Below are positions 1 through 64,000 of a DNA stretch of 64,000 nt, piece by piece. How positions within the stretch are numbered: position 1 is the stretch's first letter; every line of letters starts with the position of its first letter. The notes beneath the pieces were generated by a model, which was not told where the DNA came from, did no database searches, and worked only from the letters and a program-made list of their open reading frames with translations. Source of the stretch: an uncultured delta proteobacterium (GTDB lineage: Bacteria > Myxococcota_A > Polyangia > Polyangiales > Polyangiaceae); the NCBI GenBank assembly GCA_963782055.1, contig CAWAIF010000003.1, positions 416,001-480,000 on the forward strand, given 5' to 3'. The position numbers were made by a program, and so were the translations under genes.

Positions 1-1080
1 CTGCCGGGCCCCGAGCTGCTCGCCCGCGCCCGGACCCTGGTGACCGATTTCGGCCGGGCGGGGCTCCGCAAGACCTCCCTCATGCGCGCGCCCGACCTGG
101 ACTCGCGCGCCGGCGGCAAGGTGTGGCTCGCCCTGGAGTCGCTCCAGGCAACCGGCAGCTTCAAGGTACGCGGGGCGCTGCTGGCGCTGGCGGTGCTTTC
201 GGAGACGGGCGTCCCGAAGCGCGTGGTCGCGGCGAGCGCCGGCAACCACGGGGCGGGGGTGGCCCACGCCGCGCGCCTGCTCGGCTGGGACGCGACGGTG
301 GTCGTCCCGAAGAACACGCCCGCCGCCAAGCGGTCGCGCGTGGAGCGCGCGGGTGCGCGACTGGTGGTGACCCAGGCCGACCACTACGACGCCGCCGAGG
401 CGCGCGCGCGCGAGCTGGCGAAGCGCGAGGGCGCGACGTTCCTTTCTCCCTACGACAATCTCTCGGTGGCGGCGGGCAACGGGGCCTCGCTCGCCTTCGA
501 GATCCTGGACCTGCTGGGTCAGGCCCCCGCGCGGGTGCTCGTCCCCTTCGGCGGCGGCGGCCTGGCCACCGGGATGGCGTGCGCCATCGACGACTGGCGC
601 GCCGCGCGGGGGTTCCCGGCGGCGCGCGTGGTGTGGGGCGCCCAGAGCGAGGCGAGCCCGGCGATGGCCATGTCGCTGGAGCGAGGTGCCGCCGTGGAGA
701 CGCTGCACACCGGCGCCGAGACGCTGGCCGACGGGCTGGAGGGGGGTATCTCCGCCGCCGCCTTCGCGCGTGCGGCGAGCGTGGTGGCCGGGGTGCTCGT
801 CGTCAGCGAGGAGGAGATCGGCGCGGCGATGGCCGGCGCCCGCCGCTCGCTGGGCGTCGTCATCGAGGGGAGCGCCGCCGCCGCCCTGGCACCGCTGCTG
901 GGAGACCTCCCGCCGCCGGTGCGCGTCGGCGGGCCCAGGGTGCCGCGGGCGCAGCCCCGCCCGGGCACCTCCGTCGCCCCGGACGAGGCGGGCGACGTGG
1001 TGGTCGTGCTCACCGGACGCAACGTCGACGACGCGACGATGCAGGCCGTTCTGGACGCCCACGCCGGCGAGCTGTGGTAA
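1..1080 (+). CDS. PLP-dependent threonine/serine dehydratase family protein (5' end possibly outside the window)
   Basis: SFKVRGA PLP-lysine motif, SAGNHG, GGGGL, EGSAAAALA and VLTGRN. The frame is open from base 1. Confidence 0.85.
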   Translation: MPGPELLARARTLVTDFGRAGLRKTSLMRAPDLDSRAGGKVWLALESLQATGSFKVRGALLALAVLSETGVPKRVVAASAGNHGAGVAHAARLLGWDATVVVPKNTPAAKRSRVERAGARLVVTQADHYDAAEARARELAKREGATFLSPYDNLSVAAGNGASLAFEILDLLGQAPARVLVPFGGGGLATGMACAIDDWRAARGFPAARVVWGAQSEASPAMAMSLERGAAVETLHTGAETLADGLEGGISAAAFARAASVVAGVLVVSEEEIGAAMAGARRSLGVVIEGSAAAALAPLLGDLPPPVRVGGPRVPRAQPRPGTSVAPDEAGDVVVVLTGRNVDDATMQAVLDAHAGELW

Positions 1081-1089
1081 ACGCCGCCC

Positions 1090-1722
1090 GTGGCCGCTCC
1101 CCTCTTCCTCGGCATCGCGGGCGGCTCCGGCTCCGGCAAGAGCACCATCGCGCGGGCGGTGCTCGAGGCCCTGCCCGCGGGCTCGGGCGTCCTCATCGAG
1201 CAGGACCACTACTACCGTGCGCAGGGTCACCTGCCGCCGGAGCAGCGCGAGAAGGTCAACTACGACCACCCCGACGCGCTGGAGATGGAGCTGCTCTGCC
1301 GGCACCTGGACGACCTGCGCGCGGGCAAGGCGATCGACCGCCCTTCCTACGACTTCGCGCACCACGATCGGGCCGCTGATACGGAGCGGGTGGAGCCGGC
1401 GCCCGTGGTCGTCGTCGAGGGCATCCTGGTGCTCGCCGACGAGCGCCTCCGCCGCCGGCTGGACGTGAAGATCTTCGTCGACACCGACCCGGACATCCGC
1501 GTCATTCGCCGCATCCGCCGGGACCTGGAGCACCGGGGGCGCACCTTCGCCCAGGTGCGCAAGCAGTACTACGAGACGGTGCGTCCCATGCACCTGGCCT
1601 TCGTGGAGCCCTCCAAGCGCTTCGCCGACGTCATCGTCCCGGAGGGGGGGCAAAACCAGGTCGCCATCGGCCTCATCTTGAGCCACGTGCGGGCGATTCT
1701 CCTCGAGCATCGCGCACAGTGA
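1090..1722 (+). CDS. udk: Uridine kinase
   Basis: GIAGGSGSGKST P-loop, DHYY, NYDHPDA, VEGIL and FVEPSKRFADVIVP. Confidence 0.95.
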   Translation: MAAPLFLGIAGGSGSGKSTIARAVLEALPAGSGVLIEQDHYYRAQGHLPPEQREKVNYDHPDALEMELLCRHLDDLRAGKAIDRPSYDFAHHDRAADTERVEPAPVVVVEGILVLADERLRRRLDVKIFVDTDPDIRVIRRIRRDLEHRGRTFAQVRKQYYETVRPMHLAFVEPSKRFADVIVPEGGQNQVAIGLILSHVRAILLEHRAQ

Positions 1723-1764
1723 TTTGGTCATGCTATTTGTGAGGTGCTCGCGCACCCGCACAGC

Positions 1765-3732
1765 ATGGCCAAGCAGAACCTCGGCAGCGTCAACGGCAAG
1801 GTAGGGACCGTCCTTCTGGATCAGGGGCTCCTGTCTCCGGAGCAGCTGGAGAAGGCCATGTCCGCGGCGGCCTCGGCGCAGCAGCGCCTCGAGGACGTGG
1901 TGATGGACCTCGGCATGGCGACCGAGGCGGACATGCTCAAGGCGCTCGCCGCGCACCACCGGACGCGCTTCGTCTCCGCCGAGCGCCTCGCCAAGGCGGA
2001 CATCACTCGCGCCACGCTGGAGCTGGTGCCGCGCCAGGTCGCCGAGACCTTCCAGATCTTCCCGGTGATGTTCGACCCGGCGGCCCGCGCGCTCTCGGTG
2101 GTCACCGCCGACCCGGACGACGCCGAGGTGATCCGGCAGATCCAGATCACCAGCGGCGCGAAGGACGTGAAGGCCTTCGTCGCGCGGCCCGCGGCGGTGC
2201 GGGCGGCGATCGCCAAGTGCTACGGCGGCGACATCCACGCCTTCGCCCTGCTCGACCGCGCCGCGCACGCGCAGTTCTCCGCGATGCTCGACGTCTACCA
2301 GCGCAACGTCGTCTCCGAGACGTCGATGGCGACATCGCTCGCGCGGGAGGGCCTCTCCTCCGGCCGCGAGCGCGTGCTCTCCGAGCGGGACATGGCCAGC
2401 GCGCAGAAGCGCGGCGGGTCCACCCTCGGCGGCAAGGTCAGCTACTCCAGCGAGGAGCTGCTCGAGCTGCTCAACGTGCTCGTCAGCCTGCTCGAGAACT
2501 CGCGTCCGGACCTGCGCGGCCACTCCGCGCAGGTCGCGCGGCTCACGCGCCGCATGCTGGAGCGCATCAACGTCGCCGCGCCCACCCTCGCCGCCGTCGT
2601 CGCCGCCGCGTTCCTGCACGACATCGGCAAGCACGGCAGCTACCACCTGACCGCCCTCAACGCGAGCGAGTACGATGGCCACAAGCTCGCCGCGCACAAG
2701 GCGGTGAGCACGCCCGGCCGGGTGATGGAGTCGGTGCACCTGCCGCACGAGACGCTGGAGTCCGTCGAGCACATGTACGAGCGCTACGACGGCGAGGGCT
2801 TCCCCGACGGCGCCTCCGGCAAGGACATTCCGCTCGGCGCGCGCGTGCTCGCCATCACCGACACCTACGCCGACCTCACGCAGAACCCGCGCAACCCCTA
2901 CCGCAAGACGCTGATGCCCGGCGAGGCGTGCGGCGTGCTCGCCAAGTACAAGGAGACGGTCTTCGACCCGCACCTGGTCGACCTCTTCAAGAACATGGTG
3001 ATGGGCGAGGACCTGCGCGCGCGGCTGCTCGCCAACCGCTACTTCGCGCTGCTGGTGGACCCCGACCCGGAGGAGACCACCGTCCTCGAGCTGCGCATGA
3101 TCGAGCAAGGCTTCGAGGTGAAGACCGCACGCACCGCGGAGCAGGCGCTCAAGGTGCTGGCGGCCGGCGACATCGACGTGGTCGTGAGCGAGGTGGAGCT
3201 CCCGCAGGCCGACGGCCTCGCCCTGCTGACCGAGGCGCGCAAGCAGCCGTGGGGCAAGGAGCTGCCGTGGGTCATCCACTCGCGCCGGCAAGGCCGCGTG
3301 GAGGCGCAGAAGGCGTTCGAGCTGGGGGTCGCCGACTATGTCGCGAAGCCCGCGCCGACCGACGTCTTCGTCGCCAAGCTCAAGTCGATGCTCGACCAGC
3401 GCACGGCGCGCACCGGCCCGCGCGGGGTCTCCGGGTCGCTCAAGGAGATGGGTCTACCCGAGCTGGTGCAGGTGCTCTTCCACGGCCGCAAGACGGGTCG
3501 CCTCCGCATCCGGGCCGGGAGCAACGCCGGGGAGATCCACTTCAAGGACGGGCAGATCGTCAACGCCCTCTACGACAAGATCCGCGGCGTGGACGCCTTC
3601 TACATGATGATCAAGCTGGAGGACGGCGAGTTCGGGCTGGACCCGTCCTTCGTGCCGGACGCGCGCGTCATCCAGGAGTCGCCGGAGGCCCTCCTGCTGG
3701 AGGGCATGCGCCGCCTGGACGAGGGCGTCTAG
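1765..3732 (+). CDS. Multidomain signalling protein: MshEN/GspE-N, degenerate HD-GYP, receiver-like and DUF4388 domains
   Basis: N-terminal KVGTVLLDQGLLSPEQL repeat, GHSAQV...HDIGK...ERYDGEGFPDG...IPLGARVLAITD, a REC fold, and C-terminal GSLKEMGLPELVQ...LLLEGMRRLDE (DUF4388). Confidence 0.8.
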   Translation: MAKQNLGSVNGKVGTVLLDQGLLSPEQLEKAMSAAASAQQRLEDVVMDLGMATEADMLKALAAHHRTRFVSAERLAKADITRATLELVPRQVAETFQIFPVMFDPAARALSVVTADPDDAEVIRQIQITSGAKDVKAFVARPAAVRAAIAKCYGGDIHAFALLDRAAHAQFSAMLDVYQRNVVSETSMATSLAREGLSSGRERVLSERDMASAQKRGGSTLGGKVSYSSEELLELLNVLVSLLENSRPDLRGHSAQVARLTRRMLERINVAAPTLAAVVAAAFLHDIGKHGSYHLTALNASEYDGHKLAAHKAVSTPGRVMESVHLPHETLESVEHMYERYDGEGFPDGASGKDIPLGARVLAITDTYADLTQNPRNPYRKTLMPGEACGVLAKYKETVFDPHLVDLFKNMVMGEDLRARLLANRYFALLVDPDPEETTVLELRMIEQGFEVKTARTAEQALKVLAAGDIDVVVSEVELPQADGLALLTEARKQPWGKELPWVIHSRRQGRVEAQKAFELGVADYVAKPAPTDVFVAKLKSMLDQRTARTGPRGVSGSLKEMGLPELVQVLFHGRKTGRLRIRAGSNAGEIHFKDGQIVNALYDKIRGVDAFYMMIKLEDGEFGLDPSFVPDARVIQESPEALLLEGMRRLDEGV

Positions 3733-3847
3733 GTCCGCGGTCCAGTGCACGACCGCGCGCTCGTGCGCCTCCGTGCGCGCGACACGTGACGTGCTCATGT
3801 GCGTTCCGGATAGAAGGCGAGGTGGGCAAGCGGGACGCGCGAGGCCC

Positions 3848-4438
3848 TCACGAGCCGGCGGCCAGCAGTGCGTGGCGCAGCTCCTGCTCGCGCCGCTCCC
3901 GGTGCCACCGCGCGCGGCGCCGGCGGTCATGATCCCGTGAAACCCAGACCCCGTACTCGGCACGCCGGTCCAGCGTCGCCTCGTCGCCGAATCCGAGCCG
4001 GATGCGCATGCAGAGCGCCTCGAGGTGTCTGCGCGCGCTGGCGCACCGCCGCGGGTCGGGCCAGCGCCGCTCGCCCGGCGCAAGCGCGCCGTCCAGCGCG
4101 AGCCCCACGTGCCCCACGAGCACGAGCCCGTAGTACGCCCGCCGGATGCGCCGACGCCCCTCGGGCGTGAGCGCGACGATGACCTCGCGCCCGTCACGCC
4201 GCCGGGTGACGAGCCCGATCGTCTCGAGCGACCGCATCATCTCGCTGATGGTGGCCCGCGCCACGCCGAGCCCGCGCCGCAGGTCGCTCTGGAAGTGTGC
4301 GCACCCCGTCCCGAGCCGGTAGAGCGCATCGAGCACGTCGAACCGAGCCGCCGTCAGCCCCATCGCCCGGAGCGCCCGCCGCGTCAGCCGCAGCGTCGCG
4401 TAATACGCCCGCTTGATCGTGAAGAACACAGGATCCAT
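3848..4438 (-). CDS. MarR-family transcriptional regulator
   Basis: GLTAARFDVL...LGVARATISEMMRSLETIGLVTR...DGREVIVALTPEG winged helix. Start taken at MDPVFF. Confidence 0.8.
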   Translation of the reverse strand: MDPVFFTIKRAYYATLRLTRRALRAMGLTAARFDVLDALYRLGTGCAHFQSDLRRGLGVARATISEMMRSLETIGLVTRRRDGREVIVALTPEGRRRIRRAYYGLVLVGHVGLALDGALAPGERRWPDPRRCASARRHLEALCMRIRLGFGDEATLDRRAEYGVWVSRDHDRRRRARWHRERREQELRHALLAAGS

Positions 4439-4450
4439 CCCCGCCCCCCA

Positions 4451-4466
4451 AGCACCCCCCATGCCA
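4451..4466 (-). promoter_or_regulatory. Putative sigma-54 (-24/-12) promoter of the MarR gene
   Basis: The minus strand reads TGGCATG-GGGG-GTGCT with correct GG/GC spacing, 13 nt before the ATG. Confidence 0.45.
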
Positions 4467-4496
4467 CCCCCCCTCCCCCACCGATTCCCGCGGAAA

Positions 4497-4528
4497 CGTC
4501 GGAGTGCAAGGACCCTTGCACTTCGACG
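4497..4528. promoter_or_regulatory. Inverted repeat (operator or enhancer candidate) upstream of the MarR gene
   Basis: CGTCGGAGTGCAAGG-AC-CCTTGCACTTCGACG, 15-bp arms with one mismatch. Confidence 0.5.
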
Positions 4529-4654
4529 GTTGGTGTCCGGGGACGGGAGGGGGGACAGGGGGGACAGGAGGCGGGCGAGCGCTTCGGGCGGGGCGCTGCG
4601 GATGACGTCCAAAGAGCACGAGGACGCGCACCTGCGCGCCTCGCGCTCGGGCGG

Positions 4655-6700
4655 CTACTGCACCGGGTCCGGGTTGACGCCGTGGGCGCGGGCGTTCTGG
4701 CAGCCGAGCTCCACGCCCGTCGGGCCGTCCTTGGTCTTGACGACCTTGAACTCGACGCGACGGTTCGTCTCCCAGGCCTTCGGGTTGTGGCCCGGGTCGG
4801 CCGGGCAGTACTCGCCGTAGCCCTTGCTGCGCAGCCGGTCGCGCGGCACCCCGCGCGAGACGAGCGCGGAGACCACCGAGTCGACGCGGTCCTGCGTCAG
4901 CTTCAGGTTGTAGGAGTCGGAGGCGCGCTCGTCGGCGTGGCCCGCCACCTCGATGAGGGTGAACTGCGGGTTGTGCAGCAGCGTCGTCGCCACCGCGTCG
5001 AGGATGGCGTTGGACTCGGGCAGGATCTCCGCAGAAGCCGTCTTGAACTGGATCTTCTGCAGGATCATGATGTCGTTGCCCTCGATGATGACGCTGCCCT
5101 TGTCCGGGCAGCCGTCATCGTCCTCGAAGTTGTTGAAGGTCTCCTTCGTGTCCTTGTTCGCCTGCACGTCGGCGTCGGTGCCAGGGCACTTGTCCTTGGT
5201 GTCGGGGATGCCGTCGCGGTCGTTGTCCGGGTCGGGGCAGCCGTCGGTGTCCTCGAAGCCGTCCTTGTCCTCCGGATCGTTCGGGCAGAGGTCCTTCTTG
5301 TCCGGGATGCCGTCCTGATCGTTGTCCGGGTCGGGGCAGCCGTCGGTGTCCTGGAAGCCGTCGCGGTCCTCCGGGATGTCCGGGCACTTGTCGCGCGAGT
5401 CGAGGATGCCGTCACCGTCGCGGTCGCCGTCGGTGCTGGAGGGGCAGCCGTCCGTCTCCTTGGGACCCGGGACGTTCGGGCAGCGGTCGTCGACGTCCAG
5501 AACGCCGTCGTTGTCGTTGTCCGGGTCGGGGCAGCCGTCCTCGTCCTTGTAGCCATCGAAGTCCTCCGGCTGGTCCGGACACTGGTCGACGTCGTCCTTG
5601 TAGCCGTCGCCGTCGCGGTCGCCGATCGATGGCTCGAAGATGAAGCCGACGAAGCCGCGCATGTCGGCGCCGTCGTAGCCGGGGGTGTAGCGCGTGCCGC
5701 CGCCGAGCATGAAGTAGCTCGCGCGGTCGACGAAGAGCTTGATGCCGGCGGTCGCCTCGCCGGAGAGGGCGAGGTCGGCGTCGGTCTTGCCGGCGACCTG
5801 GTAGCCACCGTAGGTGTCGAAGACCAGGTCGAGCACGTCGGTCGCGCGGTACGAGACGCCCAGACCGTAGGTGAGCATGTCACCGTCGGTGAGCGTCGAC
5901 TGCTTGCCGGAGTGATCGAACATGCGCGCGTCCATGTCGGTGATCGTCGTCCCGCTCAGCGGGTGCGCGCGGAAGCCCGCGTTGAGCGCGAGCTTGAGCT
6001 TGCCGGTGGCGCCGAAGCGCTTCTCGCCGATGAGGATCGGCCACACGAAGCCGCCGGGATCGGCGCCGGCGTAGCGGGGCGCGTCGGTCACCTGGAAGCC
6101 GCCCTGCAGCGCGAGGGCGAGGCCGAAGCCCTTCTCCACCCGCAGGATGCGCCACTTGGCGTGCAGGCCGATGAACTCCAGGTTCTGCGAGTCGAGGCTG
6201 TTGGTCCCCCACGCCGGCGAGCCGCTGGGGAGCACGATGCTCGGCTGCGGCGGGTTGCCGATGGACTGCCGGTCGCCGGCCATCAGGATGACCGGCAGGT
6301 CCACGCCGACGACGACGTGGTTGAAGAGGCCCAGGTTGGCGGAGAAGGTGCCCTGGAAGGAGTGCGAGATGATGTGGTTGGTGCGGCCCGCCGCCGTGTC
6401 GCCGTCCAGGCGCAGGATGGATCGGCCATAGTCGACGACCAGGCCCAGGCTGAAGTCCAGGTGGCCGAGGATGTCGGAGCCGTTGGTGGCGAAGAAGCCC
6501 TTGGAGTCCAGCGCGGGGCGGAAGAGGTGGGTGTCGAGGCCGACGCCGTTCGCTTCCGGGATGGTGGAGCCGCCGGCCAGGCTGGTGCCTTCGGTCGCGC
6601 ACACCCCCGCGGCGAGCGCGGCGAGCGCGACAGCGTGGCGTTTCCACGCGCCGCGGCGGCGCGGCGACTTCGGGTCGACAGAAGACGAGGACGCTCTCAT
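4655..6700 (-). CDS. OmpA-family outer-membrane protein with N-terminal beta-barrel-like region and thrombospondin type-3 repeats (TraB-like architecture)
   Basis: Signal peptide, many DxDxDGxxDxxDxCP repeats, C-terminal IEVAGHAD...NRRVEF OmpA domain, and a GGAGG RBS before ATG 6700. Confidence 0.88.
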   Translation of the reverse strand: MRASSSSVDPKSPRRRGAWKRHAVALAALAAGVCATEGTSLAGGSTIPEANGVGLDTHLFRPALDSKGFFATNGSDILGHLDFSLGLVVDYGRSILRLDGDTAAGRTNHIISHSFQGTFSANLGLFNHVVVGVDLPVILMAGDRQSIGNPPQPSIVLPSGSPAWGTNSLDSQNLEFIGLHAKWRILRVEKGFGLALALQGGFQVTDAPRYAGADPGGFVWPILIGEKRFGATGKLKLALNAGFRAHPLSGTTITDMDARMFDHSGKQSTLTDGDMLTYGLGVSYRATDVLDLVFDTYGGYQVAGKTDADLALSGEATAGIKLFVDRASYFMLGGGTRYTPGYDGADMRGFVGFIFEPSIGDRDGDGYKDDVDQCPDQPEDFDGYKDEDGCPDPDNDNDGVLDVDDRCPNVPGPKETDGCPSSTDGDRDGDGILDSRDKCPDIPEDRDGFQDTDGCPDPDNDQDGIPDKKDLCPNDPEDKDGFEDTDGCPDPDNDRDGIPDTKDKCPGTDADVQANKDTKETFNNFEDDDGCPDKGSVIIEGNDIMILQKIQFKTASAEILPESNAILDAVATTLLHNPQFTLIEVAGHADERASDSYNLKLTQDRVDSVVSALVSRGVPRDRLRSKGYGEYCPADPGHNPKAWETNRRVEFKVVKTKDGPTGVELGCQNARAHGVNPDPVQ

Positions 6701-6719
6701 CACCCCGGTACCTCCCTGA

Positions 6720-6787
6720 AATTCGAGTCCGAGCCGGTGGCTCGGCCGACGAACGTGACCGACCGAGGCCGTGGGCCGACGGGAAGG
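6720..6787 (+). repeat. Dispersed structured repeat, family A, copy 1
   Basis: AATTCGAGTCCGAGCCGGTGGCTCGGCCGACGAACG... matches 56629-56695 (35 of the first 36 nt identical). Confidence 0.85.
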
Positions 6788-6942
6788 TCGTGAAAAGCGG
6801 CGCAACGCTAACACACCAAGCCCAAAATTAGGCAAATGCTGCGAGAACGGGGGCCAGGTCCCACCCGCCTCCGGACCGGCGGGCGCCTCCGTCCCCGCGT
6901 TTCGGTTTCAGCCGCCCCTTCTGCTACCCTCCCCGCGTACTG

Positions 6943-8526
6943 GTGCTCGCGCGTCGACTCGCCTCAGCCATCCTTCTCCTCGCGCTGCTCGTCGTGGCGC
7001 GGGCGGCCCGGGCCGACTCGCCGTACGACGGCAAGTGGAAGCAGGGCCCGCTCAAGGAGAACTTCTCCGTCGTGCAGTGGCTGGCCGGCTGTGGCCCGGC
7101 GCCCGTCACCGGCTCCACCGGCGGCGGGGAGATGGTCACCATCCACAAGGAGGGCGACGAGCTCTCCTTCATCGGGGGCGGACGCGTCTACAAGTCCAAC
7201 CAGTGCTACGACCCGATGCCGACCCTCTCGCGGGAGTCGCACTCGCGTGACCCCTCCGGCAAGCAGTGGCGGACGCGCTGCACCACACCCCCGGGCGACC
7301 CGCGCCGCGCCACGATGAACACGCTGGTCGCGGTGACGACCCCGACCCACATCGACATGCTGGAGACGGGTCGCTACGAGATCACGCTCGCGCAGGGCAA
7401 GTGCATCGCCGACGTGAAGCGCTCGCGCGGCTACGATCTGGTCCAGGCGGACACCCCGGTCGCCACCACGCCGCCGCCGGTGGCGACGCCGACGCAGACC
7501 GCGGTGGCACCGCCCAAGGGCGTGGATTGCAGCCAGCCGGGTGACCCGGCGAGCCTCGCCGTGCGTCCGTCGCGCAAGCTGCTGAAGACGGGGGAGTCCT
7601 TCGCCTTCCGCGCGACCGTCGTCGACGCGAAGGGGTGCGCCACGCGCACGCCCGTCACCTGGAGCAGCGGCGACACCTCCAGGAAGGTCACCGTCGACGA
7701 TCACGGCAACGTCACCGTCGCCGCCGACGCGCCGGAGGGGACGGTGGACGTCACCGCCACCGCCGCCGGCAAGAGCGCGAAGGTCTCGGTCGAGGTGTCG
7801 TCGCCCGCGCACTACGACGACCTGCTCGCGCAGTCCGGCCTCAACGCCGCCGGCGAGAGCGACAGCGCGTCCACCGTGGTGATCGCGTCCGGATCCATCG
7901 GCGGCGGCAGCGCGGAGTCGCACGACGGCTCCATGCGCCGCCGCCTGACCTTCATCGCCATCGTCGCCGTGGCCTCCGCGCTGCTCGCGCTGCTCGCCTT
8001 CTTCGGCTGGCGGCGGAGCAAGAAGGCGGCCGCGCTCGCGCGGGACGCGGAGGAGCGGCACCAGGAGCGCCTGCGCGACTACGAGGACCGCAAGCGCATG
8101 CGGGAGGAAGAGCACGCCGCGCAGACGCGCGCGCACGAGGAGAGCGTGAAGCGCGCGGAGGCGATCAAGGCGCAGCGCGCGGCGGCGCGATCGGGCGACC
8201 CCAACGCGATGGAGTGCCCCTCCTGCCGGCGCGAGTACCCGGCGGGCAGCCAGTTTTGCCCGCACGACGGCAGCAACCTGATCCATCGCGCCAAGGCCGG
8301 CGCGCCGCTCGGCAACGTGTGCCCGGTGTGCCGCCGTGGCTACGACTCGGCCACCAAGACCTGCCCGGCGGATGGCGAGGAGCTGGTGCCCTACGCGATG
8401 TTCGTGGCGACGGCTCAGCCCGCCCAGAAGACGCGGGGCAAGATCTGCCCGACGTGCGGCGGCCGCTTCGATGGCGACGCGGGCTTCTGCGGCAAGGATG
8501 GCACCGCCCTGGTCCTGCTGAACTGA
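6943..8526 (+). CDS. Single-pass membrane protein: exported N-terminal domain, Ig-like (Big_2-like) domain, TM helix, coiled coil and three zinc ribbons
   Basis: Signal peptide ending ARA-D, VTWSS...VTVDDHGNVTV Ig-like segment, TM helix FIAIVAVASALLALLAFFGW, and three CPxC...CxxDG motifs. Confidence 0.75.
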   Translation: MLARRLASAILLLALLVVARAARADSPYDGKWKQGPLKENFSVVQWLAGCGPAPVTGSTGGGEMVTIHKEGDELSFIGGGRVYKSNQCYDPMPTLSRESHSRDPSGKQWRTRCTTPPGDPRRATMNTLVAVTTPTHIDMLETGRYEITLAQGKCIADVKRSRGYDLVQADTPVATTPPPVATPTQTAVAPPKGVDCSQPGDPASLAVRPSRKLLKTGESFAFRATVVDAKGCATRTPVTWSSGDTSRKVTVDDHGNVTVAADAPEGTVDVTATAAGKSAKVSVEVSSPAHYDDLLAQSGLNAAGESDSASTVVIASGSIGGGSAESHDGSMRRRLTFIAIVAVASALLALLAFFGWRRSKKAAALARDAEERHQERLRDYEDRKRMREEEHAAQTRAHEESVKRAEAIKAQRAAARSGDPNAMECPSCRREYPAGSQFCPHDGSNLIHRAKAGAPLGNVCPVCRRGYDSATKTCPADGEELVPYAMFVATAQPAQKTRGKICPTCGGRFDGDAGFCGKDGTALVLLN

Positions 8527-8710
8527 GCCCCGCGGCCGCTGGGATGTCACCGAGATCCAACGGGCGCCCTGGCCGTAATCCATGTACGCTGCACTTTGCC
8601 GGCCACGTCACCCAAGGCAGGGTGGGCCGTGCGGTTCGGAATCGAAGGGCGCTCACGTGGCTTGTTTTGCCTTTCCCCGTGGATGAGCCCGCCCTCCCCT
8701 TGACGCGAGC

Positions 8711-8740
8711 TTGATCGGGTCTGAACCCGGTCGCTATACT
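8711..8740 (+). promoter_or_regulatory. Sigma-70-type promoter of the ZnR-GYF gene
   Basis: TTGATC-N18-TATACT. Confidence 0.55.
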
Positions 8741-8808
8741 TTCTCAGTTGTCTCCGGGGACTGCCGCGGACCCACCATGCTCCAGAAGGCTCGAAGGAAA
8801 GATACGCG

Positions 8809-10593
8809 ATGAAGATCTCGTGCCAGTCGTGCCAGGCCAAGTACACCATCGCGGACGAGAAGGTCCTCGGGAAGATCGTCAAGATCCGCTGCAAGAAGTG
8901 TGGCGCGACGATCGTCATCAACGGCAACGAGCAAGAGGCCGCCACCGCCGCGTTCGACCCGAACGCCGGCGCCGCCGCGCAGAGCCCGGTGTACGACTAC
9001 GCCGCCCAGGGCGGCGGGGAGCCGTGGACGGTCAACGTCACCGACGGCGATCAGCGCACCATGACCACCGCCGACATCGCGGCGGCCTACCGCTCGGGCG
9101 TCGTCGTCGACGACACCTATTGCTGGAAGGACGGCATGGGGGACTGGCTGCCGCTCCGCGACATCCCGGAGCTGTACACGGCGTGCGCCGCCGGCCCGCA
9201 GCCCACGATGAACCCCGACATGGGCGGCGGTTACGACCAGCAGCAGCCCGCGTACGACCAGCAGCCGCGGCAGCCGGCGTACGACCAGCAGCAGTACGAG
9301 CACGAGGGGGACGATCAGCCCACGCAGGCGGCCTTCAGCTCCCTCTTCGGTAACGGGCAGGAGCAGCAGCAGCCGGACACCAACGGCGCCTCGCTCTTCG
9401 GTGGGGCCGCCGCGGCGGCGGTCGCCTCTCCCGCGCCGGCGGCTGCCCGTCGTTCGGGTGGCCGCGGCGGGGCGGACCTCTTCAGCGGCGCCGCGCAGGC
9501 CGGCAGCGAGGAGGACCAGGTGATGACCAGCGCCTCGGCGTCGCCGCAGATGGCGCCCGGGGGCGATCGCATGACCGGCCAGCGCAACGAGAACAGCGTG
9601 CTCTTCTCGCTCTCCGCGCTCACCGCCAACGCCCCGCAGGAGGAGAAGCTCCCCACCGCGCAGGGCGAGGGCTCCGGCCTCATCGACATCCGCGCCCTCT
9701 CGCAGAGCATGGCGGCGGACGAGGGCGCCGGCGGCAAGCACGTCGACGACATCATGAACCTCGGCGGCGGCGGGGCCTTCAGCGCAGCGCTCGCCGCGCC
9801 CGTGCTCGCACCTCCGCCCGCGGATCTCGGCGACCTCAGCGCCCAGGGCGGCGGCAAGAAGAGCAACACCGGCCTCATCGTCGGCATCATCGGTGGCCTC
9901 GGGCTCCTCGGGATCATCGTCGCCGGCGGCCTCTACCTGGCCCTGCACGGCAGCTCCAGCGCCACGACCGATCCCGCCAGCAGCGTGGCCACGGCGACGG
10001 CCGCGCCCACCGAGACGACGACGGCGACGGCCACCGCCCCCGCGACGAGCGTCGCCGCAGCGGACACCAGCGACCAGGCCAAGCCGCCGGACGTGGGCAC
10101 CACCACCGGCGACGCGAAGGAGCCGACGCACACCACCACCACCCACACCACGACGGCGCACACGGGCGGCGGGACGACGCACACCGGCGGCACCACCACG
10201 ACCACGACCACGCACACGAGCGGCTGCGCGGCGGGCGACTTCCAGTGCGAGATGGCGAAGGCCGCCGGCGCGAAGGGCGGCGGCACCACGCACAGCGGCG
10301 GCGGCGGCGGCGGTGGCGGGACGGCGCCGTTCAACATCGGCGCGGCGGCGGGCTCTCTCGGCGGCATCTCGTCGAGCGTCGGTTCGTGCAAGCGCTCCGG
10401 CGGCCCGACGGGTCCCGGTCGCGTGGAAGTCACCTTCCAGCCGAGCGGCCGCGTGTCCACGGTGTCCTTCATCCAGGGCCCTTACAACGGCACCTCGGTG
10501 GGTGGCTGCATCCTCGGCAAGTTCCGCGGCGCGCACGTCCCGCCGTTCTCCGGCGGCCCCACGCCGGTCAAGAAGAGCTTCGTCGTCAACTGA
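8809..10593 (+). CDS. Zinc-ribbon / GYF_2 / TM / TonB-C-like protein (GltJ/AgmX-like gliding-motility family)
   Basis: MKISCQSCQAKY...KIRCKKCG zinc ribbon, TYCWKDGMGDWLPL GYF_2, RNENSVLFSL linker motif, TM helix, Thr-rich stalk, and C-terminal C...GRVEVTFQPSGRVS...C domain. Confidence 0.75.
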   Translation: MKISCQSCQAKYTIADEKVLGKIVKIRCKKCGATIVINGNEQEAATAAFDPNAGAAAQSPVYDYAAQGGGEPWTVNVTDGDQRTMTTADIAAAYRSGVVVDDTYCWKDGMGDWLPLRDIPELYTACAAGPQPTMNPDMGGGYDQQQPAYDQQPRQPAYDQQQYEHEGDDQPTQAAFSSLFGNGQEQQQPDTNGASLFGGAAAAAVASPAPAAARRSGGRGGADLFSGAAQAGSEEDQVMTSASASPQMAPGGDRMTGQRNENSVLFSLSALTANAPQEEKLPTAQGEGSGLIDIRALSQSMAADEGAGGKHVDDIMNLGGGGAFSAALAAPVLAPPPADLGDLSAQGGGKKSNTGLIVGIIGGLGLLGIIVAGGLYLALHGSSSATTDPASSVATATAAPTETTTATATAPATSVAAADTSDQAKPPDVGTTTGDAKEPTHTTTTHTTTAHTGGGTTHTGGTTTTTTTHTSGCAAGDFQCEMAKAAGAKGGGTTHSGGGGGGGGTAPFNIGAAAGSLGGISSSVGSCKRSGGPTGPGRVEVTFQPSGRVSTVSFIQGPYNGTSVGGCILGKFRGAHVPPFSGGPTPVKKSFVVN

Positions 10594-10748
10594 GGATGTC
10601 GAGGCGCTGAGTGAGCCCGATAGGCATCGCGCTCGCGCTCTTCGCCGCCTTCTTGCTCGGCGTGCGCGTCGGGTTCTCGCTCGCGCGCGCCTGGGGCGAC
10701 TCCGGCCGCAAAAGTGACCGCCGCCGCTCCTGAGCCTAGACTTCGCGT

Positions 10749-11939
10749 GTGAGGTGTCTCGCCGGTCTGGTGGTCTTCGGGCTCGCCGTGTCGGCGCGCG
10801 GAGACGCGCCGGCGCGTCCGGCCCGGGCGCCGGTGGAGCCGGCGTGGACCTGGGCGTCGGCCAGCGCGTCGCCGGTGCCGGTCGCGGGATCGGCGCTCAC
10901 CGATCAGGAGAACGACCTGCAGGCCCGCTGCGGCGTCTCGGAGGAGGGACTGCATCGGGTGGCGCAGCGCCTGGTGCAGCGCAAGATCCTCGGCCTGCCG
11001 TACCTCGATCTGGACGGGCTCAGCTTCGCGCAGCGCGCGAGCGGCGAGCCGCACGTCTGGCCACGCGCGTGGATCGTCTCCGGCCGAGCGATGGACCACG
11101 AGGAGACGCTGAAGAAGCTGGAGGCGTGGCGCGCGAGCTTCCACGACATGGGGCAGCGCCGGTGTGGTGTGGCGAGCGGCTACGCACCCGATGGCACGCA
11201 CGTGGTGGCGGCCATCGCCCTCGACGCGCTCGCCGACCTCACCGCGCCCATCCCGACGCGCTCGCACGCCGGCTCGTGGCTCACCGTCGACGCGCGCATG
11301 CTGGTGCCGGCGACGGCCGCGCACGTGGTGATCGTGGGGCCCGGCGGCGAGCCGCACACGGTGCCCACCTCCCTGGACGCGGGGCACGTGCGCGCGCGCT
11401 TCGCGCCCAGCCGGCCTGGCGCCTTCACGGTGCAGGTGGTGGCCGACGTCGCCACCGGCCCGCGCCCGGTGCTCGAGGCGCAGGTCTACGCCGACGCCCA
11501 GCCCCCCGCCGCGATGCCCAGCCTCGCCGCGCCCGGCGAGGCCGCCGCCGCAGGCGCTCCGAGTGAACCGGACGGTCTGCTGCGCATGGTCCAGGCGCTG
11601 CGCGCCGAGGAGCAGCTCCCCCCGCTGCGTCACGACCCGCGCCTCGACGCGGTGGCGTTGGCGCACGCGCGCCGCATGCTCGCCGCGCACACCATCGGCC
11701 ACGACGTCGGCGACGGCGACCCGGCCGAGCGCCTGCAGAACGCCGGGCTCCCGTCGCGCGAGGCGGGCGAGAACGTGGCGCACGCGCAGTCCGTCGTGCT
11801 GGCGCACCGCGCGCTGTGGCAGAGCCCGTCGCACCGGCAGAACCTGGAGCGCGCCCGGTTCGACACCGTGGGCGTGGCGGTGCTCGACGACACCGACGGC
11901 AGCGTGTGGGTGGCCGAGGTGTTCGCCCGCGAGAGGTGA
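10749..11939 (+). CDS. Exported CAP (SCP-like) domain protein
   Basis: C-terminal ALAHARRM...GH...GENVA...SPSHRQNL...VGVAV CAP motif and a signal peptide. Confidence 0.8.
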   Translation: MRCLAGLVVFGLAVSARGDAPARPARAPVEPAWTWASASASPVPVAGSALTDQENDLQARCGVSEEGLHRVAQRLVQRKILGLPYLDLDGLSFAQRASGEPHVWPRAWIVSGRAMDHEETLKKLEAWRASFHDMGQRRCGVASGYAPDGTHVVAAIALDALADLTAPIPTRSHAGSWLTVDARMLVPATAAHVVIVGPGGEPHTVPTSLDAGHVRARFAPSRPGAFTVQVVADVATGPRPVLEAQVYADAQPPAAMPSLAAPGEAAAAGAPSEPDGLLRMVQALRAEEQLPPLRHDPRLDAVALAHARRMLAAHTIGHDVGDGDPAERLQNAGLPSREAGENVAHAQSVVLAHRALWQSPSHRQNLERARFDTVGVAVLDDTDGSVWVAEVFARER

Positions 11940-11940
11940 G

Positions 11941-13752
11941 CTAGTTCTTCTGGACCTGGTTGGTGTCGGTCTGCTTGAGGATCTTGAACTCGACGCGGCG
12001 GTTCGCCTGGCGTCCGGCGGCCGTCGAGTTGGTGGCGATGGGCCGGTCGGGCCCGTAGCCATGCGCCTCCAGCCTGCCGGCGGCGATGCCGTGCTGCGCC
12101 AGCCACCGCACCACCGACTCGGCGCGCGCCTGCGAGAGGCGCCGGTTCATCGCGGCGGCGCCGCGGTTGTCGGTGTGACCCTCCACCGCCATGCGCTGGA
12201 TGTTGGTGTTGACCTTCAGCACGTTGGCGATCTCCTGCAGCATCGGGAAGCTGTCGGGGAGGATCTTGGAGGAGCCGGTCGCGAAGTGGACCTGCTGGGT
12301 GATCTTGATCACCCCGCCCTCCATCGAGATGAACTGCGGGCAGCCGTTCTTCTTCGGGTCGGCGGAGCGCTGACCTGGCTGCTTCGGGCAGGCGTCCTGG
12401 GTGTCGGGGATGCCGTCGTTGTCGGCGTCCACCTCCGGGCAGCCGTCGCCGTCGTCGACGCCGTCCTTGTCCTCCGGCTGGTCGGGGCACTTGTCGTACT
12501 GGTCGGGCACGCCGTCGTTGTCGCGATCCGGCGGCGCGGGGCAGCCGTCGTCCGGCTCGCTGCCCTTGTGGTCCTCGGCCTCCGTCGGGCAGCCGTCGAT
12601 GTCGTCGGGGATGCCGTCGCCGTCGGTGTCCTTACCCTCTTCGTCGCGCCAGCGCTCGCGCAGCGCCATGCGCTTGTCGACCTCGGGGGACCGGGCGCTC
12701 GAGCCCGGGAGGATCACGTAGGTGCCGATGCTCGCCACCGCGCGGAAGTCCGGCGCGCCGTAGCCGGGGACGATCAGCGTGCCGGCCGACACGCCCGTCC
12801 ACCAGTGCTCGCTCGGGCCGAACTTCATGCGGCCCTCCGCGCTCCACTCGAGGGGGGTGTTGCCGAGCCGGAAGAAGGTGTCGCCCACGATCTGGTCGCT
12901 GCGGATGCCCGTCTGCCCCCAGATGTTGAGGCCGATGCGGTACTTGCCGTTCTTGAGCGGCACGAAGGCGCCGACCGCCCAGCGCCACTCGTCGGAGACG
13001 CCGATGCCGTCGTTGATCGCGGCGTCGTTGAGCGAGTTCTCCGGCCGGAGCTGGATGCCCATCTGGCCGGCGATCACCAGCCACTTGAGGTCGTACTCCG
13101 CCGAGGCCTGAAAGAGCGCGGAGAGGCTGCCGTCGCCGCCGAACCTGTCTGTGCTGCCCGTCGGCACGAAGAGGGAGATTTGCCCGCCGACGGAGAAGCG
13201 CCGGTTGGGCGTGCGGTAGGCGACGGCGCGCGCGTCGAAGCGCATGTCGTTGGCGACGGGGCCGGCCGGGTGGATGAAGGACTGCGACACGCCCGACTGC
13301 AGGAGGGAGCCCTGGTAGTTGGGGTTCTGGCCTTGCTGCCAGGGGGAGAAGGGGAGCCCCAGCGAGAGAGTGAAGCGGTTGAGGAACTGCACGCCGACGA
13401 CCGGATAGAGCGTGAGCTGGTCCTCGATCACGCTGTGCGCCGAAGCCTTGAGCGTGGGCGTCTCGTTGACCAGCGTGCTCATTCGCAGCGGGTCGTACGA
13501 GTAGCCCATCGCGAGCTGGCCGAAGAAGATGGCCTGCGGCTGGGTGACCGGACGGAACAGGACCATCCCGTCATCGGGCGCGCCGGGGATCTGCAGGCGG
13601 TCGAGGTAGAACGTCCGCGCCTGGGCGTGGGCCAGGGCGGGGGCTGCGAGGAGCGCACCGCCGCTGAGCGCGGCCATGAGCCAGCGGCCGATGCGACGGC
13701 CGAGGTGCTGTGCAGCCCGGCCCTTCGGGGGCCTCATGTCTTCTTGTGCCAT
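11941..13752 (-). CDS. Second OmpA-family protein with TSP3 repeats (TraB-like architecture)
   Basis: Signal peptide AHA-Q, DxDGDGIPDxxDxCP repeats and VEGHTDNRG...NRRVEF. Confidence 0.88.
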   Translation of the reverse strand: MAQEDMRPPKGRAAQHLGRRIGRWLMAALSGGALLAAPALAHAQARTFYLDRLQIPGAPDDGMVLFRPVTQPQAIFFGQLAMGYSYDPLRMSTLVNETPTLKASAHSVIEDQLTLYPVVGVQFLNRFTLSLGLPFSPWQQGQNPNYQGSLLQSGVSQSFIHPAGPVANDMRFDARAVAYRTPNRRFSVGGQISLFVPTGSTDRFGGDGSLSALFQASAEYDLKWLVIAGQMGIQLRPENSLNDAAINDGIGVSDEWRWAVGAFVPLKNGKYRIGLNIWGQTGIRSDQIVGDTFFRLGNTPLEWSAEGRMKFGPSEHWWTGVSAGTLIVPGYGAPDFRAVASIGTYVILPGSSARSPEVDKRMALRERWRDEEGKDTDGDGIPDDIDGCPTEAEDHKGSEPDDGCPAPPDRDNDGVPDQYDKCPDQPEDKDGVDDGDGCPEVDADNDGIPDTQDACPKQPGQRSADPKKNGCPQFISMEGGVIKITQQVHFATGSSKILPDSFPMLQEIANVLKVNTNIQRMAVEGHTDNRGAAAMNRRLSQARAESVVRWLAQHGIAAGRLEAHGYGPDRPIATNSTAAGRQANRRVEFKILKQTDTNQVQKN

Positions 13753-13995
13753 GCGATTATCCCGTCGCGGCTAGAAGGTACACTGACCAGCTGCTGTCGA
13801 TCCGAAAATTCGCCCCGAGAGATCGGGCACCTACAGCCCCGCCGACCGCCGCCGCGCCTGCCCTCCTGCCCCATTGATCCGGCCGCCAGCACCCTTCCGA
13901 TCGGTCCGGCTCGCGCCGCTGCTTGACGGTCACGCCGTTCGGTGCTTTTGTTCGCGCCCCTCGCGGGCCAGAAGTCCGCGTCAGCCGAGACTGCC

Positions 13996-14145
13996 ATGAA
14001 ACGCACCTACCAGCCGCACAACCTCCGCCGCCTGCGTACGCACGGCTTCCGCGCCCGCATGGCCACCGCAGGGGGCCGCAAGGTGCTCTCCAACCGCCGC
14101 CGCAAGGGCCGCCACCGGCTGACGGTCGGCATCTACAAGAAGTAG
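13996..14145 (+). CDS. rpmH: 50S ribosomal protein L34
   Basis: [42 protein letters not shown]. Confidence 0.98.
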
Positions 14146-14171
14146 CGCCCCGGCTGGCGCCGAGCCGCGCC

Positions 14172-14609
14172 ATGACCGCGCGTGTCTTCTCCTTCGGTGC
14201 CGATCGGCGCATCCGCAAGCGCCGCGAGTTCCTGCGCGTGCAGCGCACGGGCCGTCCTGTGCGCACCGCGCACTTCGTTCTGCTCGTGGCCCCGCGCGAG
14301 CAGGACGGGCCCTCGCGCCTCGGCGTGGTCACCACACGCAAACTCGGCGGCGCCGTGGTGCGAAACCGCATCAAGCGCCTGTGCCGGGAGAGCTTCCGTC
14401 TCCAGCCGGCGCTGGTGCCCGCGGGCGTCGATCTGGTCGTCATCGCCCGCTCCGGGGCGGAGAAGCTCGGCCTCGAGCAGGTGCAGCGCGAGTGGGCGGG
14501 TGTTCAGGGCCCCCTTCGCAAGAGGTGCGAAGAAGCGCTGCGAGACGCAAAGAATCGGCCTCCGCCCGTTGTCAGCCCGGCCTCGAAGGGCCATCTTTCG
14601 AGCCGCTGA
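14172..14609 (+). CDS. rnpA: Ribonuclease P protein component
   Basis: RIRKRREF...RLGVVTTRKLGGAVVRNRIKRLCRESFR, directly after rpmH. Confidence 0.95.
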   Translation: MTARVFSFGADRRIRKRREFLRVQRTGRPVRTAHFVLLVAPREQDGPSRLGVVTTRKLGGAVVRNRIKRLCRESFRLQPALVPAGVDLVVIARSGAEKLGLEQVQREWAGVQGPLRKRCEEALRDAKNRPPPVVSPASKGHLSSR

Positions 14610-14869
14610 TGCTCGCGAAGCTGCTCATTTCGTTGATCCGCGTCTACCAGATGACGCTCTCGCGCCTGCTCGGCAACGTCTGCCGTTTCGAGCCGTCCTG
14701 CTCTCGTTACGCGGTGGGCTGCCTCGAGGCGCACGGCGCGTGGCGTGGCAGCTTGCTTTCGGTGGTGCGGCTGTGTAAGTGCCATCCGTTTCACCCGGGC
14801 GGCGTGGACCTGCCCCCGCCGAAGGGCACCCCCCTCAAAGAGGCCCTGTTGTCGCGCAAGAGCACCTGA
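14609..14869 (+). CDS. yidD: Membrane protein insertion efficiency factor
   Basis: YQMTLS...CRFEPSCSRYA...CKCHPFHPGGVD, with TGATG coupling to rnpA. Confidence 0.95.
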   Translation: MLAKLLISLIRVYQMTLSRLLGNVCRFEPSCSRYAVGCLEAHGAWRGSLLSVVRLCKCHPFHPGGVDLPPPKGTPLKEALLSRKST

Positions 14870-16702
14870 TGGATCGCAACTCGATAATTCGCACGGTGCT
14901 CATCTTCGGCGTGATCCTCGTCCTGTGGAAGGTCGTGTGGCCGAAGATCCACGGCGAGGAGTCGGAGAAGCCGCAGAGCGATTACCTCTCGGCGGAGACG
15001 TACGTCGACGCCCCCGACTTCCCGCCCGATCCGGTCGTGCAGAAGCCCGCGCCGCCGAACGCGCCCCCGCCTGCGCCGGTGGAGACGTGCCACATCAAGG
15101 GCAAGCGCTTCGACGCCGAGATGTCGACGCGCGGCGCGGCGCTCACCCACTTCTGGCTCCTGGACAAGCAGTACGCCAGCGACCCCTCGTCCCGCTTCGA
15201 CATGGTGACGAGCAACTGGGACTCGGCCAAGTGGAAGGGGCTGGAGCGGTGGCGTCCCCTGCGCACGGTGTTCCGCGCGAAGGGCGCGGACGATCAGGTC
15301 AAGTACGACCGCTTCAACTGGAAGCTCCAGCAGCAGGGCGACACCGGCTGCGTCTTCACCTACACCGACGCGGACGTCTCCATCACCAAGACGGTCACCG
15401 CCGGCGATCGCCCCTTCGAGCTGAAGGTGGACACCAAGGTGAAGAACCTGGCGGACACCCCACGCAAGCACCAGCTCGCCGTGCAGATGTACGCCTTCCA
15501 TCTCAACGAGGAGATGAAGAGCCACCTCGGGCGCGTCTCGCCCTTCGTGACCGACCTGGACTGCGGCGTGGGCCACAAGGTCACGCGCAAGACCACCAAC
15601 GACTTCAAGAAGGGGTGGTTCGACCAGGACGGTGCCGACCGCTTCGCCGCCATCTCCAACTATTACTTCGCGCAGGCGATCATCCCGGAGAACGGCGCGG
15701 GCCAGTGCCGCCTCCTCGCGGAGGAGTGGTACACCGCGGGCCAGAAGCCCGACGCCGACGACGCGGGCATCGTCTTCCACGCCGATTCTCGTCTACCCCC
15801 AGCGCACGCTCCAGAAAGGCCAGGAGGCGGACTACCAGGACACCGCCTTCCTCGGGCCGAAGGAGCGCGACATCCTCAAGACCGCCGGCGGTCCGGGCAA
15901 GGACCTGGGGGACCTCATCAACCTCGGCTTCTTCTCGCCCGTCGCCAAGGTGCTCGTCGGCGCGCTGGTGTGGCTCAAGACCAAGATCACCGGGAACTGG
16001 GGCCTCTCCATCGTGCTGCTCACGGTGGTGCTTCGGCTGATCCTCTTCCCGCTGACGTGGAAGTCCATCAAGACCACCGTCAACATGCGCCGGCTCAAGC
16101 CGGAGCTCGACGCCCTCAACAAGAAGTTCGCGGGCGACGCCCAGGCCAAGAACCTGGCGATGATGGAGCTGTACAAGAAACGGGGCGTGAACCCGCTGGG
16201 CGGCTGCCTCCCGCAGCTCATCCAGATGCCCGTCTGGTTCGCGATGTACACGACCCTCCAGACGGCCGTGGAGATGTACCACACGCGCTTCTTGTGGTTC
16301 CACGACCTGTCCGCCCCCGATCAGCTCTTCGGGGCGCTCCACCTTCCCTTCATCGGCCACCTGCCGGCGTTCGGCCCGCTGCCCTTCGTGCTCGGCGCGC
16401 TGATGGTCCTGCAGCAGAAGATCGTGCCCACGCAGATCGCCGACCCGATGCAGCAGAAGCTCATGATGTACGTCATGCCCGGCGTCTTCATGGTGATGAT
16501 GCTCTTCTTGCCCGCCGCGCTCGGCGTCTACATGCTGACCAACAGCGTGCTGGGCATCAGCCAGCAGCTTCTGGTGGAGAAGTTCGCGCCGCACGACGGC
16601 GGGACTGGCGGCGGCAAGGACACCTCGTCGAAGGGGACGAAGGGCAAGGACGACGGGTCGCTCAAGGCGGCCGTGCTCGGAAAGGGTAAGGCTCGTGTCT
16701 GA
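14869..16702 (+). CDS. yidC: Membrane protein insertase YidC (apparent +1 frameshift at ~15786)
   Basis: The periplasmic N-terminal half is in one frame. The C-terminal half (FLGPKE...NWGLSIVLLT...NPLGGCLPQLIQMPVW) is in another, and removing one T from GCCGATTCTC joins them. Confidence 0.92.
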
Positions 16703-17264
16703 CAACAACGTGACGGGGGAAGCGCAGTCGGAAACTTCATCACTCTCGGGGCCCGCCGTGGACGAGGCGTCGCTCGACGGGCAGACGCAGCGTGCGCTCG
16801 GCTTCGTGCGCAAGCTGCTCGTGCAGATGGGCATGAACGCCGAGGTGACCGTGGCTCCGGACGACGGCGAGAGCGAGAACGCCGACGAGATCCGGCTGGA
16901 GATCGAGGGGCCCGACGCCGGGCGCGTCATCGGCAAGCGCGGCAGCGTGCTGGAGGCCATCCAGTACCTGACGACGCGCATCGTGCACAAGAAGCAGGGC
17001 GATGCCCGGCGCCACGTCGGCGTCGACGCCGAGGGCTACCGCGCCCGCCACGAGGACCAGCTCGCCGACATGGCGCGTCGCCTGGGCGAGCGCGTCGCCA
17101 AGGAGGGCAAGATCATCACCTTCGACCCGATGAGCGCGCGCGACCGCCGCGTGGTGCACCGCGCCCTGCAGGACTTCGGCGGCGTGAGGACGGAGTCGAG
17201 CGGCGAGGGCCCCGACCGTCGTGTGCAGATCATCCCGGTCAAGCAGCCCCCGCCGGAGGGGTGA
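16695..17264 (+). CDS. jag: Jag/KhpB RNA-binding protein (KH + R3H)
   Basis: VIGKRGSVLEAIQYL (KH) and PMSARDRRVVH...SSGEGPDRRV (R3H), following yidC. Confidence 0.92.
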   Translation: MSDNNVTGEAQSETSSLSGPAVDEASLDGQTQRALGFVRKLLVQMGMNAEVTVAPDDGESENADEIRLEIEGPDAGRVIGKRGSVLEAIQYLTTRIVHKKQGDARRHVGVDAEGYRARHEDQLADMARRLGERVAKEGKIITFDPMSARDRRVVHRALQDFGGVRTESSGEGPDRRVQIIPVKQPPPEG

Positions 17265-17276
17265 GGCTCGCGGTGG

Positions 17277-18206
<930 letters not shown>

Positions 18207-18238
18207 CGAGAGCGCGCCAGACGCGCTAAGCTCCGCCC

Positions 18239-18607
18239 GTGCGCCTCGCTACCCCGCTCGTCCTTGCCGCCGCCGCGAGCCTCGCGCTCGCCGCCTTCGC
18301 CGCGTGCTCGTCCAACACCCCGTCGGACACCTCCGACGCCGGAGAGGACGCCGCGTCCGACGCGCCCGACTTCTGCGGCCAGTTCACCAAGGTGGGCGAC
18401 CCGTGCCCGCAGGCGTCACCCGTCGTCTGCTTCGCCGACTGCGATGGCGGGTGCAGGTGCGTGCCCGGTGCGGGCGGGCCGACGTGGACCTGCACCACCG
18501 ACACCTCGTGCCATCCGGACGCGGCGCCGGTGGACCTGGACGCAGCCGACTTCCCCGACACGTCGGGCGATTCCGACGCCGGCGCCTCCGACGCCGCATC
18601 GGAGTGA
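18239..18607 (+). CDS. Small Cys-rich lipoprotein
   Basis: Lipobox FAAC, eight further Cys and DAG-rich low-complexity flanks. Confidence 0.65.
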   Translation: MRLATPLVLAAAASLALAAFAACSSNTPSDTSDAGEDAASDAPDFCGQFTKVGDPCPQASPVVCFADCDGGCRCVPGAGGPTWTCTTDTSCHPDAAPVDLDAADFPDTSGDSDAGASDAASE

Positions 18608-18654
18608 TCGCGCGGGCGTGGTGATCCCGTCCGCGCGGTGATCGCGTGGCCTGA

Positions 18655-19677
18655 TCAGCCGTGGCGCAGGTCGACCGGGCCGTCCAGCGGTGGGCGCTGC
18701 ATCGCGCCCAGGGCGGAGAGGCGCGCGCCGGCGGGGACGAGAGCGCGCGTGCGCTCCGGGTCGGTCGCCCCCGCGGCGGCGATGAAATGTGCAAACTGCA
18801 CCCATCTCGCGGGCGCGTCCTCCAGGCGTCGCACCGGGACGACCACCACGTGGCGGCCGGGCGGCGGGAGGTGCACCTCGGCCGCGACACCGACGGCGTG
18901 CGCCTCGCCGGCGAGCAGGCGGCCGGCGAACGCCATGGTGTCCAGCCAGCGGCGGGCCCCGGCGCGCTCGTCGGGGGCGAGCTCCCCGCGCGGCACGCGA
19001 CGCCCGGCCGCGCCCAGCGCCGCGTCGAGCGCGGCCGCGAAGGCGTCGGCGTCGCCCTCCACGAAGGCCACGCGCGGGCTGAGGCACCCGCGCTGGTCGA
19101 AGGGGACGACGTCCTCGGCGAGCAACGTGGCAGCGCGCTCCGGCGGCATGGACGCCTCGACGAGGGCGACGCCCAGCCCCGCGCCGTGGCCGCGCACGGT
19201 GACGCGGCGGCGCGCCCGCGCGCGAACGTCGGCGACGGTCGCGTCGCGGCCGTAGACGTGGATCTCGCCTGCGGTCACGTCCTCCACCACGCGCTCCGGC
19301 GCGAGGCGCACCCTGGGATCGGCGAGCGCCGCCACGAGCGCAGCCGTGAAGGCGGGCTCGCGGCGGGAAGGGCGGACGGTGACGTCCTCGCTGGCGGCGA
19401 GGGCGAGCGCGACGGCGCGCAGGGCGCCGACGAAGACGTTGGCGGAGAGAACCACGTGGACCGACGATGCCTCCGCGGTCCTCGCGACCAGGCGCGCCAG
19501 CTCCTCGGGGGAGGGGTCGGTCTCCAGGTGGTGCTCCAGCGCCAGGTGCACCCCCTCCGGCGAGAGGCCCGTGGCCGCCTGGAGGTCTCGCGCGAGCACG
19601 GCGTCACCCACGAGGGCGCGCGCGGCGTCCGCGACGCGCTTGGCGTCCAGCGCCCGGCTGGCGGGGTCGCGCCTCAT
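18655..19677 (-). CDS. Acyl-CoA/acyl-protein reductase, LuxC-like (aldehyde dehydrogenase fold)
   Basis: HVVLSANVF, VRPSRREP, VYGRDATV, HGAGLG and FDQRGCLSP (LuxC-type catalytic Cys). ATGA overlap with the LuxE-like gene. Confidence 0.78.
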   Translation of the reverse strand: MRRDPASRALDAKRVADAARALVGDAVLARDLQAATGLSPEGVHLALEHHLETDPSPEELARLVARTAEASSVHVVLSANVFVGALRAVALALAASEDVTVRPSRREPAFTAALVAALADPRVRLAPERVVEDVTAGEIHVYGRDATVADVRARARRRVTVRGHGAGLGVALVEASMPPERAATLLAEDVVPFDQRGCLSPRVAFVEGDADAFAAALDAALGAAGRRVPRGELAPDERAGARRWLDTMAFAGRLLAGEAHAVGVAAEVHLPPPGRHVVVVPVRRLEDAPARWVQFAHFIAAAGATDPERTRALVPAGARLSALGAMQRPPLDGPVDLRHG

Positions 19678-20831
19678 CCGGACGGCCGACCGTCCGCATG
19701 CTCGCGATCGGCGCCGGAGAGCAGCTCCTCGGTGGCGAGGGAGCAGCCACGCGGTGGCGACCCCTCCACGCGGCCCAGCAGCTCGAACCCCTCGTCGGCG
19801 CGCCGCACGCGGTCGGCGGTCACGACCGCGAAGGCGCTGTCCACGTTGCAGAGGTCCTCGATGCGCGCGATGCCCGCCTCGCCCAGGGGGACGGGCGCGA
19901 GGGTCTCCGGATCCACCGCCACGACGCGCATCCACGGCGGCTCGACGTACAGGCCGGGCGCGCCGCCGAGGAGGGTGCCCTCGTACGCCTGGCTGGAGAG
20001 CTCGGTCATTCCGTACTCGCTCACCACCGCGCGCTCGTCGATGCAGAAGGCCTGGGCCAGCCGGCGTCGCAGCTCGGGCGCGTCCACCTCGACGCTCTTG
20101 CCCTTGAACCCGCCGGTCTGCATGACACGCGTGGCCGGCGGCATGCGGAAGCGCTCCTCGCCGAGCCCCTCGACGAGGTGTGCGAAGGCGAGGGACGTGC
20201 CGAGCACCAGCGTGCCCATCGCGCCCTCGTAGAGGAGGCGCGCGACGCGCTCGTCGAGTGCGGCGAGATCCAGGATGCCGTCGCGGAGGAAGTACGTCTC
20301 CTCGCTCGTCGCGGGCGTGCCCCAGCTCCTCGCGAAGAAATCCATCATGTGCACCAGCGAGGAGTCGGGCATCTCGGCGGGCGGGGGACCGAGCACCAGC
20401 ACGGGCACCGGGGAGCCACCGAGGTCAAGACCTGCCCGCAGCGCGTGGCGGCCGAAGGCGAGGGCCGCCATGTCGTAGGTGGTGGTGGTGCGGAAGGGGT
20501 GCTCGCCGCGCTGGCCGACGGTGGTGCCGCTGGTGCGGAAGACGACGGGGGTCTGCGTCTGGGGGAAGGCCGAGACGCGGGCGAGCTTGAAGGCCTCGGC
20601 GGGGACCGCCGGGGCGTCAGCGGCGCGACGGATCCCGGCGGGCTCCACGCCCCGCGCGGCGCAGAGGCGCGCGTAGCCGGGGACGTGCCGCGCCTGGTAG
20701 CGAGCGAGGTCCGCCGCCAGCGCGTCGAACGTCTCCGGCATGGGCGCGTGGGCCTCGAAGGCGCGGACGAAGGCGCGAGCACGCGCGTGCAGGGCGTCGC
20801 TCTCCCCCACGTGGATGCAGGCCGCGGCCAT
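19674..20831 (-). CDS. Acyl-protein synthetase, LuxE-like
   Basis: PAVPAEAFK, FRTSGTT, MQTGGFKG, EYGMTELSSQAY, IEDLCNVDS and GRVEGSPPRGCS (acyl-accepting Cys). Confidence 0.85.
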   Translation of the reverse strand: MAAACIHVGESDALHARARAFVRAFEAHAPMPETFDALAADLARYQARHVPGYARLCAARGVEPAGIRRAADAPAVPAEAFKLARVSAFPQTQTPVVFRTSGTTVGQRGEHPFRTTTTYDMAALAFGRHALRAGLDLGGSPVPVLVLGPPPAEMPDSSLVHMMDFFARSWGTPATSEETYFLRDGILDLAALDERVARLLYEGAMGTLVLGTSLAFAHLVEGLGEERFRMPPATRVMQTGGFKGKSVEVDAPELRRRLAQAFCIDERAVVSEYGMTELSSQAYEGTLLGGAPGLYVEPPWMRVVAVDPETLAPVPLGEAGIARIEDLCNVDSAFAVVTADRVRRADEGFELLGRVEGSPPRGCSLATEELLSGADREHADGRPSG

Positions 20832-20858
20832 GGGAGTGGTGGTAGCACGCGTCCGCGG

Positions 20859-22157
20859 TCACGTCGTCTCGGCCGCGGCGAGCTGGAGCGCGGGGACGAA
20901 GGCGTCGAGCAGCGCCTCGTCGATGGTGAGGGCAGGGGTGAGGGTGAGCACGTCGCCGCGCTCCCCGCCGGTCAGGACGAGCCAGCCGCGGCGCAGCAGG
21001 GCGCGTGTCGTCGCGAGGGCGTGCCGCGCGTCGCGCATGGGGACGCCGACCATGAGGGCGCGGCCGCGCGCGGCGAAGCCGGCGCCGCGCAGCCTCTCCT
21101 GGAAGCGCGCGCCCACCTCCCGCGACCGGGCGAGCAGGCCGAGCTCCTCCACGGCGCGCAGGCACTCGAGCGCGGCGGCGCACGCCGTGGGCCAGCCGAA
21201 GTGTGTGGCGGTGTGGAGCGCGGTGCCGCCGCGTGCGCCCCAGGAGGCCATCACGCGGTCGCGCCCGATGCACGCCGAGACGGGCAGGCCGGCGCCCAGC
21301 GCCTTGCCCACGCAGACCAGGTCCGGCGTCACGCCCGCGTCGGTGCTCGCGAGCCATGCGCCCGCGCGGCCCAGGCCGGTCCAGATCTCGTCGCACACGA
21401 GCAGTGCGCGGTGCTCGTCGCACGCGCGGCGCAGGGCGGCGAGGAAGCCGGGCGGCGGGACGACGCACCCGCCGCGGCCGAGCAGCGGCTCGACGAGCAC
21501 CGCGCCGGAGCCGGCGTCGAGCGCGGCGCTCACCTGCGCGATGCACGCATCGACATCGGTCTCGGGGTACGGCACGAAGGTGACGAAGTCGCCGAGCTGT
21601 CCGGCGAAGGGCGCGCGAAATCCCTCCGAGAGCCCGCACGCGGCGAGCGGCCCGTGGCTGAGCCCGTGGTAGCCGCCGGTGAAGGCCACGACGCGCGATT
21701 TCCCGGTGGCGAGGGCGGCCGTCTTGAGCGCCGCCGTCACCGCGTCCGCGCCGGAGAGGCCGAGCATCACGCGGGCGCCTGGCTCGGGGAGGAGCGCGGC
21801 GAGGCGCTCGCACAGCGCGAGCTTCACGTCGGAGCCATAGACGTCGCCCAGGGCGAGGCCGAGTCTGCGCGCCTGCGCCTCCGCGGCGTCGAGGACGCGG
21901 GTGGGCGCGTGCCCCAGGGCGAGCGCGCCGAACCCGGCGACCAGATCGACGTAGCGGTTACCGTCGGCGTCCCAGACGTTGGAGCCCTCACCGCGCGCGT
22001 AGACGACCGGTGTCTGCTCCGCGCCGGCCACGGCCTCGCGCGCCGCGCGCCGCGCCTCGAACGCGGGGGACTCCACGCGCGCCAGCCGCGCCCCGAGCTC
22101 GCGCGTGCGAGGGCCCGGCGGCGGGACGAGGACCTCCGGCAGCTCCTGCCCGCTCAC
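20859..22157 (-). CDS. Class-III PLP-dependent aminotransferase
   Basis: DADGNRYVDLVAGFG, SGADAV, GGYHG, VEPLLGRGG, DEIWTGLGR and VGKALGAG (PLP Lys). GTGA overlap with the GGDEF gene stop. Confidence 0.88.
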   Translation of the reverse strand: MSGQELPEVLVPPPGPRTRELGARLARVESPAFEARRAAREAVAGAEQTPVVYARGEGSNVWDADGNRYVDLVAGFGALALGHAPTRVLDAAEAQARRLGLALGDVYGSDVKLALCERLAALLPEPGARVMLGLSGADAVTAALKTAALATGKSRVVAFTGGYHGLSHGPLAACGLSEGFRAPFAGQLGDFVTFVPYPETDVDACIAQVSAALDAGSGAVLVEPLLGRGGCVVPPPGFLAALRRACDEHRALLVCDEIWTGLGRAGAWLASTDAGVTPDLVCVGKALGAGLPVSACIGRDRVMASWGARGGTALHTATHFGWPTACAAALECLRAVEELGLLARSREVGARFQERLRGAGFAARGRALMVGVPMRDARHALATTRALLRRGWLVLTGGERGDVLTLTPALTIDEALLDAFVPALQLAAAETT

Positions 22158-23059
22158 GCCACGACGCGATTGCGGCCGCCGCGCTTGGCGTCGTACAGCC
22201 GCTCGTCCGCGCGCTTGATGAGGTCCATGCTCGTCTTGTCGGAGTCCGCCAGCATGGCCACGCCGATGGAGATGGTCACCTTGATGAGCTCGTTCTGGAA
22301 GACGAAGCGGGAGGTCTCCACCTTGTCGCGCAGGCCCTCGGCCAGGGCGCGGGCGCCCTCCAGGTTCGTCTCCGGCAGGACGATGGCGAACTCCTCGCCG
22401 CCGTAGCGGGCGAAGACCTCGTCGCGGCGGATGCGCCCCTGCACGATGCGCGCGAGCTCCTTGAGCACGAAATCGCCTGCCAGGTGGCCGTGGTAGTCGT
22501 TGATCTTCTTGAAGTGATCGATGTCGAACATCAAAAAGGACAGATCGCGCACGTGGCGGCGCGCGCGGACGATCTCCTTCTCCAGCGACTCGAGCAGGTA
22601 GCGCTTCACGTGCGCCTGCGTCAGGCCGTCGATGATCGTCATCCGGTAGATCTCTTCGTGGTACTGGGCCTCCACGTCCTGACCGGACAGGTACTTGAAG
22701 ATCGTCGGGCCGACCTTGATGCGGTCGCCGTTGGACAGCGGCTGCTCGCGGACGATCTGGTCGTCGTTGACGTAGGTGCCGTTGGTGGAGTTGTCGTCCA
22801 CGGCCCACCAGGTGGTGTTGCGCTGCTCGAAGTGGCAGTGCTTCCGGGAGACCGAGTCGCCCTCCAGCACGACGTGGTTCTCCGCCCCGCGGCCGACGCG
22901 CATGGGGCTGTTGTCGAGGACGAAGCGCTTGCCCAGGAGCGTGGGCTCCTTGGTGTAGATCACGACCAGACAGTCACCCCCCGGGGGACGGCCATCGCCC
23001 TCGCCCAGAGGCTTCTGTACGATGGTGGTGACGCGTGTCTTCTCGTCGGTTTCCGTCAC
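22154..23059 (-). CDS. FHA-GGDEF diguanylate cyclase
   Basis: FHA (VGR...SVSRKH...STNGTYVN) plus DIDHFKKINDYHGHLAGD...RYGGEEF, with a GGAGG RBS before GTG 23059. Confidence 0.92.
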   Translation of the reverse strand: MTETDEKTRVTTIVQKPLGEGDGRPPGGDCLVVIYTKEPTLLGKRFVLDNSPMRVGRGAENHVVLEGDSVSRKHCHFEQRNTTWWAVDDNSTNGTYVNDDQIVREQPLSNGDRIKVGPTIFKYLSGQDVEAQYHEEIYRMTIIDGLTQAHVKRYLLESLEKEIVRARRHVRDLSFLMFDIDHFKKINDYHGHLAGDFVLKELARIVQGRIRRDEVFARYGGEEFAIVLPETNLEGARALAEGLRDKVETSRFVFQNELIKVTISIGVAMLADSDKTSMDLIKRADERLYDAKRGGRNRVVA

Positions 23060-23210
23060 GGACCCGCCTCCGAAGCGCGCCCCACCCACGTCTCGGGCCT
23101 AGTCGTGTCGTACACGCGGATGGGGATCACCATGATGGGACGGAGAAATGGCTCGCGGTCTCCCCGGAAGGTAACAGAATCGGCCCATCACCGCGAGCCT
23201 GGCGGGTCGC

Positions 23211-24227
23211 TCAGCCTGCCAGCCGGGCGAGCAGATCACCCGGCAGGTCCAGGCGGTAGTCGATGACGCCCAGGGGGGCTCCGGCCCCGCCGATGGGGGG
23301 GGTGCTGACGATCGGCTGGCGGTGCAGGCTGCACTTGTGGGTCGCCAGCCAGAGCTCCACGTCCAGGGCGGATGACGGCGGCCGCGGCAGCGGACCGTGG
23401 TCGGGCCCGCGCAGGTGGACGGCGGGCCGCACGCCGTGGGCGGCGAGGGCCGCCAGGACGCGCTCGGGGTGTGCCAGCGCCGTCAGGAGGCCGACGCGCC
23501 TGCCCGCCAGCCGGTCGAGCGGCAGCACCTCGCCGTTCACCCGGACTCCGCCCACCCGGGCCGAGGCACGGAAGACCGGCTTCCCGTCGAAGGCGGTGGC
23601 GTCCGGCGGACCGCCAGCGTCAGTCGAGCCGCCGACGACCACCACCGCGTCGCACGCCGCGAGCAGGTCCGGGCTGGGTGCTCGCAGGTCCCCGCGCGGA
23701 GGGCACGCGCCGGAGCCCCACGGGGCGTGCGGGTCGACCGCGAGGAGGGACAGCGCCGCCCGCCGGGGAGCGAGCTGAAGCGGCCCGTCGAGCACCAGCG
23801 TGTCGGCGAGCCCCGCGGCGAGCTCCACGGCGGACTGGCGCGTGGGACCGACGACGACCACGGCGGAGCTGTCCGCCAGCCGCTGCGCGCACTCGAGCGC
23901 CTCGTCGCCATGGACGGTCACGCTGCCGTCGGGCGGCACGACCTGGGCGAAGGCGGGCGCGGCGCGGTGCGCGTGGCCCACCAGCGCGACTCTGGTGCTG
24001 CCGGACGCGAGGGCGGCGGCGCACGCGACGGCGAGCGGGGTCTTGCCCGAACCGCCGAGGGTTGCCCCGCCGATGCACACGACGCGCACGCCCGGCGGGA
24101 CGCGCAGCGGGCGAACGGGCCGGGAGGCCCGGGCCCAGCCCTGCTCGAGCAGGCGCCAGACGACACCGTCGGGCGGCGGGCCCTCCACGCGCTGCTGGAG
24201 CCACGAACGAAGGGTGTCGGTCACCAT
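23211..24227 (-). CDS. lpxK: Tetraacyldisaccharide 4'-kinase
   Basis: VVCIGGATLGGSGKTP, GDEA, LDGPLQ, PRGDLR and DH motifs. The sequence is divergent and the start is uncertain. Confidence 0.75.
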   Translation of the reverse strand: MVTDTLRSWLQQRVEGPPPDGVVWRLLEQGWARASRPVRPLRVPPGVRVVCIGGATLGGSGKTPLAVACAAALASGSTRVALVGHAHRAAPAFAQVVPPDGSVTVHGDEALECAQRLADSSAVVVVGPTRQSAVELAAGLADTLVLDGPLQLAPRRAALSLLAVDPHAPWGSGACPPRGDLRAPSPDLLAACDAVVVVGGSTDAGGPPDATAFDGKPVFRASARVGGVRVNGEVLPLDRLAGRRVGLLTALAHPERVLAALAAHGVRPAVHLRGPDHGPLPRPPSSALDVELWLATHKCSLHRQPIVSTPPIGGAGAPLGVIDYRLDLPGDLLARLAG

Positions 24228-24240
24228 GGTCCCGGACGCC

Positions 24241-24264
24241 CGATCGTTAGCATGCTTGCGTTCG
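24241..24264. repeat. 24-bp palindromic motif, copy 1
   Basis: CGATCGTTAGCATGCTTGCGTTCG. Confidence 0.65.
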
Positions 24265-24310
24265 GGGGTGCGCGGCCCGCGCAGGGGCGCCGGTTCAGGG
24301 GGCGTCGCGC

Positions 24311-24334
24311 CGATCGTTGGCATGCTCACGATCG
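24311..24334. repeat. 24-bp palindromic motif, copy 2
   Basis: CGATCGTTGGCATGCTCACGATCG. Confidence 0.8.
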
Positions 24335-24379
24335 GGTATCCTCCTGCCCCCGGGCCTGCACGACCCGCCCCGTCGCCCC

Positions 24380-25567
24380 ATGCAACTCGACGCCATCTGG
24401 CTCACGCGCCGGCAGATCGAGCGCGACCGCCAGCGCACCACCCGGCTCCCCGGCCTGTTCGCCCACAAGATGAACAGGATGTGCGCCTCGCCGCTCGCCT
24501 TCCTGCGCGGGGCGGCGCCGCTCTTCTACGAGGCGCTGGAGGCCGCGCCGGAGCTCGCCGAGGGCCCGGAAGGGGAGGGGTGGATCGTCGGCGACCTCCA
24601 CATGGAGAACTTCGGGGCCTTCCGCGCCACCGGCTCCCGCGAGCGCGAGGACGAGGCGGAGGTGGTCTTCGACCTGAACGACTTCGACGACTGCCTCGTC
24701 GGCCCGTGGCGCCTGGACCTGCTGCGCCTCACCACCAGCCTGGTCCTCGCCGGCCGCGACCTGGGCTCCGACGGCCGGACCACCCTCGCGCTCTGCGACG
24801 AGCTCCTCGGCTCGTACGCGTCGCACGTGTGGCGGCCGCGCGCGCTGCCGCCTCCGCCGGGCTGCGTGGAGTCGCTCGTGGAGAGCGTGTCCGGGCGGAC
24901 GCGCAAGGAGCTGCTGGAGGCGCGCACGCGCGTCGTCAGCGGGGACCGGAAGCTGGCGCGCGGCCCGCGCTACGCGGACCTCCCGGGGGACCTGGCGCGC
25001 GCGGTGCCCGCCGCGTTCGAGGAGTACGTGCGCCTCATCGACCCGAAGGGAGATCCGTCGCACTACGTCATCGAGGACATGGCGTACCGGGTGGCGGGTA
25101 CCGGCAGCCTGGGCTGCCTGCGCGTGGCGGTGCTCACGCGCGGCAAGGGGGGGCCGAGCGGACACTGGATCTTCGACATGAAGGAGCAGGGCGCCCCCTC
25201 CGCGGCCAGGCTGGTGCCCATCCCCCGGATGAACGGCGCGGAGCGCGCGGTGACGGGGATGCGGGCGTGCATCCCTCGCGTCCCGCAGAAGCTCGGCACG
25301 ACCAGCCTCGCGGGCCTCCCGATGATGGTGAGGCGCCTGGCGCCGCAGGAGGACAAGCTGGACCTCCGGCGGATCGAGGCGGCGCAGCTCCCCGACCTCG
25401 CGCGCTACCTGGGTGCGATCGTCGGGTGCGCCCACGCGCGGGGCGCGAGCAAACCCCTCACGATGGCGTGGTCCGACGGCGATCGCCGTCACCTGGTGGA
25501 TCGCGCGACGCGGCTCGCGGGGCTTCACGAGGCGGCCTACCTCGCGCTCTGCCAGCTCACCCGGTGA
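24380..25567 (+). CDS. DUF2252 family protein (kinase-like fold)
   Basis: RMCASPLAFLRGA, GDLHMENFG, FDLNDFD, RVAGTGSLG and AHAR. Confidence 0.85.
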   Translation: MQLDAIWLTRRQIERDRQRTTRLPGLFAHKMNRMCASPLAFLRGAAPLFYEALEAAPELAEGPEGEGWIVGDLHMENFGAFRATGSREREDEAEVVFDLNDFDDCLVGPWRLDLLRLTTSLVLAGRDLGSDGRTTLALCDELLGSYASHVWRPRALPPPPGCVESLVESVSGRTRKELLEARTRVVSGDRKLARGPRYADLPGDLARAVPAAFEEYVRLIDPKGDPSHYVIEDMAYRVAGTGSLGCLRVAVLTRGKGGPSGHWIFDMKEQGAPSAARLVPIPRMNGAERAVTGMRACIPRVPQKLGTTSLAGLPMMVRRLAPQEDKLDLRRIEAAQLPDLARYLGAIVGCAHARGASKPLTMAWSDGDRRHLVDRATRLAGLHEAAYLALCQLTR

Positions 25568-25571
25568 GCGC

Positions 25572-26240
25572 GTGGCCACCCGGGAAGAGAGCCGCCGCTT
25601 CTTCGACGCGATCGCGCGGCGCTACGATCGCGTCTACGGGCTGGAGCGCGACGCCTCGCGCGCGCGGATGGGGCGCATCCTGGAGCTGCTGGGCCCCGAG
25701 CCGCGCGAGGTGCTCGACCTGGGCATCGGTCCGGGGCGTGAGCTACCCGCGCTGCTCGACGCCGGTCATGGCGTGGTCGGTCTGGACCTGTCGCCGGAGA
25801 TGGTCGCGCTCTGCCATCGTCGCGCGCGGACCGTTCCCATCACCCTCGGCGACATGTACGCCCCGCTGCCCTTCGACGCCGGCGCGTTCGACGCGGTGCT
25901 GGCGCTGCACGGCACGCTCTCCCACCCGCCCGGCGAGGACGCGCTCGGGCGGCTGGCGGCGGAGCTGCGGCGCGTGCTGCGGCCGGGCGGGCTCCTCGTC
26001 GCCGAGGTGCCCTCGCCCGGGTGGGTGGCTTCCCTGGGCGAGGGCGACGCAGCCGGAGACCGGGCGCTGCGCCGCGTCGGGCCGGGCGCGGCCTGGTACG
26101 AGGACCGCGTGGTGTCCGCCGGCATCACCGTCCAGGTGCTCGAGGAGCCGGCGTGGCGCGCCGCGCTGGGCGATCACCTCGACGTCGCCTTCGAGCGCGT
26201 CGACCAGGACGAGGTACGCATCGTGGCGCGGCGGCGCTAA
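25572..26240 (+). CDS. Class I SAM-dependent methyltransferase
   Basis: VLDLGIGPG, GLDLSPEM, LPFDAGAFDAV and RVLRPGG. Confidence 0.85.
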   Translation: MATREESRRFFDAIARRYDRVYGLERDASRARMGRILELLGPEPREVLDLGIGPGRELPALLDAGHGVVGLDLSPEMVALCHRRARTVPITLGDMYAPLPFDAGAFDAVLALHGTLSHPPGEDALGRLAAELRRVLRPGGLLVAEVPSPGWVASLGEGDAAGDRALRRVGPGAAWYEDRVVSAGITVQVLEEPAWRAALGDHLDVAFERVDQDEVRIVARRR

Positions 26241-26249
26241 GGTGTCGTC

Positions 26250-27578
26250 GTGAAGTCGTCCCGCGCTCGCCTCGTGCTCGCGGCCCTCGCTGCGGCAACC
26301 CTCCTCGCCGCGCCCGCCGCGCGGGCGAACGGCCGGATCCCCGAGGCCAACCAGCTCGTCTTCTCTCCCGACGACGCCAACCTGATGGTCCTGCGCGTCA
26401 CCTTCGGGCTGCTCGTCACCCACGACGCGGGCAAGACCTGGGACTGGGTGTGCGAGTCGGCGGCCGGGTACGGCAGAAACCAGAACGAGGATCCCGCGGT
26501 GGCGCTCCTGGCGAAGGGCAACCTCGCCCTCGCCACGGTGGAGGGACTGCTCGGCTCGCCCGACACCGGGTGCTCGTGGACGAGCTTCGACGAGCGCATC
26601 TTCATCGACGACGCCACGTCGCCGGATGATCCCAGCGTCGCCGTCGCCCTGACGAACAGCTACAAGTCGACCGACGACGCCGGCGTCCCCAGCTACGACT
26701 CGGTCGTCATGCGGACCCAGAACGCGGGCGGCTCGTGGGCGCCCTCGGGCGTGGCGCTCGATCCGACGCTCGTGCTCGACACGATCGACCTGGCCAGGGG
26801 CGATCCGCAGCGCATCTACGTCAGCGGCAAGACCTTCGGCGCGCCGACGCAGGCGTTTTTGCTGGTGTCGACGGACGGCGGCCAGTCCTACACGCCGCGG
26901 ACCATCCCGCTCGCCGCGGGGGAGCACGGCGCGTACATCGCGGCGGTCGACCCGAACGTCGAGGATTGCGTCTACGTCCGCACGCTCGGCGACGGCGACG
27001 CCGGCCCCACCTCCAGCGTCAGCCGCCTGCTCGTCACCGACGACGCCGGCAAGACGTGGAACGAGCGGTGGAGCGGCGGCAAGATGCTCGGCTTCGCCCT
27101 CTCCCCCGACGGCTCGCGTGTCTGGCTGGGCGGGCCGTCGGACGGCCTGCAGTCGGCGAGCACGTCCGACTTCGCCTTCACCAAGCGCGCGGACTTCGCG
27201 GTGCAGTGCCTGACCGCGAGCGCCACCACCCTGTACGCCTGCTCCAACGAGGCGTCGGCGGGGTTCGTGCTGGGCGCCTCCACCGACGGGGGCGACACCT
27301 TCACGCCGATGCTCACGCTCGCCGGCATCCACGGGCCCATCGCCTGCTCCGACGGTACTCCCGGCGCCCAGTGCGCGAAGGAGTGGCCCGCGCAGGCTGC
27401 GTCGCTGGGCATCACCATCGACGCGGGAGCCAGCCAGGACGGCGGCACCGTGCCTCCCCCGCCCTCCGACAGCGGGTGCGGGTGCAGCGTGGGGGACCGG
27501 CGCACCTCCGCGCTCTCCCTCGGGGCCGGCCTCCTCGTCGTCCTGGGCCTCTGGTGGCGGCGGCGCGTCGCTCGCTGA
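26250..27578 (+). CDS. BNR/Asp-box beta-propeller surface protein with MYXO-CTERM sorting signal
   Basis: Signal peptide ARA-NGR, repeated SxDGGxTW/F Asp boxes, and C-terminal GCGCSVG + TM + RRR. Confidence 0.8.
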   Translation: MKSSRARLVLAALAAATLLAAPAARANGRIPEANQLVFSPDDANLMVLRVTFGLLVTHDAGKTWDWVCESAAGYGRNQNEDPAVALLAKGNLALATVEGLLGSPDTGCSWTSFDERIFIDDATSPDDPSVAVALTNSYKSTDDAGVPSYDSVVMRTQNAGGSWAPSGVALDPTLVLDTIDLARGDPQRIYVSGKTFGAPTQAFLLVSTDGGQSYTPRTIPLAAGEHGAYIAAVDPNVEDCVYVRTLGDGDAGPTSSVSRLLVTDDAGKTWNERWSGGKMLGFALSPDGSRVWLGGPSDGLQSASTSDFAFTKRADFAVQCLTASATTLYACSNEASAGFVLGASTDGGDTFTPMLTLAGIHGPIACSDGTPGAQCAKEWPAQAASLGITIDAGASQDGGTVPPPPSDSGCGCSVGDRRTSALSLGAGLLVVLGLWWRRRVAR

Positions 27579-27587
27579 GCAGCCCTC

Positions 27588-28898
27588 TCAGACCTCGAAG
27601 TCCGCCTTCTCCAGGATCTCCCCCACCCGCCACAGGAAGGCGTTCGCCTGGACGCCGTCCACCACGCGGTGGTCGTAGGAGAGCGCCATGTACATGACCG
27701 GGTGGATCGCCATCTGGTCCTCGCCCTCGGGCGACTCGACGACGACGACGCGCTTCTGGATCTCGCCCATCCGCAGGATGCCGACGTTCGGCTGGTTGAT
27801 GATGGCGCCGCCGAAGAGGTTGCCCTTGAGGCCGGGGTTGGACACGCTGAAGGTCGCGCCGCTCAGGTCGTCGATGGTGATCTTGCCGCTCTTGGCGCGC
27901 TTGGCGAGATCGTCGATGGCCCGGACGATGCCGCGCACGCCGAGCTCGTCGGCGCGCCGGACGACCGGCACCACCAGCCCGTCCGGGGAGTCCACCGCCA
28001 CGCCGATGTTGATGTCGCCGAAGATGACGTACGAGTCGTCCAGCACGCGGGCGTTGAGGGCCGAGTTCTCGCGGAGGGCGCGCGCGGCGGCGACGACGAC
28101 GAAGGCGAGCATGGTCAGCGGGTGGCCCTCCTTCTTGTAGTGCTCCTTGTGCGCTTCCCGGAGGCGCGAGGCCTTGTGCAGGTCCACCTCCGCCACCGTC
28201 ACGACGTGCGGCGAGGCGAACTTGGAGTACGTCATGTGGTCCGCGGTGAGGCGGCGCCGGCGGGTGAAGGGGATGACCTTGTCGCCCTCGCTCGGGCGGT
28301 AGGCGGGGACCTTGAACGCGCCGTAGCCCTGGCCGGGGATGGGGGGCACGAAGCCGCCGCCGGCGTTCACGAGCTGCGCGATCTGGGCCGCGGGGCGCGC
28401 GGCCGCCGGGGCGGGCGCGGGGGGAGGCGCGGCGGGCGCGCGGGCCGCCAGGACGTCGTTGCGGGTGATGCGCCCGCGATCTCCGGTGCCCTGGACGCCG
28501 GCGAGGTCGACGCCTCGCTCGAGCGCCTCCTTGCGAACGGACGGCGCCGCGATGGGCCGCCCGCCGGATACCTGCCCTGCGTTGCCGCCGGCCGGTCGAT
28601 CGTTGGCTTGCTCACGATCGCGCTCCGGGGCCGGCGCGGGGGCGGCGGCACTGGCCGAGGCCCCCTCCTCGATCTGCGCCACCACCGTCTTGACCGCGAC
28701 GACGTCCCCTTCCTTGGCCAGGAGCCTCGCCACCCGCCCCGCGGAGGGCGCGAACACGTCGGCGTCGGCCTTGTCGGTGGACACGGTGAGCAGTGGCTGG
28801 TCCTTCTTGACCACGTCGCCTTCGCGAACGAGCCACTTGCTGATGGTGCCCTCCGTCACGCTCTCGCCGAGCTGCGGAAGGCTGACGTCGATGATCAT
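27588..28898 (-). CDS. 2-oxoacid dehydrogenase E2 (dihydrolipoamide acyltransferase)
   Basis: Lipoyl domain PQLGESV...TDKA, E3-binding GTGDRGRITRND and catalytic LSYDHRVVDG. Confidence 0.92.
   Translation of the reverse strand: MIIDVSLPQLGESVTEGTISKWLVREGDVVKKDQPLLTVSTDKADADVFAPSAGRVARLLAKEGDVVAVKTVVAQIEEGASASAAAPAPAPERDREQANDRPAGGNAGQVSGGRPIAAPSVRKEALERGVDLAGVQGTGDRGRITRNDVLAARAPAAPPPAPAPAAARPAAQIAQLVNAGGGFVPPIPGQGYGAFKVPAYRPSEGDKVIPFTRRRRLTADHMTYSKFASPHVVTVAEVDLHKASRLREAHKEHYKKEGHPLTMLAFVVVAAARALRENSALNARVLDDSYVIFGDINIGVAVDSPDGLVVPVVRRADELGVRGIVRAIDDLAKRAKSGKITIDDLSGATFSVSNPGLKGNLFGGAIINQPNVGILRMGEIQKRVVVVESPEGEDQMAIHPVMYMALSYDHRVVDGVQANAFLWRVGEILEKADFEV
28597..28620. repeat. 24-bp palindromic motif, copy 3 (inside the E2 linker)
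   Basis: CGATCGTTGGCTTGCTCACGATCG. Confidence 0.8.
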
Positions 28899-28975
28899 GG
28901 CCGATCTTCTCCGGATCCTTGGGGAAAAGGCGGCACTTTCATACGCTCCCCGGCGCGGGTTCGCAACGGGCGCGC

Positions 28976-30310
28976 TCATGCCGGGCGCCGGAAGCCCGCG
29001 AGAAAATAGCCGTTGGTGCCGTGAACGTAGGGCAGAAGGCGCAGGGTGACACCCCCCGCGGCGATCCCGTCGACGGCGGCGCCGGCGAAGGGGGCGGCGA
29101 TCATCTCCGGCGTGGCGGCCAGGAAGGCCTGAACCACGTCCTCCGCCTCCTCGCGCAGGACGCTGCACACGGCGTAGACCAGCCGCCCCCCCGGGCGCAC
29201 GCGAGAGGCTGCCGCGCCGAGGATGGCGAGCTGCGTCCTCGCGAGGGCGGCGAGGCCGGCGTCCTCCCGCCGCAGCAGCAGGTCGGGGCGGCGGCGGATG
29301 GTGCCCACTCCGGAGCACGGCGCGTCGACGAGCACGGCGTCGTAGGCGCCGGTGACGTCGCCGCAGCCGACGGTCCAGTCGACGGCGAAGGTGGCGCGCG
29401 GGGCCACGCCCAGCCGCGACGCCTCCTCCTTCAGGCGCCGGAGCTTGGATTCGTGGAGGTCGCACGCGTCAACGGTGGCGCCGGCGTCGAGCAGCGCGAG
29501 GGTCTTGTTGCCGCGGCCCGCGCAGGCGTCGAGCACGGTCTCGCCCGGGCGCGCCCCCACCGACGCGGCGACGAGCTGCGAGCCTTCTTCCTGGATGACC
29601 AGCGCCCCCGCGGCCACTCCCGGGAGCCCCTGCGGCCCCTCGCCGCCGATCGTTGGCATGCCAACGTTCGCCTTTCCGGTGCCCCTCGCCAGGATGGCCG
29701 CCGGCCCGGCCCGGCCGGCCTCCACCTCCGCCCCCGCCGTCCGGAGCGCCGCCACCCATTCTTCCCGCGTGCCGCGCCGCACTCGCAGTCCGAGCGGCGG
29801 TGGCTCGTGCTCCGCGAGAAACCGCGCGGCCCCCTCCGCGCCGAGCGCCCGCTCCAGCCCCGCCCGCAGCCACTCCGGACACGACGCGGCGACCGCCTCG
29901 GCGTAGGAGGGCTCGCCCTTCTCCCGGACGAGCCGCCGCAGCACCGCGTTGGCGAAGCCCGCCACCTGCGCGCCGGCGATCGCCCGCACCGCCCCCACGC
30001 AGGCGTCCACCGCCGCGAAGGGCGGCACGCGCAGGAAGTAGACCTGGTAGGCGGCGAGGACCATGTGCGCGCGCACCCGGGGGTGAAGCTTCGCCACGGG
30101 CTTCTTCGCGCGCTCGTCCAGGCGCGCCTCCAGCCACGGCAGCGCCCGCAGCGCCCCGTACACCAGCTCCGTCGCGAAGCCGCGGTCGCGCGCGTCGAGC
30201 TGCGGCGAGCGGGCGATCTCCGCGTCCAGCGCCGCCGCGGCGAAGGCGCCGCCGGTGAGCACCCGCACGAGCGTCTGCGCGGCCACCCCGCGCGCCGTCG
30301 GACCGGTCAC
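28976..30310 (-). CDS. rsmB: 16S rRNA m5C methyltransferase RsmB/Sun (NusB-like + NOL1/NOP2 domains)
   Basis: DRGFATELVYGALR, FANAVLRR, QEEGSQ, LDACAGRGNKT, DAPCSGVG and LVYAVCS. Confidence 0.88.
   Translation of the reverse strand: MTGPTARGVAAQTLVRVLTGGAFAAAALDAEIARSPQLDARDRGFATELVYGALRALPWLEARLDERAKKPVAKLHPRVRAHMVLAAYQVYFLRVPPFAAVDACVGAVRAIAGAQVAGFANAVLRRLVREKGEPSYAEAVAASCPEWLRAGLERALGAEGAARFLAEHEPPPLGLRVRRGTREEWVAALRTAGAEVEAGRAGPAAILARGTGKANVGMPTIGGEGPQGLPGVAAGALVIQEEGSQLVAASVGARPGETVLDACAGRGNKTLALLDAGATVDACDLHESKLRRLKEEASRLGVAPRATFAVDWTVGCGDVTGAYDAVLVDAPCSGVGTIRRRPDLLLRREDAGLAALARTQLAILGAAASRVRPGGRLVYAVCSVLREEAEDVVQAFLAATPEMIAAPFAGAAVDGIAAGGVTLRLLPYVHGTNGYFLAGFRRPA
29647..29670. repeat. 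24-bp palindromic motif, copy 4 (inside rsmB)
   Basis: CGATCGTTGGCATGCCAACGTTCG. Confidence 0.8.
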
Positions 30311-32013
30311 GTGAAGAGGTCTTTCACCTGGGCGATGATGTCGGTCCACCGCCGCTCCACGTCGTTCTTGAAGGCGATGGCCATGAGCACCACCAGCACG
30401 CTCATGCCGAGCAGGCTGGCGATCTCGCGCGTGCGCCGCGTGACCGGCCGCCGCCGCACGCCCTCCACCAGGAAGAAGGCCAGGTGCCCGCCGTCCAGCA
30501 CCGGCACGGGCAGCAGGTTCACCAGCCCCAGGTTGACGGAGATGAGCGCCATCGCCCACACGAAGTAGGTGGTGCCCTTCGCCCCCGCCTGCCCCGCGAT
30601 GTCGTAGAGGGTGATGGGCCCGCTCACCTCCCGCAGGCTCACCCGGCCCTGCAGCAGCCGCAGGAAGCCCACGCTCACGTACTCGATGGCGCGCCCCGTC
30701 TCCTCCAGGCCGCGCGAGAGCGCGTAGGAGAAGCGCCGGTCGTTGGGCACCAGCTTGTCTGGCGCGTCGGGCACCCAGTGCGTAGTGCGGAAGACGTAGC
30801 GCTGGTAGTGCTGGCCGAACTCGTCGTTCCACGACTCGTTCTTGAGCTGGAAGCTGCCCGCCATCGCCTCGCCGTCGCGCGTCCACTCCAGCTTGCGCGT
30901 GCGGCTCGCGCCGCGGACCAGGTCGTTCTCCAGCGTCTGCCACTGCCGCTCGGGCGCGCCATCGAGCGCGGTGATGCGGTCGCCCACCCGCAGGCCCGCC
31001 ATGCTCTCGCTCGACCCGTCGGGGACGAAGGCCACGTACATCTCGCTCGTCTCGATGCCGCTGCGCGCGAGCACGTCGGCCGCGCGGCCCTCGTAGTCGA
31101 GTCCCTTCGCCAGGCCGCGCGCCAGCGGCGTGAGGGTGGCCACCTGCGGCTCCAGCACCGCCACGTCGCACAGCCCGCCCGTCGCGTTGGGGACGGGGAC
31201 CGGACGCATGTACGCCACCACCAGCGTGTCGCCCTTGTTGCGCGAGAGCACGTCCACCAGGTCCACGAACCGGTCCACCCGCCGCCCGTTGATCGCCGTG
31301 ATGCGGTCGAAGGTGCGCAGCCCCGCGCGGTACGCCGGCGAGTCGGTGCGCGGCACGCCGATGACCGGCAGCGGGAAGCTCGGCTGGATGCCCACCCGCC
31401 CGACGTGCTCCACGATGTCCAGCTCGTGCTCGATCTGCTGGTCCTCCGGCGTCAGCGTCACGTCCAGGGACCGCCCGTCGCGCTGCACGGTGAAGCGCAA
31501 CGGCTTGCCCGCGCGCTTGGCCACGTAGCGCTGCACCTCGGGGAAGGTGGTGACGTCCTTGCCGTCCAGCGCGAGGATCCGGTCGCCGGGCAGCAGCTTT
31601 CCGTCCGCCGGCTTTCCGGCGAGCACCACCCCGACCGTGGGCGGCAGGAGCTGCGTGTCCTCGAAGAAGACCGACCCGTAGAGCGCGATGGGAAAGAGCA
31701 CGTTCATCGCCGGACCCGCCAGCACGATGACGATCCGCTTCCAGAGCGCCTGCGACTCGAAGGTCCGGTGCTTGTCCTCCGGCTGGATGGGCCCCGTCCC
31801 CTTGCTCTCCTCCAGCATCGTCACGAAGCCGCCGAGCGGCAGGATCCCGATGCAGTACTCCGTCTCCTTCCCGCGGATGCGGATGATCTTCGGCCCGAAG
31901 CCGAGGGAGAAGGTGAGCACCTTCACCCCGAAGATCTTCGCGCAGGCGAAGTGCCCGAGCTCGTGCACGAACACGAGCACGCTCACCAGCAGGATGAAGT
32001 AGACGAGGTCCAA
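30307..32013 (-). CDS. rseP: RIP metalloprotease RseP (M50) with several PDZ domains
   Basis: HELGH, FSLGFGP, AGPAMN, repeated GDRI/FDRI PDZ motifs and NLLPVPVLDGG. Confidence 0.93.
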   Translation of the reverse strand: MDLVYFILLVSVLVFVHELGHFACAKIFGVKVLTFSLGFGPKIIRIRGKETEYCIGILPLGGFVTMLEESKGTGPIQPEDKHRTFESQALWKRIVIVLAGPAMNVLFPIALYGSVFFEDTQLLPPTVGVVLAGKPADGKLLPGDRILALDGKDVTTFPEVQRYVAKRAGKPLRFTVQRDGRSLDVTLTPEDQQIEHELDIVEHVGRVGIQPSFPLPVIGVPRTDSPAYRAGLRTFDRITAINGRRVDRFVDLVDVLSRNKGDTLVVAYMRPVPVPNATGGLCDVAVLEPQVATLTPLARGLAKGLDYEGRAADVLARSGIETSEMYVAFVPDGSSESMAGLRVGDRITALDGAPERQWQTLENDLVRGASRTRKLEWTRDGEAMAGSFQLKNESWNDEFGQHYQRYVFRTTHWVPDAPDKLVPNDRRFSYALSRGLEETGRAIEYVSVGFLRLLQGRVSLREVSGPITLYDIAGQAGAKGTTYFVWAMALISVNLGLVNLLPVPVLDGGHLAFFLVEGVRRRPVTRRTREIASLLGMSVLVVLMAIAFKNDVERRWTDIIAQVKDLFT

Positions 32014-32031
32014 GGGGGCTCTCGCTCGCCG

Positions 32032-32715
32032 TCACGCCGCGCGGAGCACGGCCCCGAAGAGGCGTCGCCCGTCGTCGCCGCCGAGGATCGCCTCGCTCAT
32101 GCGCTCGGGGTGGGGCATCAGCCCGAGCACGTTCTTCCTGGGCCCGCCGTAGACGCCGGCGATGTGGGCGACCGACCCGTTCGGGTTGGCCCGCACGTCC
32201 AGGTGGCCGTCGCGGGTGCAGTAGCGCAGGGCGACGCGCCCCTCCGTCTCCAGCTTCGCCAGCAGCTCCGGTGACGCCTGGTAGCGCCCCTCCGCGTGGG
32301 CGATGGGCAGGCGCCACACCTCGTCCAGCTTGGGCGTGAACGGCCCCTTCGCCGCGACCTTCACGTACCAGTCCCCGCACTCGAAGCGCAGGTGGGCGTT
32401 CTGCGTGAGGGCGCCCGGCAGCAGCCCTACCTCGGTGAGGATCTGGAAGCCGTTGCAGACGCCCAGCACCCAGCCGCCGCGCTCGGCGTGGGCGCGGATG
32501 GCGCCGACGATGGGGCTCGCCTTCGCCAGGGCGCCGCAGCGCAGGTAGTCGCCGTAGCTGAACCCGCCGGGGATGGCGACGAAGTCGGTCCCCGCGGGAA
32601 GGGCGGTATCCGTGTACCATGCAACCTTCGTCGGCACCCCGCACACGTCGCGGATCGTGCGGATCATCTCCGCGTCGGCGTTGAGGCCCGGGAACAGCAC
32701 GACGGTCGCCAGCAT
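32032..32715 (-). CDS. purQ: Phosphoribosylformylglycinamidine synthase subunit PurQ
   Basis: [34 protein letters not shown] and GLMPHPER. Confidence 0.95.
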
Positions 32716-32815
32716 CGGGCCCTGCTCTAGCACGGGACCCGCCCCGCCGCGACGCGCGCGGGCCCGCCGCCGACACTGGCGGCGCGGCGCGATACCCGCT
32801 AATCGAGAGCCCCCG

Positions 32816-35188
<2,373 letters not shown>

Positions 35189-35338
35189 GAGGATCCCCCT
35201 GCCCGGTCGCGAGGGCTCATCGACCGGGCCGCGGGCCGCGGCGCGCTCGCGCAGCAGGGGCGCGCGCGGCGGGAGCTGTCCCCGGGATCTGTGATACCCT
35301 TTGCGCTGGGCGATTGCTTGCGCCCGAGACGCCGTCCG

Positions 35339-36325
35339 ATGTCCAAGGCCCCCTCGCCCCTCCTGGGCTACAACAACAACGTCCGGCACAAGAACCGGGT
35401 GTTTCACATCCAGACGGAGGACTCGGGGATCAAGCACCCGCACGTCATCACGCACCTCTTCATGGATGGCGGGCGGATCCTCAAGTCGATCAAGACGAGC
35501 TACGCCGAGCACGTCAAAAACGAGAAGCTGGGCGACGTCGTCCGCCAGATGATGAAGGAGCAGCACAAGGCCATGTTCAAGGCCTTGCGCGATGGCTCGC
35601 TGGACCCGGTGATCGAGGACGCGCTCGTGGGGAGGGTGAGCCGCACCAGCCTGCCGCCGATGCGCCCGCCCGCCGCGACCATCCCGGACGAGGCGCCGCC
35701 CGCCACCACCCGCGAGCCCCCGCTGAACGAACGCACCGACCCGAGCTCCGCGCCGGTCATGCCCATCCCGCCGGCGCAGGACCTGACGCTGGACCTGGAG
35801 GCGCTGGAGCGCGCATCGGAGGAGCCGGTGCCCTCCTTCCGCCCTGCCAACGACCTCCCGCCGCCGCCGGCCAACCTCTTCCGGAGCGCGCAGGGCTCGG
35901 AGCCCGGCACCGGCCGTTACCGCAACCTGCGGGAGGACGCGCCTGCGCCGGAGGAGCACGTCAAGTCGTCGCGCGCGCCGCGCTCTCGCAGCGACCGCCC
36001 CAAGCCCCGGAGCGAGCGCCCGCGTCGGGAGTCAGCGCCCTCGCGGCCCGACCCGCGCGCGGAGCCGCCTTCGGAGCCGCGCCAGCCGGTCGCCGAGCCG
36101 GCCAGCGCGCGGGGACGCAAGGCACCCTCCCGGCCGCCGGCGCGCGCGCCCTCGCGGCCGCCGCCCGCCACCGAGCGCCATGCCCCCGCGCGGCCCGCCG
36201 CCATCTTCGGGCAGGCGCGCCCACAGCAGGCCTCCATCTTTGGAGAGGACATCATCAGCGACAAGTCGCTGGACGAAGTGATCCTCAGCTACCTCGCGGA
36301 GGATCTGGAGGACGGTTCGAAGTAG
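35339..36325 (+). CDS. Hypothetical protein with an ordered N-terminal domain, Pro/Arg-rich linker and short C-terminal motif
   Basis: GYNNNVRHKNRVFHIQTEDSG...THLF...EQHKAM N-terminal domain, C-terminal KSLDEVILSYL and GC3-biased codons. Confidence 0.75.
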   Translation: MSKAPSPLLGYNNNVRHKNRVFHIQTEDSGIKHPHVITHLFMDGGRILKSIKTSYAEHVKNEKLGDVVRQMMKEQHKAMFKALRDGSLDPVIEDALVGRVSRTSLPPMRPPAATIPDEAPPATTREPPLNERTDPSSAPVMPIPPAQDLTLDLEALERASEEPVPSFRPANDLPPPPANLFRSAQGSEPGTGRYRNLREDAPAPEEHVKSSRAPRSRSDRPKPRSERPRRESAPSRPDPRAEPPSEPRQPVAEPASARGRKAPSRPPARAPSRPPPATERHAPARPAAIFGQARPQQASIFGEDIISDKSLDEVILSYLAEDLEDGSK

Positions 36326-36564
36326 CCGCTGCGAGGTGGGACGGGGAGCCTCCCCGGCGCTGTCGTCACGCGACGGAGCGCTAGCACGCTGACAATCCGA
36401 CAGGCTTCGCGCCGCCCCACCGCCTGCCTGTCGAATTGGGGGCTTCAGCCCCCGAAATTGGCCGCTTCCAGAGGGCTGCCTTCCGGATTCCGCGCACTTC
36501 CGGCCTGTCGGGAAGTAGACACCGGATGGCTCTGATTCCTCAAAGATTTTCGTGCGTTCACCCC

Positions 36565-36593
36565 TTGCATCCGCCGCCGGTTGGCCCCATTCT
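36565..36593 (+). promoter_or_regulatory. Sigma-70-type promoter of the candidate sRNA
   Basis: TTGCAT-N17-CATTCT, 7 nt before G36601. Confidence 0.55.
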
Positions 36594-36600
36594 TTTTCTC

Positions 36601-36739
36601 GTACGCAGACACGCAGCTGTAGGGACGAGCCCCCTCCTCCGTTCTTGCAGTGCGACTCGTGGGCTTGCGCGAGCCCCCTCCCCCACCGCGTGAGCCCCCG
36701 CGCCCGGAGTAGCCAAGCTGCTTCGGGCGCGTTTTTTTT
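36601..36739 (+). ncRNA. Candidate small regulatory RNA with three hairpins and two AGCCCCCUCC loops
   Basis: SL1 at 36612-36654 and SL2 at 36661-36697 have stems completed by G-U pairs and near-identical C-rich loops. SL3 is an intrinsic terminator. There is an upstream promoter and no plausible ORF. Confidence 0.72.
36699..36739 (+). terminator. Rho-independent terminator
   Basis: CGCGCCCGGAGTAGC-CAA-GCTGCTTCGGGCGCG followed by T8. Confidence 0.9.
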
Positions 36740-36770
36740 GTCCGCCGTCCACCGGCGCGCCGGGAGCCTC

Positions 36771-38585
36771 TCAGGGCGTGAAGGTGACGTCCATGTCGGC
36801 GGAGCCGCCGCCCGCAGGGACCCCCTGCACCACCGTGCCCGGCACGCTGTTGATGATGCAGTTGCCGGCCCCCTGCAGGAAGTCCGGCACGCCCATCGCC
36901 ACCTTGGTGATGTGGCCGTCACCGCCGATGTCCACGTGAAGCTTGCCCGTATACGCGTCCGCCTTCGCGCCCGAGCGCAGGGCATCGCGGTAGCACCGCG
37001 TGAAGGAGGCGTTCAGTGACATGAGCGCGCCGCGCACGGCGTGGTTGTCGATACCGCCCGTCGTCTGCACGTTGCCGAGCCGGACGCTGCCCGGCCCCGA
37101 CGGGGGCGGAGCTCCCGCCTCGACCGCGGGCGCGGGAGGCGCGACGCTGGCGGGCGGCGCGGCGCTCGCGACCGTGGTGGCGGTCGACGCCGACGCGGCG
37201 GGCGTGCCCGACGCGCGGGCCTTCGCCGACACGACGGCGAGCGGTGTCGCCGAGCCGTGCGGCGCCGCCGACGCGGAGGGGGACGCGATGGCGGCGGAGT
37301 CCACCGGCGTCACGTCGTCGCTGGCCACCGCCACGGGGGAGGTCGCGTGCTCGGCGCTCGCCGACGCGATCGCCGAAGGTGCCGTCCCCGCCTGCGCGCT
37401 GCTCTGGAGCTTCTGGTAGACGAAGTAGCCGCCTGCGCCCACCACGCTGAAGAGGCTCATGGCGAGCAGGTAGCCCGTCCACCGGCGTGGCACCCCCGCG
37501 GGCCGCTCCAGCGCCTCGGTGCCGATGGGCGTGACCTTGCTGGCGGAGGGCTGCATCTGCGCGGCGGCCGCCCTGAGCTGGGCGGCGTCCAGCGGCACCG
37601 TCGCCGCGCTGGCGAGGCTCGCGCGCGCCCCCGCGAGCGCCGGGTTGCTGTCGGTCGCCGTCGGCAGGCTGCGCGGGAGGATGCCGCCCTCGATCGCCGT
37701 CTTGAGGTCGGCGCGCATCTCGCGGGCGCTCTGGTAGCGATCCTCCCGCTTCTTCTGCATCGCCTTGAGGCACACCGCCTCCAGGTTGGCGTTCACGCCC
37801 GGGTAGATCTCCGAGGGCCGCGGCGGCTCCTCGGTCACGTGCTTGAGCACGATGCCGATGGCGTTCTCCGCGTCGAAGGGCACGCGGCGCGTGAGGAGCT
37901 GGAAGAGGATGACGCCCATCGAGTAGAGGTCGCTGCGCGCGTCCAGCTTCTCGCCGCGTCCCTGCTCCGGAGACATGTACTCCGGCGTGCCGACGACGAG
38001 CCCCTTGGTGGAGAGGCGGCCGGCGGTGTCCTTGCCGTCGACGTCGCGCGACTCGCTGATCTTGGCGATGCCGAAGTCGCACACCTTGACGATGTCGCGC
38101 TCGCGCCCCTCGTCGTCCTTGCCCGCGAGGATCATGATGTTCTCGGGCTTGAGGTCGCGGTGCACCACGCCCTGGTCGTGCGCGACGGCGAGCGCGGCGA
38201 GCCCCTGGATCAGGATGTCGACCACCCGCTCGTCCTGCAGGGGCCACGAGGACTTGAGCACCGCGAACAGGTCGGTGCCGTCCAGGTACTCCATCGCGAT
38301 GTAGAGCAGACCATCGGGCTCCTCGCCGAAGTCGATGACGCGCAGGGAGTTGGGGTGGTCCAGCTTGGAGGCGGCCCGGGCCTCCCGCTTGAAGCGCGCG
38401 ACGAACTTCTCGTCCTTGGCGATGTCCCGGTGCATCACCTTGATGGCGACGACCTTGTCGAGCACCACCTGCCGCGCCTTGTACACCGCGCCCATCGCGC
38501 CGGCCCCGACGAAGGACTCGATCGCGTACTTGCCCGCGACCTTGCGTCCGAGGAGCGACTCGTCAGGCCCTTCGCGCGTGGACAT
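36771..38585 (-). CDS. Hanks-type Ser/Thr protein kinase with TM helix and C-terminal AgmX/PglI-like periplasmic domain
   Basis: GAGAMGAV, VAIK, HRDLKPEN, DFG and GTPEYMSPEQ, then a TM helix and C-terminal FTRCY...KLHVDIGGDG...C. Confidence 0.92.
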   Translation of the reverse strand: MSTREGPDESLLGRKVAGKYAIESFVGAGAMGAVYKARQVVLDKVVAIKVMHRDIAKDEKFVARFKREARAASKLDHPNSLRVIDFGEEPDGLLYIAMEYLDGTDLFAVLKSSWPLQDERVVDILIQGLAALAVAHDQGVVHRDLKPENIMILAGKDDEGRERDIVKVCDFGIAKISESRDVDGKDTAGRLSTKGLVVGTPEYMSPEQGRGEKLDARSDLYSMGVILFQLLTRRVPFDAENAIGIVLKHVTEEPPRPSEIYPGVNANLEAVCLKAMQKKREDRYQSAREMRADLKTAIEGGILPRSLPTATDSNPALAGARASLASAATVPLDAAQLRAAAAQMQPSASKVTPIGTEALERPAGVPRRWTGYLLAMSLFSVVGAGGYFVYQKLQSSAQAGTAPSAIASASAEHATSPVAVASDDVTPVDSAAIASPSASAAPHGSATPLAVVSAKARASGTPAASASTATTVASAAPPASVAPPAPAVEAGAPPPSGPGSVRLGNVQTTGGIDNHAVRGALMSLNASFTRCYRDALRSGAKADAYTGKLHVDIGGDGHITKVAMGVPDFLQGAGNCIINSVPGTVVQGVPAGGGSADMDVTFTP

Positions 38586-38665
38586 CCGTCTGCCAGTCTA
38601 CCGAAGGCCCGGCGGCGTCGCCACCAAACGCGTTGACGATCCTCGCGAGATTTCCCGGCGAATGC

Positions 38666-39860
38666 TCAGCTCTGCCGGCGCAACGAAGCGTTCGTCGCGG
38701 CGTCCCAGAGCTCCGCGTCGCCGGGGCGCAGCGCCGACACCATCTCCGCCACGTCGCGCGCGGCGTCGCCTCGAACGATGCGCTCGCGCGCCTCGCCGTC
38801 GCCGGTGAGCAGATCGAACGCGGGCACGTCGTCGCGGAACTCGTAGCGCTCGGTGCGGAAGACGAAGCGCTCCGGCGCGTGATGATGCGTGAGCGCCACC
38901 AGCGCGACGTACGTCGCCACGGGCCGGAACGAGCGCGCGTCGGTGACGTGGATCTGGACGCCGCCGCACACCTCGCCCGCGTGCTTGTGGAACGTCGGAC
39001 GGAAGGTGATCGGTCGCGCGACGAAGCCGGGCAGGCCGAGCGCCCCGAGCTCGCGGGCGAGGCGCTCGCCGTCCACGAAGGGGGCGCCGGTGATCTCGAA
39101 GGGGCGGGTGGTGCCCCGCCCGTCCGAGAGGTTCGTCCCCTCGAGGAGGCACCCACCGGGGTAGACCAGCGCGGTGGCCGGTGTAGGCATGTTCGGCGAA
39201 GGTAAGATGAAGTCACGGTCCCACCCGGTCGCAAGCAAGCTCCGGTCCCAGTCCGCGCGGACCACCGTGAGCGTCTCCGGCGGCCACCCTTCCACCTCGG
39301 CCCGCCAGGCCGCGATCTCGCCCGGCGTCAGCCCGTGACGCACCGCGATCGGCTCCAGGCCAACGAAGGAGCGGTAGCGCGCTGACTGCGAGCGGCCCTC
39401 GAGCGTCAGTTTGTTGCCGCCCGTGGGGTTGGGCCGGTCGAGCAGGACGCCGCGCACACCCGCCTTCGCGCACGCCCGCAGGGCGAGAACCGCGGTCCAC
39501 ACGAAGGTGTAGTAGCGGGCGCCCACGTCCTGCAGGTCGATGACCAGCGTGTCGATCTGCGCCGAGATCCTCCGGCCGAGGTGACAGGTCGTCGAACCGC
39601 TCACCGTAGAGGCTCCGCACGGGTGTGCCGCTGGTGTCCCGGGCGTCGGTGACGCCGATCATGTCCTGCGCCTCGCCCCCGTAACCATGCTCCGGGCCGA
39701 AGATCATCGCGGGGTGGTGGCCGTACGCGCGCAGCGCCGCCGCGATGTGGACCAGCTCGCGGGTGACCGCGGCAGGGTGGGCGAGCAGGCCGAGGCGTCC
39801 GGCGAGGAGTTTGTTTTGGAGGTCGGCCGAGGCGAGGAGGCGATCCAGGCCGGTGTGCAT
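38666..39860 (-). CDS. DUF1343 family exo-beta-N-acetylmuramidase (NamZ-like) with apparent +1 frameshift at ~39562
   Basis: TGLDRL, FGPEHG and SLYG lie in one frame. DLQDVGARYYTF, DRPNP, PSPNMPT and GRGTTRPFE lie in the next frame. Confidence 0.85.
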
Positions 39861-40001
39861 GGGCCACCGTTAGCACGCTTGCGATCCTGGAGGGCACGGG
39901 GGATCCGGACCCTTTTTGCGCAGCTCGTATGCCTAATTTCAGCCGGTTACCGTGAAATGTTTGTCCGGGCTATGCAATTTGTATCTGCTAGCCTCTGGAG
40001 C

Positions 40002-41366
<1,365 letters not shown>

Positions 41367-41388
41367 CGGCGCCTGGTAGCGTGGCCTG

Positions 41389-42780
41389 GTGGCCTACGAC
41401 TACGACCTGATCGTGATCGGCGCCGGTCCGGCCGGCGAGAAGGGGGCCGCGCAGGCCGCCTACTTCGGCAAGCGCGTCTGCATCGTGGAGCGCGAGCCGG
41501 AGCCCGGCGGCGCGGCGGTGCACACCGGGACGCTGCCCTCCAAGACGCTGCGCGAGACGGCGATCTTCCTCTCCGGCTACCGGCAGAGCGAGCTCTACGG
41601 GCTCACCGTGAGCGTCAACCCCGAGCTCGCGGTGCCCAAGCTGCTCTCGCGCAAGGACGCGGTGCGCGAACTGGAGGTCAAGCGGATCAAGTGGAACCTG
41701 GATCGCCACGGGGTCACGCAGCTGGTGGGCGCCGCGCGCCTCACTGACCCGCACGCCGTGGAGGTGCGCGACACCGCGGGCGACGTGGTGGAGCGCATGA
41801 CCGGGGAGGTCGTGCTGGTGGCGACGGGGTCGGCGCCCTACCACCCGCCGAACATCCCCTTCGACGACGAGGACGTGGACGACTCCGACACCATCCTGCT
41901 GCTCGACCGCCTCCCGAAGAGGATGGTGGTGGTGGGCGGCGGCGTCATCGGCTGCGAGTACGCCTCCATGTTCGCGGCGATGCACGTCAAGGTCACGCTG
42001 GTGGAGGGCCGGCCGCGCCTGTTGCCCTTCCTCGACGCCGAGATGGGCGACCGGCTGCGCGGCGCCATGGCGGGCCTGGGCGTGGACTTCCGCATGGCCG
42101 CGCGCACCGCGAGCGTGACGCGCGAGGGCGCGGAGATCATCGTCGTGCTGGAGGGTGGGGAGCGCCTCGCGTGCGACCGGCTGCTCGTCGCATCCGGCCG
42201 CGGGGGCCGCACCGCGGGGCTCGGTCTGGAGGAGGCGGGCGTGTCGCTCGACAAGCGCGGCTACGTGCAGGTGAGCGAGCACTACGCCACCGCGGTGCCG
42301 AGCGTCTACGCGGCGGGCGACGTCATCGGCTTCCCGGCGCTGGCGTCCACGTCGATGGAGCAGGCGCGGGTGGCGGTGTGCCACGCCTTCGGCTTCACCT
42401 ACAAGAAGCAGGTCTCCCACCTGCTCCCGTACGGCGTCTATACCATCCCGGAGGTGAGCTGCGTCGGCTTCTCGGAGGAGCAGGCGAAGGAGAAGGGGAT
42501 CGACTATGTCGTCGGCCGCGCCTTCTACCGGGACAACGCGCGCGGCAAGATCATCGGGGACAAGGACGGCGTCATCAAGCTCCTGTTCGACAAGGCGGAC
42601 CGCAAGCTCGTCGGGTGTCACTGCATCGGCGACAGGGCGAGCGAGCTGGTGCACATCGGTCAGGCGGTCATCACCCTGGGCGGCACGGTGGACACCTTCA
42701 TCGAGATGGTCTTCAACTACCCGACCCTCGCCGAGCTCTTCAAGTACGCGGCCTACGACGCCCTGGCGGGCCTCGCGTAG
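41389..42780 (+). CDS. sthA: Soluble pyridine nucleotide transhydrogenase
   Basis: GAGPAG, HTGTLPSKTLRE without the redox CxxxxC, GGGVIGCEYAS and FNYPTLAE. Confidence 0.9.
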   Translation: MAYDYDLIVIGAGPAGEKGAAQAAYFGKRVCIVEREPEPGGAAVHTGTLPSKTLRETAIFLSGYRQSELYGLTVSVNPELAVPKLLSRKDAVRELEVKRIKWNLDRHGVTQLVGAARLTDPHAVEVRDTAGDVVERMTGEVVLVATGSAPYHPPNIPFDDEDVDDSDTILLLDRLPKRMVVVGGGVIGCEYASMFAAMHVKVTLVEGRPRLLPFLDAEMGDRLRGAMAGLGVDFRMAARTASVTREGAEIIVVLEGGERLACDRLLVASGRGGRTAGLGLEEAGVSLDKRGYVQVSEHYATAVPSVYAAGDVIGFPALASTSMEQARVAVCHAFGFTYKKQVSHLLPYGVYTIPEVSCVGFSEEQAKEKGIDYVVGRAFYRDNARGKIIGDKDGVIKLLFDKADRKLVGCHCIGDRASELVHIGQAVITLGGTVDTFIEMVFNYPTLAELFKYAAYDALAGLA

Positions 42781-42820
42781 CGAGCGCGCCAGCGTGCGAG
42801 CGCAATCAGGTGCCACTGCT

Positions 42821-42990
42821 GCCCGACGCGCAGCGGAGGCCCCGCATGGAGAGGGGCCCCGCCCAATTCACTTGGGCGGGGAGGGGCGGCGCGTGCCGGG
42901 TCGCTAGCGCCCGACGCGTAGCGGAGGGCCCGCGTGGGGAGGGGCCCCGCCCAATTCACTTGGGCGGGGAGGGGCGGCGCGTGCCGCCCC
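42821..42990 (+). repeat. REP-like repeat family B, two tandem ~80-bp copies (42821-42898 and 42909-42990) between convergent genes
   Basis: GCCCGACGCG.AGCGGAGG.CCCGC.TGG..AGGGGCCCCGCCCAATTCACTTGGGCGGGGAGGGGCGGCGCGTGCCG occurs twice, with a period of 88 bp. Confidence 0.9.
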
Positions 42991-42992
42991 TG

Positions 42993-44561
42993 TCAAGGAT
43001 AGGCCTTCTTGATGGCGTCGGTGCACTGCTTGTCGACGCCCTTGCAGATGCCGTAGAGCAGGTTGCGCTCGTCCGGCGTCGCCTTGCCGCTGAAGACGCG
43101 CGGCTCGAGCAGCGCCCGCGCGCTGGAGATCTTGCCCGCCAGGATGAGCTCGCGCGCCTGGCCGGCGACGCTCCCGCGGTGCGTGACGTGCGTGGCCGTC
43201 GCGGTGGGCACGGTGTGCGTGGCCGTCGCGGTGGGCACGGTGTGCGTGGCCGTCGTGGTGGGCACGGTGTGCGTGGCCGTCGTCGTGGGCGCGGTCTCTG
43301 TCGGGGCCTCCGTCGCCGTCGGGTTCGTCGACTGCGCGGCGTCCAGCTCGGCGAGCTTGCTCGTCGCGATGTTGCGGCGGCTCTCCGGGACGGTGTCGGT
43401 CGCCTCCACCTGGTGCAGGAGGCTCCGCTTCTTCACCGGATCGGTCTCCTTGTCGGCTCGGTCCAGAAGGGAGTCGGCCCACTTGGTCTCGATGTTCTGG
43501 AAGTCGGTGGACTTGCGGAGCGGCGACTCGTCGGCGATGCCGACCATGAGCTTGTCGTGGGCGACGTCGCACTTGCCGTCGTCGCAGAGCTGCTTGGCGG
43601 CCTCCAGCGCGAGCTGCTCGGGGTCCTCGATCGCGCTCGGCACCGGGCCGTCGGGGCCGGGCGCGCTCTTCCTCTCCTGGTAGATGGCGACGCCGGCGAC
43701 GAGGCCCCCCGCCAGCACCACGCCGAGGAGGATCCACGGGATCAGGCCGGCGCCAGGCTTGCGTTCGGCCGCCCGGTACGAGCCCGGAGGCCTGTCGCTG
43801 ATGGCCTCGAGCTGCTGGCTGTCGCCCACGCCGGGCAGGAAGATCTGCCCCGCGCCGACGAAGCGGAAGCGGACGTCGCCGAGCTCGATGACGTCGCCCG
43901 GCTCGATGATGCTGCGCCGCAGCTCGGAGGCGTTGATGCGCACGCCGTTGGACGAGCCCTTGTCCACGATCTCGTAGCGGCCCTCCCCGAGGGAGTGGAT
44001 CTCGCAGTGCAGGCGCGACACCGAGTTGTGGTTGACCGAGATGGTGGCGTCCTCCGCCCGGCCGATGGTCACGCGCTCGTCGGTCAGCGGGTACTCGGCG
44101 CCGGGCGTCGGGCCGGCCAGCATGACGAGGCGGTTGGGCCGCTCCATCAGCATCGCGGCTCGGTTCATCACGCCCGTCGGCACCGTGGACTTCATGTCCT
44201 GGGTGGTGCCGCCCGGGCCGGGGGCCACGCCCTCCACCAGGGCGTCGTCCTGCATGATGATGCGGTAGTCGCCGATCTGGATCAGATCGCCGTGCTGCAA
44301 CTCCTGCGGCTGCGCCACGCGCAGACCGTTGACGTAGACGCCGTTGTAGCTGTCCAGGTCTTCCAGGTAGTAGCCGGACTGCGGAGGCGCGGCTGGCGCG
44401 CTGGTGCCGTTGGTCTTGTGGACCTTGGCGTGGTCACGCGAGACGTTGCGCTCCGTCAGGCGGATGGTGTTCCCCTCTTTGCGCCCGATCGTGTAGTCGT
44501 CGCGCGTCAGCGGCACGACGGTCCGCTTCCCTTCGTCGTCCTCGATGACCAGCTTCCACAT
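42993..44561 (-). CDS. Double-FHA-domain membrane protein with Thr-rich periplasmic repeats
   Basis: Two FHA motifs (IGR...NVSRDH...SYNG and IGR...SVSRLH...SSNG), a TM helix and TATHTVPT repeats. Confidence 0.88.
   Translation of the reverse strand: MWKLVIEDDEGKRTVVPLTRDDYTIGRKEGNTIRLTERNVSRDHAKVHKTNGTSAPAAPPQSGYYLEDLDSYNGVYVNGLRVAQPQELQHGDLIQIGDYRIIMQDDALVEGVAPGPGGTTQDMKSTVPTGVMNRAAMLMERPNRLVMLAGPTPGAEYPLTDERVTIGRAEDATISVNHNSVSRLHCEIHSLGEGRYEIVDKGSSNGVRINASELRRSIIEPGDVIELGDVRFRFVGAGQIFLPGVGDSQQLEAISDRPPGSYRAAERKPGAGLIPWILLGVVLAGGLVAGVAIYQERKSAPGPDGPVPSAIEDPEQLALEAAKQLCDDGKCDVAHDKLMVGIADESPLRKSTDFQNIETKWADSLLDRADKETDPVKKRSLLHQVEATDTVPESRRNIATSKLAELDAAQSTNPTATEAPTETAPTTTATHTVPTTTATHTVPTATATHTVPTATATHVTHRGSVAGQARELILAGKISSARALLEPRVFSGKATPDERNLLYGICKGVDKQCTDAIKKAYP
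43188..43290. repeat. 27-bp coding tandem repeat (~3.8 copies; TATHTVPTA)
   Basis: GTGCGTGGCCGTCGCGGTGGGCACGGT repeated. Confidence 0.85.
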
Positions 44562-44788
44562 GGGGCTTTGGTTGTTCGCCTCGGACAGCAATGGGGGGAG
44601 GGGGCCAGGCACGACGGACAACATGACGTGAACCTGGCGGGCTTGTGAACCGTGTTCGGCGCCAAGTTTAGCGAGGGCGGCCCGCTTCACGCAACCAGTC
44701 CCATCGCGGCCCTGCGCGAGAGGTCGCACGGCGCCGCGAGTTCAGCCTCCCGATGGCCCACTTGCGGGGGCGTCCCGGCCCTCCAGCC

Positions 44789-44821
44789 TTGACGTGTGAT
44801 ACATGCCGTCTTATGTATCAC
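44789..44821 (+). promoter_or_regulatory. Promoter (-35 TTGACG) overlapped by a perfect inverted repeat (candidate operator)
   Basis: GTGATACAT-N8-ATGTATCAC at 44796-44821, directly after TTGACG. Confidence 0.6.
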
Positions 44822-44908
44822 GACGTGACACAACGAGCGAAGGGCAAGGGCCTCGAGCCGCCGAAAGGCGCCCGTCGCCCCGAGAAACCGGCGAGAGACG
44901 AGGATTCC

Positions 44909-45382
44909 ATGGAAGTCGAGGCGCGAGACAACGACCGCAAGGAGCGGGTGCTTCACACCCGGGTGCCGGCGGTGCTGGAGCGGGAGCTGAAGCGCTTCGC
45001 CGAGAACCTGCGGGTGCCGGTCTCCAACCTGGTGCGCACCATCCTGGAGGACGCGGTGGACGTGGCCGACATCGCCGGCGACCGGGTGGAGGAGCGGCTG
45101 CGCCACGCCGCCACCACCCTGGAGAAGGAGCGTGAGCGGCTGCGCCGGCGCGTGAAGGCCGACCCGCTGGCCGACGTGTTCGCCTACCAGGAGGTCACGC
45201 TCGCGCAGGCCTCGGCCTGCGCCAGGTGCGGGGAGGTCTTGCCCGCGGGGTCCCGCGCGCACCTCGGCCTCTGCGACGCCAAGCCCGGCAGCCGCGTCAC
45301 CCCGAAGATCTTCGTCTGCGGCAAATGTCTGCCGCACGACCTGCCGACGCCAGAGAAGGAAGAAGAAGGAGACGAGTCATGA
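44909..45382 (+). CDS. Hypothetical protein with ribbon-helix-helix-like N-terminus and C-terminal CxxC...CxxC zinc finger
   Basis: VLHTRVPAVLERELKRFAENLRVPVSNLVRTILEDA, then CARC...CGKC. Confidence 0.65.
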   Translation: MEVEARDNDRKERVLHTRVPAVLERELKRFAENLRVPVSNLVRTILEDAVDVADIAGDRVEERLRHAATTLEKERERLRRRVKADPLADVFAYQEVTLAQASACARCGEVLPAGSRAHLGLCDAKPGSRVTPKIFVCGKCLPHDLPTPEKEEEGDES

Positions 45383-45624
45383 GCACGCACGAGACCGCAC
45401 ACCCCGAGGAGAAGAAGACCGCCGCCACCATCGTCGACTCGCTGTTCGACGTGGGCGAGGCCTGGGCTTCCTACGGCCTGAAGGTGGGCCAGCTCGCCCT
45501 CGAGACGAGCGCCCGCACGCTCGGCGGCGTCGCCAGGACGCTCGGCGCCCTCGCCGAGGGCCTGAAGAAGCCAGAAGAAGACGTGCACGTGATCGACGGC
45601 GCCGGCGAGTCGGTGCAGGGCTGA
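45379..45624 (+). CDS. Small hypothetical protein
   Basis: ATGA overlap with the upstream gene, a GGAG RBS and typical codon usage. Confidence 0.6.
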   Translation: MSTHETAHPEEKKTAATIVDSLFDVGEAWASYGLKVGQLALETSARTLGGVARTLGALAEGLKKPEEDVHVIDGAGESVQG

Positions 45625-46371
45625 TCACCCCTCCACGGACTGGGGCTCGCCTGCGGGCAGCGTCGCGACGAAGGCGTCGCGCGCGGCGCGCACGCGGGCC
45701 TCGTCCAGCCCGTCGAAGGTGAGCTTGGTCTTGTAGGCCGGGTCCCGCCACTTCGGGTACGAGCCGACGTCGACGTCCGGGAAGGCGGCCACCACCCTGT
45801 CCAGCAGGGGCTTGAGGTCGCCTTCTTCCATCCGGGTGTAGACGGCGAGCGAGACGTACCCGCGCCCCGCGCCGATGCGCTCCGCCACGACGGGCAGCTT
45901 CATGCGGAACACCTCCGGGATGCCCGGCAAACACCAGGTGTTCTCCATCCGCACCGTGGGCCAGCGCACCTCCGCGCTCACCTCCAGCGCGGCGCCCCGC
46001 GGGATGAGCGCCATGCGCAGGTGGCCGTCCCCGCAGCGCTCACCGTAGTGCGTGCGGAGCATCCGCTCCAGCTCGGGGTCGGAGACCACCGGCACGTCGT
46101 AGGCCCTGGCCACCGCCTCGATGGTGACGTCGTCGTGGGTGGGACCGACGCCGCCGGAGGTGAACAGCCAGTCGTGAGCCTTCGCCAGCAGGCGGACCTC
46201 CCCGGCGATCACCTCCACCTCGTCCGGCACCACCACCACGCGGGCGAGGCGCACGCCCAGGCGCCGGAGCAGGCGCGCCAGCTCCGCGACGTTCTTCTCC
46301 TCGATCTTGCCGGAGAGGATCTCGTTGCCGATCACCAAGGCCGCGGCGGTCTTCGTGGGCGACGGGGGCAT
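45625..46371 (-). CDS. CinA N-terminal-like / molybdopterin-binding (MoCF) domain protein
   Basis: IGNEILSGKIEEKN, SGGVGPTHDDVT, LPGIP and VGSYP. Confidence 0.85.
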   Translation of the reverse strand: MPPSPTKTAAALVIGNEILSGKIEEKNVAELARLLRRLGVRLARVVVVPDEVEVIAGEVRLLAKAHDWLFTSGGVGPTHDDVTIEAVARAYDVPVVSDPELERMLRTHYGERCGDGHLRMALIPRGAALEVSAEVRWPTVRMENTWCLPGIPEVFRMKLPVVAERIGAGRGYVSLAVYTRMEEGDLKPLLDRVVAAFPDVDVGSYPKWRDPAYKTKLTFDGLDEARVRAARDAFVATLPAGEPQSVEG

Positions 46372-46440
46372 GCCCGCAGCATAGCGCCCCGGGCCGTCGT
46401 CCGCTTTCCGCGCGTAGCGCAGGCCGTGTAAGCTCTCAGG

Positions 46441-46842
46441 GTGACCGCCCGCAAGGTGCTGCTCGTCGAAGACTCGGCCTCGACCCGGGCGTTCGTCCGC
46501 GCCGTGCTGGAGGGGGCCGACCTCGCCGCGCGCTCCGGAGCCTGCGAGGTGACCGAGGCGCGCTCCGGCTTCGAGGCGATGCGGCTGCTCCCCCGCGGGC
46601 CGTACGGCCTCATCGTCACCGACATCAACATGGGGGACATCAACGGGCTGGAGCTCATCAAGTTCGTCCGTCAGAGCGAGCATCACAAGACGACGCCCCT
46701 CATCATCATCTCGACCCAGAACACCGAGCGCGACGTGGAGCGCGGGCTCGCGCTGGGGGCGAACTGCTACGTGCCCAAGCCCTTCACGGCGGAGCAGCTC
46801 ACCGAGGCGTGCGCCGAGTTGCTCGCGGCGGGGGAGACGTGA
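46441..46842 (+). CDS. cheY: CheY-like single-domain response regulator
   Basis: LLVEDS, TDINM, GLEL and KPF; first gene of the che cluster. Confidence 0.85.
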   Translation: MTARKVLLVEDSASTRAFVRAVLEGADLAARSGACEVTEARSGFEAMRLLPRGPYGLIVTDINMGDINGLELIKFVRQSEHHKTTPLIIISTQNTERDVERGLALGANCYVPKPFTAEQLTEACAELLAAGET

Positions 46843-49010
46843 CGGACGAGGGCGGCGGCGGGCACGGCCGCGGCGACGGCCCGACGGATCGCGCGCGGGA
46901 GGAGTTCTTCTCGGAGGCGCAGGAGCTGGTGGACGGCCTGGGGAGCGACCTCCTCGCCCTGGACGACCTCACCAAGACCGGCGGCAACGACCCCGAGCTG
47001 ATCAACGAGGTCTTCCGCGCCGTGCACACGCTCAAGGGGCTCTCTGGCCTCTTCGGCGCGGCGATGATGACCGGCCTCTCGCACGAGCTGGAGGATCTGC
47101 TCGACGACCTGCGCCTCGGCAAGCTGGAGCTCACCCCGGGCGTCCTGGACGTCATCTTCAAGGCGGTCGAGCTGTACGGTCGCCTGCTCGCGGCCGAGCG
47201 CGGAGACGCGCCGGACCCCTCGGAGGACGTGGAGGCGCTGCTCGTCGCGCTCGGCGCGCTCGCGCACGGCGACGAGGCGGCGGCGAGCCCGGTCGCGCAG
47301 TACGAGCTCGACCCCGGGCTGCTCGGCGTGCTCACCGAGTACGAGGAGCACCGCCTGCGGTCCAACATCCAGGCGGGGACGTCGCTCTTCAAGGTGCGCG
47401 TGCAGTTCCCGCTCGCGACGATCGACACCGCGCTGGACGAGCTGAAGGCCAAGGCGCGCCCCCACGGCGAGATCATCACCTACCTGCCGACGGGCGGCGG
47501 CGGCGACGTCGACTCCATCGAGCTGGAGATCCTGCTCGCCAGCCGCGCGCCGGTGCACGTCCTCCGCGAGGCGCTGCTCGGGCCGAACGTGGTCGTCGAC
47601 GAGGTGGCGCGTCGCGCGCCCTCGCCCGCGCGCTCGCTCACCCCGCCCGCGCGCCACACGAGCGCCCCGCCGCCGATGTTCCCCGCAGAGGCAGGCACGC
47701 AGATCGCCGCGGGGCGCCCCGGCGCGAGGGCCTCGCCGCAGTCGCTGCCCCCGCCCGCGGAGGGCGGCAAGGAGCTCTCGCTCCGCTCGGTGAGCCAGAC
47801 GGTGCGCGTCGACATCCACAAGCTCGACCACCTGATGAACATCGTGGGCGAGCTGGCGATCGTCCGCACCGGCCTGGGGGCGCTGGGCGAGCGGGTGCGC
47901 GCGCGCCCGGAGCTGCGCGAGCTGGGCCAGGAGCTGCACCGCCTGAGCCGCGGGTTCGAGCGGCTCCTCGGGCAGATGCAGAACGGCATCCTCGAGGTGC
48001 GCATGGTCCCGCTGGGCCAGGCGTTCGACAAGCTGGCGCGGGTGGTGAGGCAGCTCTCCCGCGACGCCGACAAGCAGGTCAACCTGGTGGTGACGGGCGC
48101 CGAGACGGAGCTGGACAAGCTCATCGTGGAGGAGCTGAGCGACCCGCTCATGCACATGATCCGCAACGCGATCGACCATGGCATCGAGTCGCGCGACGAG
48201 CGGATGCGCGTGGGCAAGCCGCCCGTGGGCACGGTGGCCCTCAACGCCTTCCAGAAGGGCAATCAGGTCGTCATCGAGGTCGAGGACGACGGGCGCGGCA
48301 TGGACCCGACGCTCCTCGTCGCCACCGCGGTCAAGCGCGGCGTGCTCACGGCGGAGGAGGCGCGCGACCTCTCCCCGCGGGAGCTTCTGGCGCTCGTCTT
48401 CCGCCCGGGGTTCACCACGCGCGAGACCGCGACCGACACCTCCGGGCGCGGCATCGGCATGGACGTCGTCAAGACGAACATCGGCAAGCTCGGCGGCATC
48501 GTCGACATCACGAGCGACGTGGGCATCGGCACCAAGATGACGATCACCCTGCCGATCACCCTCGCCATCATCAGCGCGCTCTTCGTGGAGATCGTCGGGC
48601 ACAAGTACGCCATGCCGCTGGCGAGCGTGGAGGAGGCCATCGTCTTCGACCCGTCCCTGCTGCGCTCCTTCGAGGGGCGCGACGTGATGACGGTGCGTGG
48701 CGCCACGCTCCCCGTGGTCTCGCTCGCACGCCTCTTCGGTCACGGCGGCGCGCGCGCGTCCGCCAACGAGAAGGGCTTCGTCGTCGTCGCGGCCGTGGGA
48801 TCGCGTCGCCTCGGCTTCGTGGTGGAGCGGCTCATCGGGCAGCAGGACATCGTCATCAAGGCGCTGGGGCGGACGCTGTCGCGGGTGCGCGGCTTCGCCG
48901 GCGCGACGGAGCTGGGCGATCAGCGCGTCGCCCTGGTGCTGGACATGGCGGCGCTGGTGGACGAGGTGCTGGCCACCTCCACCGAGGCGCGCGTTGAGGG
49001 CCGGGCCTGA
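46839..49010 (+). CDS. cheA: Chemotaxis histidine kinase CheA
   Basis: Hpt FRAVHTLKG, VRVDIHKLDHLMN, HMIRNAIDHGIE, DDGRG, SGRGIGMDVV and a C-terminal CheW-like domain. Confidence 0.96.
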   Translation: MTDEGGGGHGRGDGPTDRAREEFFSEAQELVDGLGSDLLALDDLTKTGGNDPELINEVFRAVHTLKGLSGLFGAAMMTGLSHELEDLLDDLRLGKLELTPGVLDVIFKAVELYGRLLAAERGDAPDPSEDVEALLVALGALAHGDEAAASPVAQYELDPGLLGVLTEYEEHRLRSNIQAGTSLFKVRVQFPLATIDTALDELKAKARPHGEIITYLPTGGGGDVDSIELEILLASRAPVHVLREALLGPNVVVDEVARRAPSPARSLTPPARHTSAPPPMFPAEAGTQIAAGRPGARASPQSLPPPAEGGKELSLRSVSQTVRVDIHKLDHLMNIVGELAIVRTGLGALGERVRARPELRELGQELHRLSRGFERLLGQMQNGILEVRMVPLGQAFDKLARVVRQLSRDADKQVNLVVTGAETELDKLIVEELSDPLMHMIRNAIDHGIESRDERMRVGKPPVGTVALNAFQKGNQVVIEVEDDGRGMDPTLLVATAVKRGVLTAEEARDLSPRELLALVFRPGFTTRETATDTSGRGIGMDVVKTNIGKLGGIVDITSDVGIGTKMTITLPITLAIISALFVEIVGHKYAMPLASVEEAIVFDPSLLRSFEGRDVMTVRGATLPVVSLARLFGHGGARASANEKGFVVVAAVGSRRLGFVVERLIGQQDIVIKALGRTLSRVRGFAGATELGDQRVALVLDMAALVDEVLATSTEARVEGRA

Positions 49011-49522
49011 TGGCGGCGCTCGTCAAGCGAAGGGCCGAGCCGCTCGGTCGCCGCACCGGAGACGGGAAGAAGCGGACCGAGTACCTGGCCTTCGTCCTGG
49101 CCGGGGACACCTACGCGGTGCGCATCGGCGTGGTGGCCGAGATCCTCAAGCCGCCGCCCATCACCGAGGTGCCTCGCGCGCCCAGCCCCATCGTGGGTGT
49201 CGTCAGCGTCCGCGGCCGGCTGGTGACGGTGCTCGACCTGCGCCGCCGCTTCAACCTGCCGGAGGCCCCCTTCGATCACCGCACGCGCATCCTCCTCGTC
49301 GACGTCGGGGAGAACGAGCTCGCCGGACTCCTCGTCGACGAGGTGCTGCAGGTCTACCGCCTCGCCGAGGACGAGATTGAGCCCGCGCAGGTGCTCGGCG
49401 GCGACCAGCCGGCGCACATCGTCGGCATCGGCCGGCCGCAGGCCCCTGGCGCGCCCGGCGCGCGTCGGGGGGACGGCGTCATCCTCATCCTGCTCGACCT
49501 CCGGTCCACCATCGAGACGTGA
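49010..49522 (+). CDS. cheW: CheW adaptor
   Basis: ITEVPRAPSPIVGVVSVRGRLVTVLDL and GLLVDEV. Confidence 0.92.
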   Translation: MAALVKRRAEPLGRRTGDGKKRTEYLAFVLAGDTYAVRIGVVAEILKPPPITEVPRAPSPIVGVVSVRGRLVTVLDLRRRFNLPEAPFDHRTRILLVDVGENELAGLLVDEVLQVYRLAEDEIEPAQVLGGDQPAHIVGIGRPQAPGAPGARRGDGVILILLDLRSTIET

Positions 49523-49524
49523 GA

Positions 49525-49546
49525 GAATGTGAATGAATTCACATCT
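49525..49546. promoter_or_regulatory. CRP/FNR-type binding site
   Basis: GAATGTGA-ATGAAT-TCACATCT, a perfect TGTGA-N6-TCACA. Confidence 0.6.
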
Positions 49547-49564
49547 GTCTCTCCACAGGTCGCG

Positions 49565-49645
49565 GGGGCGGCGCGCGCCGCCCCTCCCCGCCCAGGTCAT
49601 GGGTCGGGGCCTCTCCCCACGCGGGCCCTCCGCCCCGCGTCGGGC
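49565..49645 (-). repeat. REP-like repeat family B, third copy (inverted)
   Basis: The reverse complement reads GCCCGACGCGGGGCGGAGGGCCCGCGTGGGGAGAGGCCCCGACCCATGACCTGGGCGGGGAGGGGCGGCGCGCGCCGCCCC. Confidence 0.85.
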
Positions 49646-49684
49646 TGCCGGACCTGACGGAATGCTTCACAGGCTCTGACATCC

Positions 49685-50167
49685 ATGGAAAGACGCCAGC
49701 GCAAGGACCCGTCCAAGAACCTCGTCGAGTGTGTCATCGGCGAGGTGCGCTACGCGATCCCCATCGCGGTGGTGCGGGAGATCGTCAACCCCCTGCCGCT
49801 GGTGGAGCTGCCCAGCGCGCCCGCGGCGGTGATCGGCGTGGCGGACTACCGCGACGAGGTCGTCCCGGTGCTCGACCTGCGCGCCCGCTTCGGGCTGGAG
49901 GCGGCGCCCCTCACGCGCCGCACCAAGTGGGTGGTGGTGGACCGCGGCTCGCACCTGCTCGCGCTCGTGGTGGACGGCGTGACCGAGGTCTTCCGCAGCG
50001 GCGAGATCCGCGACGCCCCCCCGATCGGCCCGGGCGACGACGTGCGCGGGATCGACGGCGTCACCACCCACGAGGGGGAGATGGTGTTCGTGCTGGACGC
50101 CGCGCGCTTCGACGACGTGGTCGCGCCCCTCGCGCGCGCCGCGCTGGCCCAGGGGGCGCGGACGTGA
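49685..50167 (+). CDS. cheW: Second CheW adaptor
   Basis: LPSAPAAVIGVADYRDEVVPVLDLR and ALVVDGV. Confidence 0.88.
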   Translation: MERRQRKDPSKNLVECVIGEVRYAIPIAVVREIVNPLPLVELPSAPAAVIGVADYRDEVVPVLDLRARFGLEAAPLTRRTKWVVVDRGSHLLALVVDGVTEVFRSGEIRDAPPIGPGDDVRGIDGVTTHEGEMVFVLDAARFDDVVAPLARAALAQGART

Positions 50168-52212
50168 GCGACGCGGCCAAGCTCGCACGGCAGCTGGAGA
50201 GCCCCGACCCGGAGACGCGCCGGCTCGCGGTCAAGGACCTGCCGGGCGTGGACGGGGCCCTGGCCGCCGACCTGCTCGTGATCGCGCTCGGCGACGAGGA
50301 CTGGCGCGTGCGCAAGGAGGCGGCGCAGCTCGCGCCGATGCTCGCGCGGCGGGAGGACGCCTTGCGGGCGCTCGGCCGCGCGCTGGACGACAAGACGAAC
50401 GTGGGCCTGCGCAACGCGGCGGTCGAGGCGCTGATCGCCATGGGGCCCGACGCGGTGCCCACCGCCGCCGAGGCGCTGCGGCGGCTGGACGCCGACGGCC
50501 GCAAGCTCGCCGCGGAGGTCCTGGGCGGCGTGCCCGACGTGCGCGGCGCGCGCGCGCTCGCCGCGTGCCTGAAGGACGCCGACCCCAACGTGCGCTACGC
50601 GGCGGCGGAGGCGCTCGGCACCGCCGCGGTGTCCGGCGACGAGGTGCGGCGCGAGGCGATCAAGGGGCTCAGCCACGCGCTCGTGCACGGCGAGCCGGTG
50701 ATGAAGCTCGCGGCGCTGGACGCGCTGCTGCACCTGGACGCGCCGCTGCCCTGGCGCCTGCTCGAGCCGCTCTGCGCCGACCCGATGGTGCGGCGGCGCG
50801 CGATCGGCGCGGCCGCGCGCTGCGCGGAGGACGCCGCCGGCCTGGCGCTCGCGGAGGCCATCTTCGACCCGAGCGCGCCGATCGCGCGCCACGCGCTGGT
50901 GGCGCTCGCCGAGTGGGTCGACGCGGCGTGGTGCGCCGGCCGCCCGCTGGACGCCGTGCGGGCGCGCTTGCAGTCGCACGCCGACGCCGCCGAGCGCGTC
51001 CGCGCGATGGGCCACGCCCAGGGGCCCGCCCTGGTGGCGCTCGCCGCCATCGGGCACCCGGCCGACGCGCCGGCGGTGGTGGAGGCGGCGCTCTCGCCCG
51101 ACCTCGGTCCGAGCGCCGAGCTCGCCCTCGGGATGCTGGGCAGCGCGGCGGTCCCGGCGGTGCTGCAGGCGGCGAAGGGCGCGCCGCCCGAGCGCCGCGC
51201 CGCCCTCTTCGCCCTGCTCACCACGCTCACCGGCGCGCTCACGAGCGAGGCGCTCGACGCGGTGCGTGCCGCGCTCGCGGAGGACCCCGACGTGGCGGCG
51301 TCGGCGGCGCGCACGCTCGGGTCGCTCGGGGACGGGTCGGACCTGGATCGCGTGGCGCCGCTCGTCACGCACCCGGACATCCGCGCCGCGAGCGCCGCGG
51401 TGGCCGCCCTCGCTCGCCTGGCCGAGCGCCACCCGCAGGAGGCGCGCGCGGCCCTCACGCGCTTCGCCGCCGATGACGCGCGGGCCGCCGCCGGGTGCGT
51501 GCTCATCGCGGCGACGCCCCCGCCGGGCCCGCTGGCCGAGCGCGATCTCGCCTTCCTCCGCCGGGCGCTCGCCGCGTCCGACGTGCGCGTGCGCCGCGCG
51601 GCGCTGGAGGCCATCGCCTCGCGTGGCGGTGACGCCGCGCGCGAGCACGTGACGATGGCGCTCGCCGACGAGGAGCGGGAGGTGCGTCTCGCGGCGGTGC
51701 GCGCGCTCGGCCGGCTGGGCCACACCGACGCCCTGGAGACGCTGCTGGGTTCCGCCGCCGACGCCGAGCTCGTCGCCGCGGCGTGCCGCGCACTGGGCGA
51801 CGCCGACCCGGAGCGTTGCGTGCACGTCGTCGCGTCGCTGGTGCGCTCGCCCGACGCCGCCGTCGCCTGCGCCGCGGTGGAGGCCGTGGGTCAGCTCTCG
51901 GTGCCCCGCGCGCGCGACGTGCTCATCGCCGCGCTGGACCACGGCGATCCCGAGGTGGTGCGCCTGGCGCTGAGCGAGATCTCCCGCGTGGGGGACGCGC
52001 GCACCCTCTCGCGGCTGGGCATGTGCCTGGACCACCAGGCGTGGGAGGTGCGCCGGCTCGCCGCCGAGCTGCTCGGCCAGGACGCCTCGAAGGAGGCGCG
52101 GGCGCTGCTGCGGGCGCGCCTGGAGCGGGAGACCGACGCGGTCGTGCGCGAGGCGATCCTCGTCGCGCTCTCCGGCAGTCAGAGCTTCTCCGGGATGCAG
52201 CAGGTGGAGTAG
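50164..52212 (+). CDS. HEAT/PBS-lyase repeat protein
   Basis: Many LxDxDxxVRxxAxxALG repeats, with GTGA coupling to cheW. Confidence 0.88.
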   Translation: MSDAAKLARQLESPDPETRRLAVKDLPGVDGALAADLLVIALGDEDWRVRKEAAQLAPMLARREDALRALGRALDDKTNVGLRNAAVEALIAMGPDAVPTAAEALRRLDADGRKLAAEVLGGVPDVRGARALAACLKDADPNVRYAAAEALGTAAVSGDEVRREAIKGLSHALVHGEPVMKLAALDALLHLDAPLPWRLLEPLCADPMVRRRAIGAAARCAEDAAGLALAEAIFDPSAPIARHALVALAEWVDAAWCAGRPLDAVRARLQSHADAAERVRAMGHAQGPALVALAAIGHPADAPAVVEAALSPDLGPSAELALGMLGSAAVPAVLQAAKGAPPERRAALFALLTTLTGALTSEALDAVRAALAEDPDVAASAARTLGSLGDGSDLDRVAPLVTHPDIRAASAAVAALARLAERHPQEARAALTRFAADDARAAAGCVLIAATPPPGPLAERDLAFLRRALAASDVRVRRAALEAIASRGGDAAREHVTMALADEEREVRLAAVRALGRLGHTDALETLLGSAADAELVAAACRALGDADPERCVHVVASLVRSPDAAVACAAVEAVGQLSVPRARDVLIAALDHGDPEVVRLALSEISRVGDARTLSRLGMCLDHQAWEVRRLAAELLGQDASKEARALLRARLERETDAVVREAILVALSGSQSFSGMQQVE

Positions 52213-52215
52213 GCC

Positions 52216-53091
52216 TTGTCGCGCTCCACCTACATCGGCGGGGTGGCGATGAAGCCGGACGAGTTCCGCCTGCTCCGCGACCTGCTGGCGGCGCGCACCG
52301 GCCTCTCCTTCGGCGCCGACGCGCGCGGCTCGCTCGAGCGGCGCCTGCGCGAGCGGCTGGCGGTGCTGGGCCTCTCCAGCTTCGCCGAGTATTACCACTA
52401 CCTGCGCTTCAACCCGCGCGCGGCGGTGGAGTGGGACGACGCGGTCGAGCTGCTCACCACCAACGAGACCTACTTCTTCCGCGAGGACTACCAGCTCCGC
52501 GCCTTCGCGACCGAGGTGGTGCCCCTGCTCCACGAGCAGGCGCGGGCGCGCAAGCGGCTCGTCGTGTGGAGCGCGGGGTGCTCCACCGGGGAGGAGGCGT
52601 ACACCATCGCCATCCTGCTCTCGCAGTCGGCGCTCTTCGAAGGCTGGGACGTCAAGGTGTTCGGCTCGGACATCTCCAAGCGTTGCATCGCGGTGGCGCG
52701 TCGTGGCGTCTACGGCCCGGCGAGCTTCCGCAGCACCTCCCCCGAGCTCAAGCGCGCGTACTTCCTGGAGCGACCGGAGGGCCACGCGGTGGTGGAGCGG
52801 ATCCGCGGCATGTGCCATTTCGGTTGCATGAACCTGCTGGACGAGGACAAGCCGCGTCTGCTGGGCCGCGCCGACGCCATCTTCTGCCGCAACGTGCTCA
52901 TCTACTTCGACCAGCACGGCCGCCGCCGTGTCATCGACATGTTCCACGAGCGGCTCCACGCCGGCGGCGTGCTGCTGCTGGGCCACTCCGAGTCTCTCTT
53001 GAATGTCACGACGGCGTTCGAGCTGTTACACTTGCGCGAAGACCTCGTGTACAGAAAGCCCCTGGCCGCTCCCGGAAGGCCCAACGAGTGA
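52216..53091 (+). CDS. cheR: Chemotaxis methyltransferase CheR
   Basis: TTNETYFFRE, WSAGCSTGEEAYT, IFCRNVLIYF and LGHSESL. Confidence 0.95.
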   Translation: MSRSTYIGGVAMKPDEFRLLRDLLAARTGLSFGADARGSLERRLRERLAVLGLSSFAEYYHYLRFNPRAAVEWDDAVELLTTNETYFFREDYQLRAFATEVVPLLHEQARARKRLVVWSAGCSTGEEAYTIAILLSQSALFEGWDVKVFGSDISKRCIAVARRGVYGPASFRSTSPELKRAYFLERPEGHAVVERIRGMCHFGCMNLLDEDKPRLLGRADAIFCRNVLIYFDQHGRRRVIDMFHERLHAGGVLLLGHSESLLNVTTAFELLHLREDLVYRKPLAAPGRPNE

Positions 53092-54164
53092 CCGCGACGA
53101 CGAGCAAGCTCCGCGTCCTCATCGTCGACGATTCGGCCTACAACCGCCGGAACATCGCCGAGATCTTCGCGGGGCAAGAGGGCGTGGAGGTCGTCGGCAA
53201 GGCGGCCGACGGCGAGGAGGCGCTGCGCCTGGCGACGCTGCTGCGGCCGGACGTCATCACGCTGGACCTGGAGATGCCGCGCATGGACGGCTTCACCTTC
53301 CTGCGCATCCTGATGGCCAAGCAGCCCACGCCGGTCATCGTCGTCTCCTCCTACGCGCAGAAGGAGAACGTCTTCAAGGCGCTGGAGCTGGGCGCGCTGG
53401 ACTTCGTCACCAAGCCGGACAGGCAGATCGCCCCCGACGCGGAGGGCGTCCGCGAGCAGATCCTGACCAAGGTGAAGCAGCTCCGGGTGGTGCGCCCTCA
53501 CGTGACGCGCGTGATGCCGCGCCGCATCCCCAGCGGCATCTTCGCCGACAGCCCGCCGCTCGCGCCACCGGTCTCGCCGCGGCCGCCGGGCGAGGTGGCG
53601 CCGCGCTTCCTCGTGGCGATCGCCAGCTCGACGGGCGGGCCCAGCGCGTTGCTGGACATATTCAGCCGCGTTCCCTCGAGCACGCCCGCCACCTTCGTCG
53701 TCGCCCAGCACATGCCGGACAAGTTCACGCGGACCTTCGCCGAGCGGCTCGCCAAGCGCGGCGTGGTGCGCGTCTCGGAGGCGCAGGAGGGCGACAGGCT
53801 CTGGGCGCGCACCGGCTTCGTGTGCCCAGGCCGGCAGTGCATGGAGGTGGTCCAGGACGAGGTCAGCATGCGCCTGCGCCTCCTGCCCGCCTCGAGCGCG
53901 GACAAGTACGTCCCGAGCGCGGACCGGTTGCTGCGCTCCGCCGCCATCGCCGGCTCGCGCGCCGTCGGCGTCATCCTCACGGGCATGGGCGACGATGGCG
54001 TCGAGGGTGCCCGCGCCATCCGCGAGGCGGGCGGCACCGTGGTCGTCGAGTCGGCGGAGACGGCGGTCGTCTACGGCATGCCCGGCGCGGCCGTCCGCGC
54101 GGGTGTGGCCTCCCGGGAGATGCCGCTGGGGCAGATAGGCGAGTACCTGGCGCAGCTGGGGTGA
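53088..54164 (+). CDS. cheB: Chemotaxis response regulator methylesterase CheB
   Basis: REC (DVITLDLEMP) plus SSTGGP / QHMP / TGMGDDG catalytic triad. Confidence 0.95.
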   Translation: MTATTSKLRVLIVDDSAYNRRNIAEIFAGQEGVEVVGKAADGEEALRLATLLRPDVITLDLEMPRMDGFTFLRILMAKQPTPVIVVSSYAQKENVFKALELGALDFVTKPDRQIAPDAEGVREQILTKVKQLRVVRPHVTRVMPRRIPSGIFADSPPLAPPVSPRPPGEVAPRFLVAIASSTGGPSALLDIFSRVPSSTPATFVVAQHMPDKFTRTFAERLAKRGVVRVSEAQEGDRLWARTGFVCPGRQCMEVVQDEVSMRLRLLPASSADKYVPSADRLLRSAAIAGSRAVGVILTGMGDDGVEGARAIREAGGTVVVESAETAVVYGMPGAAVRAGVASREMPLGQIGEYLAQLG

Positions 54165-54207
54165 CGACAGAAGCGGGGCGCGTGCGATTGCGCTATCGTT
54201 CGGCGCG

Positions 54208-55602
54208 ATGAGCGACCCCATCGACCGTGACCTTCAACGCCTCCTCGATCTCGGCGACGCCATCGTCGCCCGCGCGACCGAGGGCGGCGCGACTGTTGCA
54301 GAATGCATGCTTCGCACGGGGGCCGAGCTCTCGGCCAAGGTGCGCCTGGGCGAGCCAGAGCTCGTCGAGGAGGCGGGCCACCGCGCCGCCGGCCTGCGCG
54401 TGATGAAGGGCCAGCGCGTTGCCAGCACCTCCACCAGCAATCTCTCGGAGGCCGGCCTCGCGCGCTTCGTGCGCGACGCGCTCGACCTGGTGGAGCTCTC
54501 ACAGGAAGACCCATCCGCCGGCCCCGCCAATCCGAAGCTCCTCTGCGATCCGACGAAGGCGCCCGATCTCGACCTGTACGACCCCAAGGGTGGCGCGGTC
54601 ACCGCGGCGGAGGCCATCGCCTGGGCGAAGAAGGGGGAGGCCGCCGCGCGCGAGTTCGACCCGCGCATCACCAACAGCGAGGGCGCGACCTTCGGACGCA
54701 CCGCCGGCGGGATCGCGCTGGTGCTCTCGGGCGGCTTCCGCGCCGCGTACAAGGGCTCCTACGCGTCGCTCAGCGTCGTGCCGGTCGCCGACGACGCGGG
54801 CGGCAAGAAGCGCCGCGGCTACCACTGGACCGCGCGCCGCTACCTCGCCGACCTGGACGACGCGGAGTCGGTCGGGCGCGAGGCCGCGCGCCGCACCCTG
54901 CGCAAGCTGGGCGCGCGCACGGTCGCCTCCTGCGAGGCGCCCGTCGTCTTCGATCCCGACGCCGCCCGGTCCATCCTGGGCCTGCTCGCGGGGTGCGTCA
55001 TGGGCAGCTCCATCTGGCGCAAGTCGAGCTACCTGCTCGGCCGGGAGGGCACGCGCGTCGCGAGCGATCTCGTCACCGTCATCGACGACCCGCTCCTGCC
55101 GCGCGGGCCGGGGTCGCGCCCCTTCGACGGCGAGGGCCTCGCGAGCCGCAAGAACATGGTCGTGGAGAGGGGCATGCTGCGCACCTACCTCTGCGACAGC
55201 TACGCCGCGCGCAAGCTCTCCCGCGAGAGCACCGGCAGCGCCTCGCGCGGCGGCGGCGCGGGCGTGGGACCGAGCACCAGCAACTTCGTCCTGCAGCCGG
55301 GGACCGACACCAACGAGGCCATCGTCAAGGGCACCAAGCGCGGCCTGTACGTGACCGAGATGATGGGCTTCGGCTTCAACGCCGTCACCGGTGACTTCTC
55401 CCGCGGCGCCAGCGGCTTCTGGATCGAGAACGGCGAGCTCGCCTACCCGGTGAGCGAGCTCACCATCTCGCTCAACGTGGACGATCTCTGGCAGCGCATC
55501 GACGCCGTCGGGTCGGACCTGGACCTGCGCACCGCCACCGCCTCGCCGACGCTGCGCGTCGGCAAGATGACGATCGCCGGCGGCGGCTCCGGCGAGGAGT
55601 GA
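54208..55602 (+). CDS. pmbA: TldD/PmbA family protein (PmbA/TldE-like)
   Basis: FDPRITNSEGA, SRPFDGEG, GFNAVTGDFSRGASGFWIENG and no HExxxH. Confidence 0.85.
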   Translation: MSDPIDRDLQRLLDLGDAIVARATEGGATVAECMLRTGAELSAKVRLGEPELVEEAGHRAAGLRVMKGQRVASTSTSNLSEAGLARFVRDALDLVELSQEDPSAGPANPKLLCDPTKAPDLDLYDPKGGAVTAAEAIAWAKKGEAAAREFDPRITNSEGATFGRTAGGIALVLSGGFRAAYKGSYASLSVVPVADDAGGKKRRGYHWTARRYLADLDDAESVGREAARRTLRKLGARTVASCEAPVVFDPDAARSILGLLAGCVMGSSIWRKSSYLLGREGTRVASDLVTVIDDPLLPRGPGSRPFDGEGLASRKNMVVERGMLRTYLCDSYAARKLSRESTGSASRGGGAGVGPSTSNFVLQPGTDTNEAIVKGTKRGLYVTEMMGFGFNAVTGDFSRGASGFWIENGELAYPVSELTISLNVDDLWQRIDAVGSDLDLRTATASPTLRVGKMTIAGGGSGEE

Positions 55603-55603
55603 C

Positions 55604-55936
55604 GTGTCGCCGGAGGAGATCAAGGCGCTGCGCCGCGAGCTGAAGTGCACCGCCCGCGAGCTCGCCGGCGCGCTCGGCCTGGAGCAGGCCACCGTGCTCA
55701 AGTGGGAGGACGGCGAGCTGTTCCCCACCAGGCAGTACGTCGACAAGATGAACGCCCTCCGCGAGAAGGGCCCGGGCGCGGTCCCGAAGAAGACCAAGGC
55801 GCTCGGCGATCCGATCAAGGCGCTCGGCGATCCGCAGGTCTGGGAGCTGCTCCGCAAGATCGCCGCCCACAAGAAGCTACGCGACGAGGTGGCGAAGCTC
55901 GCCGCCGGCTACCCGGATCCCGCCGGCGATCCGTGA
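55604..55936 (+). CDS. Small XRE-type helix-turn-helix protein
   Basis: IKALRRELKCTARELAGALGLEQATVLKWEDGE. Confidence 0.8.
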   Translation: MSPEEIKALRRELKCTARELAGALGLEQATVLKWEDGELFPTRQYVDKMNALREKGPGAVPKKTKALGDPIKALGDPQVWELLRKIAAHKKLRDEVAKLAAGYPDPAGDP

Positions 55937-56047
55937 CCGGATCGGCGCGGCTCTGCCGTGGAGGGCTCGCGATGCAACGCGTGCAGCCGCCGCAAGGAAT
56001 GCAACGTCTGCCGTGGCCAATGTCCCGAAATGTCGGCACAAGCGGTC

Positions 56048-56063
56048 GGGCACGGGAGGTGCT
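56048..56063 (+). promoter_or_regulatory. Putative sigma-54 promoter of the OmpA lipoprotein gene
   Basis: GGGCACG-GGAG-GTGCT with -24/-12 spacing, and ATGCAACG direct repeats at 55972 and 55999 upstream. Confidence 0.4.
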
Positions 56064-56074
56064 TGAGGGAGGGC

Positions 56075-56629
56075 ATGAAACACCTCACGACCTCGATGCT
56101 CGGCATCCTCTGCCTCGCGCTCGCCGCGTGCGCCAGCGAGACAGGGGCCGTGCAGACCACCTCGGCAACCTTGCCGCCACCCAACGCCCAGGGCGAGTAC
56201 ACCGTCCCCTGGCCGACGTTCGGGCACGGGGAGGCACGCTTCATCACCATCCAGCTCGGGCCGGACACGTACGCCTACTGCCGGAACGTGAGCCCCAAGT
56301 TCCCCTTCGACCAGTCGGTCACGTACGTGCAGTATCGCGACCAGCTCCAGGCGCTCGCCTCGTGCTTGAAGCACCCCGCGATGGAAGGGCGACACGTGGT
56401 GCTCGTCGGCCGCGCGGACTCGCGCGGCCCCGATGACTACAACATCAAGCTCGGGGCGCGTCGGGCGGACGCCATCCGGAAGATCCTCATCGAGTCCGGC
56501 GTCCCGGCGGACCGGATCGAGACCGTGTCGTACGGCGCGCGTGGCGCCAGGGGCATGCTCCCCAGCTACTCCGACGGTTACGACCGGCGCGTCGACGTCG
56601 TCGTCACCGGGGGCACCCACCAGCCGTGA
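56075..56629 (+). CDS. OmpA/Pal-like peptidoglycan-binding lipoprotein
   Basis: Lipobox LAAC and GRADSRGPDDYNIKLGARRA...SYG...DRRVDV. Confidence 0.85.
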   Translation: MKHLTTSMLGILCLALAACASETGAVQTTSATLPPPNAQGEYTVPWPTFGHGEARFITIQLGPDTYAYCRNVSPKFPFDQSVTYVQYRDQLQALASCLKHPAMEGRHVVLVGRADSRGPDDYNIKLGARRADAIRKILIESGVPADRIETVSYGARGARGMLPSYSDGYDRRVDVVVTGGTHQP

Positions 56630-56695
56630 ATTCGAGTCCGAGCCGGGGGCTCGGCCGACGAACGACGACGACCGAGGCCGCAGGCCGAGGGAAGG
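56629..56695 (+). repeat. Dispersed structured repeat, family A, copy 2
   Basis: AATTCGAGTCCGAGCCGGGGGCTCGGCCGACGAACG...ACCGAGGCCGCAGGCCGAGGGAAGG, matching 6720-6787. Confidence 0.85.
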
Positions 56696-56725
56696 CGATG
56701 AAGTGGACGCGCGGGAACGCGGCGC

Positions 56726-57844
<1,119 letters not shown>

Positions 57845-57871
57845 GGTGGGATCTCTCGCGGGGGGGCCGCG

Positions 57872-58654
57872 TCAGTCCTCGAGGGTTTCGGGGGAGGGGG
57901 CGTCGGTCACCTCGACGTACAGCGGCGCGAGGGGCTCGGTCTGCTGCAGGCGTGTCATCCGGAGCCGCGTCATCTCCAGCAAGGCGAGGAAGGTGATGAC
58001 CAGGTCGAACCGGGTCGCCAGGTCGGCGAAGAGCTCGTCGAAGGTCATGCGCTTGCGTGCGCGCAGGACGTCGACGAGCTCGTGGATGCGATCGGTGATG
58101 CTGATGCGGTCGGGCATCACGTCGTGCGCGACCTTCACCTTGGCGCGCGAGAGCACGCGCTGGAAGGCCTCCAGCAGGGAGTAGAGCGGGACCTCCGCGA
58201 GAGGCGGCAGCTCCCCGGTGGGCGCCTCGTCCACCGGCGCGCCGCGGCCGAAGGTGTCGCGCCCGGAGAGGCCGCGCGAGGCGAGCTCCTCCCCGGCGAG
58301 CTTGTACTTCTGGTACTCGAGCAGGCGGCGGATGAGCGCCTCGCGCGGGTCCTCCTCCTCGCCGAGCGCCTCGTCTTCCTGACCAGGCGGCGGGGACGGC
58401 AGGAGCATCTTGCTCTTGATGTGCGCGAGCGTCGCCGCCATCAGCAAGTACTCGCTGGCGACGTCCAGGCTGAGCATCTGCATGACCGCGAGGTACTCCA
58501 GGTACTTCTCGGTCACGAAGCCGATGGGGATGTTCAGGATGTCCAGCTCGTGCTTCTGGCAGAGGTGAAGCAACAGGTCGAGCGGGCCCTCGAAAGCCGG
58601 GAGGCTGACGTGGTAGGCGGCGCTGCCGGCGCCTGTGGGCTCGGGCTCGGACAT
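57872..58654 (-). CDS. scpA: Segregation and condensation protein A
   Basis: FEGPLDLLLHL, ASEYLLMAATLAHIKSKMLLP and TFLALLEM. Confidence 0.95.
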   Translation of the reverse strand: MSEPEPTGAGSAAYHVSLPAFEGPLDLLLHLCQKHELDILNIPIGFVTEKYLEYLAVMQMLSLDVASEYLLMAATLAHIKSKMLLPSPPPGQEDEALGEEEDPREALIRRLLEYQKYKLAGEELASRGLSGRDTFGRGAPVDEAPTGELPPLAEVPLYSLLEAFQRVLSRAKVKVAHDVMPDRISITDRIHELVDVLRARKRMTFDELFADLATRFDLVITFLALLEMTRLRMTRLQQTEPLAPLYVEVTDAPSPETLED

Positions 58655-58704
58655 CGAACGCACCCGTCTACCTTTCGCGCCGCCCGGACTCAAGGGGCAG
58701 GCCC

Positions 58705-59781
58705 CTACTTCGGCGCGGGGCAGGCGGGGGTCGTGTCCTTGCCGGCGAAGAACTCCGCCAGCAGGGCCTTCCAGGCGCGGCCGTTCTCCGGCGGGCCGCA
58801 CTTGAATGGCCTTCCACCCGGGAGGCGCTCGTGGTGGAGCACCGCGCGCTCCTCCTTGTACCAGCGCAGCGCCAGCTCGGCCGCGTACTCGCGGACGGGC
58901 GCGCCGTTGTTCCCCTGGAAGGCGTAATAGGTGCCGCCCCGCACCCTGGTGTCGTTGGGGGCGTAGGGGGCGAGGCACGCCACGTTCATCCGGCCGCACT
59001 TCTTGACGATGGCGTCGTAGTCGGCGGAGAGCGCGCGGTACGACCAGTCGCCGTGGGCGTCGTCGTTCATGTGGAAGATCTCGTGGAAGAGCGTCTCGCG
59101 CACGCCCTTCTCGCTGCGCAGGAGGGAGCCGGCGACGTTGTAGCCGAGCGACCAGCCGATCACAGCCGAGCCCGCGGGCCGCGGACCGCGGGCGTAGGCC
59201 GAGGGCGTCGTACGCCCCACCGACCGCAGGAAGCGGAAGGTGAGCCCGCGCCAGCGGTAAGGCGGGGGGCTGGCGCCGTAGAGATCTGCGTAGAATGCGT
59301 TGAAATCGGCGGCGGCCGCGCGCACCCACTCCAGCTGCTGGCGGTACTTGTCGACGGGCAGCTCCGGCACGAGGTGGATGCGGCCGCGGAAGCCGCCATC
59401 CATCCACTGCTCCTCCTCCAGCCCGGCGACGTCGCCGGTCACCCCGTACAGGTCCAGGGCGACGGCGCGTGCCTTCGGGTGAGGCAGGTAGAGCCGGCCG
59501 ATGAGGCACCGCGTGTCGTGCTTGCACGCCGCCGGTGCGCCGCCCTTCGGGTAGAGCGCGCGCTCCGCCGCCGCGGGATCCACCACCGCCGCCGCGTCGA
59601 GCGCGCCTCCCGCCTCCGGTCCGGCCTCCGTGCCCGCGTCCTCTCCCCCCGCGCCGGTCTCCGGCGGGCGCGCTTGCGCCGCGCGCTGCTCCGCGCTCGG
59701 CCCGGGGGAGGGGCCGGACTTGGGCGTCGTGCACGCGAGCACGGCGAGGAGCGCCGCCGCCGCCGCGTGCGCAAAGGTCAC
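58705..59781 (-). CDS. Lipoprotein with HExxH motif (putative zinc metallopeptidase)
   Basis: Lipobox VLAC, TLFHEIFH and downstream EYAAE, with GTGA coupling to manC. Confidence 0.7.
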   Translation of the reverse strand: MTFAHAAAAALLAVLACTTPKSGPSPGPSAEQRAAQARPPETGAGGEDAGTEAGPEAGGALDAAAVVDPAAAERALYPKGGAPAACKHDTRCLIGRLYLPHPKARAVALDLYGVTGDVAGLEEEQWMDGGFRGRIHLVPELPVDKYRQQLEWVRAAAADFNAFYADLYGASPPPYRWRGLTFRFLRSVGRTTPSAYARGPRPAGSAVIGWSLGYNVAGSLLRSEKGVRETLFHEIFHMNDDAHGDWSYRALSADYDAIVKKCGRMNVACLAPYAPNDTRVRGGTYYAFQGNNGAPVREYAAELALRWYKEERAVLHHERLPGGRPFKCGPPENGRAWKALLAEFFAGKDTTPACPAPK

Positions 59782-60857
59782 AGCAGGTCCGTGCGGCCCG
59801 CGGCGCGCAGCGCGTCGACGATCGCGCGCACGTCCTGCGCGCGGTCGCGCGGGAGCACCAGCACCGCGTCGTCGGTCTCCACCAGCACAAGATCGGAGAC
59901 GCCCAGCAGTGCGTAGGTGCGCTTCGGCCCGGCGCCGCGTCGGTCCCAGACGAGGTTGCCGCGCGCGTCCACCGCCACCGTGCCCTCCGGGACGGCGTTC
60001 TTCGCGGCGTCGTGCGGTGCGAGCTCCCAGCAGCTCAGCCAGCTCCCCACGTCGTTCCAGGTGAAGGTCGCCGGGACCACCGCCAGCCGCCGCTCCTTCT
60101 CCATGATCCCGACGTCGATGGACACCGAGGGCAGGGTGGGGAAGACGTTCGCGAGCGCGGCCGCCTCGTCGCCCCGCGCGGCCGCCGCGTCCAGCGCGGC
60201 CATCGCCGCCGCCACCTCCGGCAGGTGCTCGCGCACGGCGTCCATCATCAGCTTGCCCTGGAAGAAGAACATCCCGGCGTTCCAGAGGTGCTTGCCGCCC
60301 GCCACGTAGCGCTCGGCGAGCGCCAGGTCGGGCTTCTCCACGAAACGCACCACGTCGCGCAGGCCGGGCGAGAGCTCCTCCCCCGTCTCGATGTAGCCGT
60401 AGCCCGTCTCCGGCCGGGTGGGCACCACGCCGATGGTGGTGATGTAGCCGCGTTGCGCGCTCTCCACGGCGCGGTCGAGCGAGGCCACGAAGCCCGCCTC
60501 GTCGGCGATGAAGTGGTCGGCGGGGAAGACCGCCACGACCGCCTCCGGCTCCGCACGCAGGATGGTGGCCGTCGCCCACGCGATGCAGGGCGCGGTGTTG
60601 CGCGGGGCCGGCTCCGCCAGGATGTTGCGGCGTGGGATCTCCGGGAGCGCGCTCGCCGTCGCCTCCACCAGGTGCGCGCCGGTGGCGATGACCATGCGCT
60701 CGTGCGGGACGCGGGCGGCGAGGCGGTTCACGGTGGCGCGCAGCAGCGAGTCGTCGCCGACCAGCGACAGGAGCTGCTTCGGGTGCGCGGCGCGCGACGC
60801 TGGCCAGAAGCGCGTGCCCGCGCCGCCGGCGATGATGACCGCATGAAGGGGCGACAT
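59778..60857 (-). CDS. manC: Mannose-1-phosphate guanylyltransferase
   Basis: AGGAGTRFWPASR...PKQLL, EPAPRNTAP, PADH, TGYGYI, FVEKP, WNAGMF and WNDVGSW. Confidence 0.93.
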   Translation of the reverse strand: MSPLHAVIIAGGAGTRFWPASRAAHPKQLLSLVGDDSLLRATVNRLAARVPHERMVIATGAHLVEATASALPEIPRRNILAEPAPRNTAPCIAWATATILRAEPEAVVAVFPADHFIADEAGFVASLDRAVESAQRGYITTIGVVPTRPETGYGYIETGEELSPGLRDVVRFVEKPDLALAERYVAGGKHLWNAGMFFFQGKLMMDAVREHLPEVAAAMAALDAAAARGDEAAALANVFPTLPSVSIDVGIMEKERRLAVVPATFTWNDVGSWLSCWELAPHDAAKNAVPEGTVAVDARGNLVWDRRGAGPKRTYALLGVSDLVLVETDDAVLVLPRDRAQDVRAIVDALRAAGRTDLL

Positions 60858-60973
60858 GGCCCGGACCGTAGAGCCCTTTTCGGCCGAAGGGAACGGTCCG
60901 CCGCAGGTGGCTCATCCTCCGAAATCGTCGCGGGTTTTTCGACCCCGCGCGCCCGCCGCGGTACTGGTGGCAC

Positions 60974-62677
60974 ATGCGGCCGCCGCGCGCCCGTCTCCGG
61001 ATCCTGGCGCTCCTCGCCGTCCTCGCAGCGCTCGCGCTGCTGATGGGGTGCGAGCGCGACTACGGTCCCTCCCTCATCCAGGTGGACGCCCTCGCGCCCC
61101 GTCAGGTCGAGCTGGGCGATCGCCTGGAGGTGTCCGGCGTCGGCTTTCCGCAGGGGCACGAGGCGCGGCTCACCTTCCGCGGGGTGCTGCATCGGCCCGG
61201 CGAGGACCCCGTCACCGGCGCCTCGATCGACGTGGAGGGCGAGGTCGCCGCCCCCGACCGCATCGAGGTGCCCGTCACCGCCGCCGTGCTCGCCCTCTTC
61301 TGCCGGGGCGGCGCGCTCGCGGTCCACACGACCTTCGAGGGCGCGCTCGACGTGGTGTTCGCCGCCTCGTCCCCTGGGGCTCCGCCCGTCGCCGGCACCC
61401 TGCTCCAAACCACCCTCGACCTGATGCCGCCCTCGCCCTCGCGTGCGATCGCCCTCGACGACGCGCAGGAGGCGAGCCGGCTTCTGGCGGCCGTGGGACT
61501 TCACGCCGGCACGCCGCAGCCAGGGGGCGGTCTGGTGATCGCCTCCGTCGACGCGCAGTCCCCCGCCGCCCGCGCGGGGCTCCTCCCCGACGACCTCGTC
61601 GTCGCCGCCTCCGGCGTGCGCACGCAGACCCTGGCCGACCTCGCGCCGCCGCCGTCCGCGACGGCGGTGACGCTCGCCGTGCGCCGCGGGGCCGGCGCGC
61701 GCGAGGAACTGCACCAGCTCGCGGTGCCCGCCGGCGCCGCCGCCGCGCCGCGCCGCTTCGCCGTGCCCGCCATCCTCGTGGCCGCGGTGGCGCTGCTCAT
61801 CCTGCTCCGCCACCTGCCGCGCGGGGCGACCATCCCCTGGCTGCGCGCGCGCGCCGCCGACCGCGGCCCGACGTCGGAGACGGAGGACGTGCCCGTCTCG
61901 CTCTGGGCCGCCGGCTCGGTGCTCGTCTTCCTGCTCGGGTGGCTCGCGCCGCGCGCCGACGTGAGCCTCGTGCTTCTCGTCAGCTGGATGGCGCTCGCGT
62001 GCACCAGCCTCCTCGCCTCGCGCTCCCTCGGCGCCGGCGCCGTCCGCGCCCTGCACACCGTCGTGCGGTCGCTGCTGCCCGCCATCGCCTGCTTCGCGGT
62101 GGTCACCACCCTCGGCTCGCTGCGCGCCGACGAGATCACCGCCGTTCAGGGCGGCTGGCCATGGGGCTTCGGGCTCTTCCGCGGGCCGGCGCACCCGCTC
62201 CTCGGCGTCGCCGCGCTGCTGCCCTTCTGCGTGCGCACCCGCGACGGCGCGGCGGCCTCGTCCCACCTGGCGCGCGCAGAAGCCCTCGCCCGGCTGCTCG
62301 GGTGCGCCCTCTTCGCGATCCTCTTCCTCGGTGGGGCGCGCGTCCCGGGCCTCGCCTCCGGCCAGGCTCGACCGTGGGCGCTCGTGGGCGCAGGCATCCT
62401 GCTCCTCAAGACGTGGGCGGCGCTGGGGCTTCTGACCCGGCTCAGGCGTGCCATCCCCGAGCTCACCTCCCGCGCCTTCACCGTCTGGCTCCTCAAGTGG
62501 GCGGCGCCCGCGGCGCTCGCGGCGTCCCTGGTCGCCTGGGTCTGGGAGGCGCGTGTGGCCGACCACGGCCTGCGCGCAGCCACGAGCTTCGCCACGCTCG
62601 CGCTGGTCGCGGCGCTGCTGCTGGCGCTGGTGCCCGGGCGCCCCGCCAAGCGGCCCGCCCTCGACGCCTTCCTGTAG
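60974..62677 (+). CDS. Membrane protein: lipoprotein-type N-terminus, Ig-like and PDZ-like domains, and a C-terminal degenerate NuoH/ND1-like TM bundle
   Basis: LLMGC lipobox, ASVDAQSPAARAGLLPDD PDZ, and GSLRADEITAVQGGWPW...LFAILFLGG...LLLKTW as in the NuoH C-terminal half. Confidence 0.6.
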   Translation: MRPPRARLRILALLAVLAALALLMGCERDYGPSLIQVDALAPRQVELGDRLEVSGVGFPQGHEARLTFRGVLHRPGEDPVTGASIDVEGEVAAPDRIEVPVTAAVLALFCRGGALAVHTTFEGALDVVFAASSPGAPPVAGTLLQTTLDLMPPSPSRAIALDDAQEASRLLAAVGLHAGTPQPGGGLVIASVDAQSPAARAGLLPDDLVVAASGVRTQTLADLAPPPSATAVTLAVRRGAGAREELHQLAVPAGAAAAPRRFAVPAILVAAVALLILLRHLPRGATIPWLRARAADRGPTSETEDVPVSLWAAGSVLVFLLGWLAPRADVSLVLLVSWMALACTSLLASRSLGAGAVRALHTVVRSLLPAIACFAVVTTLGSLRADEITAVQGGWPWGFGLFRGPAHPLLGVAALLPFCVRTRDGAAASSHLARAEALARLLGCALFAILFLGGARVPGLASGQARPWALVGAGILLLKTWAALGLLTRLRRAIPELTSRAFTVWLLKWAAPAALAASLVAWVWEARVADHGLRAATSFATLALVAALLLALVPGRPAKRPALDAFL

Positions 62678-62726
62678 CCGAAGGCCGGTGTGGACAGGGC
62701 GCGGCCGTGCGCCTAAAGGATTGCCG

Positions 62727-63479
62727 ATGGTGTATCGCGGCCCGGCAGACGCGGGGGCGCCGGGACGTCAGCGCTTCGTGTACATCCCCCGGCCGCGGAC
62801 GTGGCGCGCGTGGGTGGTGGACCTCATGGTGCTCGTCTCGGTGGTGACCGTGATCGCCATGGTCGCGCACCGCGACGTCGTCACGTGCCGCTGGGCCAAC
62901 GCACGCGCCTCGTGCGACCTCGCCGAGGAGACCGCCCTCGGCAACGTCACCCACCGGACCTTTGGCGGCATTCACTCGGCGGCCTACCGTGTGGGCACGC
63001 GCGTCGGCTTCGTGACCGACACCAACAACCGCGACGCCAACGCCCTGTTCGCCACGCGGGAGCTCGTCCTCGCCGACGAGGCCTCCGCCGAGAAGGTGGA
63101 GGCCTTCGCCAACGATCGCGATCCCGACGTCGTCTCGGTCACCGGCGGCGCGTCGCACCCGCTCGCGTACACCCTCGGTCTGTTGGCCATCCTGCTCACG
63201 TACACGCTCGTCACGCGCAGCCCCGCGTACTCTCTGGTCATCGACAGGGGCGAGCGCCTGCTCTTCCTGCGCAAGGGCCGCAACGTGGAGCGCTTCGAGC
63301 TCGCCACGGTGGAGGGAATGGACGTGGAGAACAAGGCGGCGGGGCTGCATCGCGTTCGCCTCCGCCTCGCGGGAGCGAAGCCCAGGCCGCTCACCCCGGA
63401 CTTCTACCCCGGCGGTCATCACCACGACTTCGCGGCGGAGGTCTCGAGCGCCCTCGCCCCGCAGGACGCCGGGGGATGA
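62727..63479 (+). CDS. Hypothetical membrane protein (two TM segments)
   Basis: Two hydrophobic helices, GC3-biased codons and an ATGA overlap with the next gene. Confidence 0.6.
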   Translation: MVYRGPADAGAPGRQRFVYIPRPRTWRAWVVDLMVLVSVVTVIAMVAHRDVVTCRWANARASCDLAEETALGNVTHRTFGGIHSAAYRVGTRVGFVTDTNNRDANALFATRELVLADEASAEKVEAFANDRDPDVVSVTGGASHPLAYTLGLLAILLTYTLVTRSPAYSLVIDRGERLLFLRKGRNVERFELATVEGMDVENKAAGLHRVRLRLAGAKPRPLTPDFYPGGHHHDFAAEVSSALAPQDAGG

Positions 63480-63868
63480 GACGAGCGCTCGCGTCGGTCG
63501 TCGTCGCGGCGTTCGCCCTCGCGGCCTGCGCCTCCAGCGCCGGCAGCGTGGACCCGCAGCCCGCGTGCATGGAGCGCGCGGCCTGGCCCGACAGGACCTC
63601 GGCGGCGTGCACCCAGTGCCTGGGCGACGCCGTCCTGCCAGCCTGCTCGTGCCGCACCGACCCGGGCGCGGCGGCGTGCGCCACGCAGCAGCAGGCGCAG
63701 GATCTGGAGCCGGACTGCGCCGACGTGCAGCCGTGCCTGCTCGCATGCGCGGGCGACTGCGCGTGCGTCGGTGGCTGCTACGCCGGCCACGACGCCTGCC
63801 GCCACGTCGCGGCGAACCTGCAGGGGTGCCTGATCGACGTCTGCGCGACGGCGTGTGGCGGGCGCTGA
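63476..63868 (+). CDS. Small Cys-rich lipoprotein
   Basis: MRRALASVVVAAFALAAC lipobox and many CxxC/CxxxC motifs. Confidence 0.7.
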   Translation: MRRALASVVVAAFALAACASSAGSVDPQPACMERAAWPDRTSAACTQCLGDAVLPACSCRTDPGAAACATQQQAQDLEPDCADVQPCLLACAGDCACVGGCYAGHDACRHVAANLQGCLIDVCATACGGR

Positions 63869-64000
63869 GCGTGAGGATGGGCAGGACGCTCCGGTAGGCC
63901 GTGGGCTGGGGCAGGCCGCCTTATCGTCCTGAAATAAGTAAGTTATATCGGTATGTTGCAAGAAAAGCGACATGCGCGACCGTTTACTACTTGCGCGTAC

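Follow-up and report, generated by a model that had tools for sequence, protein, structure and literature searches.

The window analysed is a 64,000-nucleotide stretch of DNA from an uncultured member of the Polyangiaceae, and the element described here lies in a gap between two convergent protein genes. On the left, at 35339..36325 of the + strand, is a romY homologue (NCBIfam NF053858, 118.7 bits against a cut-off of 50), built of the RomY N-terminal domain, a long Pro/Arg linker and a conserved C-terminal motif. On the right, a Ser/Thr protein kinase gene occupies 36771..38585 of the - strand (Pfam PF00069, E 5e-46). Between them, on the + strand, a small RNA of about 139 nt (36601..36739) is predicted, its start being set by the -10 element of a predicted sigma70-family promoter at 36565..36593 (-35 TTGCAT at 36565-36570, a 17-nt spacer, -10 CATTCT at 36588-36593, with CCC just 5' of the -10). 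The RNA consists of an optional first hairpin, SL1 (36617-36650, extendable to 36612-36654), with the loop AGCCCCCUCCUC at 36628-36639; a core hairpin, SL2 (36661..36697), with the loop AGCCCCCUCCCCCAC at 36672-36686; and an intrinsic terminator-like hairpin (36699..36739) made of a 15-bp stem (36699-36731) and a U8 tract (36732-36739).

The promoter-like motif, both hairpins and the terminator with its U8 had already been located in the preliminary description, and all of them were found in place; a terminator scan of the window also called a terminator-like site at 36699-36731. The gap had been called free of ORFs, which holds for genes and not for reading frames: mechanical ORFs cross it, and a codon-based gene caller puts no gene in 36325-36771. 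A model search of the genome found the RNA element in single copy and no paralogues, the two further matches of about 16 bits being coding sequence. In the 7.6-Mb genome, the motif AGCCCCCTCC is found 21 times, including the two at this locus, and tandem pairs of GCCCCCTCC at most 120 nt apart occur three times, the pair in 36601-36739 being the only one placed in hairpin loops (by eye).

As to the neighbours, RomY is described as boosting the GAP activity of MglB in the polarity module (PMC9481161); the homologue here, at 328 aa, exceeds the 188 aa of the M. xanthus protein (PMC9481161), and its C-terminal motif is present in 123 of 151 family genomes. In several relatives a tRNA gene lies immediately 3' of romY. 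Further upstream (32032-35188), a purQ-like gene (- strand, by eye) is divergent from purL (+ strand, Pfam AIRS domains), so that the two form no operon.

Distribution of the family

The searches brought together about 75 distinct homologues, spread over at least 12 genera of the Polyangiaceae; every named genome record among them is a MAG. Several search routes led to them. BLAST recovered SL2 and the terminator in six of six same-genus genomes, at the same locus each time. A model (R1) built from 15 sequences of SL2 plus terminator matched in 27 of 150 family genomes at E 0.001; by eye, 17 of the 149 other than the host's own are members, one of them doubtful, and later searches found members also in G119, G109, G159 and G041; weak matches in G092, G148, G072 and G136 were rejected as members by eye. 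By a separate route, starting from the DNA 3' of romY, the RNA was found in 10 of 29 further loci, and at one contig end just the promoter. Scanning GTDB with a pattern returned 65 stretches with a bimodal score distribution, 28 at 56 bits or more and the rest at 34 bits or less; the 28 strong matches all came from MAGs titled Polyangiaceae, Polyangiales, Myxococcales, deltaproteobacterium or (one MAG) Sorangium. Among metagenome stretches, 56 of 62 matched at E 1e-6, 54 of these above 61 bits. Left out before counting were L167 and L202 (31.7 bits), L204 (an adapter chimera), identical rows and four members with less than 125 nt of upstream sequence. The members in G084, G141, G146 (L337) and G089 (L300) are doubtful; that of G141 (L058) is counted among the 75.

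The preliminary description had envisaged, as a possibility, a Polyangiales family. The range found is narrower: members occur in part of the Polyangiaceae, and the searches beyond that family, in which few candidates per genome were scored, gave no clear one. At order level, outside the family, nine matches of 25-34 bits were terminators without promoter, and so were four matches of 32-33 bits at phylum level; one match (L347) has a C-rich loop and is of uncertain membership. Two viral pattern matches resemble coding sequence. None of 13 near-complete assemblies (at most 10 contigs) matched model R2, described below, with only 21-150 candidates scored per genome. In a RomY tree built from 90 of 96 rows and just 125 columns, the labelled carriers of the RNA all fall in one 37-row clade with support 98/89. 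Four lone C-rich hairpins lack the family promoter (L337 in G146, L300 in G089, L057 in G084 and L347 in G313), three of them being followed by terminators; L337 lies 3' of an apparent isocitrate lyase gene and L300 lies 5' of a tRNA. These four may be divergent members or look-alikes.

Structure and its conservation

The + strand of 36601-36739 folds at -72.1 kcal/mol (z -6.36), with none of 200 shuffles as good, against z -1.50 and 18 of 200 shuffles as good for the - strand. In a model-fitted alignment of 74 distinct rows, a kind of alignment that is biased toward structure, 94.7% of the cells were paired and both-side changes were seen in 23 of 24 pairs; none of 500 shuffles scored as high and slid controls were 32-58% paired. 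Moreover, a structure-blind MAFFT alignment of 38 two-hairpin members shows compensatory change in 14 of the 24 pairs. Within the model-fitted alignment, the SL2 helix has both-side changes at all eight pairs, with 95% of its cells paired, and the terminator stem at 12 of 13 pairs, the inner seven of which, like the SL2 loop, had been fixed by the search pattern, so that the conservation of these two parts is partly circular. Across the members, G-U cells outnumber A-C cells by 139 to 12 and the sense strand gives the better fold in 68 of 74, which together identify the C-rich strand as the RNA strand.

The loops remain open. The CCUCC motif is unpaired in 73 of 73 SL2 hairpins, and in SL1 its unpaired probability exceeds 0.5 in 38 of 39. 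The SL2 loop is a run of C around one U, longer than the anti-SD core, while the SL1 loops seen most often are exactly complementary to AGGAGGG; the tallies across members comprise CCCCUCCUG, UCCCUCCUA and CCCCUCCCCC types, which have the CCUCC core, and nothing more, in common with cuckoo RNAs. Thus, the stem covariation and loop conservation in relatives on which the preliminary description had staked its proposal are both observed.

SL1 is a different matter. The first reading of the locus took twin C-rich loops as its hallmark, and these turn out not to define the family: all six same-genus genomes carry one-hairpin forms without SL1, and the 70 nt preceding the last hairpin contain CCUCC in 42 of 70 members, of which 38 place it in a loop as judged by eye; among control windows the figure is 9 of 69. 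Neither SL1 nor the promoter had been used in the search pattern or in model R1. Two hairpin modules are present in about 38-41 members and one in many others, with stems that vary and covary; the family thus carries one or two loop modules. Support for the SL1 stem is weaker than for the rest of the structure. RNAalifold did not predict it from the MAFFT alignment of the 38 two-hairpin members, for which reason model R2 was built without SL1 pairs; a hand-set SL1 structure has 77% of its cells paired, against 73% in shuffled and 32-51% in slid controls; and folding of single sequences gives a median z of -1.9 (41 members picked by eye). A few members (L148, L188, L195) have an SL1 without CCUCC.

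Promoter and sigma factor

A TTG[C/T]NN-17-CA site precedes 59 of 70 members, with a single spacing shared by 55, and a stricter form of the motif is present in 48 of 70, against a mean of 1.4 and a maximum of 6 in shuffled sequences. The base before the A of the -10 element is C in 55 of 70 members and T in two, whereas the -10 elements of the tRNA and chaperone promoters of the host genome mostly start with T (by eye). The promoter proposed at the outset, TTGCAT-N17-CATTCT, therefore stands as a motif conserved at fixed spacing, even though a strict sigma70 scan of the window called no promoter. The motif is kept on the 5' side of the RNA in both orientations relative to romY and in relocated copies. 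The best genome-wide matches to a matrix of this promoter precede apparent housekeeping genes. The top match, G000:C3:4320320-4320350, equals the RNA's own site at 22 bits and precedes an HTH-regulator-like ORF; the C-rich hairpin is absent 3' of it.

The CCCCA at the -10 element recalls what we take to be the sigma32 (heat-shock) consensus, and the genome has a sigma32-family gene above the PRK06596 cut-off. Control of the RNA by sigma32 was considered and rejected as unsupported, since the chaperone genes do not use the RNA's promoter motif, the promoters being of the form TTG-16/17-TA at both groES genes and at grpE, and since the best matches to the RNA's promoter matrix precede apparent housekeeping genes. 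The repeats at both groES promoters are presumably CIRCE-like.

Furthermore, a second motif, GAAAC-16/17-CGT[A/G], which we assume to be of the kind found in ECF promoters, occurs in 21 of 70 members (four at other distances), against 0.16 in shuffles. It is present in 9 of the 11 members that lack the TTG site, and it overlaps or replaces the TTG promoter in L163, L174, L178, L193 and other members; the copy in the window has none. A single family thus shows that a whole loop module can be gained or lost and that the promoter type can change. In the host genome, the ECF-like motif lies 5' of 10 genes at a spacer of 16-17 and of none at 14, 15, 18 or 19; several of the 10 are lipoprotein-like and one is ECF-sigma-factor-like, and together they form a candidate ECF regulon as judged from the motif. 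One-hairpin members (L003-L006, L008, L151, L157, L165 and others) have TTTACA about 11 nt before the -35 element and TTGCATTTCGCTACA further 5', an arrangement that suggests transcription-factor sites. Part of TTGCATTTCGCTACA, reversed, is also found 5' of the gene upstream of grpE in G000.

Comparison with known RNAs

The Rfam scan of the window brought no family to its cut-off, as the preliminary claim of novelty had anticipated: the best weak match, over the whole model, is ar14/cuckoo (RF02344), at 20.7 bits against a gathering score of 58.8 (E 0.09), and none of 20 homologue loci scanned yielded a match at E up to 1. RsaE/RoxS, RNAIII, sX13 and RepG pair with G-rich mRNA leaders by means of single-stranded seeds rich in C; they belong to unrelated lineages, with no Rfam similarity detected, and have only the functional class in common with the RNA described here. 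RNAIII, sX13 and RepG are also named in the work on cuckoo RNAs (PMC4615179).

In architecture the family resembles the cuckoo/ar14/CcsR RNAs, which likewise have modular hairpins, variable stems, an anti-SD-like loop and a changing number of modules (PMC4615179, PMC8034643). The loops differ, being CCCCUCCU or CCCCUCCCCC here and CCUCCUCCC in cuckoo RNAs, and so does the build: cuckoo RNAs are described with two to four C-rich loop modules (PMC4615179), whereas the present family has one or two modules with a constant terminator, in single copy. Cuckoo RNAs are alphaproteobacterial, with their main locus beside a DUF1127 gene; here the phylum is another, the neighbour is romY, and neither DUF1127 nor Hfq was found. 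The cuckoo survey covered 2,680 genomes, saw that family in Alphaproteobacteria alone and deemed similar C-rich RNAs convergent (PMC4615179).

The 6C RNA of Actinomycetota, with C-run loops in a high-G+C bacterium, offers the closest working model (PMC6486639). Here, in contrast, the C-runs are split by a conserved U and the phylum is different; the Rfam 6C model gave no match at gathering, none at E up to 10 in the window and none in the 20 homologue loci. A parallel had also been drawn with Pxr of Myxococcus, a myxobacterial sRNA of three stem-loops from an Hfq-less host and with loop-based action (PMC5684412, PMC8538405). The three-stem count is indeed alike; beyond the number of stems nothing of the parallel held. 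Pxr is reported with a predicted sigma54 promoter behind pxrR and from the Myxococcales side only (PMC5684412, PMC8538405), whereas the RNA here has a sigma70-family motif (TTG-17-CA) and sits beside romY and the kinase gene. No Rfam match named Pxr appeared in the window scans or in the 20 homologue loci.

In the literature searched, Pxr was the one well-studied myxobacterial sRNA found, with none found for Polyangiaceae, and no description of the present family was found (mainly open papers). It shows the features of the class of trans-acting C-rich-loop (anti-SD) sRNAs, namely a conserved single-stranded C-rich seed, a structured non-coding unit and promoter and terminator signals of its own, and it would likely work as cuckoo and 6C RNAs do while failing the tests of membership in either. 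The mechanism class is thus already known. The design of cuckoo and 6C RNAs, with open C-rich loops in variable number, apparently arose again, convergently, in another phylum. What is added is a defined candidate sRNA for which about 75 sequences are available, along with a structure supported by covariation and a predicted promoter: a real, conserved sRNA family confined to one clade and apparently not described before, whose functional kind is known and for which expression is predicted from sequence. The searches, which scored 21-150 candidates per genome, turned up no cultured host, so that tests would be confined to metatranscriptomes and heterologous expression.

Proposed mechanism

The reading we consider probable is that of a stand-alone sRNA gene whose CCUCC loops pair in trans with G-rich ribosome-binding regions and lower translation without Hfq. 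A transcript of 90-140 nt would be made from its own promoter and ended by the intrinsic terminator; one or two CCUCC-containing loops, held open on their stems, would pair with the G-rich ribosome-binding regions of several other mRNAs, and this pairing would lower translation of the targets with no involvement of Hfq. The setting suits such a mechanism. GGAGG stands before 855 of the 6256 genes called (own gene caller), the counts for two control windows being 250 and 294, and the 3' end of the host 16S rRNA carries CCUCC, both of which indicate that the host uses SD motifs. No Hfq was found in the genome (97% complete), myxobacteria are described as lacking it (PMC5684412), and 6C RNA is reported to pair through C-rich loops with G-rich stretches of mRNAs, needing no RNA chaperone (PMC6486639).

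Duplex scans of the 6256 called genes identified no conserved target. Matches of at least 8 nt near the start occur in about 145 of the 6256 genes, against 64 in a control window, an excess attributable to general SD use. In two soil metatranscriptome runs, a share of 0.12 of the words of 35300-37200 was found, a figure that counts shared words and is no evidence of transcription.

Alternative explanations

The element might instead belong to the 3' UTR or terminator region of the romY mRNA (or of the kinase mRNA) and act in cis on the stability or termination of that mRNA. It does adjoin romY, at its 3' end, in 66 of 75 loci, and no terminator-like site was called between the romY stop and the RNA, so that read-through from romY is likely in this genome and can also be served by the RNA's terminator on the + strand. 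Against this, the RNA lies on the strand opposite to romY in 42 of the 75 loci (24 are in tandem, and in nine romY lies outside the fetched flank), an inversion that argues against a mere 3' UTR; it is missing nearby in 78 of 90 romY loci examined and present in 12; and in G109, G159, G119 and G041 it has moved away from romY together with its promoter. A purely cis-acting role is accordingly quite improbable, and the independence from the romY 3' UTR implied in the first account is supported by the conserved promoter and terminator signals and by the inversions. Docking of the loops to a protein, as decoy or sponge, or to a G-rich partner RNA, by an independent RNA that leaves ribosome-binding sites alone, is unlikely, while fitting the anatomy equally well. 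The C-run of SL2 reaches beyond the anti-SD core, and the DUF1127 protein CcaF1 is reported to bind cuckoo RNAs (PMC8034643); no DUF1127 (PF06568) was found in this genome, the SL1 complementarity to AGGAGGG points to ribosome-binding sites, and three perfect complements of 11-12 nt to the loops hit coding, repeat-leader and scattered intergenic sites, with no obvious partner by eye. As for the element being a fortuitous structure, a repeat or a gene for a small peptide, hairpins are common at 72% G+C and terminators of similar shape recur across the order, and yet the fold (z -6.4) with its covarying stems, the two separate GTDB score groups, the single copy in the genome, the alignment indels of varied length and the absence of ATG from the RNA make this extremely improbable; conservation has already largely refuted it.

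The last alternative concerns a dispersed repeat carrying a MarR-family gene. About 58 copies (60 tblastn segments) of a unit of about 0.8 kb are spread over the genome, one of them in the window at about 3857-4435 on the - strand (other examples being L221-L225). Its parts are a 5' repeat rich in C, a short inverted repeat, a G-rich stretch containing what we take, from the motif, to be a sigma54-like site, and an ORF of about 198 aa for a MarR-family protein; homology stops at the ORF stop codon and no transposase is evident. The RNA could be a host-encoded silencer of this transposase-free repeat, pairing with the G-rich stretch that abuts the start codon, which would be a bacterial case of a selfish transcription-factor element under RNA control. 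Repeat genes dominate the top predicted duplexes, and the longest perfect match in the 6256-gene set (12 nt, complementary to SL2 and directly next to the ATG) is found in three called copies, a fourth being added by a genome scan. Repeat and RNA also fall in the same RomY clade: of 149 family genomes, 18 have repeat homologues, each with up to 10 matches, and 12 of these 18 carry the RNA, a co-occurrence explained by the shared clade. Eight RNA-bearing genomes of the same draw, on the other hand, have no repeat match at E 1e-10, the leaders of repeat homologues are no more G-rich in RNA-bearing genomes (about 0.44) than in the others (about 0.43, own averaging), and in most copies inspected the sigma54-like site lies about 12-16 nt before the ATG, so that the mRNA is predicted to be nearly leaderless and the G-runs untranscribed. 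Such silencing is thus very unlikely, and pairing with the ribosome-binding regions of several other mRNAs is preferred.

Finally, a 22-nt stretch of the window (36380-36401), between romY and the RNA promoter, is identical to the inverted-repeat region of two copies of the MarR repeat, and similar short palindromes lie 5' of the RNA promoter in G129, G059 and G137. By sequence likeness, the stretch and the palindromes are possibly candidate binding sites for the repeat-encoded protein.
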